From the NCBI GenBank assembly GCA_017382915.1, contig JAFNZJ010000134.1, forward strand, positions 1 to 40,051: a DNA stretch of 40,051 nt, written 5' to 3'. Source of the stretch: Clostridia bacterium. Lineage in GTDB: Bacteria; Bacillota; Clostridia; Oscillospirales; Acutalibacteraceae. The position numbers were made by a program, and so were the translations under genes. Positions within the stretch are counted from its first letter, which is position 1, and the number at the start of each line of letters is the position of its first letter. This document shows positions 1-40,051 of the stretch, piece after piece. Below the pieces are notes generated by a model. That model was not told the DNA's origin. It saw only the letters and a program-made list of their open reading frames with translations, and searched no databases.

Positions 1-158
1 GCATTGATTTTAAAAAAGTTGAAATTATTACGGATAAAAATGGTACGGGCAGCATAGAGATTACTAAGGCAATTATTTATACAAAAAATATAACCGACCT
101 TGAAAAAGCAAAAGCAATAATTAAAAATGAAACCGGCATTTTGGCCGTTGGAGGATAA
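1..158 (+). CDS. spoIIIAF: stage III sporulation protein AF, C-terminal fragment (5' end lies outside the window)
   Basis: The frame starting at nt 3 is open from the window edge to TAA at 156-158 (..IDFKKVEIITDKNGTGSIEITKAIIYTKNITDLEKAKAIIKNETGILAVGG*). It ends 2 nt before spoIIIAG. The assignment rests on synteny with the spoIIIA operon. Confidence 0.45.
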   Translation, partial: IDFKKVEIITDKNGTGSIEITKAIIYTKNITDLEKAKAIIKNETGILAVGG

Positions 159-160
159 AA

Positions 161-712
161 ATGGAGCTTTTAAAGGAAAAACTTAAAGGTTTTAACCTTA
201 AAAATAAAAAACTGATTTTACCTATTGTGGGTATTATAGGCATACTGCTTATTGGTTTATCATCCTTTGGCGATGAGGAGCAAGCGAGCGCTACAATAGA
301 CCAAAAACAAAGTGATACAGAATACTGCAATGAGCTTGAACAAAAAATTAAATCACTGGTTTCGGCAATAACGGGTGATACGGGCTGCATAGTAGCGGTA
401 ACGCTTGAAAGCTCGGGCGAATATATTTACGCCAACCAAAACACCGTTGATACCGACCAAAGTGAAGATACGGGCGGTGGCAGTACCACAACACGGCAAA
501 CCCATAAGTCCGAACAAAAATACATTATAGTTGAGGGTGAAAACGGCGAACAATCTGCATTGGTTGTTACCGAAAAAAAGCCGGATGTAAGGGGTGTTGC
601 CATAGTAACCGCAGGGTTAAATGATATAAATTATGAGGATGTTTTATCATCCGTTTCATCAATGCTTGGTATTGCAAGCAGAAAAATTAACATATCACAA
701 AAGGCAGAATAA
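161..712 (+). CDS. spoIIIAG: stage III sporulation protein AG
   Basis: 183 aa with an N-terminal TM segment (LILPIVGIIGILLIGL). The C-terminal block PDVRGVAIVTAGLND...VLSSVSSMLGI..RKINI is typical of the SpoIIIAG ring domain. It lies between the spoIIIAF tail and spoIIIAH. Confidence 0.75.
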   Translation: MELLKEKLKGFNLKNKKLILPIVGIIGILLIGLSSFGDEEQASATIDQKQSDTEYCNELEQKIKSLVSAITGDTGCIVAVTLESSGEYIYANQNTVDTDQSEDTGGGSTTTRQTHKSEQKYIIVEGENGEQSALVVTEKKPDVRGVAIVTAGLNDINYEDVLSSVSSMLGIASRKINISQKAE

Positions 713-744
713 GCCTTTAAAAAACAATTAAGGGGCGAAAATCA

Positions 745-1299
745 ATGAAAAATAAAACTATTTTCGGTAAAAAGCAGCTGATAATGGCGGCGCTTTTGCT
801 GGCGCTTGGCGGTGCCGTATGGCTTAATATGCAGTACTCAGGTGCGGCGGGTGGCTTTATAAATAATGCCGTATCATCTAACAAAAATTTGGGTGATACA
901 AAATATGTTGCCAATGTAAGCGGTCAAACGGCGGTACAAACCGCGGCCGGCACCGACTATTTTACATCCGCATCGGCCGAGCGTAAAAAAGCAAGGGAGG
1001 AAGCCGTTGCCCTGCTTGAAGAAACACTTGATAAGGTTGATGCCAACTCATCCGCCAAGCAAAAGGCGGCCGATGATATTGCAGAGGTAGCTGCCCGCAT
1101 TGAAAAGGAAGCCGCCATTGAAACGCTGATAAAGGCCAAGGGCTTTGAAAAAGTATTGGTTGTAATTGGTGATGACAGTGTAAGCGTTATAGTTAAAGCG
1201 GATGAGCTTTTACCCAGCCAAACCCTGCAAATTCAAGACGCCGTAACCTCTCAAACCAAAATTTCTTTACAAAACATTAAAATTGTTAATAAAAAATAG
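745..1299 (+). CDS. spoIIIAH: stage III sporulation protein AH
   Basis: 184 aa with an N-terminal TM segment. A YF..A..ERKKAREEA..LL coiled segment and the C-terminal IETLIKAKGFEKVLVVIGDDSVSVIVKADEL pattern are characteristic of SpoIIIAH. It is the last gene of the spoIIIA operon. Confidence 0.75.
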   Translation: MKNKTIFGKKQLIMAALLLALGGAVWLNMQYSGAAGGFINNAVSSNKNLGDTKYVANVSGQTAVQTAAGTDYFTSASAERKKAREEAVALLEETLDKVDANSSAKQKAADDIAEVAARIEKEAAIETLIKAKGFEKVLVVIGDDSVSVIVKADELLPSQTLQIQDAVTSQTKISLQNIKIVNKK

Positions 1300-1327
1300 T
1301 TGTACAAATTAAAATTTGTGTTATAAT
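1300..1327 (+). promoter_or_regulatory. sigma-A-type promoter for asp23-family gene
   Basis: TTGTAC (1300-1305), a 16-nt spacer ending in TGT (extended -10), then TATAAT (1322-1327). AGTTGTACA occurs twice (1297-1306 region and 1330-1338 region), flanking the -10. Confidence 0.6.
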
Positions 1328-1367
1328 AGAGTTGTACATAAGCAAATTTTAAGGAGGCGCTATTTTT

Positions 1368-1721
1368 ATGGCAAGCAATACTTCCGGATTATCTATTAAC
1401 AATGATGTTATAGCACGCATGGCTGAAATGGCAACACTTGAAACTGACGGTGTTGTTGCAATGGATAACCGCCCTATATCACTTCATAACATTTTGGGTA
1501 AAAAGGGTGGCACAAAATCGGTTTTAGTTTCAACCGAGCACGGCATTATTGATATTGAACTTTATATTAAGGTTAACGATTCTGCAAAGGTTAGCGATAT
1601 TGCAGAGCGTGTTCAAACCGGCGTTAAAGAAAAGCTTCAGGGTATGACCGGCAGTGCCGTTACCAAGGTGAATGTTGTTGTTACCGATGTTGAGCTTTCT
1701 GATGAGGGCGCAGACGCTTAA
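1368..1721 (+). CDS. Asp23/Gls24 family alkaline-shock/envelope stress protein
   Basis: 117 aa. N-terminal I..DVIARMAEMATLETDGVVAM and the overall size and charge pattern match the Asp23 family. AGGAGG RBS upstream. Confidence 0.8.
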   Translation: MASNTSGLSINNDVIARMAEMATLETDGVVAMDNRPISLHNILGKKGGTKSVLVSTEHGIIDIELYIKVNDSAKVSDIAERVQTGVKEKLQGMTGSAVTKVNVVVTDVELSDEGADA

Positions 1722-1740
1722 TAGAATATTTTTAAATTTT

Positions 1741-1771
1741 ATGCCTGCTACACATAATGTGTGGCAGGCAT
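1741..1771 (+). terminator. hairpin after asp23 (weak U-tract)
   Basis: ATGCCTGCTACACA / TGTGTGGCAGGCAT form a 14-bp stem with one G-U pair. The downstream ATTATAC is only a weak T-tract. Confidence 0.45.
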
Positions 1772-1802
1772 ATTATACAAATTAGCATAAGGGATGTTAA
1801 AA

Positions 1803-3248
1803 ATGAAAGAAAACTTAACCATGCTTATGGACCTGTATGAGCTTACTATGGCAAACGGAATTTTTTATTCCAAGGACAGGGATGTTATTTGTTATTTTGA
1901 TATGTTCTTTCGCCGTGTACCCGATGACGGCGGTTTTGCAATAATGGCAGGTCTTTCAAAGCTTATTGAGTATTTTAAAGAGCTTAAATTTACCGATGAT
2001 GACATTGAATATTTACGCAGCCTAAACCTTTTTGGTGATGAGTTTTTAGAATATTTAAGAAACTTTAATTTCACCTGTGATGTTTGGGCAATACCCGAAG
2101 GCACACCTATTTTCCCAAAAGAACCTATTGTGACCGTTAGGGGTCCTGCTATTCAGGCATTTTTGGTTGAAACAATGGTACTGCTTACCGTTAACCATCA
2201 GTCGCTTATTGCCACCAAGGCAAACCGTATTGTCCGCGCCGCAAACGGCAGGGCAGTTTTAGAATTTGGCGCCCGCCGTGCACACAGCTATGATGCCGCT
2301 ATGCTTGGCGCCCGCTCGGCCATAATTGGTGGTTGTGTTGGTACATCCTGCGTAAAGGCCGCAAAGGACTTTAGCGTAAAACCGTCAGGTACTATGGCAC
2401 ACAGCTGGGTACAGCTTTATAAAAGTGAGTATGAAGCCTTTAAAATCTATGCCGAACAATACCCCGACAGCTGTATGCTTTTGGTTGATACCTATAATGT
2501 ATTAAAATCGGGCATACCAAATGCAATAAAGGTGTTTAATGAGGTTGTTGTACCCAAGGGCTACCGCCCGCTAGGCGTTAGAATTGATAGTGGTGACATT
2601 ACATACCTTACCAAAAAGGTGCGTAAAATGTTGGACGATGCCGGTTTTCCCGACTGTAAAATCTGCGTTTCAAACTCACTTGATGAATATCTTATAAGGG
2701 ATATGCTTATTCAGGGTGCTGCAGTTGACAGCTTTGGTGTTGGTGAAAGGCTTATTACCGCATCATCTGAGGCCGTTTTTGGCGGTGTTTATAAGCTTGT
2801 TGCAACCCAAACTAAAGAGGGTAACATAATACCCAAAATTAAAATCAGTGAAAATACCGCTAAAATCACCATCCCATCATTTAAAAAGGCCTGGCGCCTT
2901 TTTGATAATGACACAGGCAAGGCCATTGCCGATGTTATTACCCTTTATGATGAGGTTATTGATGATACTAAGCCGTATGAAATATTTGACCCCGTACACA
3001 CCTGGAAGCGCAAAACCGTAGCCAACTTTACGGCAAAGCCGCTTGCTGTACGCATTTTTGATAAGGGTAAATGTGTTTACGCCTGCCCCAGCGTTGCCGA
3101 TTCTGCCGCATACTGCAAGCAGCAGGTTGAAACCCTTTGGGATGAGGTTAAGCGCTTTGAAAAGCCACATACCTATTATGTTGACCTTTCAAAAAATCTT
3201 TGGGAGGAACGCGCCGCTCTGTTGGAAAAATATTCCTTTAAAGGGTAG
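1803..3248 (+). CDS. pncB: nicotinate phosphoribosyltransferase
   Basis: N-terminal NLTMLMDLYELTMANG and the internal GTMAHSWVQ and RIDSGD motifs are typical of NAPRTase. I prefer ATG 1803 (AAGGGA 8 nt upstream) over the track start 1794. Confidence 0.9.
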   Translation: MKENLTMLMDLYELTMANGIFYSKDRDVICYFDMFFRRVPDDGGFAIMAGLSKLIEYFKELKFTDDDIEYLRSLNLFGDEFLEYLRNFNFTCDVWAIPEGTPIFPKEPIVTVRGPAIQAFLVETMVLLTVNHQSLIATKANRIVRAANGRAVLEFGARRAHSYDAAMLGARSAIIGGCVGTSCVKAAKDFSVKPSGTMAHSWVQLYKSEYEAFKIYAEQYPDSCMLLVDTYNVLKSGIPNAIKVFNEVVVPKGYRPLGVRIDSGDITYLTKKVRKMLDDAGFPDCKICVSNSLDEYLIRDMLIQGAAVDSFGVGERLITASSEAVFGGVYKLVATQTKEGNIIPKIKISENTAKITIPSFKKAWRLFDNDTGKAIADVITLYDEVIDDTKPYEIFDPVHTWKRKTVANFTAKPLAVRIFDKGKCVYACPSVADSAAYCKQQVETLWDEVKRFEKPHTYYVDLSKNLWEERAALLEKYSFKG

Positions 3249-3270
3249 CCAAAGCATTTAAATTAAAATA

Positions 3271-3299
3271 TTGATTTTTTTATAAAAATATGCTATTAT
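3271..3299 (+). promoter_or_regulatory. sigma-A-type promoter upstream of hyd maturation operon leader
   Basis: TTGATT (3271-3276), 17-nt spacer, TATTAT (3294-3299). Confidence 0.5.
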
Positions 3300-3375
3300 A
3301 AAATTGTAAACTGACATAAAGATGAATTTATCGCCTGAGTGAAAGTTGCAATCAAAACAATATATCTTAATTTTT

Positions 3376-3412
3376 GACTGCACCTTAGGCTTGGTGCAGT
3401 CATTTTTATTTT
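3376..3412 (+). terminator. strong intrinsic terminator hairpin, acting as pncB terminator and/or hyd-operon leader attenuator
   Basis: GACTGCACC (3376-3384) pairs with GGTGCAGTC (3393-3401) around an 8-nt loop, followed by ATTTTTATTTT. It sits downstream of the predicted promoter and ends 3 nt before the AGGAG RBS of the next gene. Confidence 0.75.
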
Positions 3413-3427
3413 AAAGGAGTGTTTTTT

Positions 3428-3685
3428 ATGGAAACCAGAGTTGCCGTTATGGGCATTATTGTTGAAAATACAGACTCGGTGGAGGGACTTAACTCTTTAC
3501 TGCATGAATATGGTAATTACATTATAGGTCGTATGGGTCTACCCTACCGCGAAAAAAACATTAGCATTGTATCCATTGCCATTGACGCCCCGCAGGACAC
3601 AATATCTGCCCTTTCGGGCAAAATCGGAAGGTTGGATGGGGTAAGCGTTAAAACCGCATACTCCAATGTAATAAGCCATGAATGA
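3428..3685 (+). CDS. TM1266-family putative iron-only hydrogenase system regulator (ACT/NikR-C-like small protein)
   Basis: 85 aa from ATG 3428 (AGGAG 8 nt upstream; the track start 3419 is a GTG inside the RBS spacing). METRVAVMGIIVEN...IIGRMGLPYREK..SIVSIAIDAP.D.ISALSGKIGRL.GV matches the family found directly upstream of hydE/G/F. Its stop overlaps the hydE start. Confidence 0.7.
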   Translation: METRVAVMGIIVENTDSVEGLNSLLHEYGNYIIGRMGLPYREKNISIVSIAIDAPQDTISALSGKIGRLDGVSVKTAYSNVISHE

Positions 3686-4730
3686 TATTATAAAGCTTAT
3701 TGACCGCCTTGAAAAAAGCCACTCACTTAACCTTTCAGAGTATGAGCAGCTTATTAACGGCTACTCCCCCACTGTGGCAGAGTATGCAGGCAAAAAGGCT
3801 GAGGCTGTAAGGCAGGCCGTTTATGGCAGGGATGTTTATATTCGCGGACTTATTGAAATAAGTAATATATGTAAAAACGACTGTTACTACTGCGGTATAA
3901 GGCACTCAAACAAAAAGTGCCAGCGTTACCGCCTTAGCGAGCAACAAATTTTAAACTGCTGCGATGAAGGCTACAGTCTTGGGTTTAGGACCTTTGTTTT
4001 GCAGGGCGGTGAAGATTTGCATTTTAGCGATGAACTACTATGCTCAATCATAACCAAAATAAAAGCCAAATACCCCGACTGTGCCGTAACACTGTCGATT
4101 GGTGAGCGCAGCTTTGAAAGCTATAAGGCCTTAAAAGAAGCCGGTGCTGACCGCTACCTATTAAGGCACGAAACAGCCGATAAAGACCATTACCAAAAAC
4201 TACACCCCGGTAATTTATCCTTTGAAAACCGCATAAAATGTCTTGAAAATTTAAAAAGTCTTGGTTTTCAGGTAGGATGCGGTTTTATGGTTGGCTCACC
4301 CTATCAAACGGCTAAAACCCTTGCCAAGGATTTAAAGTTTATTGAAACCTTTAAGCCTGATATGTGCGGCATCGGACCCTATATAACCCACAAAGAAACA
4401 CCTTTTAAAGATATGCCGTCGGGCAGTTTTGAACTGACCCTTTACCTTTTATCGATAGTGCGCCTTATTGACCCTAATTTGCTTTTACCCGCCACCACAG
4501 CGCTTGGCACAATTAACCCTAATGGTCGTGAAATGGGTATTAAAGCAGGCGCCAATGTAGTAATGCCCAACCTTTCACCAACCGACACCCGCAGCAAGTA
4601 TGAGCTTTATGAGGGCAAAATTTTCAGCGGTGATGAGGCGGCAGAGTGTAAAAAATCGCTTGAAAAAAGCATGAAAGCCATAGGCTACCAAATTGTTACC
4701 GCCCGTGGTGATAAAATTAACCAATCTTAA
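3678..4730 (+). CDS. hydE: [FeFe] hydrogenase H-cluster radical SAM maturase HydE
   Basis: 350 aa with the radical SAM CxxxCxxC motif (CKNDCYYCGIR). Biotin-synthase-like architecture, in the hydE-hydG-hydF gene order. Confidence 0.85.
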   Translation: MNDIIKLIDRLEKSHSLNLSEYEQLINGYSPTVAEYAGKKAEAVRQAVYGRDVYIRGLIEISNICKNDCYYCGIRHSNKKCQRYRLSEQQILNCCDEGYSLGFRTFVLQGGEDLHFSDELLCSIITKIKAKYPDCAVTLSIGERSFESYKALKEAGADRYLLRHETADKDHYQKLHPGNLSFENRIKCLENLKSLGFQVGCGFMVGSPYQTAKTLAKDLKFIETFKPDMCGIGPYITHKETPFKDMPSGSFELTLYLLSIVRLIDPNLLLPATTALGTINPNGREMGIKAGANVVMPNLSPTDTRSKYELYEGKIFSGDEAAECKKSLEKSMKAIGYQIVTARGDKINQS

Positions 4731-4743
4731 GGAAGTGTGTAAA

Positions 4744-6192
4744 ATGTCAAACTACAATCCAAAATCACTTAAAGCAGAGGAATTTATAAGCGATAGCGAA
4801 ATTTTAGAAACCCTGCGCTATGCTGAAGAAAATAAAAACAACACTCAGCTTATTGATGAAATTTTAGAAAAAGCAAGACCTAAAAAAACCGCCGATGGTG
4901 TAAAATGTGCAGGTCTTACCCACCGCGAAGCATCGGTACTGCTTGCCTGTGAGGACAAGGAAAAAATAAACCAAATGTTTGAATTGGCAGAGGAAATTAA
5001 GCAGGCATTTTACGGCAACCGAATTGTTATGTTTGCACCGCTTTACCTTTCAAACTACTGCGTAAACGGTTGTACCTACTGTCCATACCACTATCAAAAC
5101 AAACATATCTGCCGTAAAAAACTAACTCAAGAAGAAATTAAGGCAGAGGTTATAGCCCTGCAGGATATGGGTCATAAGCGCCTAGCCATTGAAGCGGGCG
5201 AAGACCCCGTTAACAACCCCATTGAATATATTTTAGAAAGCATTAAAACCATTTACAGCATACACCATAAAAACGGTGATATAAGAAGGGTTAATGTAAA
5301 CATTGCCGCCACCACGGTTGAAAATTACCGCAAGCTTAAAGAGGCCGGCATTGGCACATACATTCTGTTCCAAGAAACCTATCATAAAGAAAGCTATGAA
5401 AAACTGCACCCAACAGGTCCAAAGCACAATTATGCCTACCATACCGAGGCTATGGACCGCGCTATGGAGGGCGGTATTGATGATGTTGGTCTTGGTGTAC
5501 TGTTTGGACTGGAGCTTTATAAATATGAATTTGCGGGTCTTTTAATGCATGCCGAGCATTTAGAGGCGGTGCATGGTGTTGGTCCCCACACCATTAGTGT
5601 ACCAAGACTTAAAAGGGCAGATGATATTGACCCAAATCAGTTTGACAACGGTATATCGGATGAAATTTTTGAAAAAATTATTGCCTGCATTCGCATTGCT
5701 GTACCCTACACAGGTATGATAATTTCTACCAGAGAAAGTGAAGCGGTGCGCGGCAGGGCACTTCGCCTTGGTATTTCACAAATCAGCGGTGCTTCAAGAA
5801 CATCGGTTGGCGGCTACACCGAAGAGGAGCGCCCACACGATTCTGAACAGTTTGATGTTTCTGACCAACGCACCCTTGATGAGGTTGTAAGGTGGCTTAT
5901 GGAACTGGACCACATCCCTTCATTCTGTACCGCCTGCTACCGTGAGGGCAGAACAGGTGACCGCTTTATGCAGCTTTGTAAAAACGGTCAAATCCTTAAC
6001 TGCTGTCACCCCAACGCACTTATGACCCTTACCGAATATTTGGTGGACTACGCAAGTGAGGAAACCAAAAAAGTGGGCTTTGCACTTATTGAGAAAGAAC
6101 TTGGTAAAATCCCCAAAGAAAAGGTTAAAAATATAGCCGAGGATAATATTAAGCAAATCAAAGCATCAAACAGACGCGATTTTCGTTTTTAA
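4744..6192 (+). CDS. hydG: [FeFe] hydrogenase H-cluster radical SAM maturase HydG
   Basis: ATG 4744 with AAGGAAG upstream. Radical SAM motif CVNGCTYCPY and the C-terminal Cys cluster (CTACYR...C) are typical of the ThiH-like HydG. Confidence 0.85.
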   Translation: MSNYNPKSLKAEEFISDSEILETLRYAEENKNNTQLIDEILEKARPKKTADGVKCAGLTHREASVLLACEDKEKINQMFELAEEIKQAFYGNRIVMFAPLYLSNYCVNGCTYCPYHYQNKHICRKKLTQEEIKAEVIALQDMGHKRLAIEAGEDPVNNPIEYILESIKTIYSIHHKNGDIRRVNVNIAATTVENYRKLKEAGIGTYILFQETYHKESYEKLHPTGPKHNYAYHTEAMDRAMEGGIDDVGLGVLFGLELYKYEFAGLLMHAEHLEAVHGVGPHTISVPRLKRADDIDPNQFDNGISDEIFEKIIACIRIAVPYTGMIISTRESEAVRGRALRLGISQISGASRTSVGGYTEEERPHDSEQFDVSDQRTLDEVVRWLMELDHIPSFCTACYREGRTGDRFMQLCKNGQILNCCHPNALMTLTEYLVDYASEETKKVGFALIEKELGKIPKEKVKNIAEDNIKQIKASNRRDFRF

Positions 6193-6228
6193 GGTAAGAA
6201 ATCAAACCTAATCGAAAGGAAAATTACT

Positions 6229-7431
6229 ATGAGCCTTAATGAAGTTGTTTCGAGTGAGCGGGTGCATATTGGCTTTTTCGGACTGAGAAACGCAGGTAAA
6301 TCAAGCCTGGTTAATGCCGTTACAGGGCAAAACCTTTCACTGGTGTCAGATGTAAAGGGCACCACCACCGACCCCGTTTTAAAGGCAATGGAGTTACTGC
6401 CACTTGGCCCCGTAGTTATAATTGATACCCCCGGTATTGATGATGAGGGCGAGCTTGGTTTAATGAGGGTTGAAAAGGCAAAGCAGGTTTTAGCCAAAAC
6501 CAATATTGCCGTTTTGGTAGCATCTGCCTCCGCGCCCCTTTCCCCTGCTGAAAATGACCTTATAAAGCTTTTTAAAGAAAAAAGCATACCCTACATTATT
6601 GCTAAAAACAAGGCCGATTTACTTTTGACACTGCCAAAGGAAAGTGATAATGAAATTTATGTAAGCGCAACCAAAAACATAAACATAAATGAACTTAAAG
6701 AAAAAATTGCATCACTTAAAAAGGTGACGGATAGCGATAAAAAAATCCTTGCCGATATAGTAAAATCGGGCGATACCGTTATACTGACCATCCCCATTGA
6801 TGAGGCGGCACCAAAAGGCAGGCTTATATTACCCCAACAACAGGTGCTTCGTGAACTGCTTGAAATTGGGGCAACCGCCCTTGCCTGCAAACCTACCGAG
6901 CTTGAGCAAACGCTTGATAAGCTTAAATCGCCGCCCGACCTGGTTATAACCGATTCGCAGGTGTTTGGTGAGGTTGCAAAAATTCTGCCGTGTGATGTTA
7001 GCCTTACATCATTTTCAATTCTTTTTGCCCGTTATAAGGGTGATTTAAAGACAGTAGTAAGCGGCGCCGCAGCAATTAAAAATCTAAAAGACGGTGACAC
7101 CGTTTTAATATCTGAAGGGTGTACCCACCACCGCCAATGCAATGATATTGGCACCGTTAAACTGCCAAACCTTATAAAAAGCTTTACTAAAAAGCAAATA
7201 AATTTTGAATTCACTTCGGGCACAGAATTTAAAAACAACCTTACTAAATACGCCCTTATTGTCCATTGCGGCGGCTGTATGCTAAATGAAAAAGAAATGA
7301 AGCACCGCATATCCACCGCAGTAAGTGCCAATATACCCATTACCAACTACGGCATTGCATTGGCCTTAATAAACGGTATACTTAAACGCTCGGTTGAGCC
7401 GTTTGAGGAAATTAAAGATATATTTGATTAA
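6229..7431 (+). CDS. hydF: [FeFe] hydrogenase H-cluster maturation GTPase HydF
   Basis: P-loop GLRNAGKSS, DTPG and NKAD GTPase motifs. The C-terminal CTHH...HCGGC cluster-binding motif is characteristic of HydF. Confidence 0.85.
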   Translation: MSLNEVVSSERVHIGFFGLRNAGKSSLVNAVTGQNLSLVSDVKGTTTDPVLKAMELLPLGPVVIIDTPGIDDEGELGLMRVEKAKQVLAKTNIAVLVASASAPLSPAENDLIKLFKEKSIPYIIAKNKADLLLTLPKESDNEIYVSATKNININELKEKIASLKKVTDSDKKILADIVKSGDTVILTIPIDEAAPKGRLILPQQQVLRELLEIGATALACKPTELEQTLDKLKSPPDLVITDSQVFGEVAKILPCDVSLTSFSILFARYKGDLKTVVSGAAAIKNLKDGDTVLISEGCTHHRQCNDIGTVKLPNLIKSFTKKQINFEFTSGTEFKNNLTKYALIVHCGGCMLNEKEMKHRISTAVSANIPITNYGIALALINGILKRSVEPFEEIKDIFD

Positions 7432-7442
7432 ATTACATTATC

Positions 7443-7473
7443 CCCCGCCTTTTTTTCAAGGCGGGGTGTTTAT
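7443..7473 (+). terminator. hairpin terminator after hydF
   Basis: CCCCGCC (7443-7449) pairs with GGCGGGG (7460-7466) around a T-rich loop, followed by TGTTTAT. Confidence 0.55.
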
Positions 7474-7500
7474 GTAGCAAAAAAGCCAACCGAAAATGAG

Positions 7501-7628
7501 TAGGGTTGCTAAGGACAGTTTTCTTTAATAAAAGCGAAATTTTGCACACAAATTTCCTGCTTGCAACAGCATAAGACAAAACTACCCGAAGAAGAGAAAA
7601 TAAAACTCTTTTTCGGGTAGTAATTTTT
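7501..7628 (+). ncRNA. candidate structured RNA module (TAGGG start, hairpin, CCTGCTTG box, AAGACAAAAC box, terminator-like 15-bp stem plus T-run)
   Basis: Hairpin GAAATTT/AAATTTC (7536-7556). Stem CTACCCGAAGAAGAG/CTCTTTTTCGGGTAG (7582-7620), then TAATTTTT. It aligns with 39881-40000 with compensatory changes in both stems. The strand and RNA nature are inferred, not shown. Confidence 0.4.
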
Positions 7629-7632
7629 ATAT

Positions 7633-7786
7633 AGTGATATTCTGTGCTAAACGCACAGAGTGATATTTCCCTTTCGGAAAGTGATATTGAAATCTTACGA
7701 TTTTAAGTGATATTTTATTCGCCAAAAACTGCCGAAGGCAATATCACTTGAACGAAGTTCAAATATCACTGCAAAGCAATATCACT
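7633..7786. repeat. array of 9-nt repeats: 4 x AGTGATATT followed by 3 x AATATCACT (its reverse complement), separated by unique self-complementary spacers
   Basis: Direct copies start at 7633, 7659, 7680 and 7706. Inverted copies start at 7740, 7762 and 7778. The spacers are mini-hairpins (for example CTGTGC-TAAAC-GCACAG, AAATC-TTAC-GATTT, TGAAC-GAA-GTTCA and CGCC-GCAA-GGCG). Confidence 0.85.
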
Positions 7787-7807
7787 CGCCGCAAGGCGAA
7801 TAAAACT

Positions 7808-7835
7808 GCCCAAGTTTCCTTAAGAACACTTGGGC
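7808..7835 (-). terminator. hairpin terminator after lysC
   Basis: GCCCAAGT (7808-7815) pairs with ACTTGGGC (7828-7835). On the minus strand it is followed by AGTTTTATT. Confidence 0.5.
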
Positions 7836-7866
7836 AATTCGGTTGGCTTTTTATTTACTTATTTGC

Positions 7867-9072
7867 TTATCTTACGAAAGCATCGTGAACGGCTTCAACT
7901 GCACGGTCGGCCTTTTCAACATCAATTAAAACTGAAATTTTAATTTCACTGGTTGAAATCATATGAATGTTAATGTTTGCATCATAAAGGGCTTCAAACA
8001 TTTTGGCAGCAACGCCGGGGTGGGTTTGCATACCGGTACCAACAATTGAAACCTTGGCTACTGTTTCATCGTGGGCTACGCTTGAATACTTAAGTGAATC
8101 CTTAAGCTTTTCAACTGCGGCAATAGCATCAGCACACTGGTCCTGTGAAACAGTAAAGGTAATATCCTTAGTGCCGTCACGACCTACCGACTGTAAAATA
8201 ATATCTACATTGATTTTTGCCTGACCTAAGGCATTAAAAAGCTTAAAGGCTGTACCGGGGTGGTCGGTAAGACCAACAACCGATATACGGGATACATTTT
8301 TATCACAAGCGGCACCGCGAACTAACATTTTTTCCATTTTAACTGTCTCCTTTACTATTGTACCGGGTTTAGATTCTAAACTAGAAAGCACTTCTAACTC
8401 AACATTATATTTTTTTGCCATTTCAACCGAACGGCTGTTAAGTACCTGTGCACCAAGGGATGCAAGCTCTAACATTTCATCGTAGGTTATTTCATCAATC
8501 TTAACGGCGTTTTTAACCTTGCGTGGGTCGGCGGTGTAAACACCGTCAACATCGGTGTAGATTTGGCAAAGGTCGGCTTTAAGGCTTGCGGCAATGGCAA
8601 CGGCGCTGGTATCAGAGCCACCACGACCAAGTGTTGTAACATCATCATATTTATTTATGCCCTGGAAGCCCGCAACAACAACTATATTACGGCGTGCAAG
8701 CTCAGCCTTAAGGCGTTCAGATTCAATTCTTTTAATTCTGGCTACGGTGTAGTTGGAGTCGGTTTGAAAGCCTGCCTGCCAGCCAAGAAGTGAAACAACG
8801 GGGTAACCCATCCTTTCAATTGCCATTGCTAAAAGTGAAATTGAAATTTGCTCACCTGCGGAAAGCAGCATATCCATCTCTCTTTTAGATGCGGTGGGGT
8901 TAATCTCCTTAGCCTTTGCTATAAGGTCATCGGTGGTATCACCCTGAGCCGAAACAACAACCACTACATTATTGCCTTTTTTATACTCATCTGTTACAAT
9001 GCGGGCAACATTATTTACCCTTTCGGCATTGGCAACCGAGCTGCCGCCGAACTTTTTGACTATTAGTGCCAT
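7867..9072 (-). CDS. lysC: aspartate kinase (monofunctional, two ACT domains)
   Basis: 401 aa. N-terminal ALIVKKFGGSSV, the GRGGSDT motif and a C-terminal tandem ACT region. Confidence 0.9.
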   Translation of the reverse strand: MALIVKKFGGSSVANAERVNNVARIVTDEYKKGNNVVVVVSAQGDTTDDLIAKAKEINPTASKREMDMLLSAGEQISISLLAMAIERMGYPVVSLLGWQAGFQTDSNYTVARIKRIESERLKAELARRNIVVVAGFQGINKYDDVTTLGRGGSDTSAVAIAASLKADLCQIYTDVDGVYTADPRKVKNAVKIDEITYDEMLELASLGAQVLNSRSVEMAKKYNVELEVLSSLESKPGTIVKETVKMEKMLVRGAACDKNVSRISVVGLTDHPGTAFKLFNALGQAKINVDIILQSVGRDGTKDITFTVSQDQCADAIAAVEKLKDSLKYSSVAHDETVAKVSIVGTGMQTHPGVAAKMFEALYDANINIHMISTSEIKISVLIDVEKADRAVEAVHDAFVR

Positions 9073-9076
9073 AAAA

Positions 9077-9994
9077 TTACTCCTTTGTGCTGTTTACTAT
9101 TTCAACCTTTGCGCCAACAGGGTCGGCTAAAAGTTCTACTACTGTCCAATTAAAAATACCATTTTTCTTCAGTTCAAGCTCAATGTTTTTGGCAAAGGCA
9201 TTGTCTTTTTCATCAATTATTGCCATAACGGTGGAGCCCGCACCGCTTATATACACACCATAGGCGCCCAGCTCATAGGCAACCCTAAAGGCTGTATCTG
9301 CGCCTTTTATAAGCCCCATTCTAAAGGGTTGATGAAGCATATCACTGGTAGCAACCTTTAGGTTTTCCAAACTGCCCGAAAAAAGCGATGCCGTCATAAG
9401 GGCAGAGCGCGAAAGGTTAAAAACTGCATCCTGTCTGGAGACGGTGTTTGGTAAAACCGAACGGGCGTGTGATGTTTTAAGGGTTTCAGAGGGAATTAAA
9501 GCCACAAACTTTGCGTGGTGGTTAACCGGCACACTTACCGAATAAACCTTACCGCTATCAATAGCGCAGGTTACCAAGCCGCCCAAAATTGCAGGGGTTG
9601 TGTTATCGGGGTGACCCTCAATCGCGGCCGAAAGGTTAATAAGCTCATCCCTTTTAAGGGGGTTGCCCAAAAGGGCATTAGCACCCAAAAGACCACCTAT
9701 TAAGCAGGCAGATGAACTACCAAGACCGCGCGCCATTGGTATATTATTTATCTGGCGAATTTTAAGCCCCTTAAAGGGTTTATTTAAAATTTCATAAATC
9801 CTTTTTGCAGAGGAATAAACCATATTGGTTTCATCGGTTGGAATTTCTACCCCGTCAAGTGATGCAATATCTATTCCATCATATTCCTCAATGTAAATTG
9901 TGTTATACATTGTAAGCGCAAGGCCAAGGCTATCAAACCCTGAACCCATATTTGCGCTGGTTGCGGGTACAGTTACTTTAATCAAAAACCGCAC
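9077..9994 (-). CDS. thrB: homoserine kinase
   Basis: 305 aa. GHMP kinase motif PMARGLGSSSA and N-terminal VPATSANMGSGFD. Confidence 0.9.
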   Translation of the reverse strand: MRFLIKVTVPATSANMGSGFDSLGLALTMYNTIYIEEYDGIDIASLDGVEIPTDETNMVYSSAKRIYEILNKPFKGLKIRQINNIPMARGLGSSSACLIGGLLGANALLGNPLKRDELINLSAAIEGHPDNTTPAILGGLVTCAIDSGKVYSVSVPVNHHAKFVALIPSETLKTSHARSVLPNTVSRQDAVFNLSRSALMTASLFSGSLENLKVATSDMLHQPFRMGLIKGADTAFRVAYELGAYGVYISGAGSTVMAIIDEKDNAFAKNIELELKKNGIFNWTVVELLADPVGAKVEIVNSTKE

Positions 9995-9997
9995 CCC

Positions 9998-11236
9998 TTA
10001 GTTTAGTACATGAAGTATTGCGGGATTTTCAAGCTCCTTAACCGATTCAATGGCCAAAGTAAGCTCCTGCTCTACCATAGCGGGGGTAATAAAGGCAACC
10101 TCGCCGTTATCCTCTGCACCTACTATAAACTCTGCCTCATCCAAAACGGCAAAAACTGCGGCTTTGGCGGCAATAACATCATTAACCTTAGCGCGTACAT
10201 AAAGCTTGGTTTTAACGGTTTTTGAATCAACCACATAGTCTTTATCACCATCATCCCAAGAAAGGTACTTCCTTGCCTGAAGGTGCTTAACGCAGTCAAT
10301 AACATCGGCAACAACGGCACTTGCGGTGGGCAGCTTGCCTGCGCCGCGACCGTAGAATAAAACATCGCCTACTGCGTCGCCACGCACCATAACGGCATTA
10401 AATACATCGTCCACACCTGCAAGCTGATTATCGTTTGGTATAAGTGCGGGGTAAACATCTGCCGAAATTTTGCCGTCATCCAAAAGTTTGGAATGACCTA
10501 TAAGCTTAATTACATAACCTGCAATGCCTGCATACATAACATCCGAAAGGGTTATTTTGGTAATACCTTCGGTGCGGACCTGATTTGGGTAAACATGCCT
10601 TCCAAAGCAAAGTGATGCAAGTATACATATTTTACGGCAGGCATCGTGACCGTCAACATCGGCCGAAGGATTACGCTCTGCATAGCCTAACTGTTGGGCA
10701 AGGGCCAACGCATCATCAAATGCCATATTTTCTTTAATCATTTTGGTTAAGATAAAGTTGGTGGTGCCGTTAAGTATGCCAAACACCTCATAAAGGTCAT
10801 TTGCGGCAAGGCACTGTGCAATTGGGCGAAGCACCGGTATACCACCGCCAACGCTTGCCTCAAACAGGAAGTTTACATTCTTTTCCCCTGCTATTTTAAG
10901 CAGCTCAGCGCCGTGTGCGGCAACCAATTCTTTATTTGAGGTGCAGACGCTTTTGCCGGCCTCTAAACAGGCCTTTACATACTCATAAGCGGGGTTAATG
11001 CCACCCATAACCTCAACAACAACCTTAATGCTTTCATCCTTTAAAATAAGGTTAAAATCTTTAATAAAGCGGTCGCTGTAATCAAGACCGGGAAAATCCC
11101 TTAAATCTAAAATGTATTTAACATTTATTTTATTTTTAGCCTTAAGTGCTATGCTTTCTTCGTGGGCAAGTAAAACCTCAACCACGCCCGAGCCCACAAC
11201 ACCGTGGCCCATAACTGCTACATTAACTGTTTGCAT
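9998..11236 (-). CDS. hom: homoserine dehydrogenase (with C-terminal ACT domain)
   Basis: The start is moved to ATG 11236 (GGAGGAATTTTTT precedes it; the track ATG at 11251 lies within that RBS). NAD-binding VAVMGHGVVGSGV and the catalytic-domain motifs are present. Confidence 0.9.
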   Translation of the reverse strand: MQTVNVAVMGHGVVGSGVVEVLLAHEESIALKAKNKINVKYILDLRDFPGLDYSDRFIKDFNLILKDESIKVVVEVMGGINPAYEYVKACLEAGKSVCTSNKELVAAHGAELLKIAGEKNVNFLFEASVGGGIPVLRPIAQCLAANDLYEVFGILNGTTNFILTKMIKENMAFDDALALAQQLGYAERNPSADVDGHDACRKICILASLCFGRHVYPNQVRTEGITKITLSDVMYAGIAGYVIKLIGHSKLLDDGKISADVYPALIPNDNQLAGVDDVFNAVMVRGDAVGDVLFYGRGAGKLPTASAVVADVIDCVKHLQARKYLSWDDGDKDYVVDSKTVKTKLYVRAKVNDVIAAKAAVFAVLDEAEFIVGAEDNGEVAFITPAMVEQELTLAIESVKELENPAILHVLN

Positions 11237-11254
11237 AAAAAATTCCTCCACAAA

Positions 11255-11680
11255 CTATACCTCGCCCAAAACCTGCTCAAGGGTTATTACCCCATCAATT
11301 GAAAGCAGTTTTTTAAGTACGGCCGAAACATCGCTACCTTTTTCTTCCCTATACGATACGGTAACCTGTGCAACACCGCCCGAAGGCATACCTTGATTTA
11401 TTGTTAAAATATTGGCCTTCATTGAATGAAGGGTTGAAATAAAATCAGATAGTACACCCGCTTTGTCTTCCAAAACGGCCGAAAGATTTACAACATTACC
11501 CTGTGCGCGCTCCTTATATGCGAAAACAAAGTCGCGGTACTTATAAAATGCACTGCGCGAAATGCCACACATTTTTGCCGCTTCGGTTGCGCTTTTTGCC
11601 TTTTTTTGGGCAATCAGGCGCTTGGCCTCCACAACCTTTTCAAAAACCTCCGGTAGTACATCTGCCTTAACCAGCAACAT
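11255..11680 (-). CDS. UPF0735 (PheB-like) ACT domain protein with N-terminal HTH-like segment
   Basis: LLVKADVLPEVFEKVVEAKRL......SATEAAKMCGISRSAFYKYRD matches the UPF0735 family, followed by an ACT fold. I prefer the start at 11680 because the predicted promoter (-10 at 11737-11742) lies inside the longer track ORF. Confidence 0.75.
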   Translation of the reverse strand: MLLVKADVLPEVFEKVVEAKRLIAQKKAKSATEAAKMCGISRSAFYKYRDFVFAYKERAQGNVVNLSAVLEDKAGVLSDFISTLHSMKANILTINQGMPSGGVAQVTVSYREEKGSDVSAVLKKLLSIDGVITLEQVLGEV

Positions 11681-11736
11681 ATCATTTTCCAATTTAATGT
11701 CCACCACCCAAGCACAAATGTTTTTGGATATGAACA

Positions 11737-11765
11737 AATATAACATATTTTTTATCTAAAATCAA
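11737..11765 (-). promoter_or_regulatory. sigma-A-type promoter of the ACT-hom-thrB-lysC operon
   Basis: On the minus strand: TTGATT (11765-11760), 17-nt spacer ending in TGT, TATATT (11742-11737). Confidence 0.6.
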
Positions 11766-11960
11766 TAGCAGTTAGAAAGAAATTTTTGCTTTTTTTAAGG
11801 AATAAATGTGCAATTTTACGAAAATATAGAAAATATCATTAAATGGATGCTTTTTTTAGAGTTTTACATAGGTTTATTGGTTGGCTTTTTGCAGTTTGGC
11901 ATATAATAAAAATCTTCTTCATACTATTAAATAGGTATTATTAAAAAGGAGAGATAACCG

Positions 11961-13481
11961 ATGGATTTTAAGATTACAAACTACAGTGTAACCTCTGAAC
12001 AGCTTTGTTTAGAGCAAACTGCCGAGCTGCCAATAGATACCGATTTTACCGTGCCTGATTATTCGGGTGAGATATGCAAAATAATAAAGTGTGATGTTAA
12101 AAGCTTTGCATCATCCAAGCATCTAAGCGGCAACACACTTTCGGTTGAGGGCGATGCAGTGCTAACCGTAATTTATGCCGATAAAGATTCAAATATTTTT
12201 TCTGCCGTGCAGGAAATACCCTTTAAAAAGATATTTGAAACGGGCAAAAATTTAGATGGCGGTTTTTGTGATGTAAGCTTTGAGGGGGTAATTCACGCCT
12301 GCCGTGCCGTTACCGAGCGCAGAATTAGTATTAAGGCATCGGTAAGGGTTAACGCAAAGGTAACAGTTAATGAAAAAACCGAAATTATTACCGATGTTGA
12401 TGATAGCTGCTTTGAAACCTTTTGCGGTCAGGCCGACATTACCACCCCGCTTAGCACGGTACAAAAGCTAATTATTATTGATGAGGAGCTTACTTTACCC
12501 CAAAACTCCCCCGCCGCCGCAAGGGTAATCAGAACCGATTCTTCGGCCACCGTTACCGACTGTAAAATAATTGTTGGCAAGGTTATAGTAAAGGGCGATT
12601 TAAAGGTGGATGTGCTTTACTGTACGGGTGAAAACACCCTTCAAAAAGAGTGCTTTAACATACCCTTTAATCAGATTTTAGATATGCCTGAAATCAATGA
12701 AAACTGTGAGTGTGAAGCAAAGGTTACGGTTTGTGGCAAAAGCATTACTCCCCGCACCAATAATGAGGGGCTTTGCAACACCTTTATGCTTATTGCCAAA
12801 CTTGAATTAACGGCAAATGCCAGGTGCAGCTCCACCGTGCCGGTTATATATGACCTTTATTCAACCAAATTTAAAACCGATGTTACCCTTAATGAAGTAA
12901 AGTTCACTAAAATTGTAAAACAGGTAAATGAAACTTTTTTATGCAAAAAGGCCCTTACCCTACCTGAAATGGATAGCGAGGTTTTAGACCTGTGGTGTAA
13001 TATAAGCAGTGTTATGGCAAAATGCGAAAGTGATAAAATCACCCTGTTTGGCAGCCTTACCGCCTGCATACTGTACAAAAATGCCGACAATGACACAGGC
13101 GTTTTTGAAAAGGTTATTGATTTTGAATTTCCAATAGAGCTTGATAGCAATTTAAAAATGCCTGTTTGCAAGCCTGAAATTAAGGTGATTGCCTGCAGTC
13201 ATACTGCGGCGGGCGGCAACACCGAGCTTATGGTTGAGCTTAAAATTTGCGCCGCGGTGTATGATACCTGCTCACATTCACTTATAACCGATATATTGGT
13301 GGATGAAAATGAAAGTATACTTGCCAAATCTGCGCTTGTTGCCTATTTTGCAGATAAGGGTGAAAATGTTTGGGAAATTTGCAAAAGCTTTTCCGCCAAA
13401 AAGGCTGAGCTTATGGAAATAAACCACCTTACCGAAGATATACTTCAAAGCCCAAAAATGCTTATTGTACCGCTAATGTAA
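11961..13481 (+). CDS. DUF3794 repeat protein with C-terminal LysM-like domain (SipL-like sporulation protein)
   Basis: 506 aa. N-terminal L..E..L.IDTDF.VPDY..EI.KII and repeated beta-rich modules are typical of DUF3794. The C-terminal LVAYFADKGENVWEICKSFSAKKAELMEINHL...MLIVP fits the LysM pattern. Confidence 0.6.
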   Translation: MDFKITNYSVTSEQLCLEQTAELPIDTDFTVPDYSGEICKIIKCDVKSFASSKHLSGNTLSVEGDAVLTVIYADKDSNIFSAVQEIPFKKIFETGKNLDGGFCDVSFEGVIHACRAVTERRISIKASVRVNAKVTVNEKTEIITDVDDSCFETFCGQADITTPLSTVQKLIIIDEELTLPQNSPAAARVIRTDSSATVTDCKIIVGKVIVKGDLKVDVLYCTGENTLQKECFNIPFNQILDMPEINENCECEAKVTVCGKSITPRTNNEGLCNTFMLIAKLELTANARCSSTVPVIYDLYSTKFKTDVTLNEVKFTKIVKQVNETFLCKKALTLPEMDSEVLDLWCNISSVMAKCESDKITLFGSLTACILYKNADNDTGVFEKVIDFEFPIELDSNLKMPVCKPEIKVIACSHTAAGGNTELMVELKICAAVYDTCSHSLITDILVDENESILAKSALVAYFADKGENVWEICKSFSAKKAELMEINHLTEDILQSPKMLIVPLM

Positions 13482-13482
13482 C

Positions 13483-13520
13483 AAAAAATGCGTCTTACTT
13501 TTTAGTAAGACGCATTTTTT
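13483..13520. terminator. bidirectional intrinsic terminator
   Basis: AAAAAATGCGTCTTACT-TTTT-AGTAAGACGCATTTTTT is a perfect 17-bp stem including A/T tracts on both sides. It overlaps the stop codon of the minus-strand MGMT gene. Confidence 0.8.
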
Positions 13521-13833
13521 ATATACTGTAAATTGATAAATCAATACTGCCGTCGGGTCTGAAGATAATGCCCTCCGCCTCTAAAAGCTTGCGCTGGGCA
13601 TCACCGCCGCCAAAGGCAAAGGATTCAGCAATTTTGCCCTCACGGTTTACCACTCTGTGGCAGGGTATTACACCCGGGGCGGGGTTAACATGCAGTGCAT
13701 ATCCCACTACCCTTGCCCAACGGGGATTGCCCGCCAAGGCGGCAACGGTGCCATAGGTGGCAACCTTGCCTTTAGGTATTGATTTTACCGTTTCATATAT
13801 TTTTTTAAAAACTTCACCCTGCAACAATATCAC
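13519..13833 (-). CDS. MGMT-family methylated-DNA--protein-cysteine methyltransferase (C-terminal/DNA-binding domain only)
   Basis: 104 aa. IPKGKVATYG..A, active-site IPCHRVV and the size match the short Ogt/MGMT-domain proteins. Confidence 0.8.
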   Translation of the reverse strand: MILLQGEVFKKIYETVKSIPKGKVATYGTVAALAGNPRWARVVGYALHVNPAPGVIPCHRVVNREGKIAESFAFGGGDAQRKLLEAEGIIFRPDGSIDLSIYSI

Positions 13834-13861
13834 CCTTTATAGTTTAACCAAATAACTTATA

Positions 13862-15364
13862 TTATTCGGTTATATTACTTTTGGTACGCATAATGGCATT
13901 TTGCCAATTTTCATAAAGGGTATTAACCTCTGCCAAGGGCATAACGGGATTAAAGCTTTTATAACCGTTTTGCTCCACCATTTTGGCAATTTCATTGGTA
14001 TCTGCCCAAAAGCCTACGGCAAGACCCGCAAGGCAGGCCGCACCAAACGCAGTGGCTTCGGTTATGGGTGGGCGCCTAACCTCAATACGAAGTAAATCAG
14101 ACTGAAACTGCATCATAAAATCACTTACCGATGCACCTCCATCCACCCTGATGCCTGTTATTGGGCAGGAAAATTCCTTTTCCATAGCGCGGACCAAGTC
14201 GGTTACCTGATATGCAATTCCCTCTAAAACGGCACGACAAATATGTGCTTTGCCGGTGCCCCTTGTAAGACCTGTTAAGGTGCCCCTTGCGTACATATCC
14301 CAGTGGGGTGCACCAAGCCCCGTAAAGGCAGATACAAAGTAAACGCCGCCGTTATCGGGCAAAGATTCAGCTAGTTTATCACACTCACTTGGTTTTGAAA
14401 TAATGCCAAGCTCATCCCTTAACCATTTTATTGATGAGCCTGCATTAAAAACACTACCCTCTGCAGCATAAATGGTTTTGGCACCAATTTGCCAGCCTAT
14501 TGTAGTAATTAGGTTTTTAGAAAGTACAGGCTTGTCACCTATATTCATAAGCGTAAAGCAACCCGTACCATAGGTATTTTTGGCATCGCCCGCATTAAAG
14601 CAGCATTGACCAAAAAGTGATGCCTGTTGGTCGCCAACTGCGCTACAAATTGGTATGCCGTGAAATTCGGGTAAAAGGTCGGTTGATATTTCACCATAAA
14701 CCTCACTGGAGGATACGACCTTTGGCAGCATAGCAATGGGCACTGTAAGGGTTTCACACAGTTTTTCAGAATAGGTGCAGGTGTTAATGTCAAAAAGCAT
14801 AGTGCGTGATGCGTTTGAAACATCGGTAATGTGGCATTTGCCGCCCGTTAAATTCCAAATAAGCCAGCTATCAACGGTACCTGCTAAAAGCTCACCTGCC
14901 TCGGCCCTTTGGCGGGCACCCGGAACATTATCTAATATCCATTTAATTTTAGTACCGCTGAAATATGCATCAATAGGAAGCCCTGTTATATTGCGTATGT
15001 AATCTGCAAGGCCGCGTTCTTTTAAATTCTCACAGTACTCTGCGGTGCGTCGGCACTGCCACACAATAGCGTTAAAAACGGGTTTGCCTGTAAATTTATC
15101 CCAAACTATAACCGTTTCACGCTGATTGGTTATGCCTACTGCCGCAATTTCACTTGGGCTGACCCCCGCCTTTTCCACCGTCTTTTTTACCGATGTAATT
15201 TGGCTTTCAAGTATATCCATGGGGTCCTGCTCCACCCAACCGGGGGTGGGAAATATTTGTCTGAAATCCTGTCCCGCGGTGGATACAATTTCTCCCGCGC
15301 GGGAGAATAAAATTGCGCGGGAGCTGGTTGTGCCTTGGTCTAACGATAAAATATATTTTTTCAT
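13862..15364 (-). CDS. glpK: glycerol kinase
   Basis: MKKYILSLDQGTTSSR N-terminus (ATG 15364; the track start 15376 is a TTG). FGGY kinase motifs occur throughout. Confidence 0.92.
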   Translation of the reverse strand: MKKYILSLDQGTTSSRAILFSRAGEIVSTAGQDFRQIFPTPGWVEQDPMDILESQITSVKKTVEKAGVSPSEIAAVGITNQRETVIVWDKFTGKPVFNAIVWQCRRTAEYCENLKERGLADYIRNITGLPIDAYFSGTKIKWILDNVPGARQRAEAGELLAGTVDSWLIWNLTGGKCHITDVSNASRTMLFDINTCTYSEKLCETLTVPIAMLPKVVSSSEVYGEISTDLLPEFHGIPICSAVGDQQASLFGQCCFNAGDAKNTYGTGCFTLMNIGDKPVLSKNLITTIGWQIGAKTIYAAEGSVFNAGSSIKWLRDELGIISKPSECDKLAESLPDNGGVYFVSAFTGLGAPHWDMYARGTLTGLTRGTGKAHICRAVLEGIAYQVTDLVRAMEKEFSCPITGIRVDGGASVSDFMMQFQSDLLRIEVRRPPITEATAFGAACLAGLAVGFWADTNEIAKMVEQNGYKSFNPVMPLAEVNTLYENWQNAIMRTKSNITE

Positions 15365-15369
15365 AGCGT

Positions 15370-17013
15370 TTACCAATCTAAATCTTCTTCACTGCTGGTT
15401 TGTTCCTGTAAGATGTTGGTATTATAGTAAACTGTAATACGCTCATCAGGGCTTACCTTTTCACCCATTGCAGGTGCGGTTTCAATAACAACCTGCTCTT
15501 TGGTTTGGGTATCACCCATTTTTTCCATAAATTCAATATTATTATATTCAAAGCCAAGCTTTAAAAGTTCAATTAAAGCCTGGTCCTTGGTCATACCCGA
15601 AAGGCTTTTTGGAATTTTAACCTCTGCATTACCAAGACTTACTGTAAGCTGTACCTTTGTGCCCTTTTTGGTAACGGTGCCGATTTGCACCGACTGAGCG
15701 CAAATTTTACCGCGTTCAATTTTGCTGTTATATTCCTTTTTAACAACCTCAAACTCATACCAATCGCCGTATTCATCAATAAGCTCGGGCAGGGTTTTGC
15801 CTGAAAAATCAGGTGTCGACTGTTGCTTTTCGGGGGTTGATGAAGCATCAATGGTGTGGTAAGACTCAACGCTATTGGTTGGAAGCGATGGTGCTGATGA
15901 AACATCCTCATCACTGCCACTAAAGAATGAAAAATAAACAATAATGCCTATAATTGCCAGCAAAACTGCGGTAGCAAGTGCGGCAAAAAGGGTGTACTTT
16001 TTATTGCTACCCTTTGTGGCTTGTGCCTTTTTAGGCTTGCCGCTACCATCGTTAACATATGACTCTGCCGCCTGAAGGTCGTTTTTAAACTCTGCCATTG
16101 TGGGAGTGCGGTCGGTCGCTTCAACCTGAAGGGCATTAGCCATGGCAACCAACACACTGCGGGGCATTTTTTCTGCAATGGAGCGCGGAAAACTTAAATT
16201 GTCACTTTCAAGGCGAAGCTTTGAATCGGGTGGGGTGTTGCCTGTAAGGGTGCGGAACATAGTAGCCGCAAAACCGTAAATATCGGTAGCAGGGGTAATA
16301 TCTTCGCCCCTATACTGCTCAACAGCGGCAAAACCGGGGTAAAGCTGTGAGGTCATTTGACTGCGGGCATTGCGTGCGGCAGGAATTAAAAAATCTGCAA
16401 TACGCACCTTACCGTCACGACCGACAAAAAGGGTGTCAACCGAAATGCCACCGTGAACAATGCCGTTTTCGTGCAAGGTTTTAAGTGAATTCATAAGGGG
16501 TAAAAACAAGGGCCTAACCTGGTCCCAGGTAAGCAAACCGCCGTTACGAATTAAAAATTCCTTAAGGCTGATGCCGGGCTGATACTCGGTAATAGCGTAG
16601 GCTGTTTTATTAACCTCAAAAATATCAATAACGCGGTAAAGTGCCGAAACATTGGCAAGGGCACCTAGTTTTTTATTAAGCTCAATAAACCTGATAATAC
16701 CTTCATTATAAACATAGGCGGTGTCCCCCTTTATTTCAACACTGCCATCGGCATTTCTGCCGCAAAGACCTGCAGGAAAATATTCTGCAATCTTTACAAC
16801 CGATTCGGTAACGGTATCAAAGCCGATATAGTTAAAGCCTTCACCAGTAACACTGACTGCCTTACCCACCGCATAACGGCCTGCAAGCAGGGTGCGAAGT
16901 GGTAAAGCGCCCGCTTCATTATATGTATTGCTATCAAAACCGCAAACCGAGCATACCTGCTCATTACCGGTTTCACTCATACATCCCATACACAGATTGC
17001 TTAAGTTTTGCAC
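15370..17013 (-). CDS. membrane protein with N-terminal 4-Cys zinc ribbon, Ser/Thr-kinase-like domain with degenerate catalytic motifs, TM helix and two PASTA domains
   Basis: GTG start with AAGGA 8 nt upstream. CMGC...CSVC ribbon. The kinase fold is recognisable (LHENGIVHGGISVDTLFVGRDGKVRIADF..), but HRD is replaced by HGG, the catalytic-loop K/N are changed and DFG reads DFL. A TM helix lies at about residues 340-365, followed by two PASTA-like repeats. Confidence 0.7.
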   Translation of the reverse strand: MQNLSNLCMGCMSETGNEQVCSVCGFDSNTYNEAGALPLRTLLAGRYAVGKAVSVTGEGFNYIGFDTVTESVVKIAEYFPAGLCGRNADGSVEIKGDTAYVYNEGIIRFIELNKKLGALANVSALYRVIDIFEVNKTAYAITEYQPGISLKEFLIRNGGLLTWDQVRPLFLPLMNSLKTLHENGIVHGGISVDTLFVGRDGKVRIADFLIPAARNARSQMTSQLYPGFAAVEQYRGEDITPATDIYGFAATMFRTLTGNTPPDSKLRLESDNLSFPRSIAEKMPRSVLVAMANALQVEATDRTPTMAEFKNDLQAAESYVNDGSGKPKKAQATKGSNKKYTLFAALATAVLLAIIGIIVYFSFFSGSDEDVSSAPSLPTNSVESYHTIDASSTPEKQQSTPDFSGKTLPELIDEYGDWYEFEVVKKEYNSKIERGKICAQSVQIGTVTKKGTKVQLTVSLGNAEVKIPKSLSGMTKDQALIELLKLGFEYNNIEFMEKMGDTQTKEQVVIETAPAMGEKVSPDERITVYYNTNILQEQTSSEEDLDW

Positions 17014-17070
17014 TTAAATCATCCTTTCAGTTTTTGTATTGCAATTTTTTATATAAAAGCCTTTAGCTTT

Positions 17071-17928
17071 TTATACGCTTTTTAAAATTTCAAGGGCTTT
17101 TTGCTTATCATTATCAATAGAATTTTTTAAATCTTCTACCGAAGCAAACCGCTGCTCAGCCCTTATAAAATCCACCAAAAATACCTTTGCGGTTTTACCG
17201 TAAACACTTTTATCAAAATCAAAAATATTGGTTTCGCTTATGGTGTAGTCGGTTTTAAAGGTTGGGCGGATGCCAATATCGGTAACCGATTTATAAATTT
17301 TGCCGTCAATTTCAGTAAGGCTGGCATAAACACCGTATTTAGGCTTAACCATTATTTCGGGGTAAAGCTGATTTATGGTGGGAAAGCCCAATACCCTGCC
17401 ACGCTCATCACCGTGTAATACGGGTGCGGTGTAGCAAAACCTTCTGCCAAGCATTTGATTGGCTAAAGCAATTTCACCATTTAAAACCGCCTGCCTTATT
17501 CGTGTGCTTGAAACGGGCATATCGCCGCTTAATACCGCATTGGCAAGGCAAAATTTAATGCCATTTTCATTGCAAAAGGTTTGCAAATCATCGGTACTGC
17601 CCAAAGCGTTTTTGCCAAACCTGAAATTAAAGCCCGATGCAATAACCGAAGGGTTATATTCTTTTGCTATATCGGTTAAAAACTGTGTAGCGGTAAGGTT
17701 TTTAATTTTTTCAAAATCTAAAACTACAACCTTTATACCCAACCGCTGCATAGCAGTTATCTTTTCTTCGGGTGTCATTAAAAGGTTTTTGCATTCACTT
17801 GCCTTAGGGGGTAGATTAAAGGTAAGGGCAATAGGACTGCCGCCCTTATTAAGAATTTGATTTAAAACGGCCTTATGCCCTATATGCAGGCCGTCAAAAG
17901 TGCCTAAAGCGACCATATTTTTGGGCAT
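17071..17928 (-). CDS. ribF: bifunctional riboflavin kinase / FMN adenylyltransferase
   Basis: 285 aa. N-terminal ALGTFDGLHIGH (FAD synthetase) and C-terminal GDERGR.LGFPT.N (riboflavin kinase). Confidence 0.9.
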   Translation of the reverse strand: MPKNMVALGTFDGLHIGHKAVLNQILNKGGSPIALTFNLPPKASECKNLLMTPEEKITAMQRLGIKVVVLDFEKIKNLTATQFLTDIAKEYNPSVIASGFNFRFGKNALGSTDDLQTFCNENGIKFCLANAVLSGDMPVSSTRIRQAVLNGEIALANQMLGRRFCYTAPVLHGDERGRVLGFPTINQLYPEIMVKPKYGVYASLTEIDGKIYKSVTDIGIRPTFKTDYTISETNIFDFDKSVYGKTAKVFLVDFIRAEQRFASVEDLKNSIDNDKQKALEILKSV

Positions 17929-17947
17929 AAGTCACGCATCCTTTCGG

Positions 17948-18871
17948 TTAATTATCGTCGGTAAAATGGTGTGTAAGGCAGTTTATTTTAAGGCAGGCTT
18001 TATTAGTATCAACCTCACCAAGACCTAAAAACTTATTCATACCCTTTACACGAAAAATCTGACCATTTTTTGGTGGTACAGAAAATTTAAGTCTACCCAA
18101 ATCAAGCTCACCGCCGTTAATAAACCTATTGGCCTGCGCGCTTGAAACGGTCAGTTCATCATACCCCATTACGGCCTTTTCACAGTCTAATAAATATAAG
18201 CCGATATTTTCAGGGGTAAGGTCATTTAAATCAACACACTGTTTTAAACTAAAGCCTGCGGTTTTGGTGCGGGTAAGGGCGGTAAGCATAGCGCCTGTAC
18301 CAAGCTTCTCACCAATATCGGCCGCAAGCGAGCGAATATAGGTGCCCTTTGAACAAAGCACCCTTATTTCAAAGGTGTTTTTGTTAAAGCTTAAAAGCTC
18401 CAGTTCAAAAATTTCAATATCCCTGGGCTTTCGTTCAACCTGTTTACCCTCACGGGCAAGGTCATAAAGCCTAACACCATCTTTTTTAATTGCCGAATAC
18501 ATTGGGGGTGTTTGCTGCTGTTTACCCAAAAAGGTTTTTAGCACATCTTCAAGCTGATTTTTAGTAACGCTAACCTCACTTTTAGATAAAACACTGCCTG
18601 TTCTATCCAGAGTATCGGTTGTGGTACCAAGCTCCACCCTTGCTATATATTCCTTATCGGCATCAAGCATCATACCGCAAAGCACGGTGGCGCGACCAAC
18701 AAATATTGGCAAAACCCCCGTAGCCATTGGGTCTAATGTACCGGTATGCCCCACCCTTTTTTGGTGCAAAAGCCACTTGATTTTTGACACCGCCGAAAAT
18801 GAGGTTATACCTTCAGGTTTATTTATCAGTAATAATCCCTGCACTGTCATCCTCCAAAACGGATTTAACAT
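17948..18871 (-). CDS. truB: tRNA pseudouridine(55) synthase
   Basis: GLLLINKPEGITSF and HTGTLDPMATGVL motifs. The start is uncertain (ATG 18871 or 18850); either one overlaps the 3' end of the upstream DHH gene. Confidence 0.88.
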   Translation of the reverse strand: MLNPFWRMTVQGLLLINKPEGITSFSAVSKIKWLLHQKRVGHTGTLDPMATGVLPIFVGRATVLCGMMLDADKEYIARVELGTTTDTLDRTGSVLSKSEVSVTKNQLEDVLKTFLGKQQQTPPMYSAIKKDGVRLYDLAREGKQVERKPRDIEIFELELLSFNKNTFEIRVLCSKGTYIRSLAADIGEKLGTGAMLTALTRTKTAGFSLKQCVDLNDLTPENIGLYLLDCEKAVMGYDELTVSSAQANRFINGGELDLGRLKFSVPPKNGQIFRVKGMNKFLGLGEVDTNKACLKINCLTHHFTDDN

Positions 18872-19829
18872 ATTTTAAAATTTCTTTTTTTGCCTGCTGT
18901 ACGCTAAATTCGGCGCCAAGCTGACAACCTGCGGCGCGTATATGACCGCCACCGCCAAGCTTTTTACAAATTTCTGACGCATCAACGGGTGGATAGGTTC
19001 TAACCGAAATTTTAAATCCGCCCTGCTGTCTTTCACGCATTGTTACACCAACAATAACGCCCTCAATACTGCGGGATATAGAAGTAATACCCTCTAAATC
19101 CTCATCCTTGCAGCCGGTTTTTTCATACATTTCACGGGTGACGGTGATTATTGCACACCTGTCATCAAAATGAAACTCCATAGCCTCTAACGCCATACGC
19201 TCAAGCTCCACGCGTATGCGGCTTTTGGTTTCAAACATAATACGGTTAATTTCAGCCGTATCAATACCACATTCCATTAAATTAGCGCCTATACGAAGGG
19301 TTTTGGCGGTGGTGTTTGAAAACCTAAAACAGCCTGTATCGGTTGAAATACCGGTATAAAGGGCAAGCGCCATAGTCTTATCAACATTAACGCCTAAAAG
19401 CAATGCCAAATCATAAATACATTCACAGTTGGCGGCGGCACTGGCATCTAAATAGGTAAGCTTTGCATAGCCGTTATTTGAAACATGGTGGTCAATACAA
19501 AGCTCAACCCTGTCTTTATATTCAGCCTCTAAATCGCCCAAAAGCTTACTATCGGCAACATCCACCGCAATAACGGTGGTTTTTTTGCCAAAATCACAGT
19601 TTTGTGGGGCAAATTTAGTAAAATAACTGTATTTTTCAGGTATTTCATCCGAACAAATAACGGTTGAAGTTTTGCCCATACTATTTAGTAGCATAGCAAG
19701 ACCAAAGCCTGAGCCTAAAGTATCGCCGTCGGGATTTTGGTGGGTTAAAATAACAAAGTTATCATTATTTTTTAAAAACTCCGCCGTTTGCATAAGGGTT
19801 ATAAAACCCTGCTTTGCAGTATCTAACAA
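18819..19829 (-). CDS. nrnA: DHH/DHHA1 family phosphoesterase (NrnA-like oligoribonuclease/pAp phosphatase)
   Basis: HQNPDGDTLGS, DHH (CIDHH) and C-terminal GGGH motifs. It holds the conserved position between rbfA and truB. Confidence 0.8.
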   Translation of the reverse strand: MLDTAKQGFITLMQTAEFLKNNDNFVILTHQNPDGDTLGSGFGLAMLLNSMGKTSTVICSDEIPEKYSYFTKFAPQNCDFGKKTTVIAVDVADSKLLGDLEAEYKDRVELCIDHHVSNNGYAKLTYLDASAAANCECIYDLALLLGVNVDKTMALALYTGISTDTGCFRFSNTTAKTLRIGANLMECGIDTAEINRIMFETKSRIRVELERMALEAMEFHFDDRCAIITVTREMYEKTGCKDEDLEGITSISRSIEGVIVGVTMRERQQGGFKISVRTYPPVDASEICKKLGGGGHIRAAGCQLGAEFSVQQAKKEILKYVKSVLEDDSAGIITDK

Positions 19830-19831
19830 TA

Positions 19832-20197
19832 TTAGTCCTCCTTATCAGAAGAATCTTGGTGGTCAAAGGATTCAATAATGTTCATAATCTGCGCGCTTTT
19901 TATTATAGAATCATCTGCAACAAAGCGCAGTTCAGGAACCTTGCGTAGCTTAAGGCGGCTGCCAAGCTCACGGCGGATAAAGCCCGCCGCGCTTTTTAGC
20001 CCCTTAACCGACTGCAGGGTTGCATCATAGCCCTCAATGGCGCTTACATAAACGGTAGCATAGGATAAATCGCCCGAAACATCCACCTTTACTACGCCAA
20101 TAAGCGGGCTTACTCTTGGGTCTTTAACCTCACGCAGAAGTGAGCTTAAAGCCATTTGTATATCAGAAGTGATTCTTCCGTGCTTAAATCCAGCCAT
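19832..20197 (-). CDS. rbfA: ribosome-binding factor A
   Basis: 121 aa. R.....I...L..LL..EVKDPRV and L....P.L.F..D pattern; directly downstream of infB. Confidence 0.9.
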   Translation of the reverse strand: MAGFKHGRITSDIQMALSSLLREVKDPRVSPLIGVVKVDVSGDLSYATVYVSAIEGYDATLQSVKGLKSAAGFIRRELGSRLKLRKVPELRFVADDSIIKSAQIMNIIESFDHQDSSDKED

Positions 20198-20200
20198 AAC

Positions 20201-22750
20201 TTAATCTCTATACTCCTCAATAATAAAGGCTTCAAAAACGTCGCCTTCCTTAACATCGCCAAACTTTTCAAGGCCAATACCGCACTCATAACCCTGTGCA
20301 ACTTCCTTAACATCATCCTTAAAGCGGCGGAGAGATGAAATTTCATCCTCAGTGATAACTATGCCGTCACGAACAACGCGGATTTTTGCATTACGGGTAA
20401 CCTTACCATCGGTAACATAACAACCTGCAATGGTACCAACACTGGAGATTTTATAGGTATCACGAACCTCCACCTGACCAAGCTGTACCTCGCGGAATTT
20501 GGGTGCAAGCATACCCTTCATAGCGGCGGTAATTTCTTCAATACAATCATAAATAACGCGGTACATACGAATGTCAACGCCATCACGCTCGGCCGAGGCT
20601 TTGGCAACAGCATCGGGGCGAACATTAAAGCCAACTATAATGGCACCTGATGTGCCCGCAAGCATAACATCAGATTCATTTATGGCGCCAACGCCACCGT
20701 GAATAACCTTAACGCGTACCTCTTCGTTACTGATTTTTTCCAAGCTTTCACGAACGGCCTCAACAGAGCCTTGAACATCGGCCTTAACTATAACATTAAG
20801 CTCCTTCATATCGCCCTCCTCCAAATGAGAGAAGAGGTTATCAAGGGTAACCTTTTGTGCGGCCTTAAACTGCTCTTCCTTGGCTTTTTGCTTTCTTTGC
20901 TCAACCAACTGACGGGCAAGGCGTTCATCACTAACGGCATCAAATGCATCGCCAGCTGAAGGTACTTCGGCAAGGCCGGTAATTTCAACAGGAACAGATG
21001 GACCTGCAACCTTTACGGTTTGACCCTTTTCATTGGTCATAATTCTTACACGACCAACAGAAGTGCCTGCAACGATAATATCACCTGTGTTAAGTGTACC
21101 GTTTTGAACCAGAAGTGTAGCAACAGGGCCCCTACCCTTATCAAGGCGGGCTTCAATAACTATACCCTTTGCACGGCGGTCGGGATTGGCTTTAAGCTCC
21201 ATCATTTCTGCTACAAGCAGGATATTTTCAAGCAAAACATCAATACCCTGATGTGTATGTGCCGAAACGGGAACACAAATAACATCGCCGCCCCACTCTT
21301 CAGGTACCAAGGAATGCTCGGTAAGCTGTTGCTTAACGCGGTCGGGGTTGGCTTCAGGTTTATCCATTTTATTTATGGCAACGATAATTTGAACATCGGC
21401 AGCCTTTGCGTGGTTAATAGCCTCAATAGTCTGTGGCATAATACCGTCATCTGCGGCAACAACCAAAACTGCAATATCGGTAGCCATTGCGCCACGCTGA
21501 CGCATTGAGGTAAATGCGGCGTGACCGGGGGTATCAAGGAAGGTAATATCCTGACCTTCATGATTAACACGGTAAGCACCTATGTGCTGGGTAATACCGC
21601 CAGCCTCGGTTGAGGTAACCTTTGCGTTACGAATAGCATCCAAAAGGGATGTTTTACCGTGGTCAACGTGACCCATAACAACAACAACGGGGCTGCGGGG
21701 TTTTAAGCTTTCTGCGGTATCCTCGGTGTCATCCATAATTCTTTCTTCAATGGTAACAACAACCGCTTTTTTGATTTTACAGCCCATTTCAAGCACTACG
21801 ATTTCGGCTGTATCATAGTCAATTGTCTGGGTTACAGAGGCCATAACACCAAGCTTCATAAGCTCCTTAATAACCTCTGCGGCGGTCTTTTTAAGACCTG
21901 CGGCAAGTTCGCCAACAGTAATTTCATCACCAACAGTAACGGTGATGGGGGTTTTCTTAATGCGTTCTAACTGCATACGGCGAATTCTATCCTGCTCGGT
22001 CTCCCTTTTAACACCCTGTGGGCGTCTTTGGTCGCGGGATTTTTGCTTAATTTTTTGCTTGCGCTGCATATTATCCTTCATGGTGTTTGCGGGCGCAATG
22101 CTTTCATATTTTTCATTATACTTTTCAAGCTCAACATTGTTGGCTCTGGTATCAACGCGGCGAATTTGTGCAGGACCGCGATTAGGTGCGGGACCGCCAA
22201 CCTTTTCCTTTTTGGGTTGTGGCGGAATAACAATAGGCTCACCCTTGGGCTCGGGCTTTGAGGCGGGTTCTGCCTGCTTTTTAGGCTCGGCCTTTTTGGG
22301 TGCAGCAGGGGCCTTGGGCTGCTCTGCCTTTGCTTTAGGTTTAGCACCTGCAACCTCAACCTTTTTATCAAGCTTTTGGGGCTGGGGTTTATCCTCTGCC
22401 TTTTTAGCGGCAGGCTTTTTATCCTCGGCAGGCTTTGGCTCATCCTTAACGCCGTCACGCTTTTTGCGTGCTTCGGCAGCCTCTTTTTTAATTTGCTCAA
22501 GCTTTTTAAGCTCGGCCTCTTTATCCTTTTTAGCCTTTTGCCTTGCCTCATTACCGGCGGCAAAATAGGCATCAAAGTTAGCCACCGAATGTTTGGTGGT
22601 AAGCTGGTTGAAAATATAGTCAAGCTCATTTTCCTCTAAAGAGTTTGAGCTTTTCTTGGGCTCACCGCCCAAGGGTGCCAAAATTGCGGCAATATCTTTT
22701 GATGTTAAGGCAAAATCCTTTGCAACATCACTAACCTTATATTTAATCAT
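20201..22750 (-). CDS. infB: translation initiation factor IF-2
   Basis: ATG 22750 with AAGGAGG 9 nt upstream and an ATGA overlap with the ylxQ stop. K/A/P/E-rich N-terminal region and GTPase motifs [14 protein letters not shown] and NKMD. Confidence 0.95.
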
Positions 22751-23055
22751 AAATTGTTTCCTCCTTGCAAAATTGCTTTGCAAAAGCCTTCATCGGCGGT
22801 GGCAAGCACACCTGCTGTGGTTTTAGTGGCGTGGGCAACCGTTTCACGGTCAAAGTCAAGTCTTATAAAAACTGCACCGCCGCCGCTTGCATGGTATTTA
22901 AGTTCTTTTTCGGTTTTTGCGGATATATCACTGCTAAGCATAACCAAACAGTTGCCGCCCTTTTTAACAAGCTCGGTAACCTTTTCGGTGCCTGCAACAA
23001 GTTTGCCCGCTTTTTTACAAAATCCTAAAAGGGTTAAAACTTTACTTTGAACCAA
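22747..23055 (-). CDS. ylxQ: L7Ae/YlxQ-family RNA-binding protein
   Basis: The conserved core is [17 protein letters not shown].......K..LV.LS.D.S..T.K. I prefer the TTG start at 23055 (AAGGAGA 9 nt upstream) because the N-terminal 23 aa of the track ORF overlap ylxR and look non-coding. Confidence 0.7.
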
Positions 23056-23317
23056 GCAAGTCCATCTCCTTTTCAAGGGAATTGTAAATTTCATTTGGAA
23101 TAGCAACAGAAAAAGAACGTTCAATTCTTTTGGATTTTATAGCCTTTTCTAAACAGGCTTTACTACGGCATATATATGCGCCGCGACCGTTTTTCTTACC
23201 GGTAAAATCCAGCGAAATATTACCTTCGGGGTCTTTAACAACACGAATAAGCTCATTTTTAGGCTTCATTTCATTGCAGCCAAGACACATACGAAGCGGT
23301 ATTTTTTTAAGGCCCAT
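23042..23317 (-). CDS. ylxR: YlxR/RnpM (DUF448) family protein
   Basis: 91 aa. PLRMCLGC......ELIRVV and GRGAYIC motifs; between nusA and ylxQ. Confidence 0.85.
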   Translation of the reverse strand: MGLKKIPLRMCLGCNEMKPKNELIRVVKDPEGNISLDFTGKKNGRGAYICRSKACLEKAIKSKRIERSFSVAIPNEIYNSLEKEMDLLGSK

Positions 23318-23370
23318 TAAGCCACTTTCCTTTCAGCAATAAAATTCATTAACCGATATATGGGGTGATA

Positions 23371-24438
23371 TTATTCCTCATCCTCACCGTAATATCCGCT
23401 TTCAGGACGGATATCAATTTTCCAACCGGTAAGGCGTGCGGCAAGGCGCACGTTTTGGCCCTTATTACCAATTGCAAGGGAGAGTTGTGAATCGGGAACG
23501 GTTGCGCGGCAGGCTTTAGGCTCTTCACTTAAAATTTCCACCGAAACAACCTTTGCGGGTGAAAGTGCTTCAGAAATATACATAACAGGGTCTTCTGAAT
23601 ATTTAACAATTTCAATCTTTTCGCCCGAAAGCTCTTCAACGATTTTATTAACACGGGCACCGCGCTGACCTATACAAGCGCCGACTGCATCAATTTCTTC
23701 ATTTGCACTATAAACGGCAAGCTTACTTTTAGCACCCGCCTGGCGAGATACAGCCTTAATTTCAATAGTGCCGTCAAATATTTCGGGTACTTCCATTTCA
23801 AAAAGGCGCTTTACAAGGCCGGGGTGTGTTCTTGAAATGATTGCCTTGGGACCTTTTTCGGTATCTTTAACATCTACAACATAAACCTTAATATGGTCGC
23901 CCTCACGAAGGACTTCATCAGGTACCTGCTCACTTTTAAGTAAAACAGCCTCACCCCTGCCAATGTTAATGGTGGCATTGCCGGTTTTGGGGTCAATGCG
24001 CTCAACAGTGGCGGTAACAAGCTCACGGTTGCGGCTTTGGAACTCTGCCAAGGTTTGACCTTTTTCAGCCTCTTTAATGCCTTGACGGATAACATGCTTA
24101 CAGGTTTGGGCCATTATACGACCAAATTTTTTGGTGTCAAGCGCAATGTCAACATGGTCGCCAAGCTTTGCAGATTTTTTATGTGCCTTTGCCTGCTCAA
24201 GGGTAAGCTGTGAATAGGTATCCTCCACCTCTTCAACAACATCCTTGCGAACATAAACCTTCATTTTTTGTTTTTCTAAATCAATGTCGCAAAATACTAT
24301 TTCTCTGCCGCCGTACTCTTTTTTAACTGCGGTGATAATAGCATTTGAGATTTTTTCTGCAAGATATTCGGCGCTTATGCCTTTTTCCTGCTCCATCAGT
24401 GTTAATGCTTCAAAAAATTCTTTGTTTGCCTTACTCAT
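23371..24438 (-). CDS. nusA: transcription termination/antitermination factor NusA
   Basis: 355 aa with N-terminal domain, S1 and two KH domains (GACIGQRGARV, AIGNKGQNVRLA). Confidence 0.95.
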   Translation of the reverse strand: MSKANKEFFEALTLMEQEKGISAEYLAEKISNAIITAVKKEYGGREIVFCDIDLEKQKMKVYVRKDVVEEVEDTYSQLTLEQAKAHKKSAKLGDHVDIALDTKKFGRIMAQTCKHVIRQGIKEAEKGQTLAEFQSRNRELVTATVERIDPKTGNATINIGRGEAVLLKSEQVPDEVLREGDHIKVYVVDVKDTEKGPKAIISRTHPGLVKRLFEMEVPEIFDGTIEIKAVSRQAGAKSKLAVYSANEEIDAVGACIGQRGARVNKIVEELSGEKIEIVKYSEDPVMYISEALSPAKVVSVEILSEEPKACRATVPDSQLSLAIGNKGQNVRLAARLTGWKIDIRPESGYYGEDEE

Positions 24439-24474
24439 TTTTTATAATAACCTCCAAAAAGTTTTTATACTTAA

Positions 24475-24933
24475 CTAATCTAAATCGCAAAGGGTTGCCT
24501 TTGCAACCTCTGCGGCTTTATACTGTTTTACTTCGCCCTCAACCTGTAAAACGGGACCGTCCGAATATTCGGTTAAAATTCCCCTAACAGATTTTGAGCC
24601 GTTTTCTGCCTTATACAGGGTGAGCTTGACCTCACTGCCGATAAAGGCTAAAAAGTGCTGCTCGGTTTTAAGTTCACGGTTTAGACCGGGTGAGCAAACC
24701 TCTAAATAATATGAAACATCAATAGGGTCATGCTCATCTAAAATGGGGTCGATTGCGTGGGAAACATTTGTGCAGTCGTCAATTGAAACGCCGCTATCTT
24801 TATCAATAAAGACACGAAGGTAGTATGAAGCGCCCTCCTTAACGAAGCGGACATCCCACAAAATAAGGCCTAACTGTTCAACCGTTGGTTTAATAAGCTC
24901 TGCCACCAATTTAGCGGTATGGTTACCTGCCAA
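24475..24933 (-). CDS. rimP: ribosome maturation factor RimP
   Basis: 152 aa, TTG start. ...V..LI.PTVEQLGL.LWDV.F.KEG....LRV.ID pattern; first gene of the nusA-infB operon. Confidence 0.88.
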   Translation of the reverse strand: MAGNHTAKLVAELIKPTVEQLGLILWDVRFVKEGASYYLRVFIDKDSGVSIDDCTNVSHAIDPILDEHDPIDVSYYLEVCSPGLNRELKTEQHFLAFIGSEVKLTLYKAENGSKSVRGILTEYSDGPVLQVEGEVKQYKAAEVAKATLCDLD

Positions 24934-24971
24934 TTTGCATCAAGCACCTTTCTTTTTTAAGTAAAAGTCGT

Positions 24972-25005
24972 GACAAAAAGTAGAGAGCGGGTTGCCCCAC
25001 TCTCC
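24972..25005 (-). terminator. terminator-like hairpin inside the rimP-nusA leader (candidate attenuator)
   Basis: On the minus strand, GAGAGTGGGGCAACCCGCTCTC forms 5+3 bp around one mismatch with a 4-nt loop, followed by TACTTTTTG. It lies between the predicted promoter (25029-25057) and the rimP RBS. Confidence 0.5.
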
Positions 25006-25028
25006 TTTCTAGCACATCTAACACAGTC

Positions 25029-25057
25029 ATTATAACATATGACCGCCCTAAAATCAA
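25029..25057 (-). promoter_or_regulatory. sigma-A-type promoter of the rimP-nusA-infB operon
   Basis: On the minus strand: TTGATT (25057-25052), 17-nt spacer ending in TGT, TATAAT (25034-25029). Confidence 0.7.
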
Positions 25058-25095
25058 TAGTTTTTTAATATTTTATTATATTATATATAATAAAG

Positions 25096-26580
25096 CTAAT
25101 TTTCGGTTGCGGCTTTTATGGTAAACCAAAAGCAAACTCCCTTTTCGGCGTTATAAACACCGTAGTCTTCACCGTGACCTTTGACTATGGCGGCGGCTAT
25201 TGAAAGTCCAAGCCCAAACCTGCCGCTTTCACGGTTATGAGATTTATCACCCCTATAAAAGCTTTGCCATATTTGGGGCATAATCTCCTCATCAATATGA
25301 CTGCCGCTATTATAAACGGTAACGCAGTATCTGTCCCCTTTGAGGATGGCAGTTATTTTAACATCGCCGCCAACATTTACATGGCTTGCTGCATTTTCTA
25401 AATAGCTTTTAAGCACCTGTTCAATTTGGTCAAGGTCGGCCAAGACAAGTGTATCTTCAGCAATATCAACCGAAAGGTTTATGTTTTTGCCTGCAAAAAT
25501 TCTTTCACTTATGGTCAAAACTATTGGGCACAGACTAAATTTTACGGGATTTATTGCCACCTGCCCCGCCTCATACCTTGAAAGGTTTAAAAGGCTAAGC
25601 ACCAGTTTATTCATTCGGTGGCTTTCATCAATTATTGTATCAATATATTTTTCTTTGGAATCGGCGTTTATGTTAACCTTAAGCCCTTCGGCATAGCCTT
25701 GGATAATTGAAATGGGGGTTTTAAGCTCATGCGAAACATTTGCAACAAAGCCGCGGCGCATATTGTCAAGCTGACGCTCAAGTTCAATTTCATTCTTAAG
25801 CTTGGCATTGGTTGCGTTAAGGTTGGACATAGTGTCATTAAGTCTTACCGACAAATCGTTAATTGAAACGGCCAACTGACCAATTTCATCCCCCGAGTCG
25901 GGTATAAGTTTTTCGGTAAAATCAAGCTGAGCCATATTGCGGGTAATTCGGTTCATATCACTTATGGGTTTTGAAATTTTGCGTGAAAACCAAAGAACCC
26001 AAAAAATTGATATTACAAGAAATATAACGGCAATAATTGTTATAAAGGTGTTGGCAATGGCGGCACTGTTTTTAATTTGGGCAATCTGCGTTCTGACCTC
26101 GGCAATAGCGGAATTGTTAAGCGAAAATCGGTAAACCAAATATTCATTTTTGCTAATTCTGTCAACCGCTCGTACCAGCACGCCATCCTTACCTGTTTTA
26201 TAAGATTTTTTAGTATCAAGCGGGCGGTGGTGCATATGAAGTCGGTCACTGTCTTCAAAAAAGAACTGCATCATTTGACCGCCTACCGAGGAATAAATTA
26301 TTCGGCCGTCATTTGAATAAACCTCTACCTCAAAACCATACTCATCCTCAATGGTGCTTATGACACTAATCATTTGTGCAGAGTTATTCAAATCGGTTTT
26401 TTTGATATCATCCGATACCAAAATCAAATCCTTTTTATGGGCATATTCATAATAGCTTGATAAAAAGGCGGTATTACAAAGTGTTAACAGTAAAACAAAG
26501 GCAACAATGATAATACCAACCCTTAAAAACAACCTAAACCAGAACTTATTATTAAGTTTTTTAAACTTTTCACTCAACAT
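25096..26580 (-). CDS. sensor histidine kinase (two TM segments, extracytoplasmic domain, HAMP, HisKA, HATPase_c)
   Basis: ATG 26580, 4 nt after the response regulator stop. H-box SHELKTPISIIQGYAEGL, HAMP segment and N/G boxes (YNSG..., GLGLSIA). Confidence 0.88.
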   Translation of the reverse strand: MLSEKFKKLNNKFWFRLFLRVGIIIVAFVLLLTLCNTAFLSSYYEYAHKKDLILVSDDIKKTDLNNSAQMISVISTIEDEYGFEVEVYSNDGRIIYSSVGGQMMQFFFEDSDRLHMHHRPLDTKKSYKTGKDGVLVRAVDRISKNEYLVYRFSLNNSAIAEVRTQIAQIKNSAAIANTFITIIAVIFLVISIFWVLWFSRKISKPISDMNRITRNMAQLDFTEKLIPDSGDEIGQLAVSINDLSVRLNDTMSNLNATNAKLKNEIELERQLDNMRRGFVANVSHELKTPISIIQGYAEGLKVNINADSKEKYIDTIIDESHRMNKLVLSLLNLSRYEAGQVAINPVKFSLCPIVLTISERIFAGKNINLSVDIAEDTLVLADLDQIEQVLKSYLENAASHVNVGGDVKITAILKGDRYCVTVYNSGSHIDEEIMPQIWQSFYRGDKSHNRESGRFGLGLSIAAAIVKGHGEDYGVYNAEKGVCFWFTIKAATEN

Positions 26581-26584
26581 AAAT

Positions 26585-27259
26585 TTACCACTCAAATTTA
26601 TACCCCATACCATAAACGGTTTTCAGATGTTTATTTCCGTATTCGCCAAGCTTTGTGCGTAGTCTGGCAACATGGGAGTCAACCGTTCTGTTGTCACCAT
26701 CAAAATCATAGCCCCACACCGCCGCCAAAATTTGGTCACGGGTAAGCACTATTGAACTATTTTCACTTAAAAATACAAGTATTTCAAATTCCTTTAGGGT
26801 TAATGAAACTACCTGCCCGTCAATATAGGCTACATAGGCATCTTTGTTAATAACCAGCCCCTTTTCGGGTAATAGGTTATCGCTAGCCTTTGCCCTGCGA
26901 AGCAAGGCTTCAATTCGTTTTACCAAAACGGCGGGCGAAAAAGGCTTGGTTACATAATCATCGGCGCCACTTTCAAACCCCATAAGCTGGTCAAATTCCT
27001 CTGCCCTGGCGGTTAGCAAAATTATGGGCAAGGCTGAAGTTTTTCTTATTTCTCTGCACACCTGCCAGCCATCAATTTCGGGCATCATAATATCCAAAAC
27101 GGCAAGCGAAATATCAGGGTTGGTTTTAAAGGCTTCAAGGGCTTTTTCACCATCTGCGGCGGTTATAACATCAAAATCAGATGCCTTTAAAAAATCGCTT
27201 ATAAGCTCGGTAATGCGTATTTCATCATCGGCAACCAGTATTAGCGGTTTGTTTGTCAT
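26585..27259 (-). CDS. OmpR/PhoB-family response regulator
   Basis: Receiver domain (ILVADDE, LDIMMP, K at LTA) and winged-helix output (LT.KEFE.L..L, VD.HV.RLR.KL, GMGYKF). Confidence 0.92.
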   Translation of the reverse strand: MTNKPLILVADDEIRITELISDFLKASDFDVITAADGEKALEAFKTNPDISLAVLDIMMPEIDGWQVCREIRKTSALPIILLTARAEEFDQLMGFESGADDYVTKPFSPAVLVKRIEALLRRAKASDNLLPEKGLVINKDAYVAYIDGQVVSLTLKEFEILVFLSENSSIVLTRDQILAAVWGYDFDGDNRTVDSHVARLRTKLGEYGNKHLKTVYGMGYKFEW

Positions 27260-27342
27260 AAAAAAATCCCCTTTAATATACTACAAACACTGTAGCATAA
27301 AAGATTATTATTTATGTGGTGTTATTGTTAACAAATTGTTAC

Positions 27343-27813
27343 TTAAAGCCTTAAAAGGTTTGGCACTATACCGTTTGGCGTCACATCAATTATGGCGTAA
27401 CCCGGTCCACCCTCTCCCCCGCCTAACGCACCGGGGCAGATAATATGCACACCCTTTATATATTCCGCTTTTTGAATATGGGTATGTCCGTATATTGCAA
27501 GTCTTACACCATTTTCAAGTGCGGCATTTAAAAGGTTTTGGGTGCCGCTTTTTACCGAATATGTATGACCGTGGGTTGCAAGTATTTTTACACCGCAAAT
27601 CTCACACATTACGGTAGATGGATATTTACTTAAAAAATCACAGTTACCGCTAATAAGTGTAAAGCGCTTACCCTTAAAAAAAGATGATATTTCTTCAGCA
27701 TCATCAACGCCGTCACCCAAAAAGAATATTTCATCAATATCACTGTGGCGTTCTAACACCTTTTCAAAATTGCTTTTTCTTCGGTGCATATCAGACACTA
27801 CCAAAATTCTCAT
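27343..27813 (-). CDS. YfcE/MJ0936-family metallophosphoesterase
   Basis: ATG 27813 with AAGGAG 7 nt upstream. MRILVVSDMH, GDG.D, GNCD and GHTH motifs. Confidence 0.85.
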   Translation of the reverse strand: MRILVVSDMHRRKSNFEKVLERHSDIDEIFFLGDGVDDAEEISSFFKGKRFTLISGNCDFLSKYPSTVMCEICGVKILATHGHTYSVKSGTQNLLNAALENGVRLAIYGHTHIQKAEYIKGVHIICPGALGGGEGGPGYAIIDVTPNGIVPNLLRL

Positions 27814-27887
27814 AAAAAAGCTCCTTTCGCATAGAACAAAAATCAAAATCATAGAATAAAATAGTATAGAAAACGGAGGGGTTTAAT

Positions 27888-28121
27888 ATGAATAATAATT
27901 TTAACGGCTCACTTCCACCCGATATGAAAAACCTGCTAAATTCAAAGGGGATTGACCCAAAATCGCTAAAAAAAGAGGACGCCGATAAGCTGCTTGGCTC
28001 ACTAAGTAAAAGCGATGCAGAAAAAATAAACAAGCTGCTGAGTGACCGCAAGGCGCTTGATAATTTTTTAAATTCAAAGCAGGCTGAAGATATTATGAAG
28101 GCACTGTTTGGTAAAAAATAA
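27888..28121 (+). CDS. small hypothetical protein (77 aa, lysine-rich, helical)
   Basis: ORF with GGAGGGG RBS. Its stop overlaps the next start (TAATG). No family recognised. Confidence 0.55.
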   Translation: MNNNFNGSLPPDMKNLLNSKGIDPKSLKKEDADKLLGSLSKSDAEKINKLLSDRKALDNFLNSKQAEDIMKALFGKK

Positions 28122-28501
28122 TGGAAGATTTAAGCCAAAAAATATCGCAGCTTTTAAACAGTCCCGACGGTATGGATAAAATCAGGCAGGCGGCCGCCAG
28201 CATATTGGGCAATGAGCCAAAATGTGAAGAAAAAGACCAAAAAAGCAGTGACCAAAGCGGTGGCTTTTCTTTGCCAGACGGTCTACTGCAAAATGCCCAA
28301 AATATGCAGGGAATAATGCGAATTATAAACCTTTTTCAAAACCGCAAGGATGATAACCGAATAGGTCTGCTTTTGGCGCTTAAGCCCCACCTGTCAAGTG
28401 AGCGCGCCGCCCGTGTGGACAAAGCAGTTTCGCTGCTTAAGGTGGCATCACTTTTACCTGTTTTAAGGGAGGAGGGCCTGCTTGAAAGCCTTGGCTTTTA
28501 A
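28121..28501 (+). CDS. hypothetical protein (126 aa)
   Basis: Translationally coupled to the upstream ORF. The C-terminal LLLALKPHLS.ERA.RVDKAVSLLKVASLLP pattern resembles uncharacterised clostridial proteins I cannot name. Confidence 0.6.
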   Translation: MEDLSQKISQLLNSPDGMDKIRQAAASILGNEPKCEEKDQKSSDQSGGFSLPDGLLQNAQNMQGIMRIINLFQNRKDDNRIGLLLALKPHLSSERAARVDKAVSLLKVASLLPVLREEGLLESLGF

Positions 28502-28510
28502 GATGTTTTT

Positions 28511-28855
28511 ATGACCGAAAAAGAACGAATTGATTTTGAAAAACAAAAAACCGAGGCCCAAAAGCGCCTTAATGAAATGTACTACGGCAGTGGCAAAAAA
28601 GACCCTGCCAAGGGATTAAAGGTACCGTCATTTATTAACACTAATGATACGGGTACAAATAACACAAAGCAAAATAATATGCCCAAAACCACAAAAAGCA
28701 CCCCACCAAAAATAAGTGGGCTGCTTAATATGTTTAATTTTAAGGGCATTGAAATGGATAACGACCGACTGCTTATTTTAGCGGTCTGTTTACTGCTTTT
28801 AGGTGACAGCGACGATGAACTTTTAATGCTGGCACTACTTTACATTATGCTTTAA
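28511..28855 (+). CDS. hypothetical protein (114 aa) with hydrophobic/acidic C-terminal tail
   Basis: The ORF starts 9 nt after the previous stop with no clear SD. The C-terminus reads DRLLILAVCLLLLGDSDDELLMLALLYIML. Confidence 0.5.
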   Translation: MTEKERIDFEKQKTEAQKRLNEMYYGSGKKDPAKGLKVPSFINTNDTGTNNTKQNNMPKTTKSTPPKISGLLNMFNFKGIEMDNDRLLILAVCLLLLGDSDDELLMLALLYIML

Positions 28856-29610
28856 TCAACCGCAATCCCTTTTATTTTTGCTATATGGTAAAAGGCATCA
28901 TCGTTAGTAACATTACCGTTACCGGTGATGTCTATTTTTTTGCCCAAAGGCATTACAGGTTCGGGCTTCAAAAGAGCATTAAAAACATCCTTATCGCGGG
29001 CGAAAATTTCTCTAAAATCACGGTAAAGTTGACCGCCATACCTTACCTTTTTTGCCGAAACTCCACTAACCTCTAAATCTAAACTATGTGCTAAATAAAC
29101 CGTTCTGTAAAGGTGATACTGCTGTGTTACCGCAATTATTTTTTTAAGCGAAAAAACCTCTTTGGCGCGGTAAAGACTTTCATAGGTGGAAAAGCCTGCG
29201 TGGTCCATAAAAATATCGCTTGAGGGTACACCCTTTTGTATGGCATAGGTTTTCATAACACCTACTTCATTATAATACTGACCGCCGTGGTCACCGCTCA
29301 TTAAAATTTTACCTGCCGCACCATCTTTATAAAGGGCTATTGCGGTATCAAGTCTGTCTTTAAGCATCAGGCTTGGGGTATAACCGTTTACACCGCAACC
29401 CAAAACAATTATGCAGTCTGCCTTTTGCCCGCTAACGCTATATTCCTCATAATCATACATATCTGAAACCGAGCCAAGACAAACAACGCCGTTAAGCCCC
29501 AAAATAACCACAAGGGCAATTATTACAAGGGTTGAAAACCCTTTTAAAACCGACCTGCCAACCCTTAAGGCGGGCTTTAGGCTATTAACTTTTTTATTTT
29601 TATTAGACAT
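28852..29610 (-). CDS. SanA/YdcF (DUF218) family protein
   Basis: N-terminal TM anchor. CIIVLGCGV.G..PS.MLKDRLD.AI.LYK.G.A.KILMSGDHG is typical of SanA-like DUF218 proteins. Confidence 0.8.
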   Translation of the reverse strand: MSNKNKKVNSLKPALRVGRSVLKGFSTLVIIALVVILGLNGVVCLGSVSDMYDYEEYSVSGQKADCIIVLGCGVNGYTPSLMLKDRLDTAIALYKDGAAGKILMSGDHGGQYYNEVGVMKTYAIQKGVPSSDIFMDHAGFSTYESLYRAKEVFSLKKIIAVTQQYHLYRTVYLAHSLDLEVSGVSAKKVRYGGQLYRDFREIFARDKDVFNALLKPEPVMPLGKKIDITGNGNVTNDDAFYHIAKIKGIAVD

Positions 29611-29714
29611 AAAGCATCCCCCTTTAAAGGCTTACAATTTATTTTACCATATTTAAGGGCGTTGGTACAGTACCAAATTGTAAAAAAATAATAATTTTGT
29701 TTGCCCAAAGCAGG

Positions 29715-29744
29715 TTGACTTTACCCCCTTTAAAGATATATAAT
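29715..29744 (+). promoter_or_regulatory. sigma-A-type promoter of pcrA
   Basis: TTGACT (29715-29720), 18-nt spacer, TATAAT (29739-29744). Confidence 0.6.
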
Positions 29745-29777
29745 AATTAAAGCACTTATTTGAAAGGAATTGCCCTA

Positions 29778-32159
29778 ATGCCCTACACAAAAGAGGAATT
29801 TTTAAGCCTTAGAAAAGCAATAATTGAAAAAGATTTTGACCGAATGAATGATATGCAGCTCTTGGCGGTTACCACCGCAAAGGGTCCTCTTTTGGTGCTT
29901 GCAGGTGCGGGTAGCGGCAAAACCACCGTACTGGTAAACCGCATTGCCTGTTTGGTAAAATACGGTGACGCATATAACAGCACCTTTGTGCCCCAAATAA
30001 GTGATGAAGATTTTAAATTAGGGCAAGACTTTTTAAAGGATGTAAACACCCCCCTACCCGAAAGGGCTTTTAGCGTATACCCCGCAAATCCGTGGGATAT
30101 ACTTGCCATTACCTTTACCAACAAGGCGGCAAATGAGCTTAAAAACCGCATTATAGCAAAGCTTGGTGATAAGGGTAATGATATTTGGGCAGGCACATTT
30201 CACAGTATCTGCGCTAGAATTTTGCGTAGGTATGGCGATTTAATAGGTTATTCATCACACTTTACAATTTATGATACCGACGACCAAAAAAAGGTTGTTA
30301 AGGATATTTTAAAGCAGCTTAATATAAATGAAAAAGAACTGCCCCCAAAATATATTTTAAATGAAATTAGCAGGGCAAAGGATAGCCTTATTACCCCCGA
30401 AGAATATAAAGCGGATGCTAATAAAGGCTTTTACCCAATGAAAAAAAGTGTGGCAGAGGTTTATTTGCAGTATCAAAAGCGCCTTAAAAATGCCGATGCA
30501 ATGGACTTTGATGATATTATTACAAACACCGTTACCCTTTTTAATGAGCATCCCGATGTTTTAGACTACTATGCCAATAAGTTTAAATACATAATGGTTG
30601 ATGAGTATCAAGACACCAACCACGCCCAGTATAAGCTGGTAAGCCTACTGGCCGGTGTTCACCAAAACATTTGTGTTGTTGGTGATGATGACCAAAGTAT
30701 ATACTCCTTCCGCGGTGCTACAATTGAAAATATTTTAAGCTTTGAAGACAACTACCCCAACGCAAAGGTAATTAGACTGGAGCAAAATTACCGCTCCACA
30801 TCCACCATTTTGGATGCCGCAAATGCCGTAATTGCCAACAACAAGGGCCGTAAGGGTAAAAATTTGTGGACAAACCTTAAAGATAACAGTAAAATTACCA
30901 TTAACACCCTACCCACCGAGCAGGACGAAGCCCGCTATGTTGCCGAAACTATTTTATCAAGGGTGCAAAAGGGTGAAAAATTTAATAACAGTGCCATTCT
31001 TTACAGAATGAATGCCCTTTCAAGCACAATTGAAAATGTTTTTGTAAGGGCGGGTATACCCTACCGCGTAGTTGGGGGACACCGCTTTTTTGACCGTAAA
31101 GAAATTAAGGATGTTATTGCCTACCTAAATGTTATTAACAACCCTAACGATTCGGTCCGCCTTAAAAGAATTATCAATGAGCCAAAGCGCGGCATTGGTG
31201 ACACCACCATAAAAAACGCTGAAGAGGTTGCAGATAATCTTGGTATTTCTCTTTTTGAGGTAATATCAAACGCCGCCGACTACCCCATACTTTCAAGGGC
31301 GGCCGCAAAGCTTGATGCTTTTTCGAAAATGGTTAATGAGCTTATCGATTTTTCTAACGAATTGTCGTTAGAGGAGCTATTTGATAAGGTCTTAGAAAAC
31401 AGCGGATATATAACCGCCCTGCGCGCCGAAGGTGCCGAATCTGCCGACCGAGTAGAAAATGTAAACGAGCTGCGCTCCGGTATAATTAACTATCAAAACG
31501 ATGCCGAAACACCCACCCTTGAGGAGTATTTGGAAGAGGTTGCCCTTATCACCGATTTGGACGACTATAATGAAGAGGATGATTATGTAGTTTTAATGAC
31601 ACTTCACTCGGCCAAGGGTTTGGAGTTTGATAATGTATTTTTAGTGGGTGTTGAAGAAAACATATTCCCCGGTACACAAACCATGTATGCAGGCGAAAAG
31701 GAAATGGAGGAGGAACGCCGCCTTGCCTATGTAGGTATTACAAGGGCAAAGCGCAATCTTTACATAACCAACACCTATACCCGTATGCTGTTTGGTACAA
31801 CAGGGCGCAACCAACCATCGCGCTTTGTTAAAGAAATACCGCCCGAGCTTTGTGATGTTAAGGGCAGTTATTATTCGGGGTCATATTACGGCGGTTCTTC
31901 CACCTCTTACACCTATAGCAAACCGCAAACTGCACCCCAGCCTGCAAAGGCAACCTACCGCGCAACCACCGTATCTACCAAAAAGGCGGATACCGTAAAT
32001 TACACCAAGGGTATGCGCGTAAGGCACAAGGTTTTTGGCGACGGAACTATACTTAAAACCACACCTATGGGCGGCGATTGTCTGCTTGAAATTGCTTTTG
32101 ATAATCGCGGCACCAAAAAGCTTATGTCCAACTTTGTTAAAATGGAAATCTTAACCTAA
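29778..32159 (+). CDS. pcrA: ATP-dependent DNA helicase PcrA (UvrD/Rep superfamily 1)
   Basis: ATG 29778 (AAAGGAA upstream; the track start 29760 is a TTG). Motifs AGAGSGKTT, TFTNKAA, VDEYQDT, YRS, LMTLHSAKGLEF and VGITRA. Confidence 0.93.
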   Translation: MPYTKEEFLSLRKAIIEKDFDRMNDMQLLAVTTAKGPLLVLAGAGSGKTTVLVNRIACLVKYGDAYNSTFVPQISDEDFKLGQDFLKDVNTPLPERAFSVYPANPWDILAITFTNKAANELKNRIIAKLGDKGNDIWAGTFHSICARILRRYGDLIGYSSHFTIYDTDDQKKVVKDILKQLNINEKELPPKYILNEISRAKDSLITPEEYKADANKGFYPMKKSVAEVYLQYQKRLKNADAMDFDDIITNTVTLFNEHPDVLDYYANKFKYIMVDEYQDTNHAQYKLVSLLAGVHQNICVVGDDDQSIYSFRGATIENILSFEDNYPNAKVIRLEQNYRSTSTILDAANAVIANNKGRKGKNLWTNLKDNSKITINTLPTEQDEARYVAETILSRVQKGEKFNNSAILYRMNALSSTIENVFVRAGIPYRVVGGHRFFDRKEIKDVIAYLNVINNPNDSVRLKRIINEPKRGIGDTTIKNAEEVADNLGISLFEVISNAADYPILSRAAAKLDAFSKMVNELIDFSNELSLEELFDKVLENSGYITALRAEGAESADRVENVNELRSGIINYQNDAETPTLEEYLEEVALITDLDDYNEEDDYVVLMTLHSAKGLEFDNVFLVGVEENIFPGTQTMYAGEKEMEEERRLAYVGITRAKRNLYITNTYTRMLFGTTGRNQPSRFVKEIPPELCDVKGSYYSGSYYGGSSTSYTYSKPQTAPQPAKATYRATTVSTKKADTVNYTKGMRVRHKVFGDGTILKTTPMGGDCLLEIAFDNRGTKKLMSNFVKMEILT

Positions 32160-32164
32160 AAACA

Positions 32165-32199
32165 AAAAGGCTGTTTTGCCAAACACAAAACAGCCTTTT
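32165..32199. terminator. bidirectional intrinsic terminator between pcrA and the binding-protein gene
   Basis: AAAAGGCTGTTTTG / CAAAACAGCCTTTT stem with a 7-nt loop and A/T tracts on both sides. Confidence 0.8.
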
Positions 32200-32216
32200 A
32201 ATTTAAAGCTTTATTT

Positions 32217-33083
32217 CTATTTTACCTTTGAAAGGTATGTTGTCATATCCTGCAAAACTGCGGTAAAGCCTTCGGCCGCAAATGCCAGAGCTGAAACATC
32301 AATTTCATATACTGCGGCATTTTTAACGGCAGTTATGGTTTTATAGCTTTCTTTGCTTAGAATTGCTTCACTGTCACCAATATTGCAGAATATAACATCG
32401 GGATTGGCGGCAATTATTTCATCATTGCTCATCATATAATATTCAAAGCCTTCACCAATGTTATTAAAGCCTGCCTCTTTAAGGGCCTCGCCGCCTAAGG
32501 TGTCACCCGTTATGGGGAAGTCGGGCTCAACAAAAACAGCAACCTTTTTGTTAACTCCATTATTCAAAAGCTTTACGCTTTTTACGGTTCTTTGAATTTC
32601 ACCGTAGCAAGCGTCATAGGCTTCAGAATAATTATTATTGCCTAAAAACAGCTTTGAAAGAGCCAAATAATATGGACCAATTTCAGAATATTTTGTAGGG
32701 GTTTCAAGGGTGACAACCGCTATATCCCTAAGCTTCATACTTTCTAAATATGATGCTTCAAGCTGACCCGGTACTATAACAACATCGGGTTTAAGGTCAT
32801 AAACCTTTTCAAAATCAACAAAACGGGTATAGCCAATATTAGTGATGCCTGCTATTTCGGTTTCTAAAAATTCGGCAGGGGCGCCCACCAAATAACTGTC
32901 ATAGCCAAGCGCAAATATTGCCGATGCCGCCTGTTCAGAAAAGGCAACAACCTTTTGCGGTTGCTTGGTAATATTAGTGCCGCCTACCGATACGGGGTAA
33001 TCATCCACCCCATTACAGCCTGCAAAGCAAAGGCAGGATAATAATATACAAAGCAAAACAGATAAATTTTTTCTAAATCTCAA
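32217..33083 (-). CDS. ABC-transporter substrate-binding lipoprotein (siderophore/cobalamin Peripla_BP_2 type), no cognate permease or ATPase in the window
   Basis: Lipobox LCFAGC. KVVAFSEQAASAIFALG, LKPDVVIV and the size are typical of the FecB/BtuF-like class. Confidence 0.7.
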   Translation of the reverse strand: MRFRKNLSVLLCILLSCLCFAGCNGVDDYPVSVGGTNITKQPQKVVAFSEQAASAIFALGYDSYLVGAPAEFLETEIAGITNIGYTRFVDFEKVYDLKPDVVIVPGQLEASYLESMKLRDIAVVTLETPTKYSEIGPYYLALSKLFLGNNNYSEAYDACYGEIQRTVKSVKLLNNGVNKKVAVFVEPDFPITGDTLGGEALKEAGFNNIGEGFEYYMMSNDEIIAANPDVIFCNIGDSEAILSKESYKTITAVKNAAVYEIDVSALAFAAEGFTAVLQDMTTYLSKVK

Positions 33084-33188
33084 AATTATCCCTCATTTTT
33101 CTTATTTGTTTAATTTTACTTCATAAATTAAAATATTTCAAGTGGTATAATATAAAAAACAAAAACATTTTTGAAAGGTGATGTCTAA

Positions 33189-34007
33189 ATGCCTACATCT
33201 GCCGCAGTTAAAGCCAGCGCTAAATTAGCACTAAAAGATAAATGGCCGACCGCCCTTGGCATTGGCTCAATAATATTTTCGGTATATTGCCTTAATATTG
33301 TAATAGCCCAAATTGTTTCAACCCTATTACAACCCATAGTTAATGAAGTTTGGCTTACCGTAATTGCTGTGCTTTCTATGCTTTTGTTCTGCCAGTTCTT
33401 TTTTGCCCCACTTCTTTACGGTGCTTTAAGATGGTTTTGGTTCGGGTCACTTGATAATGATGTATCGGTAAATGAAATTTTTTATTATTTTTCATCACTT
33501 AAACTATATTTGCGTGCCCTTTCACTTAGCGTTAGAATATTTACCAGAGTAATTGGTGTGCTTTTTATTTGCTTTTTACCCGCACTTATAGTCGGTGCCG
33601 TTGCATCACCCACCACCTATGAAATTTTAGGCTCTGAAATGCCTTATTGGGCAACCTATGTATGGATGCTTTTTAATGTGCTGGCAATGTTTGGCATAAT
33701 AATGTCCTTTATAATGCTGCTTAGGTACTTTGCCGCACCCATTTTAATGATAAATGATGCAGGTATTTCACCCCAAGAGGCACTTCATCTTTCGGTTATT
33801 ATTTCAAAAAATGCTAACGGCAAAACCTTTTCTTTTGTTATGTCATTTTTTGCGTGGGGTTTGCTTTCGCTACTGTATATTCCTATGATTTTTACCCTGC
33901 CTTATTTTATTTGCTCATACGCAATATACTGTAAAAATCTAATAGCAAATTATAATAATATGGTTGCACCCCCACCGCCAACCTTTACGGGATATAACAC
34001 ATTTTAA
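33189..34007 (+). CDS. DUF975-family integral membrane protein
   Basis: 272 aa. N-terminal A.VKA.AKLALKDKW..AL followed by about 5-6 TM segments, as in DUF975. Confidence 0.6.
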   Translation: MPTSAAVKASAKLALKDKWPTALGIGSIIFSVYCLNIVIAQIVSTLLQPIVNEVWLTVIAVLSMLLFCQFFFAPLLYGALRWFWFGSLDNDVSVNEIFYYFSSLKLYLRALSLSVRIFTRVIGVLFICFLPALIVGAVASPTTYEILGSEMPYWATYVWMLFNVLAMFGIIMSFIMLLRYFAAPILMINDAGISPQEALHLSVIISKNANGKTFSFVMSFFAWGLLSLLYIPMIFTLPYFICSYAIYCKNLIANYNNMVAPPPPTFTGYNTF

Positions 34008-34013
34008 AAAATT

Positions 34014-34039
34014 AAGCCCTTGAAAATTCAAGGGCTTTT
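34014..34039. terminator. bidirectional hairpin terminator
   Basis: AAGCCCTTGAAAATTCAAGGGCTT is a near-perfect palindrome, flanked by AAAAATT and TTTA. Confidence 0.7.
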
Positions 34040-34040
34040 A

Positions 34041-34358
34041 TTATGCTATAAATATTTCTGCTACAAGCACTGCTGCCGAAACCAGCACCGCAATTACCGA
34101 AACCTTAAACAAGCTTTTACCAAAAAACGCAAGCAAAACTGCGGCAGCAAAGCCCGCTGCACCCGAAAGCAAATTACCTGTTGAATCAAGTATTGCAGGG
34201 AAGGTCATAACCGAAAGTGTAACATACGGCACATAATATAAAAAGGAACGGATAAATGTATTGGTTATTTCCTTTTTAATTAAGGTAAGCGGTATCATAC
34301 GAATAAGGTATGTAACAAGTGCCATTACCGCAATGTAAATATAAATATTACCACCCAT
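34041..34358 (-). CDS. azlD: AzlD branched-chain amino acid transport protein
   Basis: 105 aa, 3-4 TM segments, LIR..PL motif. The azlC stop overlaps its start. Confidence 0.8.
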   Translation of the reverse strand: MGGNIYIYIAVMALVTYLIRMIPLTLIKKEITNTFIRSFLYYVPYVTLSVMTFPAILDSTGNLLSGAAGFAAAVLLAFFGKSLFKVSVIAVLVSAAVLVAEIFIA

Positions 34359-35140
34359 TAGGCAACCTCCCCTTCTTCATTTTTAACGGGGAAAAGTATT
34401 GCAGCGACAGATGCTATAATAATCGTTAAAATAATAATTCTAAAGCCCTGCGAAATTTGGCAAAGTATGGGTAGCTTGGCAAAGGCAAGACTTAAAAGCA
34501 TTGAAATTACCACTATGCCTGCAATTTTTTTAGATTTGCGGGCGGGCGGAATTATAATTGCAATAAACATACCATAAAGGGCAATGCTAAGCGATGCAAC
34601 AATTTTTTGCGCCGCCAAGGTGGGGTTTGCAAGTGCCGTGCCAAACATAGCCGTAAAAAGCTGACCCAACGCAATAGGCAAAAGGTTGCCAAAAACAACG
34701 CCCAAAAAGGTGCCAAGCGTCCAACCCGGAATAGCCGCGCTCATAAGACCGTAACTGTAATATGGGTTTAATTTGCCGCTAACGCTTACCGAAACACCGA
34801 AAATTTCATCGGTTACACCAAATGCCATTATAAAACGATGCCAAAACGGCATTTTACTTGATAGCTTTTGCGATAAGGCCGATGACATAAGGCAATACCT
34901 TAAATTTATTATTAACTGTGTAAAGGCCATTTCAAAATATGTGGCAGAGGTTGCAATAACATTAAGTGCTGCAAACTGCCCCGCCGATGTAAGGTTGGTG
35001 GCAGAAATAAGCACCGACTGCAGTGATGATACCCCTGCATTTTTAGCCGATATACCAAAAGTAAATGAAACTGCAAGGTAGCCTAAAAATATGGGTATTC
35101 CGTCCTTAAGGCCCTTTTTCCAAAACTTAAATCTTTGCAA
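34358..35140 (-). CDS. azlC: AzlC-family branched-chain amino acid permease subunit
   Basis: 260 aa polytopic membrane protein. GIPIFLGY..VSF.FG and TSAGQFA motifs. Confidence 0.85.
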   Translation of the reverse strand: MQRFKFWKKGLKDGIPIFLGYLAVSFTFGISAKNAGVSSLQSVLISATNLTSAGQFAALNVIATSATYFEMAFTQLIINLRYCLMSSALSQKLSSKMPFWHRFIMAFGVTDEIFGVSVSVSGKLNPYYSYGLMSAAIPGWTLGTFLGVVFGNLLPIALGQLFTAMFGTALANPTLAAQKIVASLSIALYGMFIAIIIPPARKSKKIAGIVVISMLLSLAFAKLPILCQISQGFRIIILTIIIASVAAILFPVKNEEGEVA

Positions 35141-35206
35141 AATAATTACTTCCTCTTAAAAAACTTCATTTATTTTAACACATCAAATAGATTTTGTAAA
35201 TAAAAA

Positions 35207-35238
35207 TAAAAAACTGTTGCTTTTCAGCAACAGTTTTT
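35207..35238 (-). terminator. intrinsic terminator after PBP1A gene
   Basis: AAAAAACTGTTGC-TTTTCA-GCAACAGTTTTTT; a T-run follows on the minus strand. Confidence 0.8.
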
Positions 35239-35246
35239 TCGTTTAG

Positions 35247-37724
35247 TTACTGGGGTTTTGATGCAGTTTCGGTCGTGCTTGTTGTTTCGTCCGGTTTTGA
35301 AGTGTTAGTAACCGGTGGTGTCGATGTGGCAGGCTGACTGGTGGTGGGTGTTGTAGTGCTTGGCTTGGATGTTGCATTTGATGAGGTATTAGCCTTTGAT
35401 GCATCAATTTCACCCAAGACGGTACCACCGTGTACCGAACAGGGCCTGATTTGACTTGTTTTATAATATCCAACTGCGGTATTTGTGCATTTTTCGGTAG
35501 CAATGCCGCCCGAAGCGGTGCAGTATTTACGGCAGGTTACAAGCTCACTGGTGGGGAATTTTTTGCCGGTATCAAGACCTTTATGAATATCACGCATAAT
35601 GTTACCCCAAACCTTACGTGCCGAGTTGCCTGCTGTAACCTTTTGAGGTTGGTCATAGCCGTACCAGCAGGATGCTACATAGTAAGGGGTGCCACCCGCA
35701 AACCAAAGGTTGTGGCTATCATCGGTGGTACCGGTTTTACCAAAGACCTTCATTGTGGGTAAATAACTGCGAATGCTGGTACCTGTACCGTGATTAACAA
35801 CATTTTGAAGCATATGATTCATAATAACTGCGGTATCTTCAGCCATTGCTATTTTTGCATTAGCCTCACCATCTAAAATAACATCGCCATAATGGTTGGT
35901 TACTTTGGTATAGAAGGTAGGCTCATAATATTTACCCATATTGCCAAAGGTTGCAAATGCGGCGCAGGATTCCAGCGTGGTTATACCCTTATAGCTACCG
36001 CCCAAAGCAAGCGATGAATAGGTGTGGTCACCCGCTTCGGTAGTGCCATCTGCATTTTTAAAGGGGGCAACAAAGTTTTTAATACCCATATCATTAACGG
36101 CGTGGTTAAATACCGCCTCAATGCCCAGCTTTTCGGTAAGCTGAACGGGTATGGTATTATATGACCTTTGAAGCGCATAAGTCATAGTAACATTTTTGTT
36201 GGTTGTGGAGCCGCCTGCATTTTTGGGCCACTTAACCTTTTGACCCTTTTCATTGGTAATGGTCATGGTAGGCTCATCCTTAAGCATGGATGAATAGGTT
36301 ATTAAATTTTGGTCCAAGGCAAGCGAATAAACAGTAATAGGTTTAATGGATGAACCGGGCTGGCGCGGAGAAGATGTTGCACGGTTTAGCGCGCGGTTAC
36401 CTGTTTTTTCACCAACGCCGCCGCTTATACCAACAACATGACCGTTATAATCCATAATGGTTATTGATGACTGCGCCCTAACACCCTTACTGTTTTTAAG
36501 GAAGTTAGATTCATTTGAATAGTATTTATCAATGGTTGCCTGAATTTTGGGGTCCATTGTGCAGTAAATGTTATAACCGCCATTGTAGAAATTCTGCTCA
36601 GCATAGGTTTTATCACAGTTAAGCTTTTGCACAAGGTCATCAACAACATCATCTATAAGAGCATCAACAAAGTAGTTGTTAATCGAAATTTCTTTAATGG
36701 CATCCTTATTGGCTACTATCTTAACATCTTCATTAAGGGCTGCCTCATACTCCTGCTCGGTTATATAGCCAAGCTCCAGCATTTTCCCTAAAACCAATTT
36801 GCGACGCTCAGCATTTTTTTCAGGATATTTATCGGGTCTGTAGCGCTCAGGCTCCTTAACAATAGCGGCAAGACCTGCACACTCGGCAATGGTCAACTCA
36901 TTTACACTTTTATTGTAATAATAGTTTGATGCAACCTCAACACCGCCAATGCCGTTAGCAAAGGTAATGGTGTTAAGATAACACTCTAAAATGGTATCTT
37001 TATCAACCGTGCTTTCAATTTTACGGGCACGCATAATTTCCCTGACCTTACGCATTGCAGACTGCTGTTTATCCTGCGTTAGGTTTTTAACCAACTGCTG
37101 GGTAATGGTTGAACCACCCTGATTTGAAGAATAAAGGTCCACAAACATATTTAAGAATGCACCGAAGGTACGCTTCCAGTCAACACCGCCGTGGGTATAA
37201 AAGCGCTCATCCTCAATGGCTACAAAGGAATCTGCCAACCTTTTGGGGATACCCTTATAATTGGGGTCTTCAGATTCGGCCATGATTTTATCATAGTTAA
37301 CCCATATGCGGTTTTCTGAGCCGTGTAAACGCTGGTATTCAACATAATTGTTGGTTTTTGCGTCCTTAACATAAACTGTGGTGGTATAGTTAAGCTCTAA
37401 ATCGTAAAGGTTTTCTTCAATGTTATCATCAACAAAGCCAAAAACATAAATCATAAAGGCGCCAATAACTATACAAAAGGTAATTATACCTATAAGACAG
37501 GTCATAAGTGCGCCCTTAAGTATTTTTTGCTTTAAGGTTTTGGGCACCTTGCCATCCTTGCCTTTTTTACCCCTTACGGGTTTTTCATCGGCAGTTTTAC
37601 CTTTGGCAAAACTATTTAAATCTAATTGATTTTCAGAATTACTGAATAGGTCTTCGGTCTGATTTGAGGATGATAATATATCATCATTTTCTTCAAAAAA
37701 CGGACTTTGATAATCTTTGCTCAT
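35247..37724 (-). CDS. class A penicillin-binding protein (PBP1A family glycosyltransferase/transpeptidase)
   Basis: 825 aa. GT51 motifs (EDERFYTHGGVD, GGSTITQQL, RKVRE) and transpeptidase motifs SSIKP, SYN and KTGT. Long charged N-terminal cytoplasmic tail and S/T/P-rich C-terminal tail. Confidence 0.92.
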   Translation of the reverse strand: MSKDYQSPFFEENDDILSSSNQTEDLFSNSENQLDLNSFAKGKTADEKPVRGKKGKDGKVPKTLKQKILKGALMTCLIGIITFCIVIGAFMIYVFGFVDDNIEENLYDLELNYTTTVYVKDAKTNNYVEYQRLHGSENRIWVNYDKIMAESEDPNYKGIPKRLADSFVAIEDERFYTHGGVDWKRTFGAFLNMFVDLYSSNQGGSTITQQLVKNLTQDKQQSAMRKVREIMRARKIESTVDKDTILECYLNTITFANGIGGVEVASNYYYNKSVNELTIAECAGLAAIVKEPERYRPDKYPEKNAERRKLVLGKMLELGYITEQEYEAALNEDVKIVANKDAIKEISINNYFVDALIDDVVDDLVQKLNCDKTYAEQNFYNGGYNIYCTMDPKIQATIDKYYSNESNFLKNSKGVRAQSSITIMDYNGHVVGISGGVGEKTGNRALNRATSSPRQPGSSIKPITVYSLALDQNLITYSSMLKDEPTMTITNEKGQKVKWPKNAGGSTTNKNVTMTYALQRSYNTIPVQLTEKLGIEAVFNHAVNDMGIKNFVAPFKNADGTTEAGDHTYSSLALGGSYKGITTLESCAAFATFGNMGKYYEPTFYTKVTNHYGDVILDGEANAKIAMAEDTAVIMNHMLQNVVNHGTGTSIRSYLPTMKVFGKTGTTDDSHNLWFAGGTPYYVASCWYGYDQPQKVTAGNSARKVWGNIMRDIHKGLDTGKKFPTSELVTCRKYCTASGGIATEKCTNTAVGYYKTSQIRPCSVHGGTVLGEIDASKANTSSNATSKPSTTTPTTSQPATSTPPVTNTSKPDETTSTTETASKPQ

Positions 37725-37915
37725 TACAGTAATCCCTCCTTTTATGATTGTTACAAATTATGTGCCATAACATTTTATATTACGGTACATTATATTTTAC
37801 CACACATTACTAAAAAAAGCGAGTTACAATTTTTTAACCAAATGAAAATTTTAATTTTTTGCATATAACCCAAAAAATCAGGGCAAATTATTAAAAAAAG
37901 AAAAGGACCTTTTAA

Positions 37916-38230
37916 ATGAATATACGCCTTAAAACAGTTATACTTTCATTAACCTTTTTGGTGGCCGCACTTTCGGTGCTTTTTTCGGCAGTGGCTTCTG
38001 CTAAAGAGCCCTCTGCCCCACCCTATTCAAGCCAAAATGTAGGCAGTGGATATATTTTAACCGAATTTAATGGCAAGCTTTCGGTTTTTGAAAGCGGGCA
38101 AAATACACCTATAACCATTTTGGATGTGGTGGTTGAAACACTGCCCGAAAGAGATATTGAAAGCATTAAAAAAGGCATTAATTGTAAAACCTTTGCCGAA
38201 GCAATGCAAAGGGCTGAGGATTTTGAATAG
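37916..38230 (+). CDS. small secreted protein of unknown function (104 aa, signal peptide)
   Basis: Signal peptide ending ASAKE. The GYILTEFNGKLSVFESGQNTPITILDVVVETLPERDIESIKKGI pattern recurs in clostridial hypothetical proteins. Confidence 0.6.
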   Translation: MNIRLKTVILSLTFLVAALSVLFSAVASAKEPSAPPYSSQNVGSGYILTEFNGKLSVFESGQNTPITILDVVVETLPERDIESIKKGINCKTFAEAMQRAEDFE

Positions 38231-38269
38231 AAAAAGCCGCGGTAACGCTGACGCGTACCGCGGCTTTTT
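38231..38269. terminator. bidirectional intrinsic terminator
   Basis: AAAAAGCCGCGGTA-(11 nt)-TACCGCGGCTTTTT. Confidence 0.85.
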
Positions 38270-38346
38270 AACACATTAGGCTGCAAAAAGACATTGTTTT
38301 AGGCAAATTATTCCTAACCACAAGTCCCTTTGCTGTGGGTAAAATT

Positions 38347-39657
38347 TTAGTTACTACCTATATAGTTTGCGGGGTTTTGGAATTTACCGTTTTTATGCAC
38401 CTCAAAATGCAGGTGGTTACCGATAGAACGGCCTGTGGTACCAACTGCGGCAATAGTTTCACCGGCAGATACGGTATCACCAACCTTAACATAAAGTGCG
38501 CTGCAATGAGCATAAAGGGTTTCTAACCCGTTTTTATGTTTAATAATTATTCTGTAACCATAGCCCGAGCTACTCCAACCGGAGGTGGTAACTGTACCTG
38601 CCTCGGCAGCGTAAATGGGTGTGCCTTTGGGGGCGCAAATATCCATACCCTTATGTCCGCGTCCATCACCGAAATATGAGCTTACATATGAACGCTCAAC
38701 GCGTTTTACAGGCCAAAGCATAGGTGCGTTGCCGTTTTTATCGGCGGCTATAATACGCTTTGTACCAACAATTTCTTCCTGAACTGAAGGCTTGGTTAAA
38801 ACCTTTGATGCGATTTTAGTCTTTTTGGTAACCTTACCGTTATAGGTGGAAACCTTATAGGTAACCTCAGCACTGCCTTTAACACCCTTTTTGGTAACAA
38901 TGGTGGTGCCAACGGTATATTTATTGCTTTTGGTTTGAACCGTTTTATATGAAACCGCTTCGGTAACGGTTATGGTGCTTACTGTTTGAACTGCAAGCAG
39001 GTTGTTTTCACTATTTAAAAATGTATCAATTGTGGGCAAATTATTTTCATCTGCTTTTAAAGTATATACAGTTTGAACCTGCATATCATAGCAAAACTCA
39101 ACCTCTTGAAGGTTGTTTTTAACCTTATAATCTGCAAGGTAAGCATCAAGCTTTTGACTGATATTTTCACCCTTTGCAACATTTTTGCCATTGATTTTTA
39201 AAACGGTAGCGGTAACAATTTCATCAGAATGGTTTATTAAAATATCTGCAAGCTGTTTTGAGTCCTTAATTTCACCTGCGGTGGCAATTGTTTGCACCAA
39301 ATTAGGGCTAATTACCTTAGAACTGCAAACAGTGTTATTTATTTTTTGTGCGGCTAAAATTTCAGCCTCGGCAAGGGTTTTGGCATCCTTAACGGTTGCA
39401 ATAACCTCACCATCGTGCATTACCGAATAGCCTGTGGTGGCACCCGTTGCAAAAACAACGGTAACGGTTGAAGAAACCAAAATCACCACAGCAATAAGTG
39501 CTGCCAATACTCTGGGTGAATGCTTTAAAAACTTAACTGTATTGCCTAAAACGGGGCGAATAACCTTTTTAGCAGTTAAACGCACAGCTTTTTTAGTATA
39601 CATATATAAGTCCTTTGCCTTACAAACAATTTTATCAACAATTTGTTTATACTGCAT
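38347..39657 (-). CDS. M23-family metallopeptidase with N-terminal TM anchor and G5 domain
   Basis: HKGMDI, G.PIYAA..G.V and HLHFEV M23 motifs at the C-terminus. A G5-like segment is present (TKKGVKGSAEVTYKVSTYNGKV...). GGGAGGAA RBS. Confidence 0.88.
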   Translation of the reverse strand: MQYKQIVDKIVCKAKDLYMYTKKAVRLTAKKVIRPVLGNTVKFLKHSPRVLAALIAVVILVSSTVTVVFATGATTGYSVMHDGEVIATVKDAKTLAEAEILAAQKINNTVCSSKVISPNLVQTIATAGEIKDSKQLADILINHSDEIVTATVLKINGKNVAKGENISQKLDAYLADYKVKNNLQEVEFCYDMQVQTVYTLKADENNLPTIDTFLNSENNLLAVQTVSTITVTEAVSYKTVQTKSNKYTVGTTIVTKKGVKGSAEVTYKVSTYNGKVTKKTKIASKVLTKPSVQEEIVGTKRIIAADKNGNAPMLWPVKRVERSYVSSYFGDGRGHKGMDICAPKGTPIYAAEAGTVTTSGWSSSGYGYRIIIKHKNGLETLYAHCSALYVKVGDTVSAGETIAAVGTTGRSIGNHLHFEVHKNGKFQNPANYIGSN

Positions 39658-39684
39658 TTGTTATTCCTCCCTTTTTGATAGTTG

Positions 39685-39702
39685 GGTTACAAATTTGTAA
39701 CC
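39685..39702. promoter_or_regulatory. perfect 18-bp palindrome GGTTACAAATTTGTAACC in the M23 peptidase 5' leader (operator or UTR hairpin)
   Basis: Read directly from the sequence. It lies between the predicted -10 (39715-39720) and the RBS. Confidence 0.6.
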
Positions 39703-39714
39703 TGTTATGTTACT

Positions 39715-39742
39715 ATTATAACAAAAAGTTACAATTTTGCAA
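39715..39742 (-). promoter_or_regulatory. sigma-A-type promoter of the M23 peptidase gene
   Basis: On the minus strand: TTGCAA (39742-39737), 16-nt spacer ending in TGT, TATAAT (39720-39715). Confidence 0.6.
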
Positions 39743-39880
39743 CCTTTTAGGCGCCTTTGTAACTATTTTTGGGCGAAATAACCAACAAGCCGCTCGGCAT
39801 ATATGTTAATATTGAATAAAAATACAAGCATAATGTATATTTTTATAAAAAACGGGTCAACCTAATAGGTTGACACCCGA

Positions 39881-40000
39881 TAGGGAAGTATTTCTGTAAA
39901 ACAGGAGGAATTTGCCGCACAAATTCCCTGCTTGTTAAGGAAAAAGACAAAACCACCCGAAGAAGAACGAAAAATTCTTTTTCGGGTGGTATCTTTTTTT
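39881..40000 (+). ncRNA. second copy of the candidate structured module seen at 7501-7628
   Basis: TAGGG start, hairpin GAATTT/AAATTC (39908-39926), CCTGCTTG box, AAGACAAAAC box. Stem CCACCCGAAGAAGAA/TTCTTTTTCGGGTGG (39953-39989), then TATCTTTTTTT. Confidence 0.4.
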
Positions 40001-40051
40001 GTGAAGTTTCAAACCTATGGTTTGAAGTGAAGTTGTAATAAATTACAGTGA
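40000..40051. repeat. start of a 9-nt repeat array (AGTGAAGTT) with hairpin spacers, truncated by the window end
   Basis: tGTGAAGTT starts at 40000, AGTGAAGTT at 40026 and AGTGA... at 40047. Spacers are TCAAACC-TAT-GGTTTGA (17 nt) and GTAATAAATTAC (12 nt). The 26/21-nt spacing is the same as in copy 1. Confidence 0.7.

Follow-up and report, generated by a model that had tools for sequence, protein, structure and literature searches.

A probable MITE-like mobile element that contains the orphan Rfam motif Gut-1 and is lodged in a terminator loop of a gut Clostridia genome

We analyzed a 40,051-nucleotide stretch of DNA from a Clostridia bacterium (here, the window) and found that positions 7495 to 7837, in the gap between lysC and hydF, are probably occupied by a nonautonomous, MITE-like mobile element of 343 bp that contains Gut-1 and is lodged in the loop of a terminator. 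Our results suggest that Gut-1, an orphan Rfam motif, is part of a jumping-element family of gut Clostridia. Judging by sequence conservation, the conserved core is larger than Gut-1, which is one half of it only. In a homologue set of 120 genome loci and 46 metagenome loci, this core consists of three forward and four reverse copies of GTGAWAT, with spacers that are variable, near-perfect hairpins.

Recurrence of the 343-bp unit in unrelated contexts

According to Pfam, the genes flanking the gap encode HydF and aspartate kinase (lysC). The inserted MITE-like element (positions 7495 to 7837, minus strand) was delimited by end-to-end alignment with six other loci (i.e., L263, L273, L275, L277, L302, and L305); outside the 343-bp unit, the sequences of these loci and of the window copy are unrelated. 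The reference orientation (T1) is the minus strand of the window, which is co-directional with lysC. The unit was found again in at least 10 unrelated loci at 85 to 95% identity, and a scan of metagenomes placed it in at least 10 distinct flanking contexts. The copy located after gpmI in a Ruminococcus MAG (L018) is 88% identical to the window copy from the left-end hairpin (hp0; see below) to about position 7561; the homology starts at position 7836/7837, and the flanks and neighboring genes are unrelated. At least two units are present on one contig in L069, L130, L291, and L264, and every copy points in the same direction as the gene or tRNA upstream of it. The element family is widespread in uncultured gut Clostridia. 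In abundant gut species, the elements flag cassette insertions and breaks in synteny and are thus relevant to MAG assembly and pangenomes.

The gap is noncoding, as the earlier note on this DNA had stated (no ORF of 60 aa or more); its longest ORFs are 48 and 46 aa, and the unit is, like MITEs, short (i.e., <~600 bp) and without a transposase ORF. Of the three options that had been offered for the region, a BOX/MITE-like modular mobile repeat is the one that we retain for the window copy, because the same 343-bp unit with terminal inverted repeats occurs in many unrelated loci. The option of an ssDNA-active site stays alive for the hairpin arrays, because these have no G-U excess and carry DNA mini-hairpin loops on one strand, while a single giant structured RNA closed by a 15-bp stem is unlikely.

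Gut-1 as one half of the core

A scan against Rfam matched positions 7736 to 7808 of the window (minus strand) to Gut-1 (RF01706; 56.9 bits; gathering score, 50; E = 7.8e-09). The match covers the full length of the model (i.e., positions 1 to 77 of 77), and the model alignment contains the three variable hairpins and the conserved GUGAAAU/GUGAUAU linkers that characterize Gut-1. The earlier note had seen no named RNA family here and had claimed novelty on the understanding that a match to an existing family would count against it; the Rfam match overturns the first statement and that part of the second. Of 20 related loci, 14 also had a Gut-1 match exceeding the gathering score, with the same pattern of hairpins and linkers and in every case on the strand that corresponds to the minus strand of the window.

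Gut-1 was described in 2010 from human-gut metagenomes, with its function not known (Weinberg et al. 2010, PMC2864571), and it was then found in no sequenced organism (PMC2864571). The flanked seed alignment of that study already displays the layout of three forward and four reverse repeats together with an outer inverted repeat (PMC2864571). Full-text searches found no literature dealing with Gut-1 beyond this description. Rfam has listed the motif since 2010 as an sRNA of the human gut only, without a host, a context, or a function; the hosts are now seen to be Oscillospirales-type Clostridia of humans and ruminants, and the motif is present in MAGs of Oscillospiraceae, Acutalibacteraceae, Ruminococcus, and Christensenellaceae. 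The present analysis adds the complete architecture of the motif and its context (i.e., dispersed, in terminator loops, and sometimes with small accessory genes). If this reading is true, the annotation of an orphan "RNA" would change to that of a mobile-element module.

Probable splitting of a host terminator by the element

The unit is bracketed by an exact 15-bp inverted repeat, which is present as had been claimed: positions 7480 to 7494 on the hydF side (AAAAAGCCAACCGAA) are the exact complement of positions 7838 to 7852 (TTCGGTTGGCTTTTT), the latter located 14 nt past the lysC stop codon. The interpretation of these repeats as the boundaries of the element did not hold. Read in their sequence context, they are not the element's own ends but the arms of a host terminator that was split by the insertion, because they are different at each locus, are flanked by an A-run and a T-run, and start right after a stop codon. 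The outer inverted repeats of 10 bracketed loci are perfect, 10 to 17 bp long, and mutually unrelated in sequence, and the arms at nine other loci have unrelated sequences and an identical layout (i.e., an A-run flanking one side and a T-run the opposite side). Joined via a GAAA loop, the two arms of the window fold with -21.7 kcal/mol, and the arms alone of the bracketed loci fold with -13 to -25 kcal/mol. The arms start 0 to 14 nt after the stop codon of a gene: a co-directional upstream ORF ends 0 to 14 nt before the 5' arm in 8 of the 10 loci, the stop codon overlaps the arm in 2 of the 10, and a convergent ORF ends 6 to 63 nt past the 3' arm in 6 of the 10 bracketed loci. The host target is probably a bidirectional intrinsic terminator downstream of lysC, with the element in its apical loop.

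The split terminator is seen in the window-type subfamily only; tRNA-adjacent copies of the GTGAAAT type are without it. As a candidate target-site duplication, both junctions carry TT or TA in all 10 loci, terminator loops being T-rich in any case. All-against-all BLAST of the flanks also showed that the terminators of one orthologous gene were struck independently in L273 and L277, with the two elements oppositely oriented. In LysC relatives (98% to 81% identity), lysC is followed by no more than a plain terminator, the element being absent, and among these element-free genomes the close relatives differ in the terminator and the downstream genes as well. No empty (i.e., uninterrupted) copy of any of these terminators was found among the LysC relatives looked up or, by all-against-all BLAST, in the flanks of the fetched loci; insertion into terminators is deduced from the pattern.

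Element ends and built-in terminators

Terminal inverted repeats that are imperfect and 16 to 25 bp long were found in all 10 bracketed loci (..GTGTTCTTAAGGAMAC.. versus the reverse complement ..GGGTTSCTAAGGACAG..). Those of the window copy are likewise imperfect (..TAAGGACA..), and the L294 repeats include a perfect 13-bp match. When reverse-complemented, the right end can be aligned with the left end (..GTGTTCTTAAGGAMACTT..) in 10 of the 10 bracketed loci. The left end forms hairpin hp0 (positions 7807 to 7836, minus strand; TGCCCAAGT..ACTTGGGCA), which is followed by UUUUAUU and is kept in all window-type copies. Comparison of the terminal repeats places the core of the left one inside hp0 (positions 7813 to 7830, minus strand), and the hairpin contains a T·G wobble in the minus-strand sense (alignment columns 33/40). 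The same comparison defines the right end (positions 7495 to 7523, plus strand), with its repeat core GGGTTGCTAAGGACAGT at positions 7503 to 7519.

A second hairpin, hpT (positions 7581 to 7596 and 7606 to 7621), and the T-run that follows it (positions 7622 to 7630) form a plus-strand feature at positions 7581 to 7630 that is kept in window-type copies. This is the long stem with a T-run that had been described before, with 16 bp in place of the 15 bp claimed; its sole non-Watson-Crick pair is G·T in the plus-strand sense and A·C in the minus-strand sense. The small hairpin GAAATTT-TGCACAC-AAATTTC (positions 7536 to 7556), also present as described, belongs to the right-hand module, which is kept in L261, L263, L273, L275, L295, and L299.

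Hairpin hp0 takes the place of the lysC terminator, and hpT faces inward and terminates transcription that enters from the hydF side. The two each face incoming transcription, one per side, and the element has inward-facing terminators at both ends. We propose that hp0, which holds the left terminal inverted repeat, would re-create a terminator for lysC together with its U-tract and that terminators at both ends would make the insertion harmless to the neighboring genes. Such a target would be unusual, in that hairpin loops would be entered while termination is restored on both sides.

Hairpin arrays

The three-unit array (minus-strand reading) has GTGATAT linkers at positions 7740 to 7748, 7762 to 7770, and 7778 to 7786 (AATATCACT starting at 7740, 7762, and 7778) and hairpin spacers; the 3+4 layout was found in about 20 genome loci. 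The four-unit array (positions 7633 to 7714, plus strand) consists of AGTGATATT at 7633, 7659, 7680, and 7706 with three hairpin spacers. It mirrors the Gut-1 half, lies outside the Rfam model, and gives a weak Gut-1-like match (31.1 bits, plus strand). A central hairpin is located at positions 7730 to 7740. Where the linkers of the three-unit array drift (e.g., in L053, L033, L035, and L039), the four-unit array is better conserved.

The four direct and three reverse-complement repeats are placed as the earlier note had mapped them, and their number is far beyond that in shuffled sequences: GTGAWATT matches the window 21 times versus 3.98 ± 2.18 times in shuffles (0 of 100 shuffles reach 21), with 7 matches inside 152 nt. 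The array repeats are 7 to 9 bp long and the palindromic spacers 11 to 19 bp, with a repeat spacing of 16 to 26 bp in the window and 13 to 40 bp elsewhere. Every inter-repeat spacer is a hairpin, in agreement with the earlier description, and both strands are far more stably folded than shuffled sequences (z = -9.9 and -11.7 as RNA and -10.0 as DNA). The middle segment (positions 7713 to 7725; TTTTATTCGCC..) is complementary to positions 7795 to 7805, a pairing that competes with the local hairpin at positions 7786 to 7799. This long-range complementarity is real and longer than had been claimed (11 nt at 100%; positions 7713 to 7723 and 7795 to 7805), and it is retained with other sequences in other lineages (i.e., GAAATTCGCC/GGCGAATTTC, GAAATAAATCC/GGATTTATTTC, and AAATTTGCCC/GGGCAAATTT).

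DNA-level features of the arrays and a proposed mechanism

The stems of the array hairpins comprise about 1309 Watson-Crick pairs versus 19 G·T and 24 A·C pairs, with no G-U excess on either strand. Of 304 distinct hairpins, 145 carry G-N-A or G-N-N-A loops on the ATWTCAC strand (with a C-G closing pair in 135), versus 5 on the other strand. These loops are of the type found in GCGNAGC/GCGNNAGC, an extraordinarily stable DNA mini-hairpin whose RNA form has much lower stability (PMC13037366). RNA, too, favors GNA and GNRA loops. From the absence of a G-U excess, the strand bias of the loops, and the inward terminators, we infer that a DNA-level role is favored for the arrays. We tentatively suggest, with considerable reservation, that they act at the DNA level as a mini-hairpin recognition platform for a trans-acting protein.

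In the mechanism that we propose, the arrays would form single-stranded or supercoil-extruded mini-hairpins separated by the fixed 7- to 9-nt motif, and a trans-acting protein on this platform would move the element or control an adjacent cargo promoter. Candidates for such a protein would be a transposase or the PF05635 four-helix-bundle protein encoded by many relatives. Along the minus strand, the order of the parts is hp0 with its U-tract, Gut-1 (three GUGAUAU linkers between small hairpins), the mirror array of four AUAUCAC linkers, hpT, and the right-hand module, which ends in the right terminal inverted repeat. A sigma-70 scan of the window returned 3 sites versus 1.8 expected (i.e., nothing beyond expectation), and inspection by eye found no consistent promoter upstream of either array. 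A candidate promoter inside the four-unit array (TTGAAA-17-TGnTATTAT) is present in the GTGATAT subfamily only.

Cargo-carrying relatives

Larger relatives hold small cargo genes encoding PF05635 four-helix-bundle, DMP19-like, or DUF1643 proteins. Two of them are enclosed by the same kind of bracket as the window element: L264 (1050 bp) carries a DMP19-like gene and an inverted Gut-1 unit at each end, and L294 (1741 bp) carries a DUF1643 gene. About 12 loci have a PF05635 gene no farther than about 300 nt from the arrays. A consensus TTGAAA-17-TATAAT promoter directly after the last repeat drives the cargo gene in L262, L264, L266, L287, and L292. A search of the ORFs in the bracketed larger elements and a TIR-pair scan of the fetched loci, which was non-exhaustive over the collections, found no autonomous copy with a transposase.

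A broader interpretation, which we put forward as speculative and regard as improbable in its entirety, is that these elements constitute an undescribed class of mobile cassettes targeting DNA-hairpin loops, in which the arrays would be the ssDNA recognition module and the long-enigmatic PF05635 (S23p/Avd-like) protein the cognate hairpin-binding factor. Terminators would be targeted here and, by analogy, the helix-25/45 loops in the case of 23S rRNA intervening sequences. If true, this interpretation would unify an orphan Rfam motif, rRNA intervening sequences, and scattered PF05635 genes.

Alternative explanations

Gut-1 might be a structured sRNA or 3'-UTR element transcribed in the GUGAWAU sense, with its mobile features secondary; several molecules of an RNA-binding protein would attach to its single-stranded linkers (i.e., as to a sponge or platform), and its hairpins would be spacers. 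The match to the Rfam covariance model above the gathering score and hairpins that vary in sequence while pairing is kept are consistent with this, as is the position of the copies, which are co-directional with the upstream gene or tRNA and often end tRNA or rRNA operons, for which strong transcription is probable. In the single-array relatives L098, L055, L020, and L023, the array is preceded by a stop codon and followed by a T-run terminator on the GTGAWAT strand; this arrangement looks like a transcribed 3' UTR, and an RNA role is favored there. However, 19 G-U versus 24 A-C pairs in about 1350 pairs would be unusual for a structurally selected RNA, and the stable loop type is on the strand opposite to the Rfam orientation. 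Moreover, no promoter fits between hp0 and the array, hp0 itself being a terminator with a U-tract, and the consensus promoter of the cargo versions is located after the arrays and points away from them. We consider a primary sRNA function unlikely.

Somewhat less probable still is that the repeats are dsDNA operator or iteron sites that regulate a cargo promoter (e.g., by PF05635 autoregulation), of which the window copy would be a cargo-less relic. The TTGAAA-17-TATAAT promoter that abuts the fourth repeat in the five cargo-carrying loci named above, the PF05635 genes after the arrays in about 12 loci, and the shielding of the arrays from outside transcription all fit this explanation. Nevertheless, the repeat spacing is variable and without helical phasing, the arrays are kept in cargo-less copies, and dsDNA binding would leave both the near-perfect palindromic spacers of changing sequence and the strand bias of the loops unexplained.

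The whole 373 nt (positions 7480 to 7852) would, in a third explanation, be one large structured RNA with a covarying 15-bp closing helix and linkers paired into a rod of multiway junctions, a possibility to which we give very little weight. Minimum-free-energy folds of either strand do close the ends and pair the GUGAUAUU/AAUAUCAC linkers (z = -9.9 to -11.7), RNAalifold retains the outer helix, both sides of which have many changes, and linker position 5 (A or T) changes jointly in both arrays. However, the outer arms are unrelated in sequence and length while the interiors are 85 to 95% identical; unrelated arms with A-run and T-run flanks that abut stop codons point to captured host terminators and not to gradual covariation. 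The closing helix is absent from L018 and the tRNA-adjacent copies, and both internal terminators would halt a full transcript. Pairing between the arrays is also not required, because the three-unit linkers drift (GTTATAT and ATACCAC) while the four-unit linkers stay GTGATAT (L053, L068, L078, and L033 to L039).

It is equally doubtful in the extreme that the inverted arrays are single-strand initiation or origin-like signals (cf. RSF1010 ssiA/ssiB or the complementary-strand origin of phage G4). The c-GNA-g loops would place stable mini-hairpins on the strand running 5' to 3' outward from the center on each side, and such mini-hairpins are poor substrates for SSB binding and occur at primase recognition sites of ssDNA origins (PMC13037366). 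However, the elements have no associated gene for a replication protein and reside in chromosomes, in several (sometimes tandem) copies per genome, and there are no plasmid matches and almost none in phages.

Several further readings were rejected. A phage origin does not agree with the occurrence of hairpin spacers in 4 of 105 viral pattern matches versus 61 of 110 genome matches, the viral matches being almost all due to chance; plasmids gave no match, and one partial match was found in an unannotated fecal "Bacteriophage sp." record (MT835815). A tRNA att-site reading was dropped: about 12 of 40 loci have a tRNA gene immediately upstream, these tRNAs are of many kinds, and no integrase was noticed nearby. 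A diversity-generating retroelement (DGR), considered because the PF05635 gene is Avd-like, was rejected, there being no RT-sized ORF beside the PF05635 gene in L024, L036, L039, L060, L080, and L119.

Comparison with known systems

The earlier note had judged the region to be neither CRISPR-like nor REP/BIME-like, and we agree on both counts. The array repeats are short (7 to 9 bp, versus 23 to 50 bp in CRISPR arrays, which come with cas genes and with unique, nonpalindromic spacers about equal in length) and the spacers palindromic, and the only match to a CRISPR direct-repeat family scored 18.8 bits versus a gathering score of 48. Like the window element, REP/BIME sequences are extragenic palindromic repeats after genes, often between convergent genes. 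In REP/BIME, however, the palindromes (units of about 35 bp) are conserved and the linkers variable, whereas the window array is the reverse, with conserved linkers and varying palindromes; no RAYT-like gene was seen in the flanks and no RAYT or IS3-family gene nearby. The insertion of IS1397 and ISKpn1 into REP/BIME loops is a precedent for insertion into hairpin loops.

Named families of bacterial MITEs that serve for comparison are the Correia elements, RUP, and BOX. Like MITEs, the window element is small, noncoding, and dispersed in intergenic regions, with terminal inverted repeats, built-in terminators, and larger related copies. Unlike them, it has an intrinsic-terminator loop as its target rather than a short sequence and is without a known parent transposase; its interior is made up of variable hairpins and fixed linkers in an ordered array, and the cargo of its larger relatives is non-transposase. 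We found no description of terminator-loop MITEs in Firmicutes in the literature.

With Gut-1 as defined in Rfam, the window shares the three small hairpins split by GUGAWAU and an origin in a gut-metagenome organism, as for the seed sequences. The Rfam model, however, spans only about 75 nt and is filed as an sRNA ("Gene; sRNA") with no function assigned, while in the window the motif is half of a 3+4 inverted array within a dispersed 343-bp element with terminal inverted repeats, and the statistics of the arrays do not look RNA-like. Indirect evidence bearing on a role of the motif as a transcribed sRNA is mixed. The early promoters of phage N4, the G4 origin, and RSF1010 ssiA/ssiB resemble the arrays in their short stems, c-GNA-g or c-GNNA-g loops, and one-strand stability. 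These signals are single hairpins with a known polymerase or primase, whereas the window has 3+4 arrays with a fixed linker and no known partner.

The intervening sequences of 23S rRNA that are associated with S23p/PF05635 proteins (e.g., in Coxiella; PMC4990558) offer an analogy, as they are likewise selfish inserts that occupy a host hairpin tip and are enclosed by the host stem. The host hairpin is rRNA helix 45 or 25 for the intervening sequences and a terminator for the window element, and no excision by RNase III is implied for Gut-1 elements. In both, some copies encode a PF05635 four-helix-bundle protein, a likeness that concerns layout and protein. If true, our reading would provide a testable lead linking PF05635 proteins and rRNA intervening sequences.

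Repeat structure and Gut-1 membership

Positions 7495 to 7837 of the window, a 343-bp unit in the gap between the convergent genes hydF and lysC, probably represent a MITE-like, Gut-1-containing member of a dispersed family that is lodged in a terminator loop. Much of what the earlier note had read in this gap was reproduced, namely, the flanking genes (HydF and an aspartate kinase), four direct repeats of AGTGATATT (starts at 7633, 7659, 7680, and 7706), three reverse-complement repeats of AATATCACT (7740, 7762, and 7778), an exact 15-bp inverted repeat (7480 to 7494 and 7838 to 7852), a stem preceding a T-run (16 bp; 7581 to 7596 and 7606 to 7621), long-range complementarity (7713 to 7723 and 7795 to 7805), and the lack of a long ORF (longest in the gap, 48 aa). 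The 21 GTGAWATT matches in the window (3.98 ± 2.18 in shuffled sequences), seven of them inside 152 nt, are far beyond chance. Both strands also fold much better than shuffles (z = −9.9 to −11.7).

Two claims had to be revised. The element had been assigned to no named RNA family, but an Rfam scan matched the orphan motif Gut-1 (RF01706) to window 7736 to 7808 on the minus strand above the gathering score (56.9 bits; gathering score, 50); the plus-strand mirror array matched at 31.1 bits, below the threshold. The 15-bp repeats, regarded as element boundaries, are instead locus-specific host terminator arms, which differ in ten loci.

Distribution and architecture of the core

A genome pattern scan (one genome per species) yielded at least 120 loci, hosted by gut Clostridia MAGs (Oscillospiraceae, Acutalibacteraceae, Ruminococcus, Christensenellaceae, and "Eubacteriales"). 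Among the matches listed, all spacers were hairpins in 61 of 110 genome loci and in 4 of 105 loci on viral contigs. About 20 loci have one architecture in common, which in the Rfam orientation (T1; the window minus strand) runs from the hairpin hp0 (7807 to 7836) through a T-rich tract with CA(A/G)YKAWAT, a segment X that contains a small hairpin, three GTGAWAT linkers interspersed with hairpins, and a segment complementary to X (X′) to four ATWTCAC linkers, again with hairpins between them. The linker is GTGAAAT or GTGATAT according to lineage, with both arrays switching in step, and the X/X′ complementarity is preserved across lineages despite changed sequences. In some lineages (L053, L068, L078, L033, L035, and L039), the 3-unit linkers have drifted to GTTATAT or ATACCAC beside intact 4-unit linkers, indicating that inter-array pairing is not required.

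GTGAAAT/GTGATAT hairpin arrays also occurred in MAG contigs assigned outside Clostridia, i.e., an Akkermansia MAG (L017:2314-3301; three arrays, ~450 nt apart), Akkermansiaceae (L025), and a binned Terriglobales (L027). Further arrays, in which hairpins alternate with another fixed linker (CATCAT or TATATCATCA), adjoin GTGAAAT arrays (L023:3330-4020 and L013:4815-4985), and the design of fixed linkers and variable hairpins may be more general than Gut-1. In phage and plasmid collections, the sole match to the Gut-1 element was an unannotated "Bacteriophage sp." from human feces (MT835815.1:5074-5174; 81.6% identity to window 7707 to 7808).

DNA-like signals in the arrays

The array hairpin stems contain ~1309 Watson-Crick pairs versus 19 G·T and 24 A·C pairs, with no G-U excess on either strand. 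Loops of the G-N-A or G-N-N-A type are found in 145 of 304 distinct hairpins on the ATWTCAC-linker strand, nearly all closed by C-G (135 of the 145), while only 5 hairpins have such loops on the opposite strand. Since this strand bias is the same in both arrays relative to their own linkers, the core behaves as an inverted duplication. The c-GNA-g and c-GNNA-g motifs are "mini-hairpin DNA," whose stability is extraordinary as DNA and much lower as RNA (PMC13037366). We tentatively propose that the active form of the arrays is hairpin-form or single-stranded DNA, which a trans-acting protein would recognize either for mobility or for control of a neighboring promoter.

A genuine Gut-1 sRNA or 3′-UTR element would fit the single-array relatives, which have a stop codon on one side and a terminator on the other, but the missing G-U excess counts against it, and this explanation is unlikely. 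That the repeats are double-stranded operator sites appears slightly less probable again. Mini-hairpin DNA motifs are known at ssDNA replication initiation sites (PMC13037366); an origin-like priming signal in the arrays is nonetheless very doubtful.

A discrete dispersed unit and its cargo

The window copy and that of a Ruminococcus MAG (L018; 3′ of gpmI) are 88% identical between the first base of hp0 (7836/7837) and ~7561, and the sequences outside this stretch are wholly unrelated. A 21-mer of the core, searched in metagenomes, recovered 46 loci. Window-type copies (L261, L263, L270, L273, L275, and L295/L299) and those of a second variant (L277, L297, L298, L302, and L305) have the full 343 to 360 bp in common, including the module that the earlier note had placed at 7501 to 7632. 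The ends are imperfect inverted repeats (left, ..GTGTTCTTAAGGAMACTT..; right-end reverse complement, ..GGGTTSCTAAGGACAGTT..), and the terminal inverted repeat of L294 is a perfect 13-bp match (TAGGCGTTGTACC). TT or TA at both junctions makes a 2-bp duplication possible, although unproven. No transposase was found in the loci retrieved.

Larger relatives, some with cargo, lie within inverted-repeat brackets of the kind found around the window copy. Four equivalent loci (L264 and three others; 1030 to 1050 bp) contain a DMP19-like gene (PF14300) with a Gut-1 unit at both ends in inverted orientation, L287 measures 826 bp, and L294 (1741 bp) carries DUF1643 (PF07799) and two small ORFs. In cargo versions, a consensus TTGAAA-17-TATAAT promoter adjoins the last repeat and is directed away from the arrays. 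In ~12 loci, a gene of the PF05635 family ("23S rRNA-intervening sequence protein," a four-helix bundle resembling Avd) is found no more than ~300 nt from the arrays, starting 30 to 55 nt past the fourth repeat in the copies read in detail; no reverse transcriptase was found near these genes.

Near-identical Gut-1 units also occur in direct orientation on the same contig. One pair (L069:232-385 and 2971-3124) encloses 2.6 kb with a histidine phosphatase, a pyrophosphatase-like gene, and a methyltransferase; in another, the starts are 0.7 kb apart (L130:4317-4468 and 5032-5183), and in a third, the units are in tandem (L291:9954-10404).

Probable insertion into host terminators

Ten distinct loci show a perfect 10- to 17-bp inverted repeat around the unit, of a different sequence each time (5′ and 3′ arms: window, AAAAAGCCAACCGAA and TTCGGTTGGCTTTTT; L263, AAGAGCCATCCCG and CGGGATGGCTCTT; L273, AAAAAGACAGAG and CTCTGTCTTTTT; L275, AAAAAAGAACTGTC and GACAGTTCTTTTTT; L277, AAAACTCGGTTCTC and GAGAACCGAGTTTT; L302, AAAATAAAACTCGGTGC and GCACCGAGTTTTATTTT; L305, AAAAAAGTCC(A)CTGC and GCAG(C)GGACTTTTTT; L294, AAAAAAGAACCAGATAC and GTATCTGGTTCTTTTTT; L264, AAAAATACTGTGCC and GGCACAGTATTTTT; L287, AAAGAGAACC and GGTTCTCTTT). 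In every one of these loci, the 5′ arm either starts 0 to 14 nt past the stop codon of a co-directional gene or overlaps that codon; in six, a convergent ORF ends 6 to 63 nt past the 3′ arm. Folded alone, the arms reach −13 to −25 kcal/mol. The arms form bidirectional intrinsic terminators of the ordinary kind, with the element sitting in the loop; this target was seen for the window-type subfamily only and not among tRNA-adjacent copies of the GTGAAAT subfamily. In RNAalifold, the arms appear as a "covarying closing helix," as one giant RNA would have it; however, where interiors are 85 to 95% identical, arms that match in neither sequence nor length fit host-hairpin capture far better than gradual covariation, and with inter-array pairing dispensable, a giant RNA is highly improbable.

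L273 and L277 have orthologous genes (79% DNA identity) with different terminators and a Gut-1 element in each; the opposite orientations of these elements point to independent insertions. A separate intrinsic terminator of hydF (CCCCGCCTT-TTTTTC-AAGGCGGGG and a T-run; window 7443 to 7466) lies upstream of the split terminator, which thus probably derives from lysC or an ancestral junction.

The element also has terminator-like ends. The hairpin hp0 precedes UUUUAUU in the lysC direction, and hpT (plus strand; 7581 to 7621) precedes AAUUUUUAU in the hydF direction; the single wobble of hp0 is T·G in the lysC-direction sense, and the single noncanonical pair of hpT is G·T in the hydF-direction sense. 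These orientations suggest that each element end would stop incoming transcription, which would restore termination for the neighboring genes and leave the arrays largely untranscribed from outside. The element always runs in the direction of the upstream gene or tRNA. At L123:1940-2853, a Gut-1 element occupies the extreme end of an rRNA operon (23S, 5S, tRNA-Lys, tRNA-Glu, tRNA-Asn, and then hp0 and the arrays).

History of the lysC/hydF locus

The element is present in all 21 contigs with identical LysC and in a 99% LysC relative. Relatives with LysC identities of 98%, 91%, 90%, 85%, and 81% differ in the genes downstream of lysC, which is followed by a plain terminator unlike that in the window, placing the element at a synteny breakpoint; no clean empty site was recovered among these relatives. 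The breakpoint is the lysC 3′ end (window 7867 to 9072; relatives L251, L308, and L309), and GtrA and a flavoprotein, not hydF, follow lysC in strains whose LysC is 98% identical.

In another sample, the same locus (L004:4590-6345) has a 1.7-kb segment between the element and hydF with four small ORFs (112, 143, 81, and 65 aa; two hydrophobic). Two near-identical hydF terminator copies (ACACCCCGCCTTGCTTTnGGCAAAGCGGGGG) flank this segment on a scaffold that includes a run of N, and the arrangement resembles the insertion of a cassette together with duplication of the terminator. A second cassette bracketed by duplicated terminators is L080 (~560-1450), where ~45-nt direct repeats containing a terminator (CCAAATGTAAAAAGCTCCGATGAATATCGGGGCTTTT) enclose a Gut-1 unit and a PF05635 gene.

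Relation to the published Gut-1 motif

Full-text literature searches found no papers on Gut-1 beyond that in which it was first published as a candidate noncoding RNA (Weinberg et al. 2010; PMC2864571). The Gut-1 model leaves out the second array and the outer inverted repeat of the flanked alignment in that study, which comprises three GUGAUAUU, a central GCCnnnGGC hairpin, GGCGAAUAUA, four AAUAUCAC, and the outer inverted repeat, a layout exemplified by BAAZ01000095 (PMC2864571).

Follow-up and report, generated by a model that had tools for sequence, protein, structure and literature searches.

Among the small repeats described in bacteria, pneumococcal BOX elements are modular, with end modules set around variable internal modules, and SPRITE elements resemble terminators and occur between convergent genes (Croucher et al. 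2011; PMC3049150). Extragenic palindromes are targeted by insertion sequences of the IS3, IS110, IS4, IS256, and IS5 families, and the insertion sequences that target REP include IS1397, IS621, and ISPpu9/10 (PMC1525189). The Gut-1 RNA motif, catalogued in 2010, was rated a likely RNA, with neither function nor host given; that description states only that it is found in human gut sequences (PMC2864571). We have found no literature on Gut-1 later than the 2010 description.

The window, by which we mean the whole 40,051-nucleotide stretch of DNA analyzed here, is ordinary Clostridia chromosome, with hydEFG, threonine-pathway genes, SipL, SpoIIIAH, a nusA-infB operon, a class A PBP, and an M23 peptidase. 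Within it lie two copies of one element. Copy 1, at 7479-7853, has the convergent hydF and aspartate kinase genes on its two sides; copy 2, which lies upstream of the M23 peptidase gene, begins at about 39846, and its 3′ part is cut off by the window end (Table 1). We think it probable, at roughly 0.6, that the copies represent two subfamilies of a noncoding mosaic of about 380 bp, similar in kind to MITE, BOX, and BIME elements, which is probably mobile and resident in the loops of transcription terminators.

Table 1. Features of the two element copies, in window positions
Feature	Position	Strand	Remark
Copy 1, host terminator A-run and left arm GCCAACCGAA (7485-7494)	7479..7494	+	Complementary to 7839-7848; terminator split by the element
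Copy 1, left end: AAT, box GAGTAGGG, left subterminal inverted repeat AGGGTTGCTAAGGACAGTT (7502-7520)	7495..7520	+	
Copy 1, hairpin 1: GAAATTT (7536-7542) / AAATTTC (7550-7556)	7536..7556	+	One pair covaries across the family
Copy 1, long stem: 16 bp with the conserved G-T, then T-rich tail TAATTTTTATAT	7581..7632	+	Terminator-like, inward-facing
Copy 1, forward array: four words AGTGATATT at 7633, 7659, 7680, and 7706, with three unrelated hairpins between	7633..7714	+	
Copy 1, center: TTTTATTCGCC (7713-7723), complementary to GGCGAATAAAA (7795-7805)	7713..7740	+	Repeat search
Copy 1, reverse array: AATATCACT at 7740, 7762, and 7778, degenerate AATAAAACT at 7799, with hairpins between	7740..7807	-	
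Copy 1, 3′ hairpin: GCCCAAGT...ACTTGGGC with right subterminal inverted repeat, then AAT	7808..7838	+	
Copy 1, split host terminator: right arm TTCGGTTGGC and T-run	7839..7853	+	Complement of the left arm
Copy 2, host terminator: A-run, left arm CGGGTCAACCT, loop AAT	39846..39866	+	Intact terminator in L121, L122, L126, and L127
Copy 2, left end: AGGTTGACACCCG, then left subterminal inverted repeat ATAGGGAAGTATTTCTGTAA	39867..39899	+	
Copy 2, hairpin 1: GGAATTTG (39907-39914) / CAAATTCC (39920-39927)	39907..39927	+	
Copy 2, long stem: CCACCCGAAGAAGAA / TTCTTTTTCGGGTGG, then TATCTTTTTTT	39953..40000	+	Terminator scan: 16 pairs, T tail
Copy 2, start of forward array: TGTGAAGTT (40000), 17-nt hairpin, AGTGAAGTT (40026), 12-nt hairpin, truncated AGTGA	40000..40051	+	

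An earlier note, made from the letters of the window, had taken the second region for another copy of the first. Positions 7495-7640 align with 39866-40011 at a column identity of 75% (flanks included), and the 23-mer AAGACAAAACYACCCGAAGAAGA, exactly common to both, occurs exactly twice in the window as against 0 times in 100 shuffles; the two are indeed copies of one element, and both belong to a larger family. The words of each copy and their first two spacers, a 17-nt and then a 12-nt hairpin in both, are as that note described. Copy 1 is of word class 1 and copy 2 of class 2, and this genome carries two word classes. One pair of hairpin 1 is A-T in copy 1 and G-C in copy 2, a compensatory change, and the claim that differences in this hairpin preserve pairing extends to the family, the covarying pair being GC in 37, AU in 8, and GU in 6 among 53 members. 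In the long stem (7581-7621 in copy 1, 39953-39989 in copy 2), pair 2 changes from T-A to C-G between copies 1 and 2, and pair 15 from G-C to A-T. These compensatory changes are as first described, but each amounts to essentially one event, separating the two subfamilies, rather than to covariation seen repeatedly; the internal G-T wobble of the same stem, also reported as kept, is retained in 52 of 53 copies.

The remainder of copy 2 can be read from a contig of the same species (L116; ENA assembly ERZ28436076, contig NODE_267), which was reached via a search for homologues of the M23 peptidase; an exact-protein look-up of the peptidase gave no match. L116 matches the final 451 nt of the window at 98.2% identity (443/451). 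Past the window end it has two further GTGAAGT words and then the center segment, followed by the inverted words that had been predicted to lie beyond 40051: AGCTTCACT at +59 from the window end, AACTTCACT at +75 and +94, and a degenerate fourth word. The 3′ hairpin, TTTCGGCACAGC...GCTGTGCCGAA, comes next, and after it stand the closing inverted repeat that was likewise expected there, which is the complement of the left flank, and a T-run.

The general anatomy was drawn from class 1, for which there are 56 full copies among the matches listed. The left part consists of a locus-specific A-run and stem arm, AAT, an 8-9-nt box, a subterminal inverted repeat, and hairpin 1; the middle consists of a 16-bp long stem with a T-rich tail, two to five (usually four) modules of word plus hairpin, and the center; and the right part consists of about four reverse-word modules, a 3′ hairpin containing the right inverted repeat, AAW, the complementary arm, and a T-run. 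Class-1 elements end in 5′-TG...CA-3′. The whole is about 380 nt long and contains no ORF longer than 48 aa; no ORF is conserved, which rules out coding potential. The subterminal inverted repeats are imperfect (15/19 in class 1 and 24/28 in class 2) and change together between classes, with a class-1 score of 9.8 that is barely over the best of 50 shuffles (9.1). The center carries a segment that is complementary to one just 5′ of the 3′ hairpin and that covaries with it between classes (TTTTATTCGCC/GGCGAATAAAA, TAAGTTTGCCC/GGGCAAACTTA, and GATATAAATCCC/GGGATTTATATC; in L111, TTATATTTGCC/GGCGAATATAA). In copy 1 the center also holds a small hairpin, TGCCGAAGGCA, at 7730-7740, a symmetric −10-like TATTTTA, and promoter-like matches on both strands. 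Read on the minus strand, the long stem of copy 1 is followed by TTTTGTCTT and the 3′ hairpin by AGTTTTATT, the latter arrangement being terminator-like for the converging aspartate kinase gene.

The long stem has a mean dG of −23 kcal/mol, and its G-T pairs outnumber A-C mismatches 30 to 2, favoring the plus strand. The 5′ domain as a whole, at whose end this stem stands, is conserved mainly in sequence, with double changes at four pairs that are largely subfamily-level (RNAalifold and pair counts). Its conservation is partly ascertainment-biased, because the search pattern lies within it and all of the loci in the family, at least 115, were retrieved with that pattern. A candidate local hairpin, TAAGGA...TCTTTA, is unsupported, being 81% paired without covariation. 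By eye, no conserved promoter was seen within or upstream of the 5′ domain, and promoter scans flagged nothing there in copy 1; in copy 2 they gave just two weak matches, both upstream.

The spacers between words behave differently from the words themselves. They were aligned by anchoring solely on the flanking words; a full-length MAFFT alignment left the first two hairpins out of register and was not used. In 82 distinct class-1 forward spacers, the first five positions form Watson-Crick pairs with their mirror positions in 84-93% of cases, as against 26-45% in shuffles, and in 59 reverse spacers the corresponding figure is 83-88% (shuffles of forward and reverse together, 26-69%). All four pair types are present at most of these positions in the forward spacers, and 64-94% of the 210 distinct spacers fold at ≤−2 kcal/mol, as against 2-22% of shuffles. 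The hairpin loops tolerate nested hairpin insertions. Hairpin structure, kept up in every internal spacer by compensatory change, is selected; hairpin sequence is not. These figures uphold the earlier argument that conservation of pairing rather than of sequence reflects selection on a folded single strand, although a folded strand under selection need not be a functional RNA.

Forward words are exact in 93-98% of cases in every slot. Reverse words are exact in 58%, 76%, and 84% by slot, and the fourth is always ATAAAAC; stronger conservation of forward than of reverse words is something that symmetric protein binding does not predict. Spacing is looser. In class 1 the first gap between words is 24 or 26 nt and the second 21-25 nt, and gaps of 47-54 nt turn up now and then, so that the 26-nt then 21-nt spacing noted at the outset, though present in both copies of the window, is one variant of several. 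Over the family, word spacing runs from 16 to 26 nt in several variants, with insertions of up to 61 nt, and is not helically phased. This variability argues against phased binding on duplex DNA, ruling out iterons of that kind, and fits a folded single strand in which the hairpins place the words side by side.

The family was collected from species-representative genomes, which were scanned for a 21-nt pattern taken from the 5′ domain. Nearly all of the loci recovered are in Oscillospiraceae, Acutalibacteraceae, or "Clostridia" MAGs from human and ruminant guts, and the mosaic element has probably spread through the gut bacteria of these two families. One MAG (CASFLA01) has at least six copies and several others have three or four; several family copies lie at contig ends. 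Two copies in the same genome (L009/L065) are 99.7% identical and have unrelated flanks. Between species, the median identity of copies among the matches listed is 89%, and the flanking genes fall far short of that. So high a value could alternatively mean strong functional constraint. When the genes of the window were compared with those around the family loci, essentially no neighbors were held in common. Deletion derivatives and nested hairpin insertions occur, as in DNA repeats, and degraded copies take the form of solo long-stem terminators right after genes (L015, L024, L089, L102, and L103). The element was not found on viral contigs or plasmids in the viral and plasmid collections scanned, an absence that rules out a plasmid or phage origin. 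The sole exception in those collections is an unverified fecal "phage" contig with a related array beside a tRNA.

At least three word classes are present, GTGATAT/ATATCAC, GTGAAGT/CTTCAC, and CGATAT/ATATCG, and in every element the forward and reverse arrays are of the same class. The words are thus subfamily-specific and not specific to each copy, a point on which the earlier note had asked for a check. A fourth class, GTGAAAT, occurs in the same loci, where there are also arrays that lack this 5′ domain. GTGAAAT is the Rfam consensus for Gut-1, and the Gut-1 model (RF01706) matches the reverse array of copy 1 (7736-7808, minus strand, 56.9 bits, with a gathering score of 50) and, weakly, its forward arm (7598-7692, plus strand, 31 bits). 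The model passes its gathering score in six of nine other class-1 copies tested; it has no match in the truncated part of copy 2 within the window and none at the gathering score in the full copy of L116 or in L106, L112, L113, L109, L080, and L081 (classes 2 and 3). Both arms of a GTGAAAT-class element are matched, and the Gut-1 seed alignment, when taken with its flanks, already contains whole arrays of the same two-armed kind, with a stop codon on one side and a reversed one on the other. The Gut-1 "sRNA" of Rfam is one arm of the element core.

Of 65 copies among the matches listed, 43 are flanked by convergent genes, with 10-25 nt as the usual distance to each stop codon, and orientation relative to co-directional genes is balanced (11 versus 8). 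The flanks of each copy are mutually complementary and specific to the locus, the median perfect complement being about 10 nt; the arms and A- and T-runs of a host terminator flank most filled copies examined. Two sites can be compared with and without the element. The copy-2 site is filled in L116, and its orthologues L121, L122, L126, and L127, in which the M23 peptidase is 79-84% identical, have only the plain terminator AAAAAAGGGCAACCTATTAGGTTACCCTTT, that is, AAAAAAGGGCAACC-TATT-AGGTTACCCTTT. A site downstream of spoIVA is filled in L041, which reads AAAAATGCCATTCC, element, GGAAAGGCATTTTT; it is empty in the 88%-identical orthologues L146 and L147, where AAAAATATGCCGTTCCTTTCAGAACGGCATATTTTT is intact in the form AAAAATATGCCGTTCC-TTTCA-GAACGGCATATTTTT. 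The empty sites of L121, L122, L126, L146, and L147 are bidirectional intrinsic terminators with an A-run, a G+C-rich stem-loop, and a T-run. From these two orthologous comparisons it follows that the element lies inside the hairpin of a preexisting terminator, in or beside the loop. The alignments show it to be present or absent at two independent orthologous sites, and in both the split arms of the terminator become the element's locus-specific closing stem. For copy 1 an empty site was not found among relatives with a 91-98% identical aspartate kinase, which have other downstream genes and terminators; the aspartate kinase-hydF site is filled in all contigs of the same species, with 0-5 substitutions in most.

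The junctions themselves are less regular. No consistent target-site duplication was found; both junctions are A-rich (AAN) and match about as often as chance, and a 3-bp AAT duplication, judged from the flanks by eye, was rejected on that count. L106 has a duplicated GAAA. Eight copies, copy 2 among them, open with 8-16 nt that are identical to the local right arm and form a direct repeat with it (in copy 2, AGGTTGACACCCG is similar to the right arm AGGTTGACCC, which is located beyond the window). Targeting near an end-like sequence could lie behind this, as could a long duplication or later conversion. Subterminal inverted repeats are a feature of the IS1111 subgroup of IS110, which is not known to duplicate its target.

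We suspect that the element is moved by an enzyme acting in trans. No transposase or recombinase partner was found in the window, and none was noticed within the 8-kb loci around family copies. Its position in loops would follow from structure-directed targeting, from the survival of only those insertions that spare the stem, or from both, and the nested hairpins in the element's own loops are consistent with targeting or with a survivorship filter. Tolerance by the host may depend on the inward-facing, terminator-like hairpins with T-runs predicted near both ends, the plus-strand one being the long stem followed by TAATTTTTATAT and the minus-strand one the 3′ hairpin followed by AGTTTTATT. 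These would substitute for the terminator that has been split and would shield the core from incoming transcription. The core, we speculate, may act as a single strand, on which extruded hairpins align the identical words, and the hairpin-separated words could form a recognition platform for a mobilizing protein. A platform of this sort would account for the joint change of forward and reverse words between subfamilies and for the occurrence of several subfamilies in one genome; class-specific words in both orientations fit it.

Other readings of the array deserve consideration. It is possible, if unlikely, that the element is a mobile carrier of sRNA genes, in which a symmetric central promoter would give rise to two divergent sRNAs of about 130-140 nt. 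Each of these would display, set between hairpins, three or four single-stranded copies of one 9-mer, which is AAUAUCACU in class 1 and AACUUCACU in class 2; the leftward RNA would terminate at the long stem, after which UUUUGUCUU follows on that strand, and the repeated 9-mer would serve as a multivalent site for a protein or a complementary RNA. The non-Watson-Crick pairs of the array are G-T-biased on opposite strands in its two halves, which suggests RNA: on the plus strand, A-C exceeds G-T in forward spacers (where G-U suits the minus strand) and G-T exceeds A-C in reverse spacers, and such an opposed bias would mean that the favored strand in each half reads outward from the center. However, the mismatch counts are small (about 16 versus 5, and 9 versus 2) and come from related sequences, and the conserved G-T of the long stem becomes an A-C mismatch on the minus strand. 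Promoter-like sites are found on both strands at about 7687-7741, where the −10 sequences TATTTT and TAAAAT share their −11A/−7T pairs. Bacterial bidirectional promoters have the same −10 geometry, with starts 18 bp apart (PMC10268837), and TAnnnTA is also central in class 3 and in the Gut-1 seed sequences. Yet the promoter match is weak (9/12) and lies in AT-rich sequence, with 3 matches as against 1.8 expected, and class 2 has neither a symmetric −10 nor a convincing −35. The judgment of Weinberg et al. (PMC2864571) that Gut-1 is likely an RNA favors sRNA genes, but the strand modeled by Rfam is the opposite one, and in class 1 the rightward RNA would have no canonical terminator.

A bolder version seems to us doubtful: the Gut-1 superfamily would be a new kind of mobile element, homing by structure into terminator loops, with a divergent sRNA pair as its cargo and would form a portable, multivalent display of subfamily-specific 9-mers. 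Words displayed in this way may act as a sponge or a guide, each word coevolving with its partner and several specificities coexisting per genome.

We give a still smaller chance to selection by the host for a 3′-end element that would not be selfish and mobile, either a compound bidirectional terminator or insulator between convergent genes or a stabilizer of mRNA 3′ ends of the kind proposed for REP/BIME, spread mainly by gene conversion and recombination. There are precedents in REP and SPRITE (PMC1525189; PMC3049150). Tight packing between convergent stop codons, terminator-like hairpins with T-runs at both ends, the persistence after genes of the solo long-stem terminators listed above, and the stability within the species of the aspartate kinase-hydF copy all agree with a service to the host; but the empty orthologous sites already hold a good and much shorter terminator, gene conversion is unable to seed an element at a site that has none, and the identical words, the subfamily-specific words, and the inverted repeats are left unexplained.

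It is very improbable that forward and reverse words pair with one another as 9-bp helices with four-way junctions in one large fold of RNA or single-stranded DNA that would serve as the functional unit: the words are exact reverse complements that change together between classes, the minimum-free-energy fold uses word pairs (plus-strand z-score −13, minus-strand z-score −10), and deletions join a forward to a reverse word (L001 and L114), but forward (2-5) and reverse (about 4) modules are unequal in number, reverse words carry uncompensated, non-wobble changes (ATAACAC, ATATAAC, and ATAAAAC in slot 4) where forward words are exact, and variant forward words such as GTGATAG (L009/L065) and GTGGTAT (L020/L099) have no reverse partner, so that, as the slot frequencies also indicate, a fixed forward-reverse ladder is not what is conserved.

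A terminator-resident mosaic, probably mobile, recasts the orphan Rfam family Gut-1 as a single arm within a larger element, insertion-polymorphic and assigned to named hosts. It also provides two clean before-and-after cases of DNA inserted within an intrinsic terminator hairpin, and it accounts for a practical nuisance, the frequent breaking of MAG contigs at the element. The puzzle it leaves is that of identical short words standing between hairpins that evolve freely and always pair.

Among known systems, the Gut-1 model describes 77 nt on one strand, three hairpins with GUGAAAU linkers; in the element, which is about 380 nt long, these make up one of two arms, with the 5′ domain, inverted repeats, and a split host terminator besides. 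Its hosts likewise go beyond the Gut-1 description, taking in Oscillospiraceae and Acutalibacteraceae of both human and ruminant origin, and it is insertion-polymorphic.

A CRISPR array has direct repeats of 23-50 nt, unique nonpalindromic spacers, a leader, and cas genes. Here the repeats are only 9 nt, the spacers are hairpins of 12-17 nt, orientation reverses midway, and there is no variation between strains, so the element is not such an array; a match to CRISPR-DR21 has E=1.5.

Like REP/BIME, the element is an extragenic mosaic of palindromes in alternating orientation at the 3′ ends of genes. In REP, however, the hairpin sequence is conserved per genome and has a GTAG-type head, whereas the hairpins described here are mutually unrelated. 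Membership in REP/BIME implies a conserved palindromic unit with a 5′ tetranucleotide, and with 210 distinct spacers and only the linker word conserved, we do not place the element there.

With the pneumococcal BOX and SPRITE elements it shares small size, the absence of coding capacity, multiple copies, a predicted fold, and enrichment between convergent genes. The internal modules of BOX are one sequence copied, whereas this element combines constant words with hairpins that differ within a single copy, and, unlike BOX and SPRITE, it lies inside an existing terminator hairpin. The likeness is one of logic, and a sequence relationship is not expected.

MITEs such as Correia and RUP offer a further parallel: they are small, have no ORF, carry inverted repeats near their ends, occur in many copies, and are polymorphic for presence and absence. 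The present element is small and noncoding, at about 380 nt, occurs at least six times in a single MAG, and occupies orthologous sites in some genomes but not in others (L116 versus L121/L122/L126/L127, and L041 versus L146/L147). Unlike MITEs, it shows no clear duplication of the target site, and a matching autonomous insertion sequence was neither found in the window nor noticed in the 8-kb loci. It departs from them also in its interior, which is not junk but an array under strong structural constraint.

Some internal hairpins of the element carry an extra hairpin of 30–40 nt nested in their loop, with the same nested modules turning up in different genomes and at different positions. This nesting of loop within loop mirrors the element's own location within terminator loops. 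Deletion derivatives of the element were also found. In some of these, a forward word (one of the short repeats that separate the hairpins) is joined to a reverse word, so that the two form the palindrome AGTGATATCACT; one other derivative has lost its reverse array between direct repeats AAACTGCC. The long stem, the 16-bp terminator-like hairpin that closes the 5′ domain, occurs by itself as well.

Features associated with the element and its relatives
Feature	Locus	Coordinates	Position or context
Nested hairpin	L002, L033, L039, L105		Second forward hairpin
Nested hairpin	L078		Reverse side
Nested hairpin	L039, L056, L105		Last reverse hairpin
Deletion derivatives	L001, L114, L048, L034, L085
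Solo long stem	L015, L024, L089, L102, L103		Sole hairpin 3′ of a gene
Perfect palindrome GTTACAAATTTGTAAC and additional GTTAC/GTAAC half-sites	Window	39683–39745	Between copy 2 and M23 peptidase start codon
Genes downstream of aspartate kinase	L128		GtrA-like
Genes downstream of aspartate kinase	L139		Small ORFs
ORF with tyrosine-recombinase C-terminal motif LGHANLGTTQIYTHV	L041	3751–4752	Converges on element, opposite spoIVA
GTGAAAT-class element	L072	2539–2721	Adjoins tRNA
Two class-3 arrays in tandem	L088	512–692
Word-hairpin array related to element	L151 (MT835815.1)	4474–5774	Terminator at array end, adjoining tRNA gene

At copy 2, the palindrome and its half-sites are kept in two element-free orthologues (L121 and L122), and the region looks like an operator of the M23 peptidase gene, for which we consider it a candidate. 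Four same-species short-read contigs that carry the M23 gene (Logan contigs L117–L120) all stop approximately 140–280 nt upstream of its start, which places their ends at or slightly within the 5′ portion of copy 2; assembly breaks caused by this repeat would produce such ends.

When the copy-1 locus (window 7431–7866) is compared with two further strains (L128 and L139), aspartate kinase is 98–100% identical and the downstream genes differ, which makes the 3′ side of the aspartate kinase operon a boundary of recombination or rearrangement within this group of species. Neighboring genes differ at the element-free loci orthologous to L041, where the element lies downstream of spoIVA; the ORF with the tyrosine-recombinase motif may be linked to the element or be there by coincidence.

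The GTGAAAT-class element at L072, both arms of which clear the gathering score of Gut-1, one on each strand, and the tandem class-3 arrays at L088 indicate that several subfamilies coexist no more than a few kilobases apart. A related array is present in a contig from human feces (MT835815.1) deposited under the name “UNVERIFIED: Bacteriophage sp.”, and its arrangement of array, terminator, and tRNA is the same as that of the Gut-1 seed sequence BAAZ01025322.
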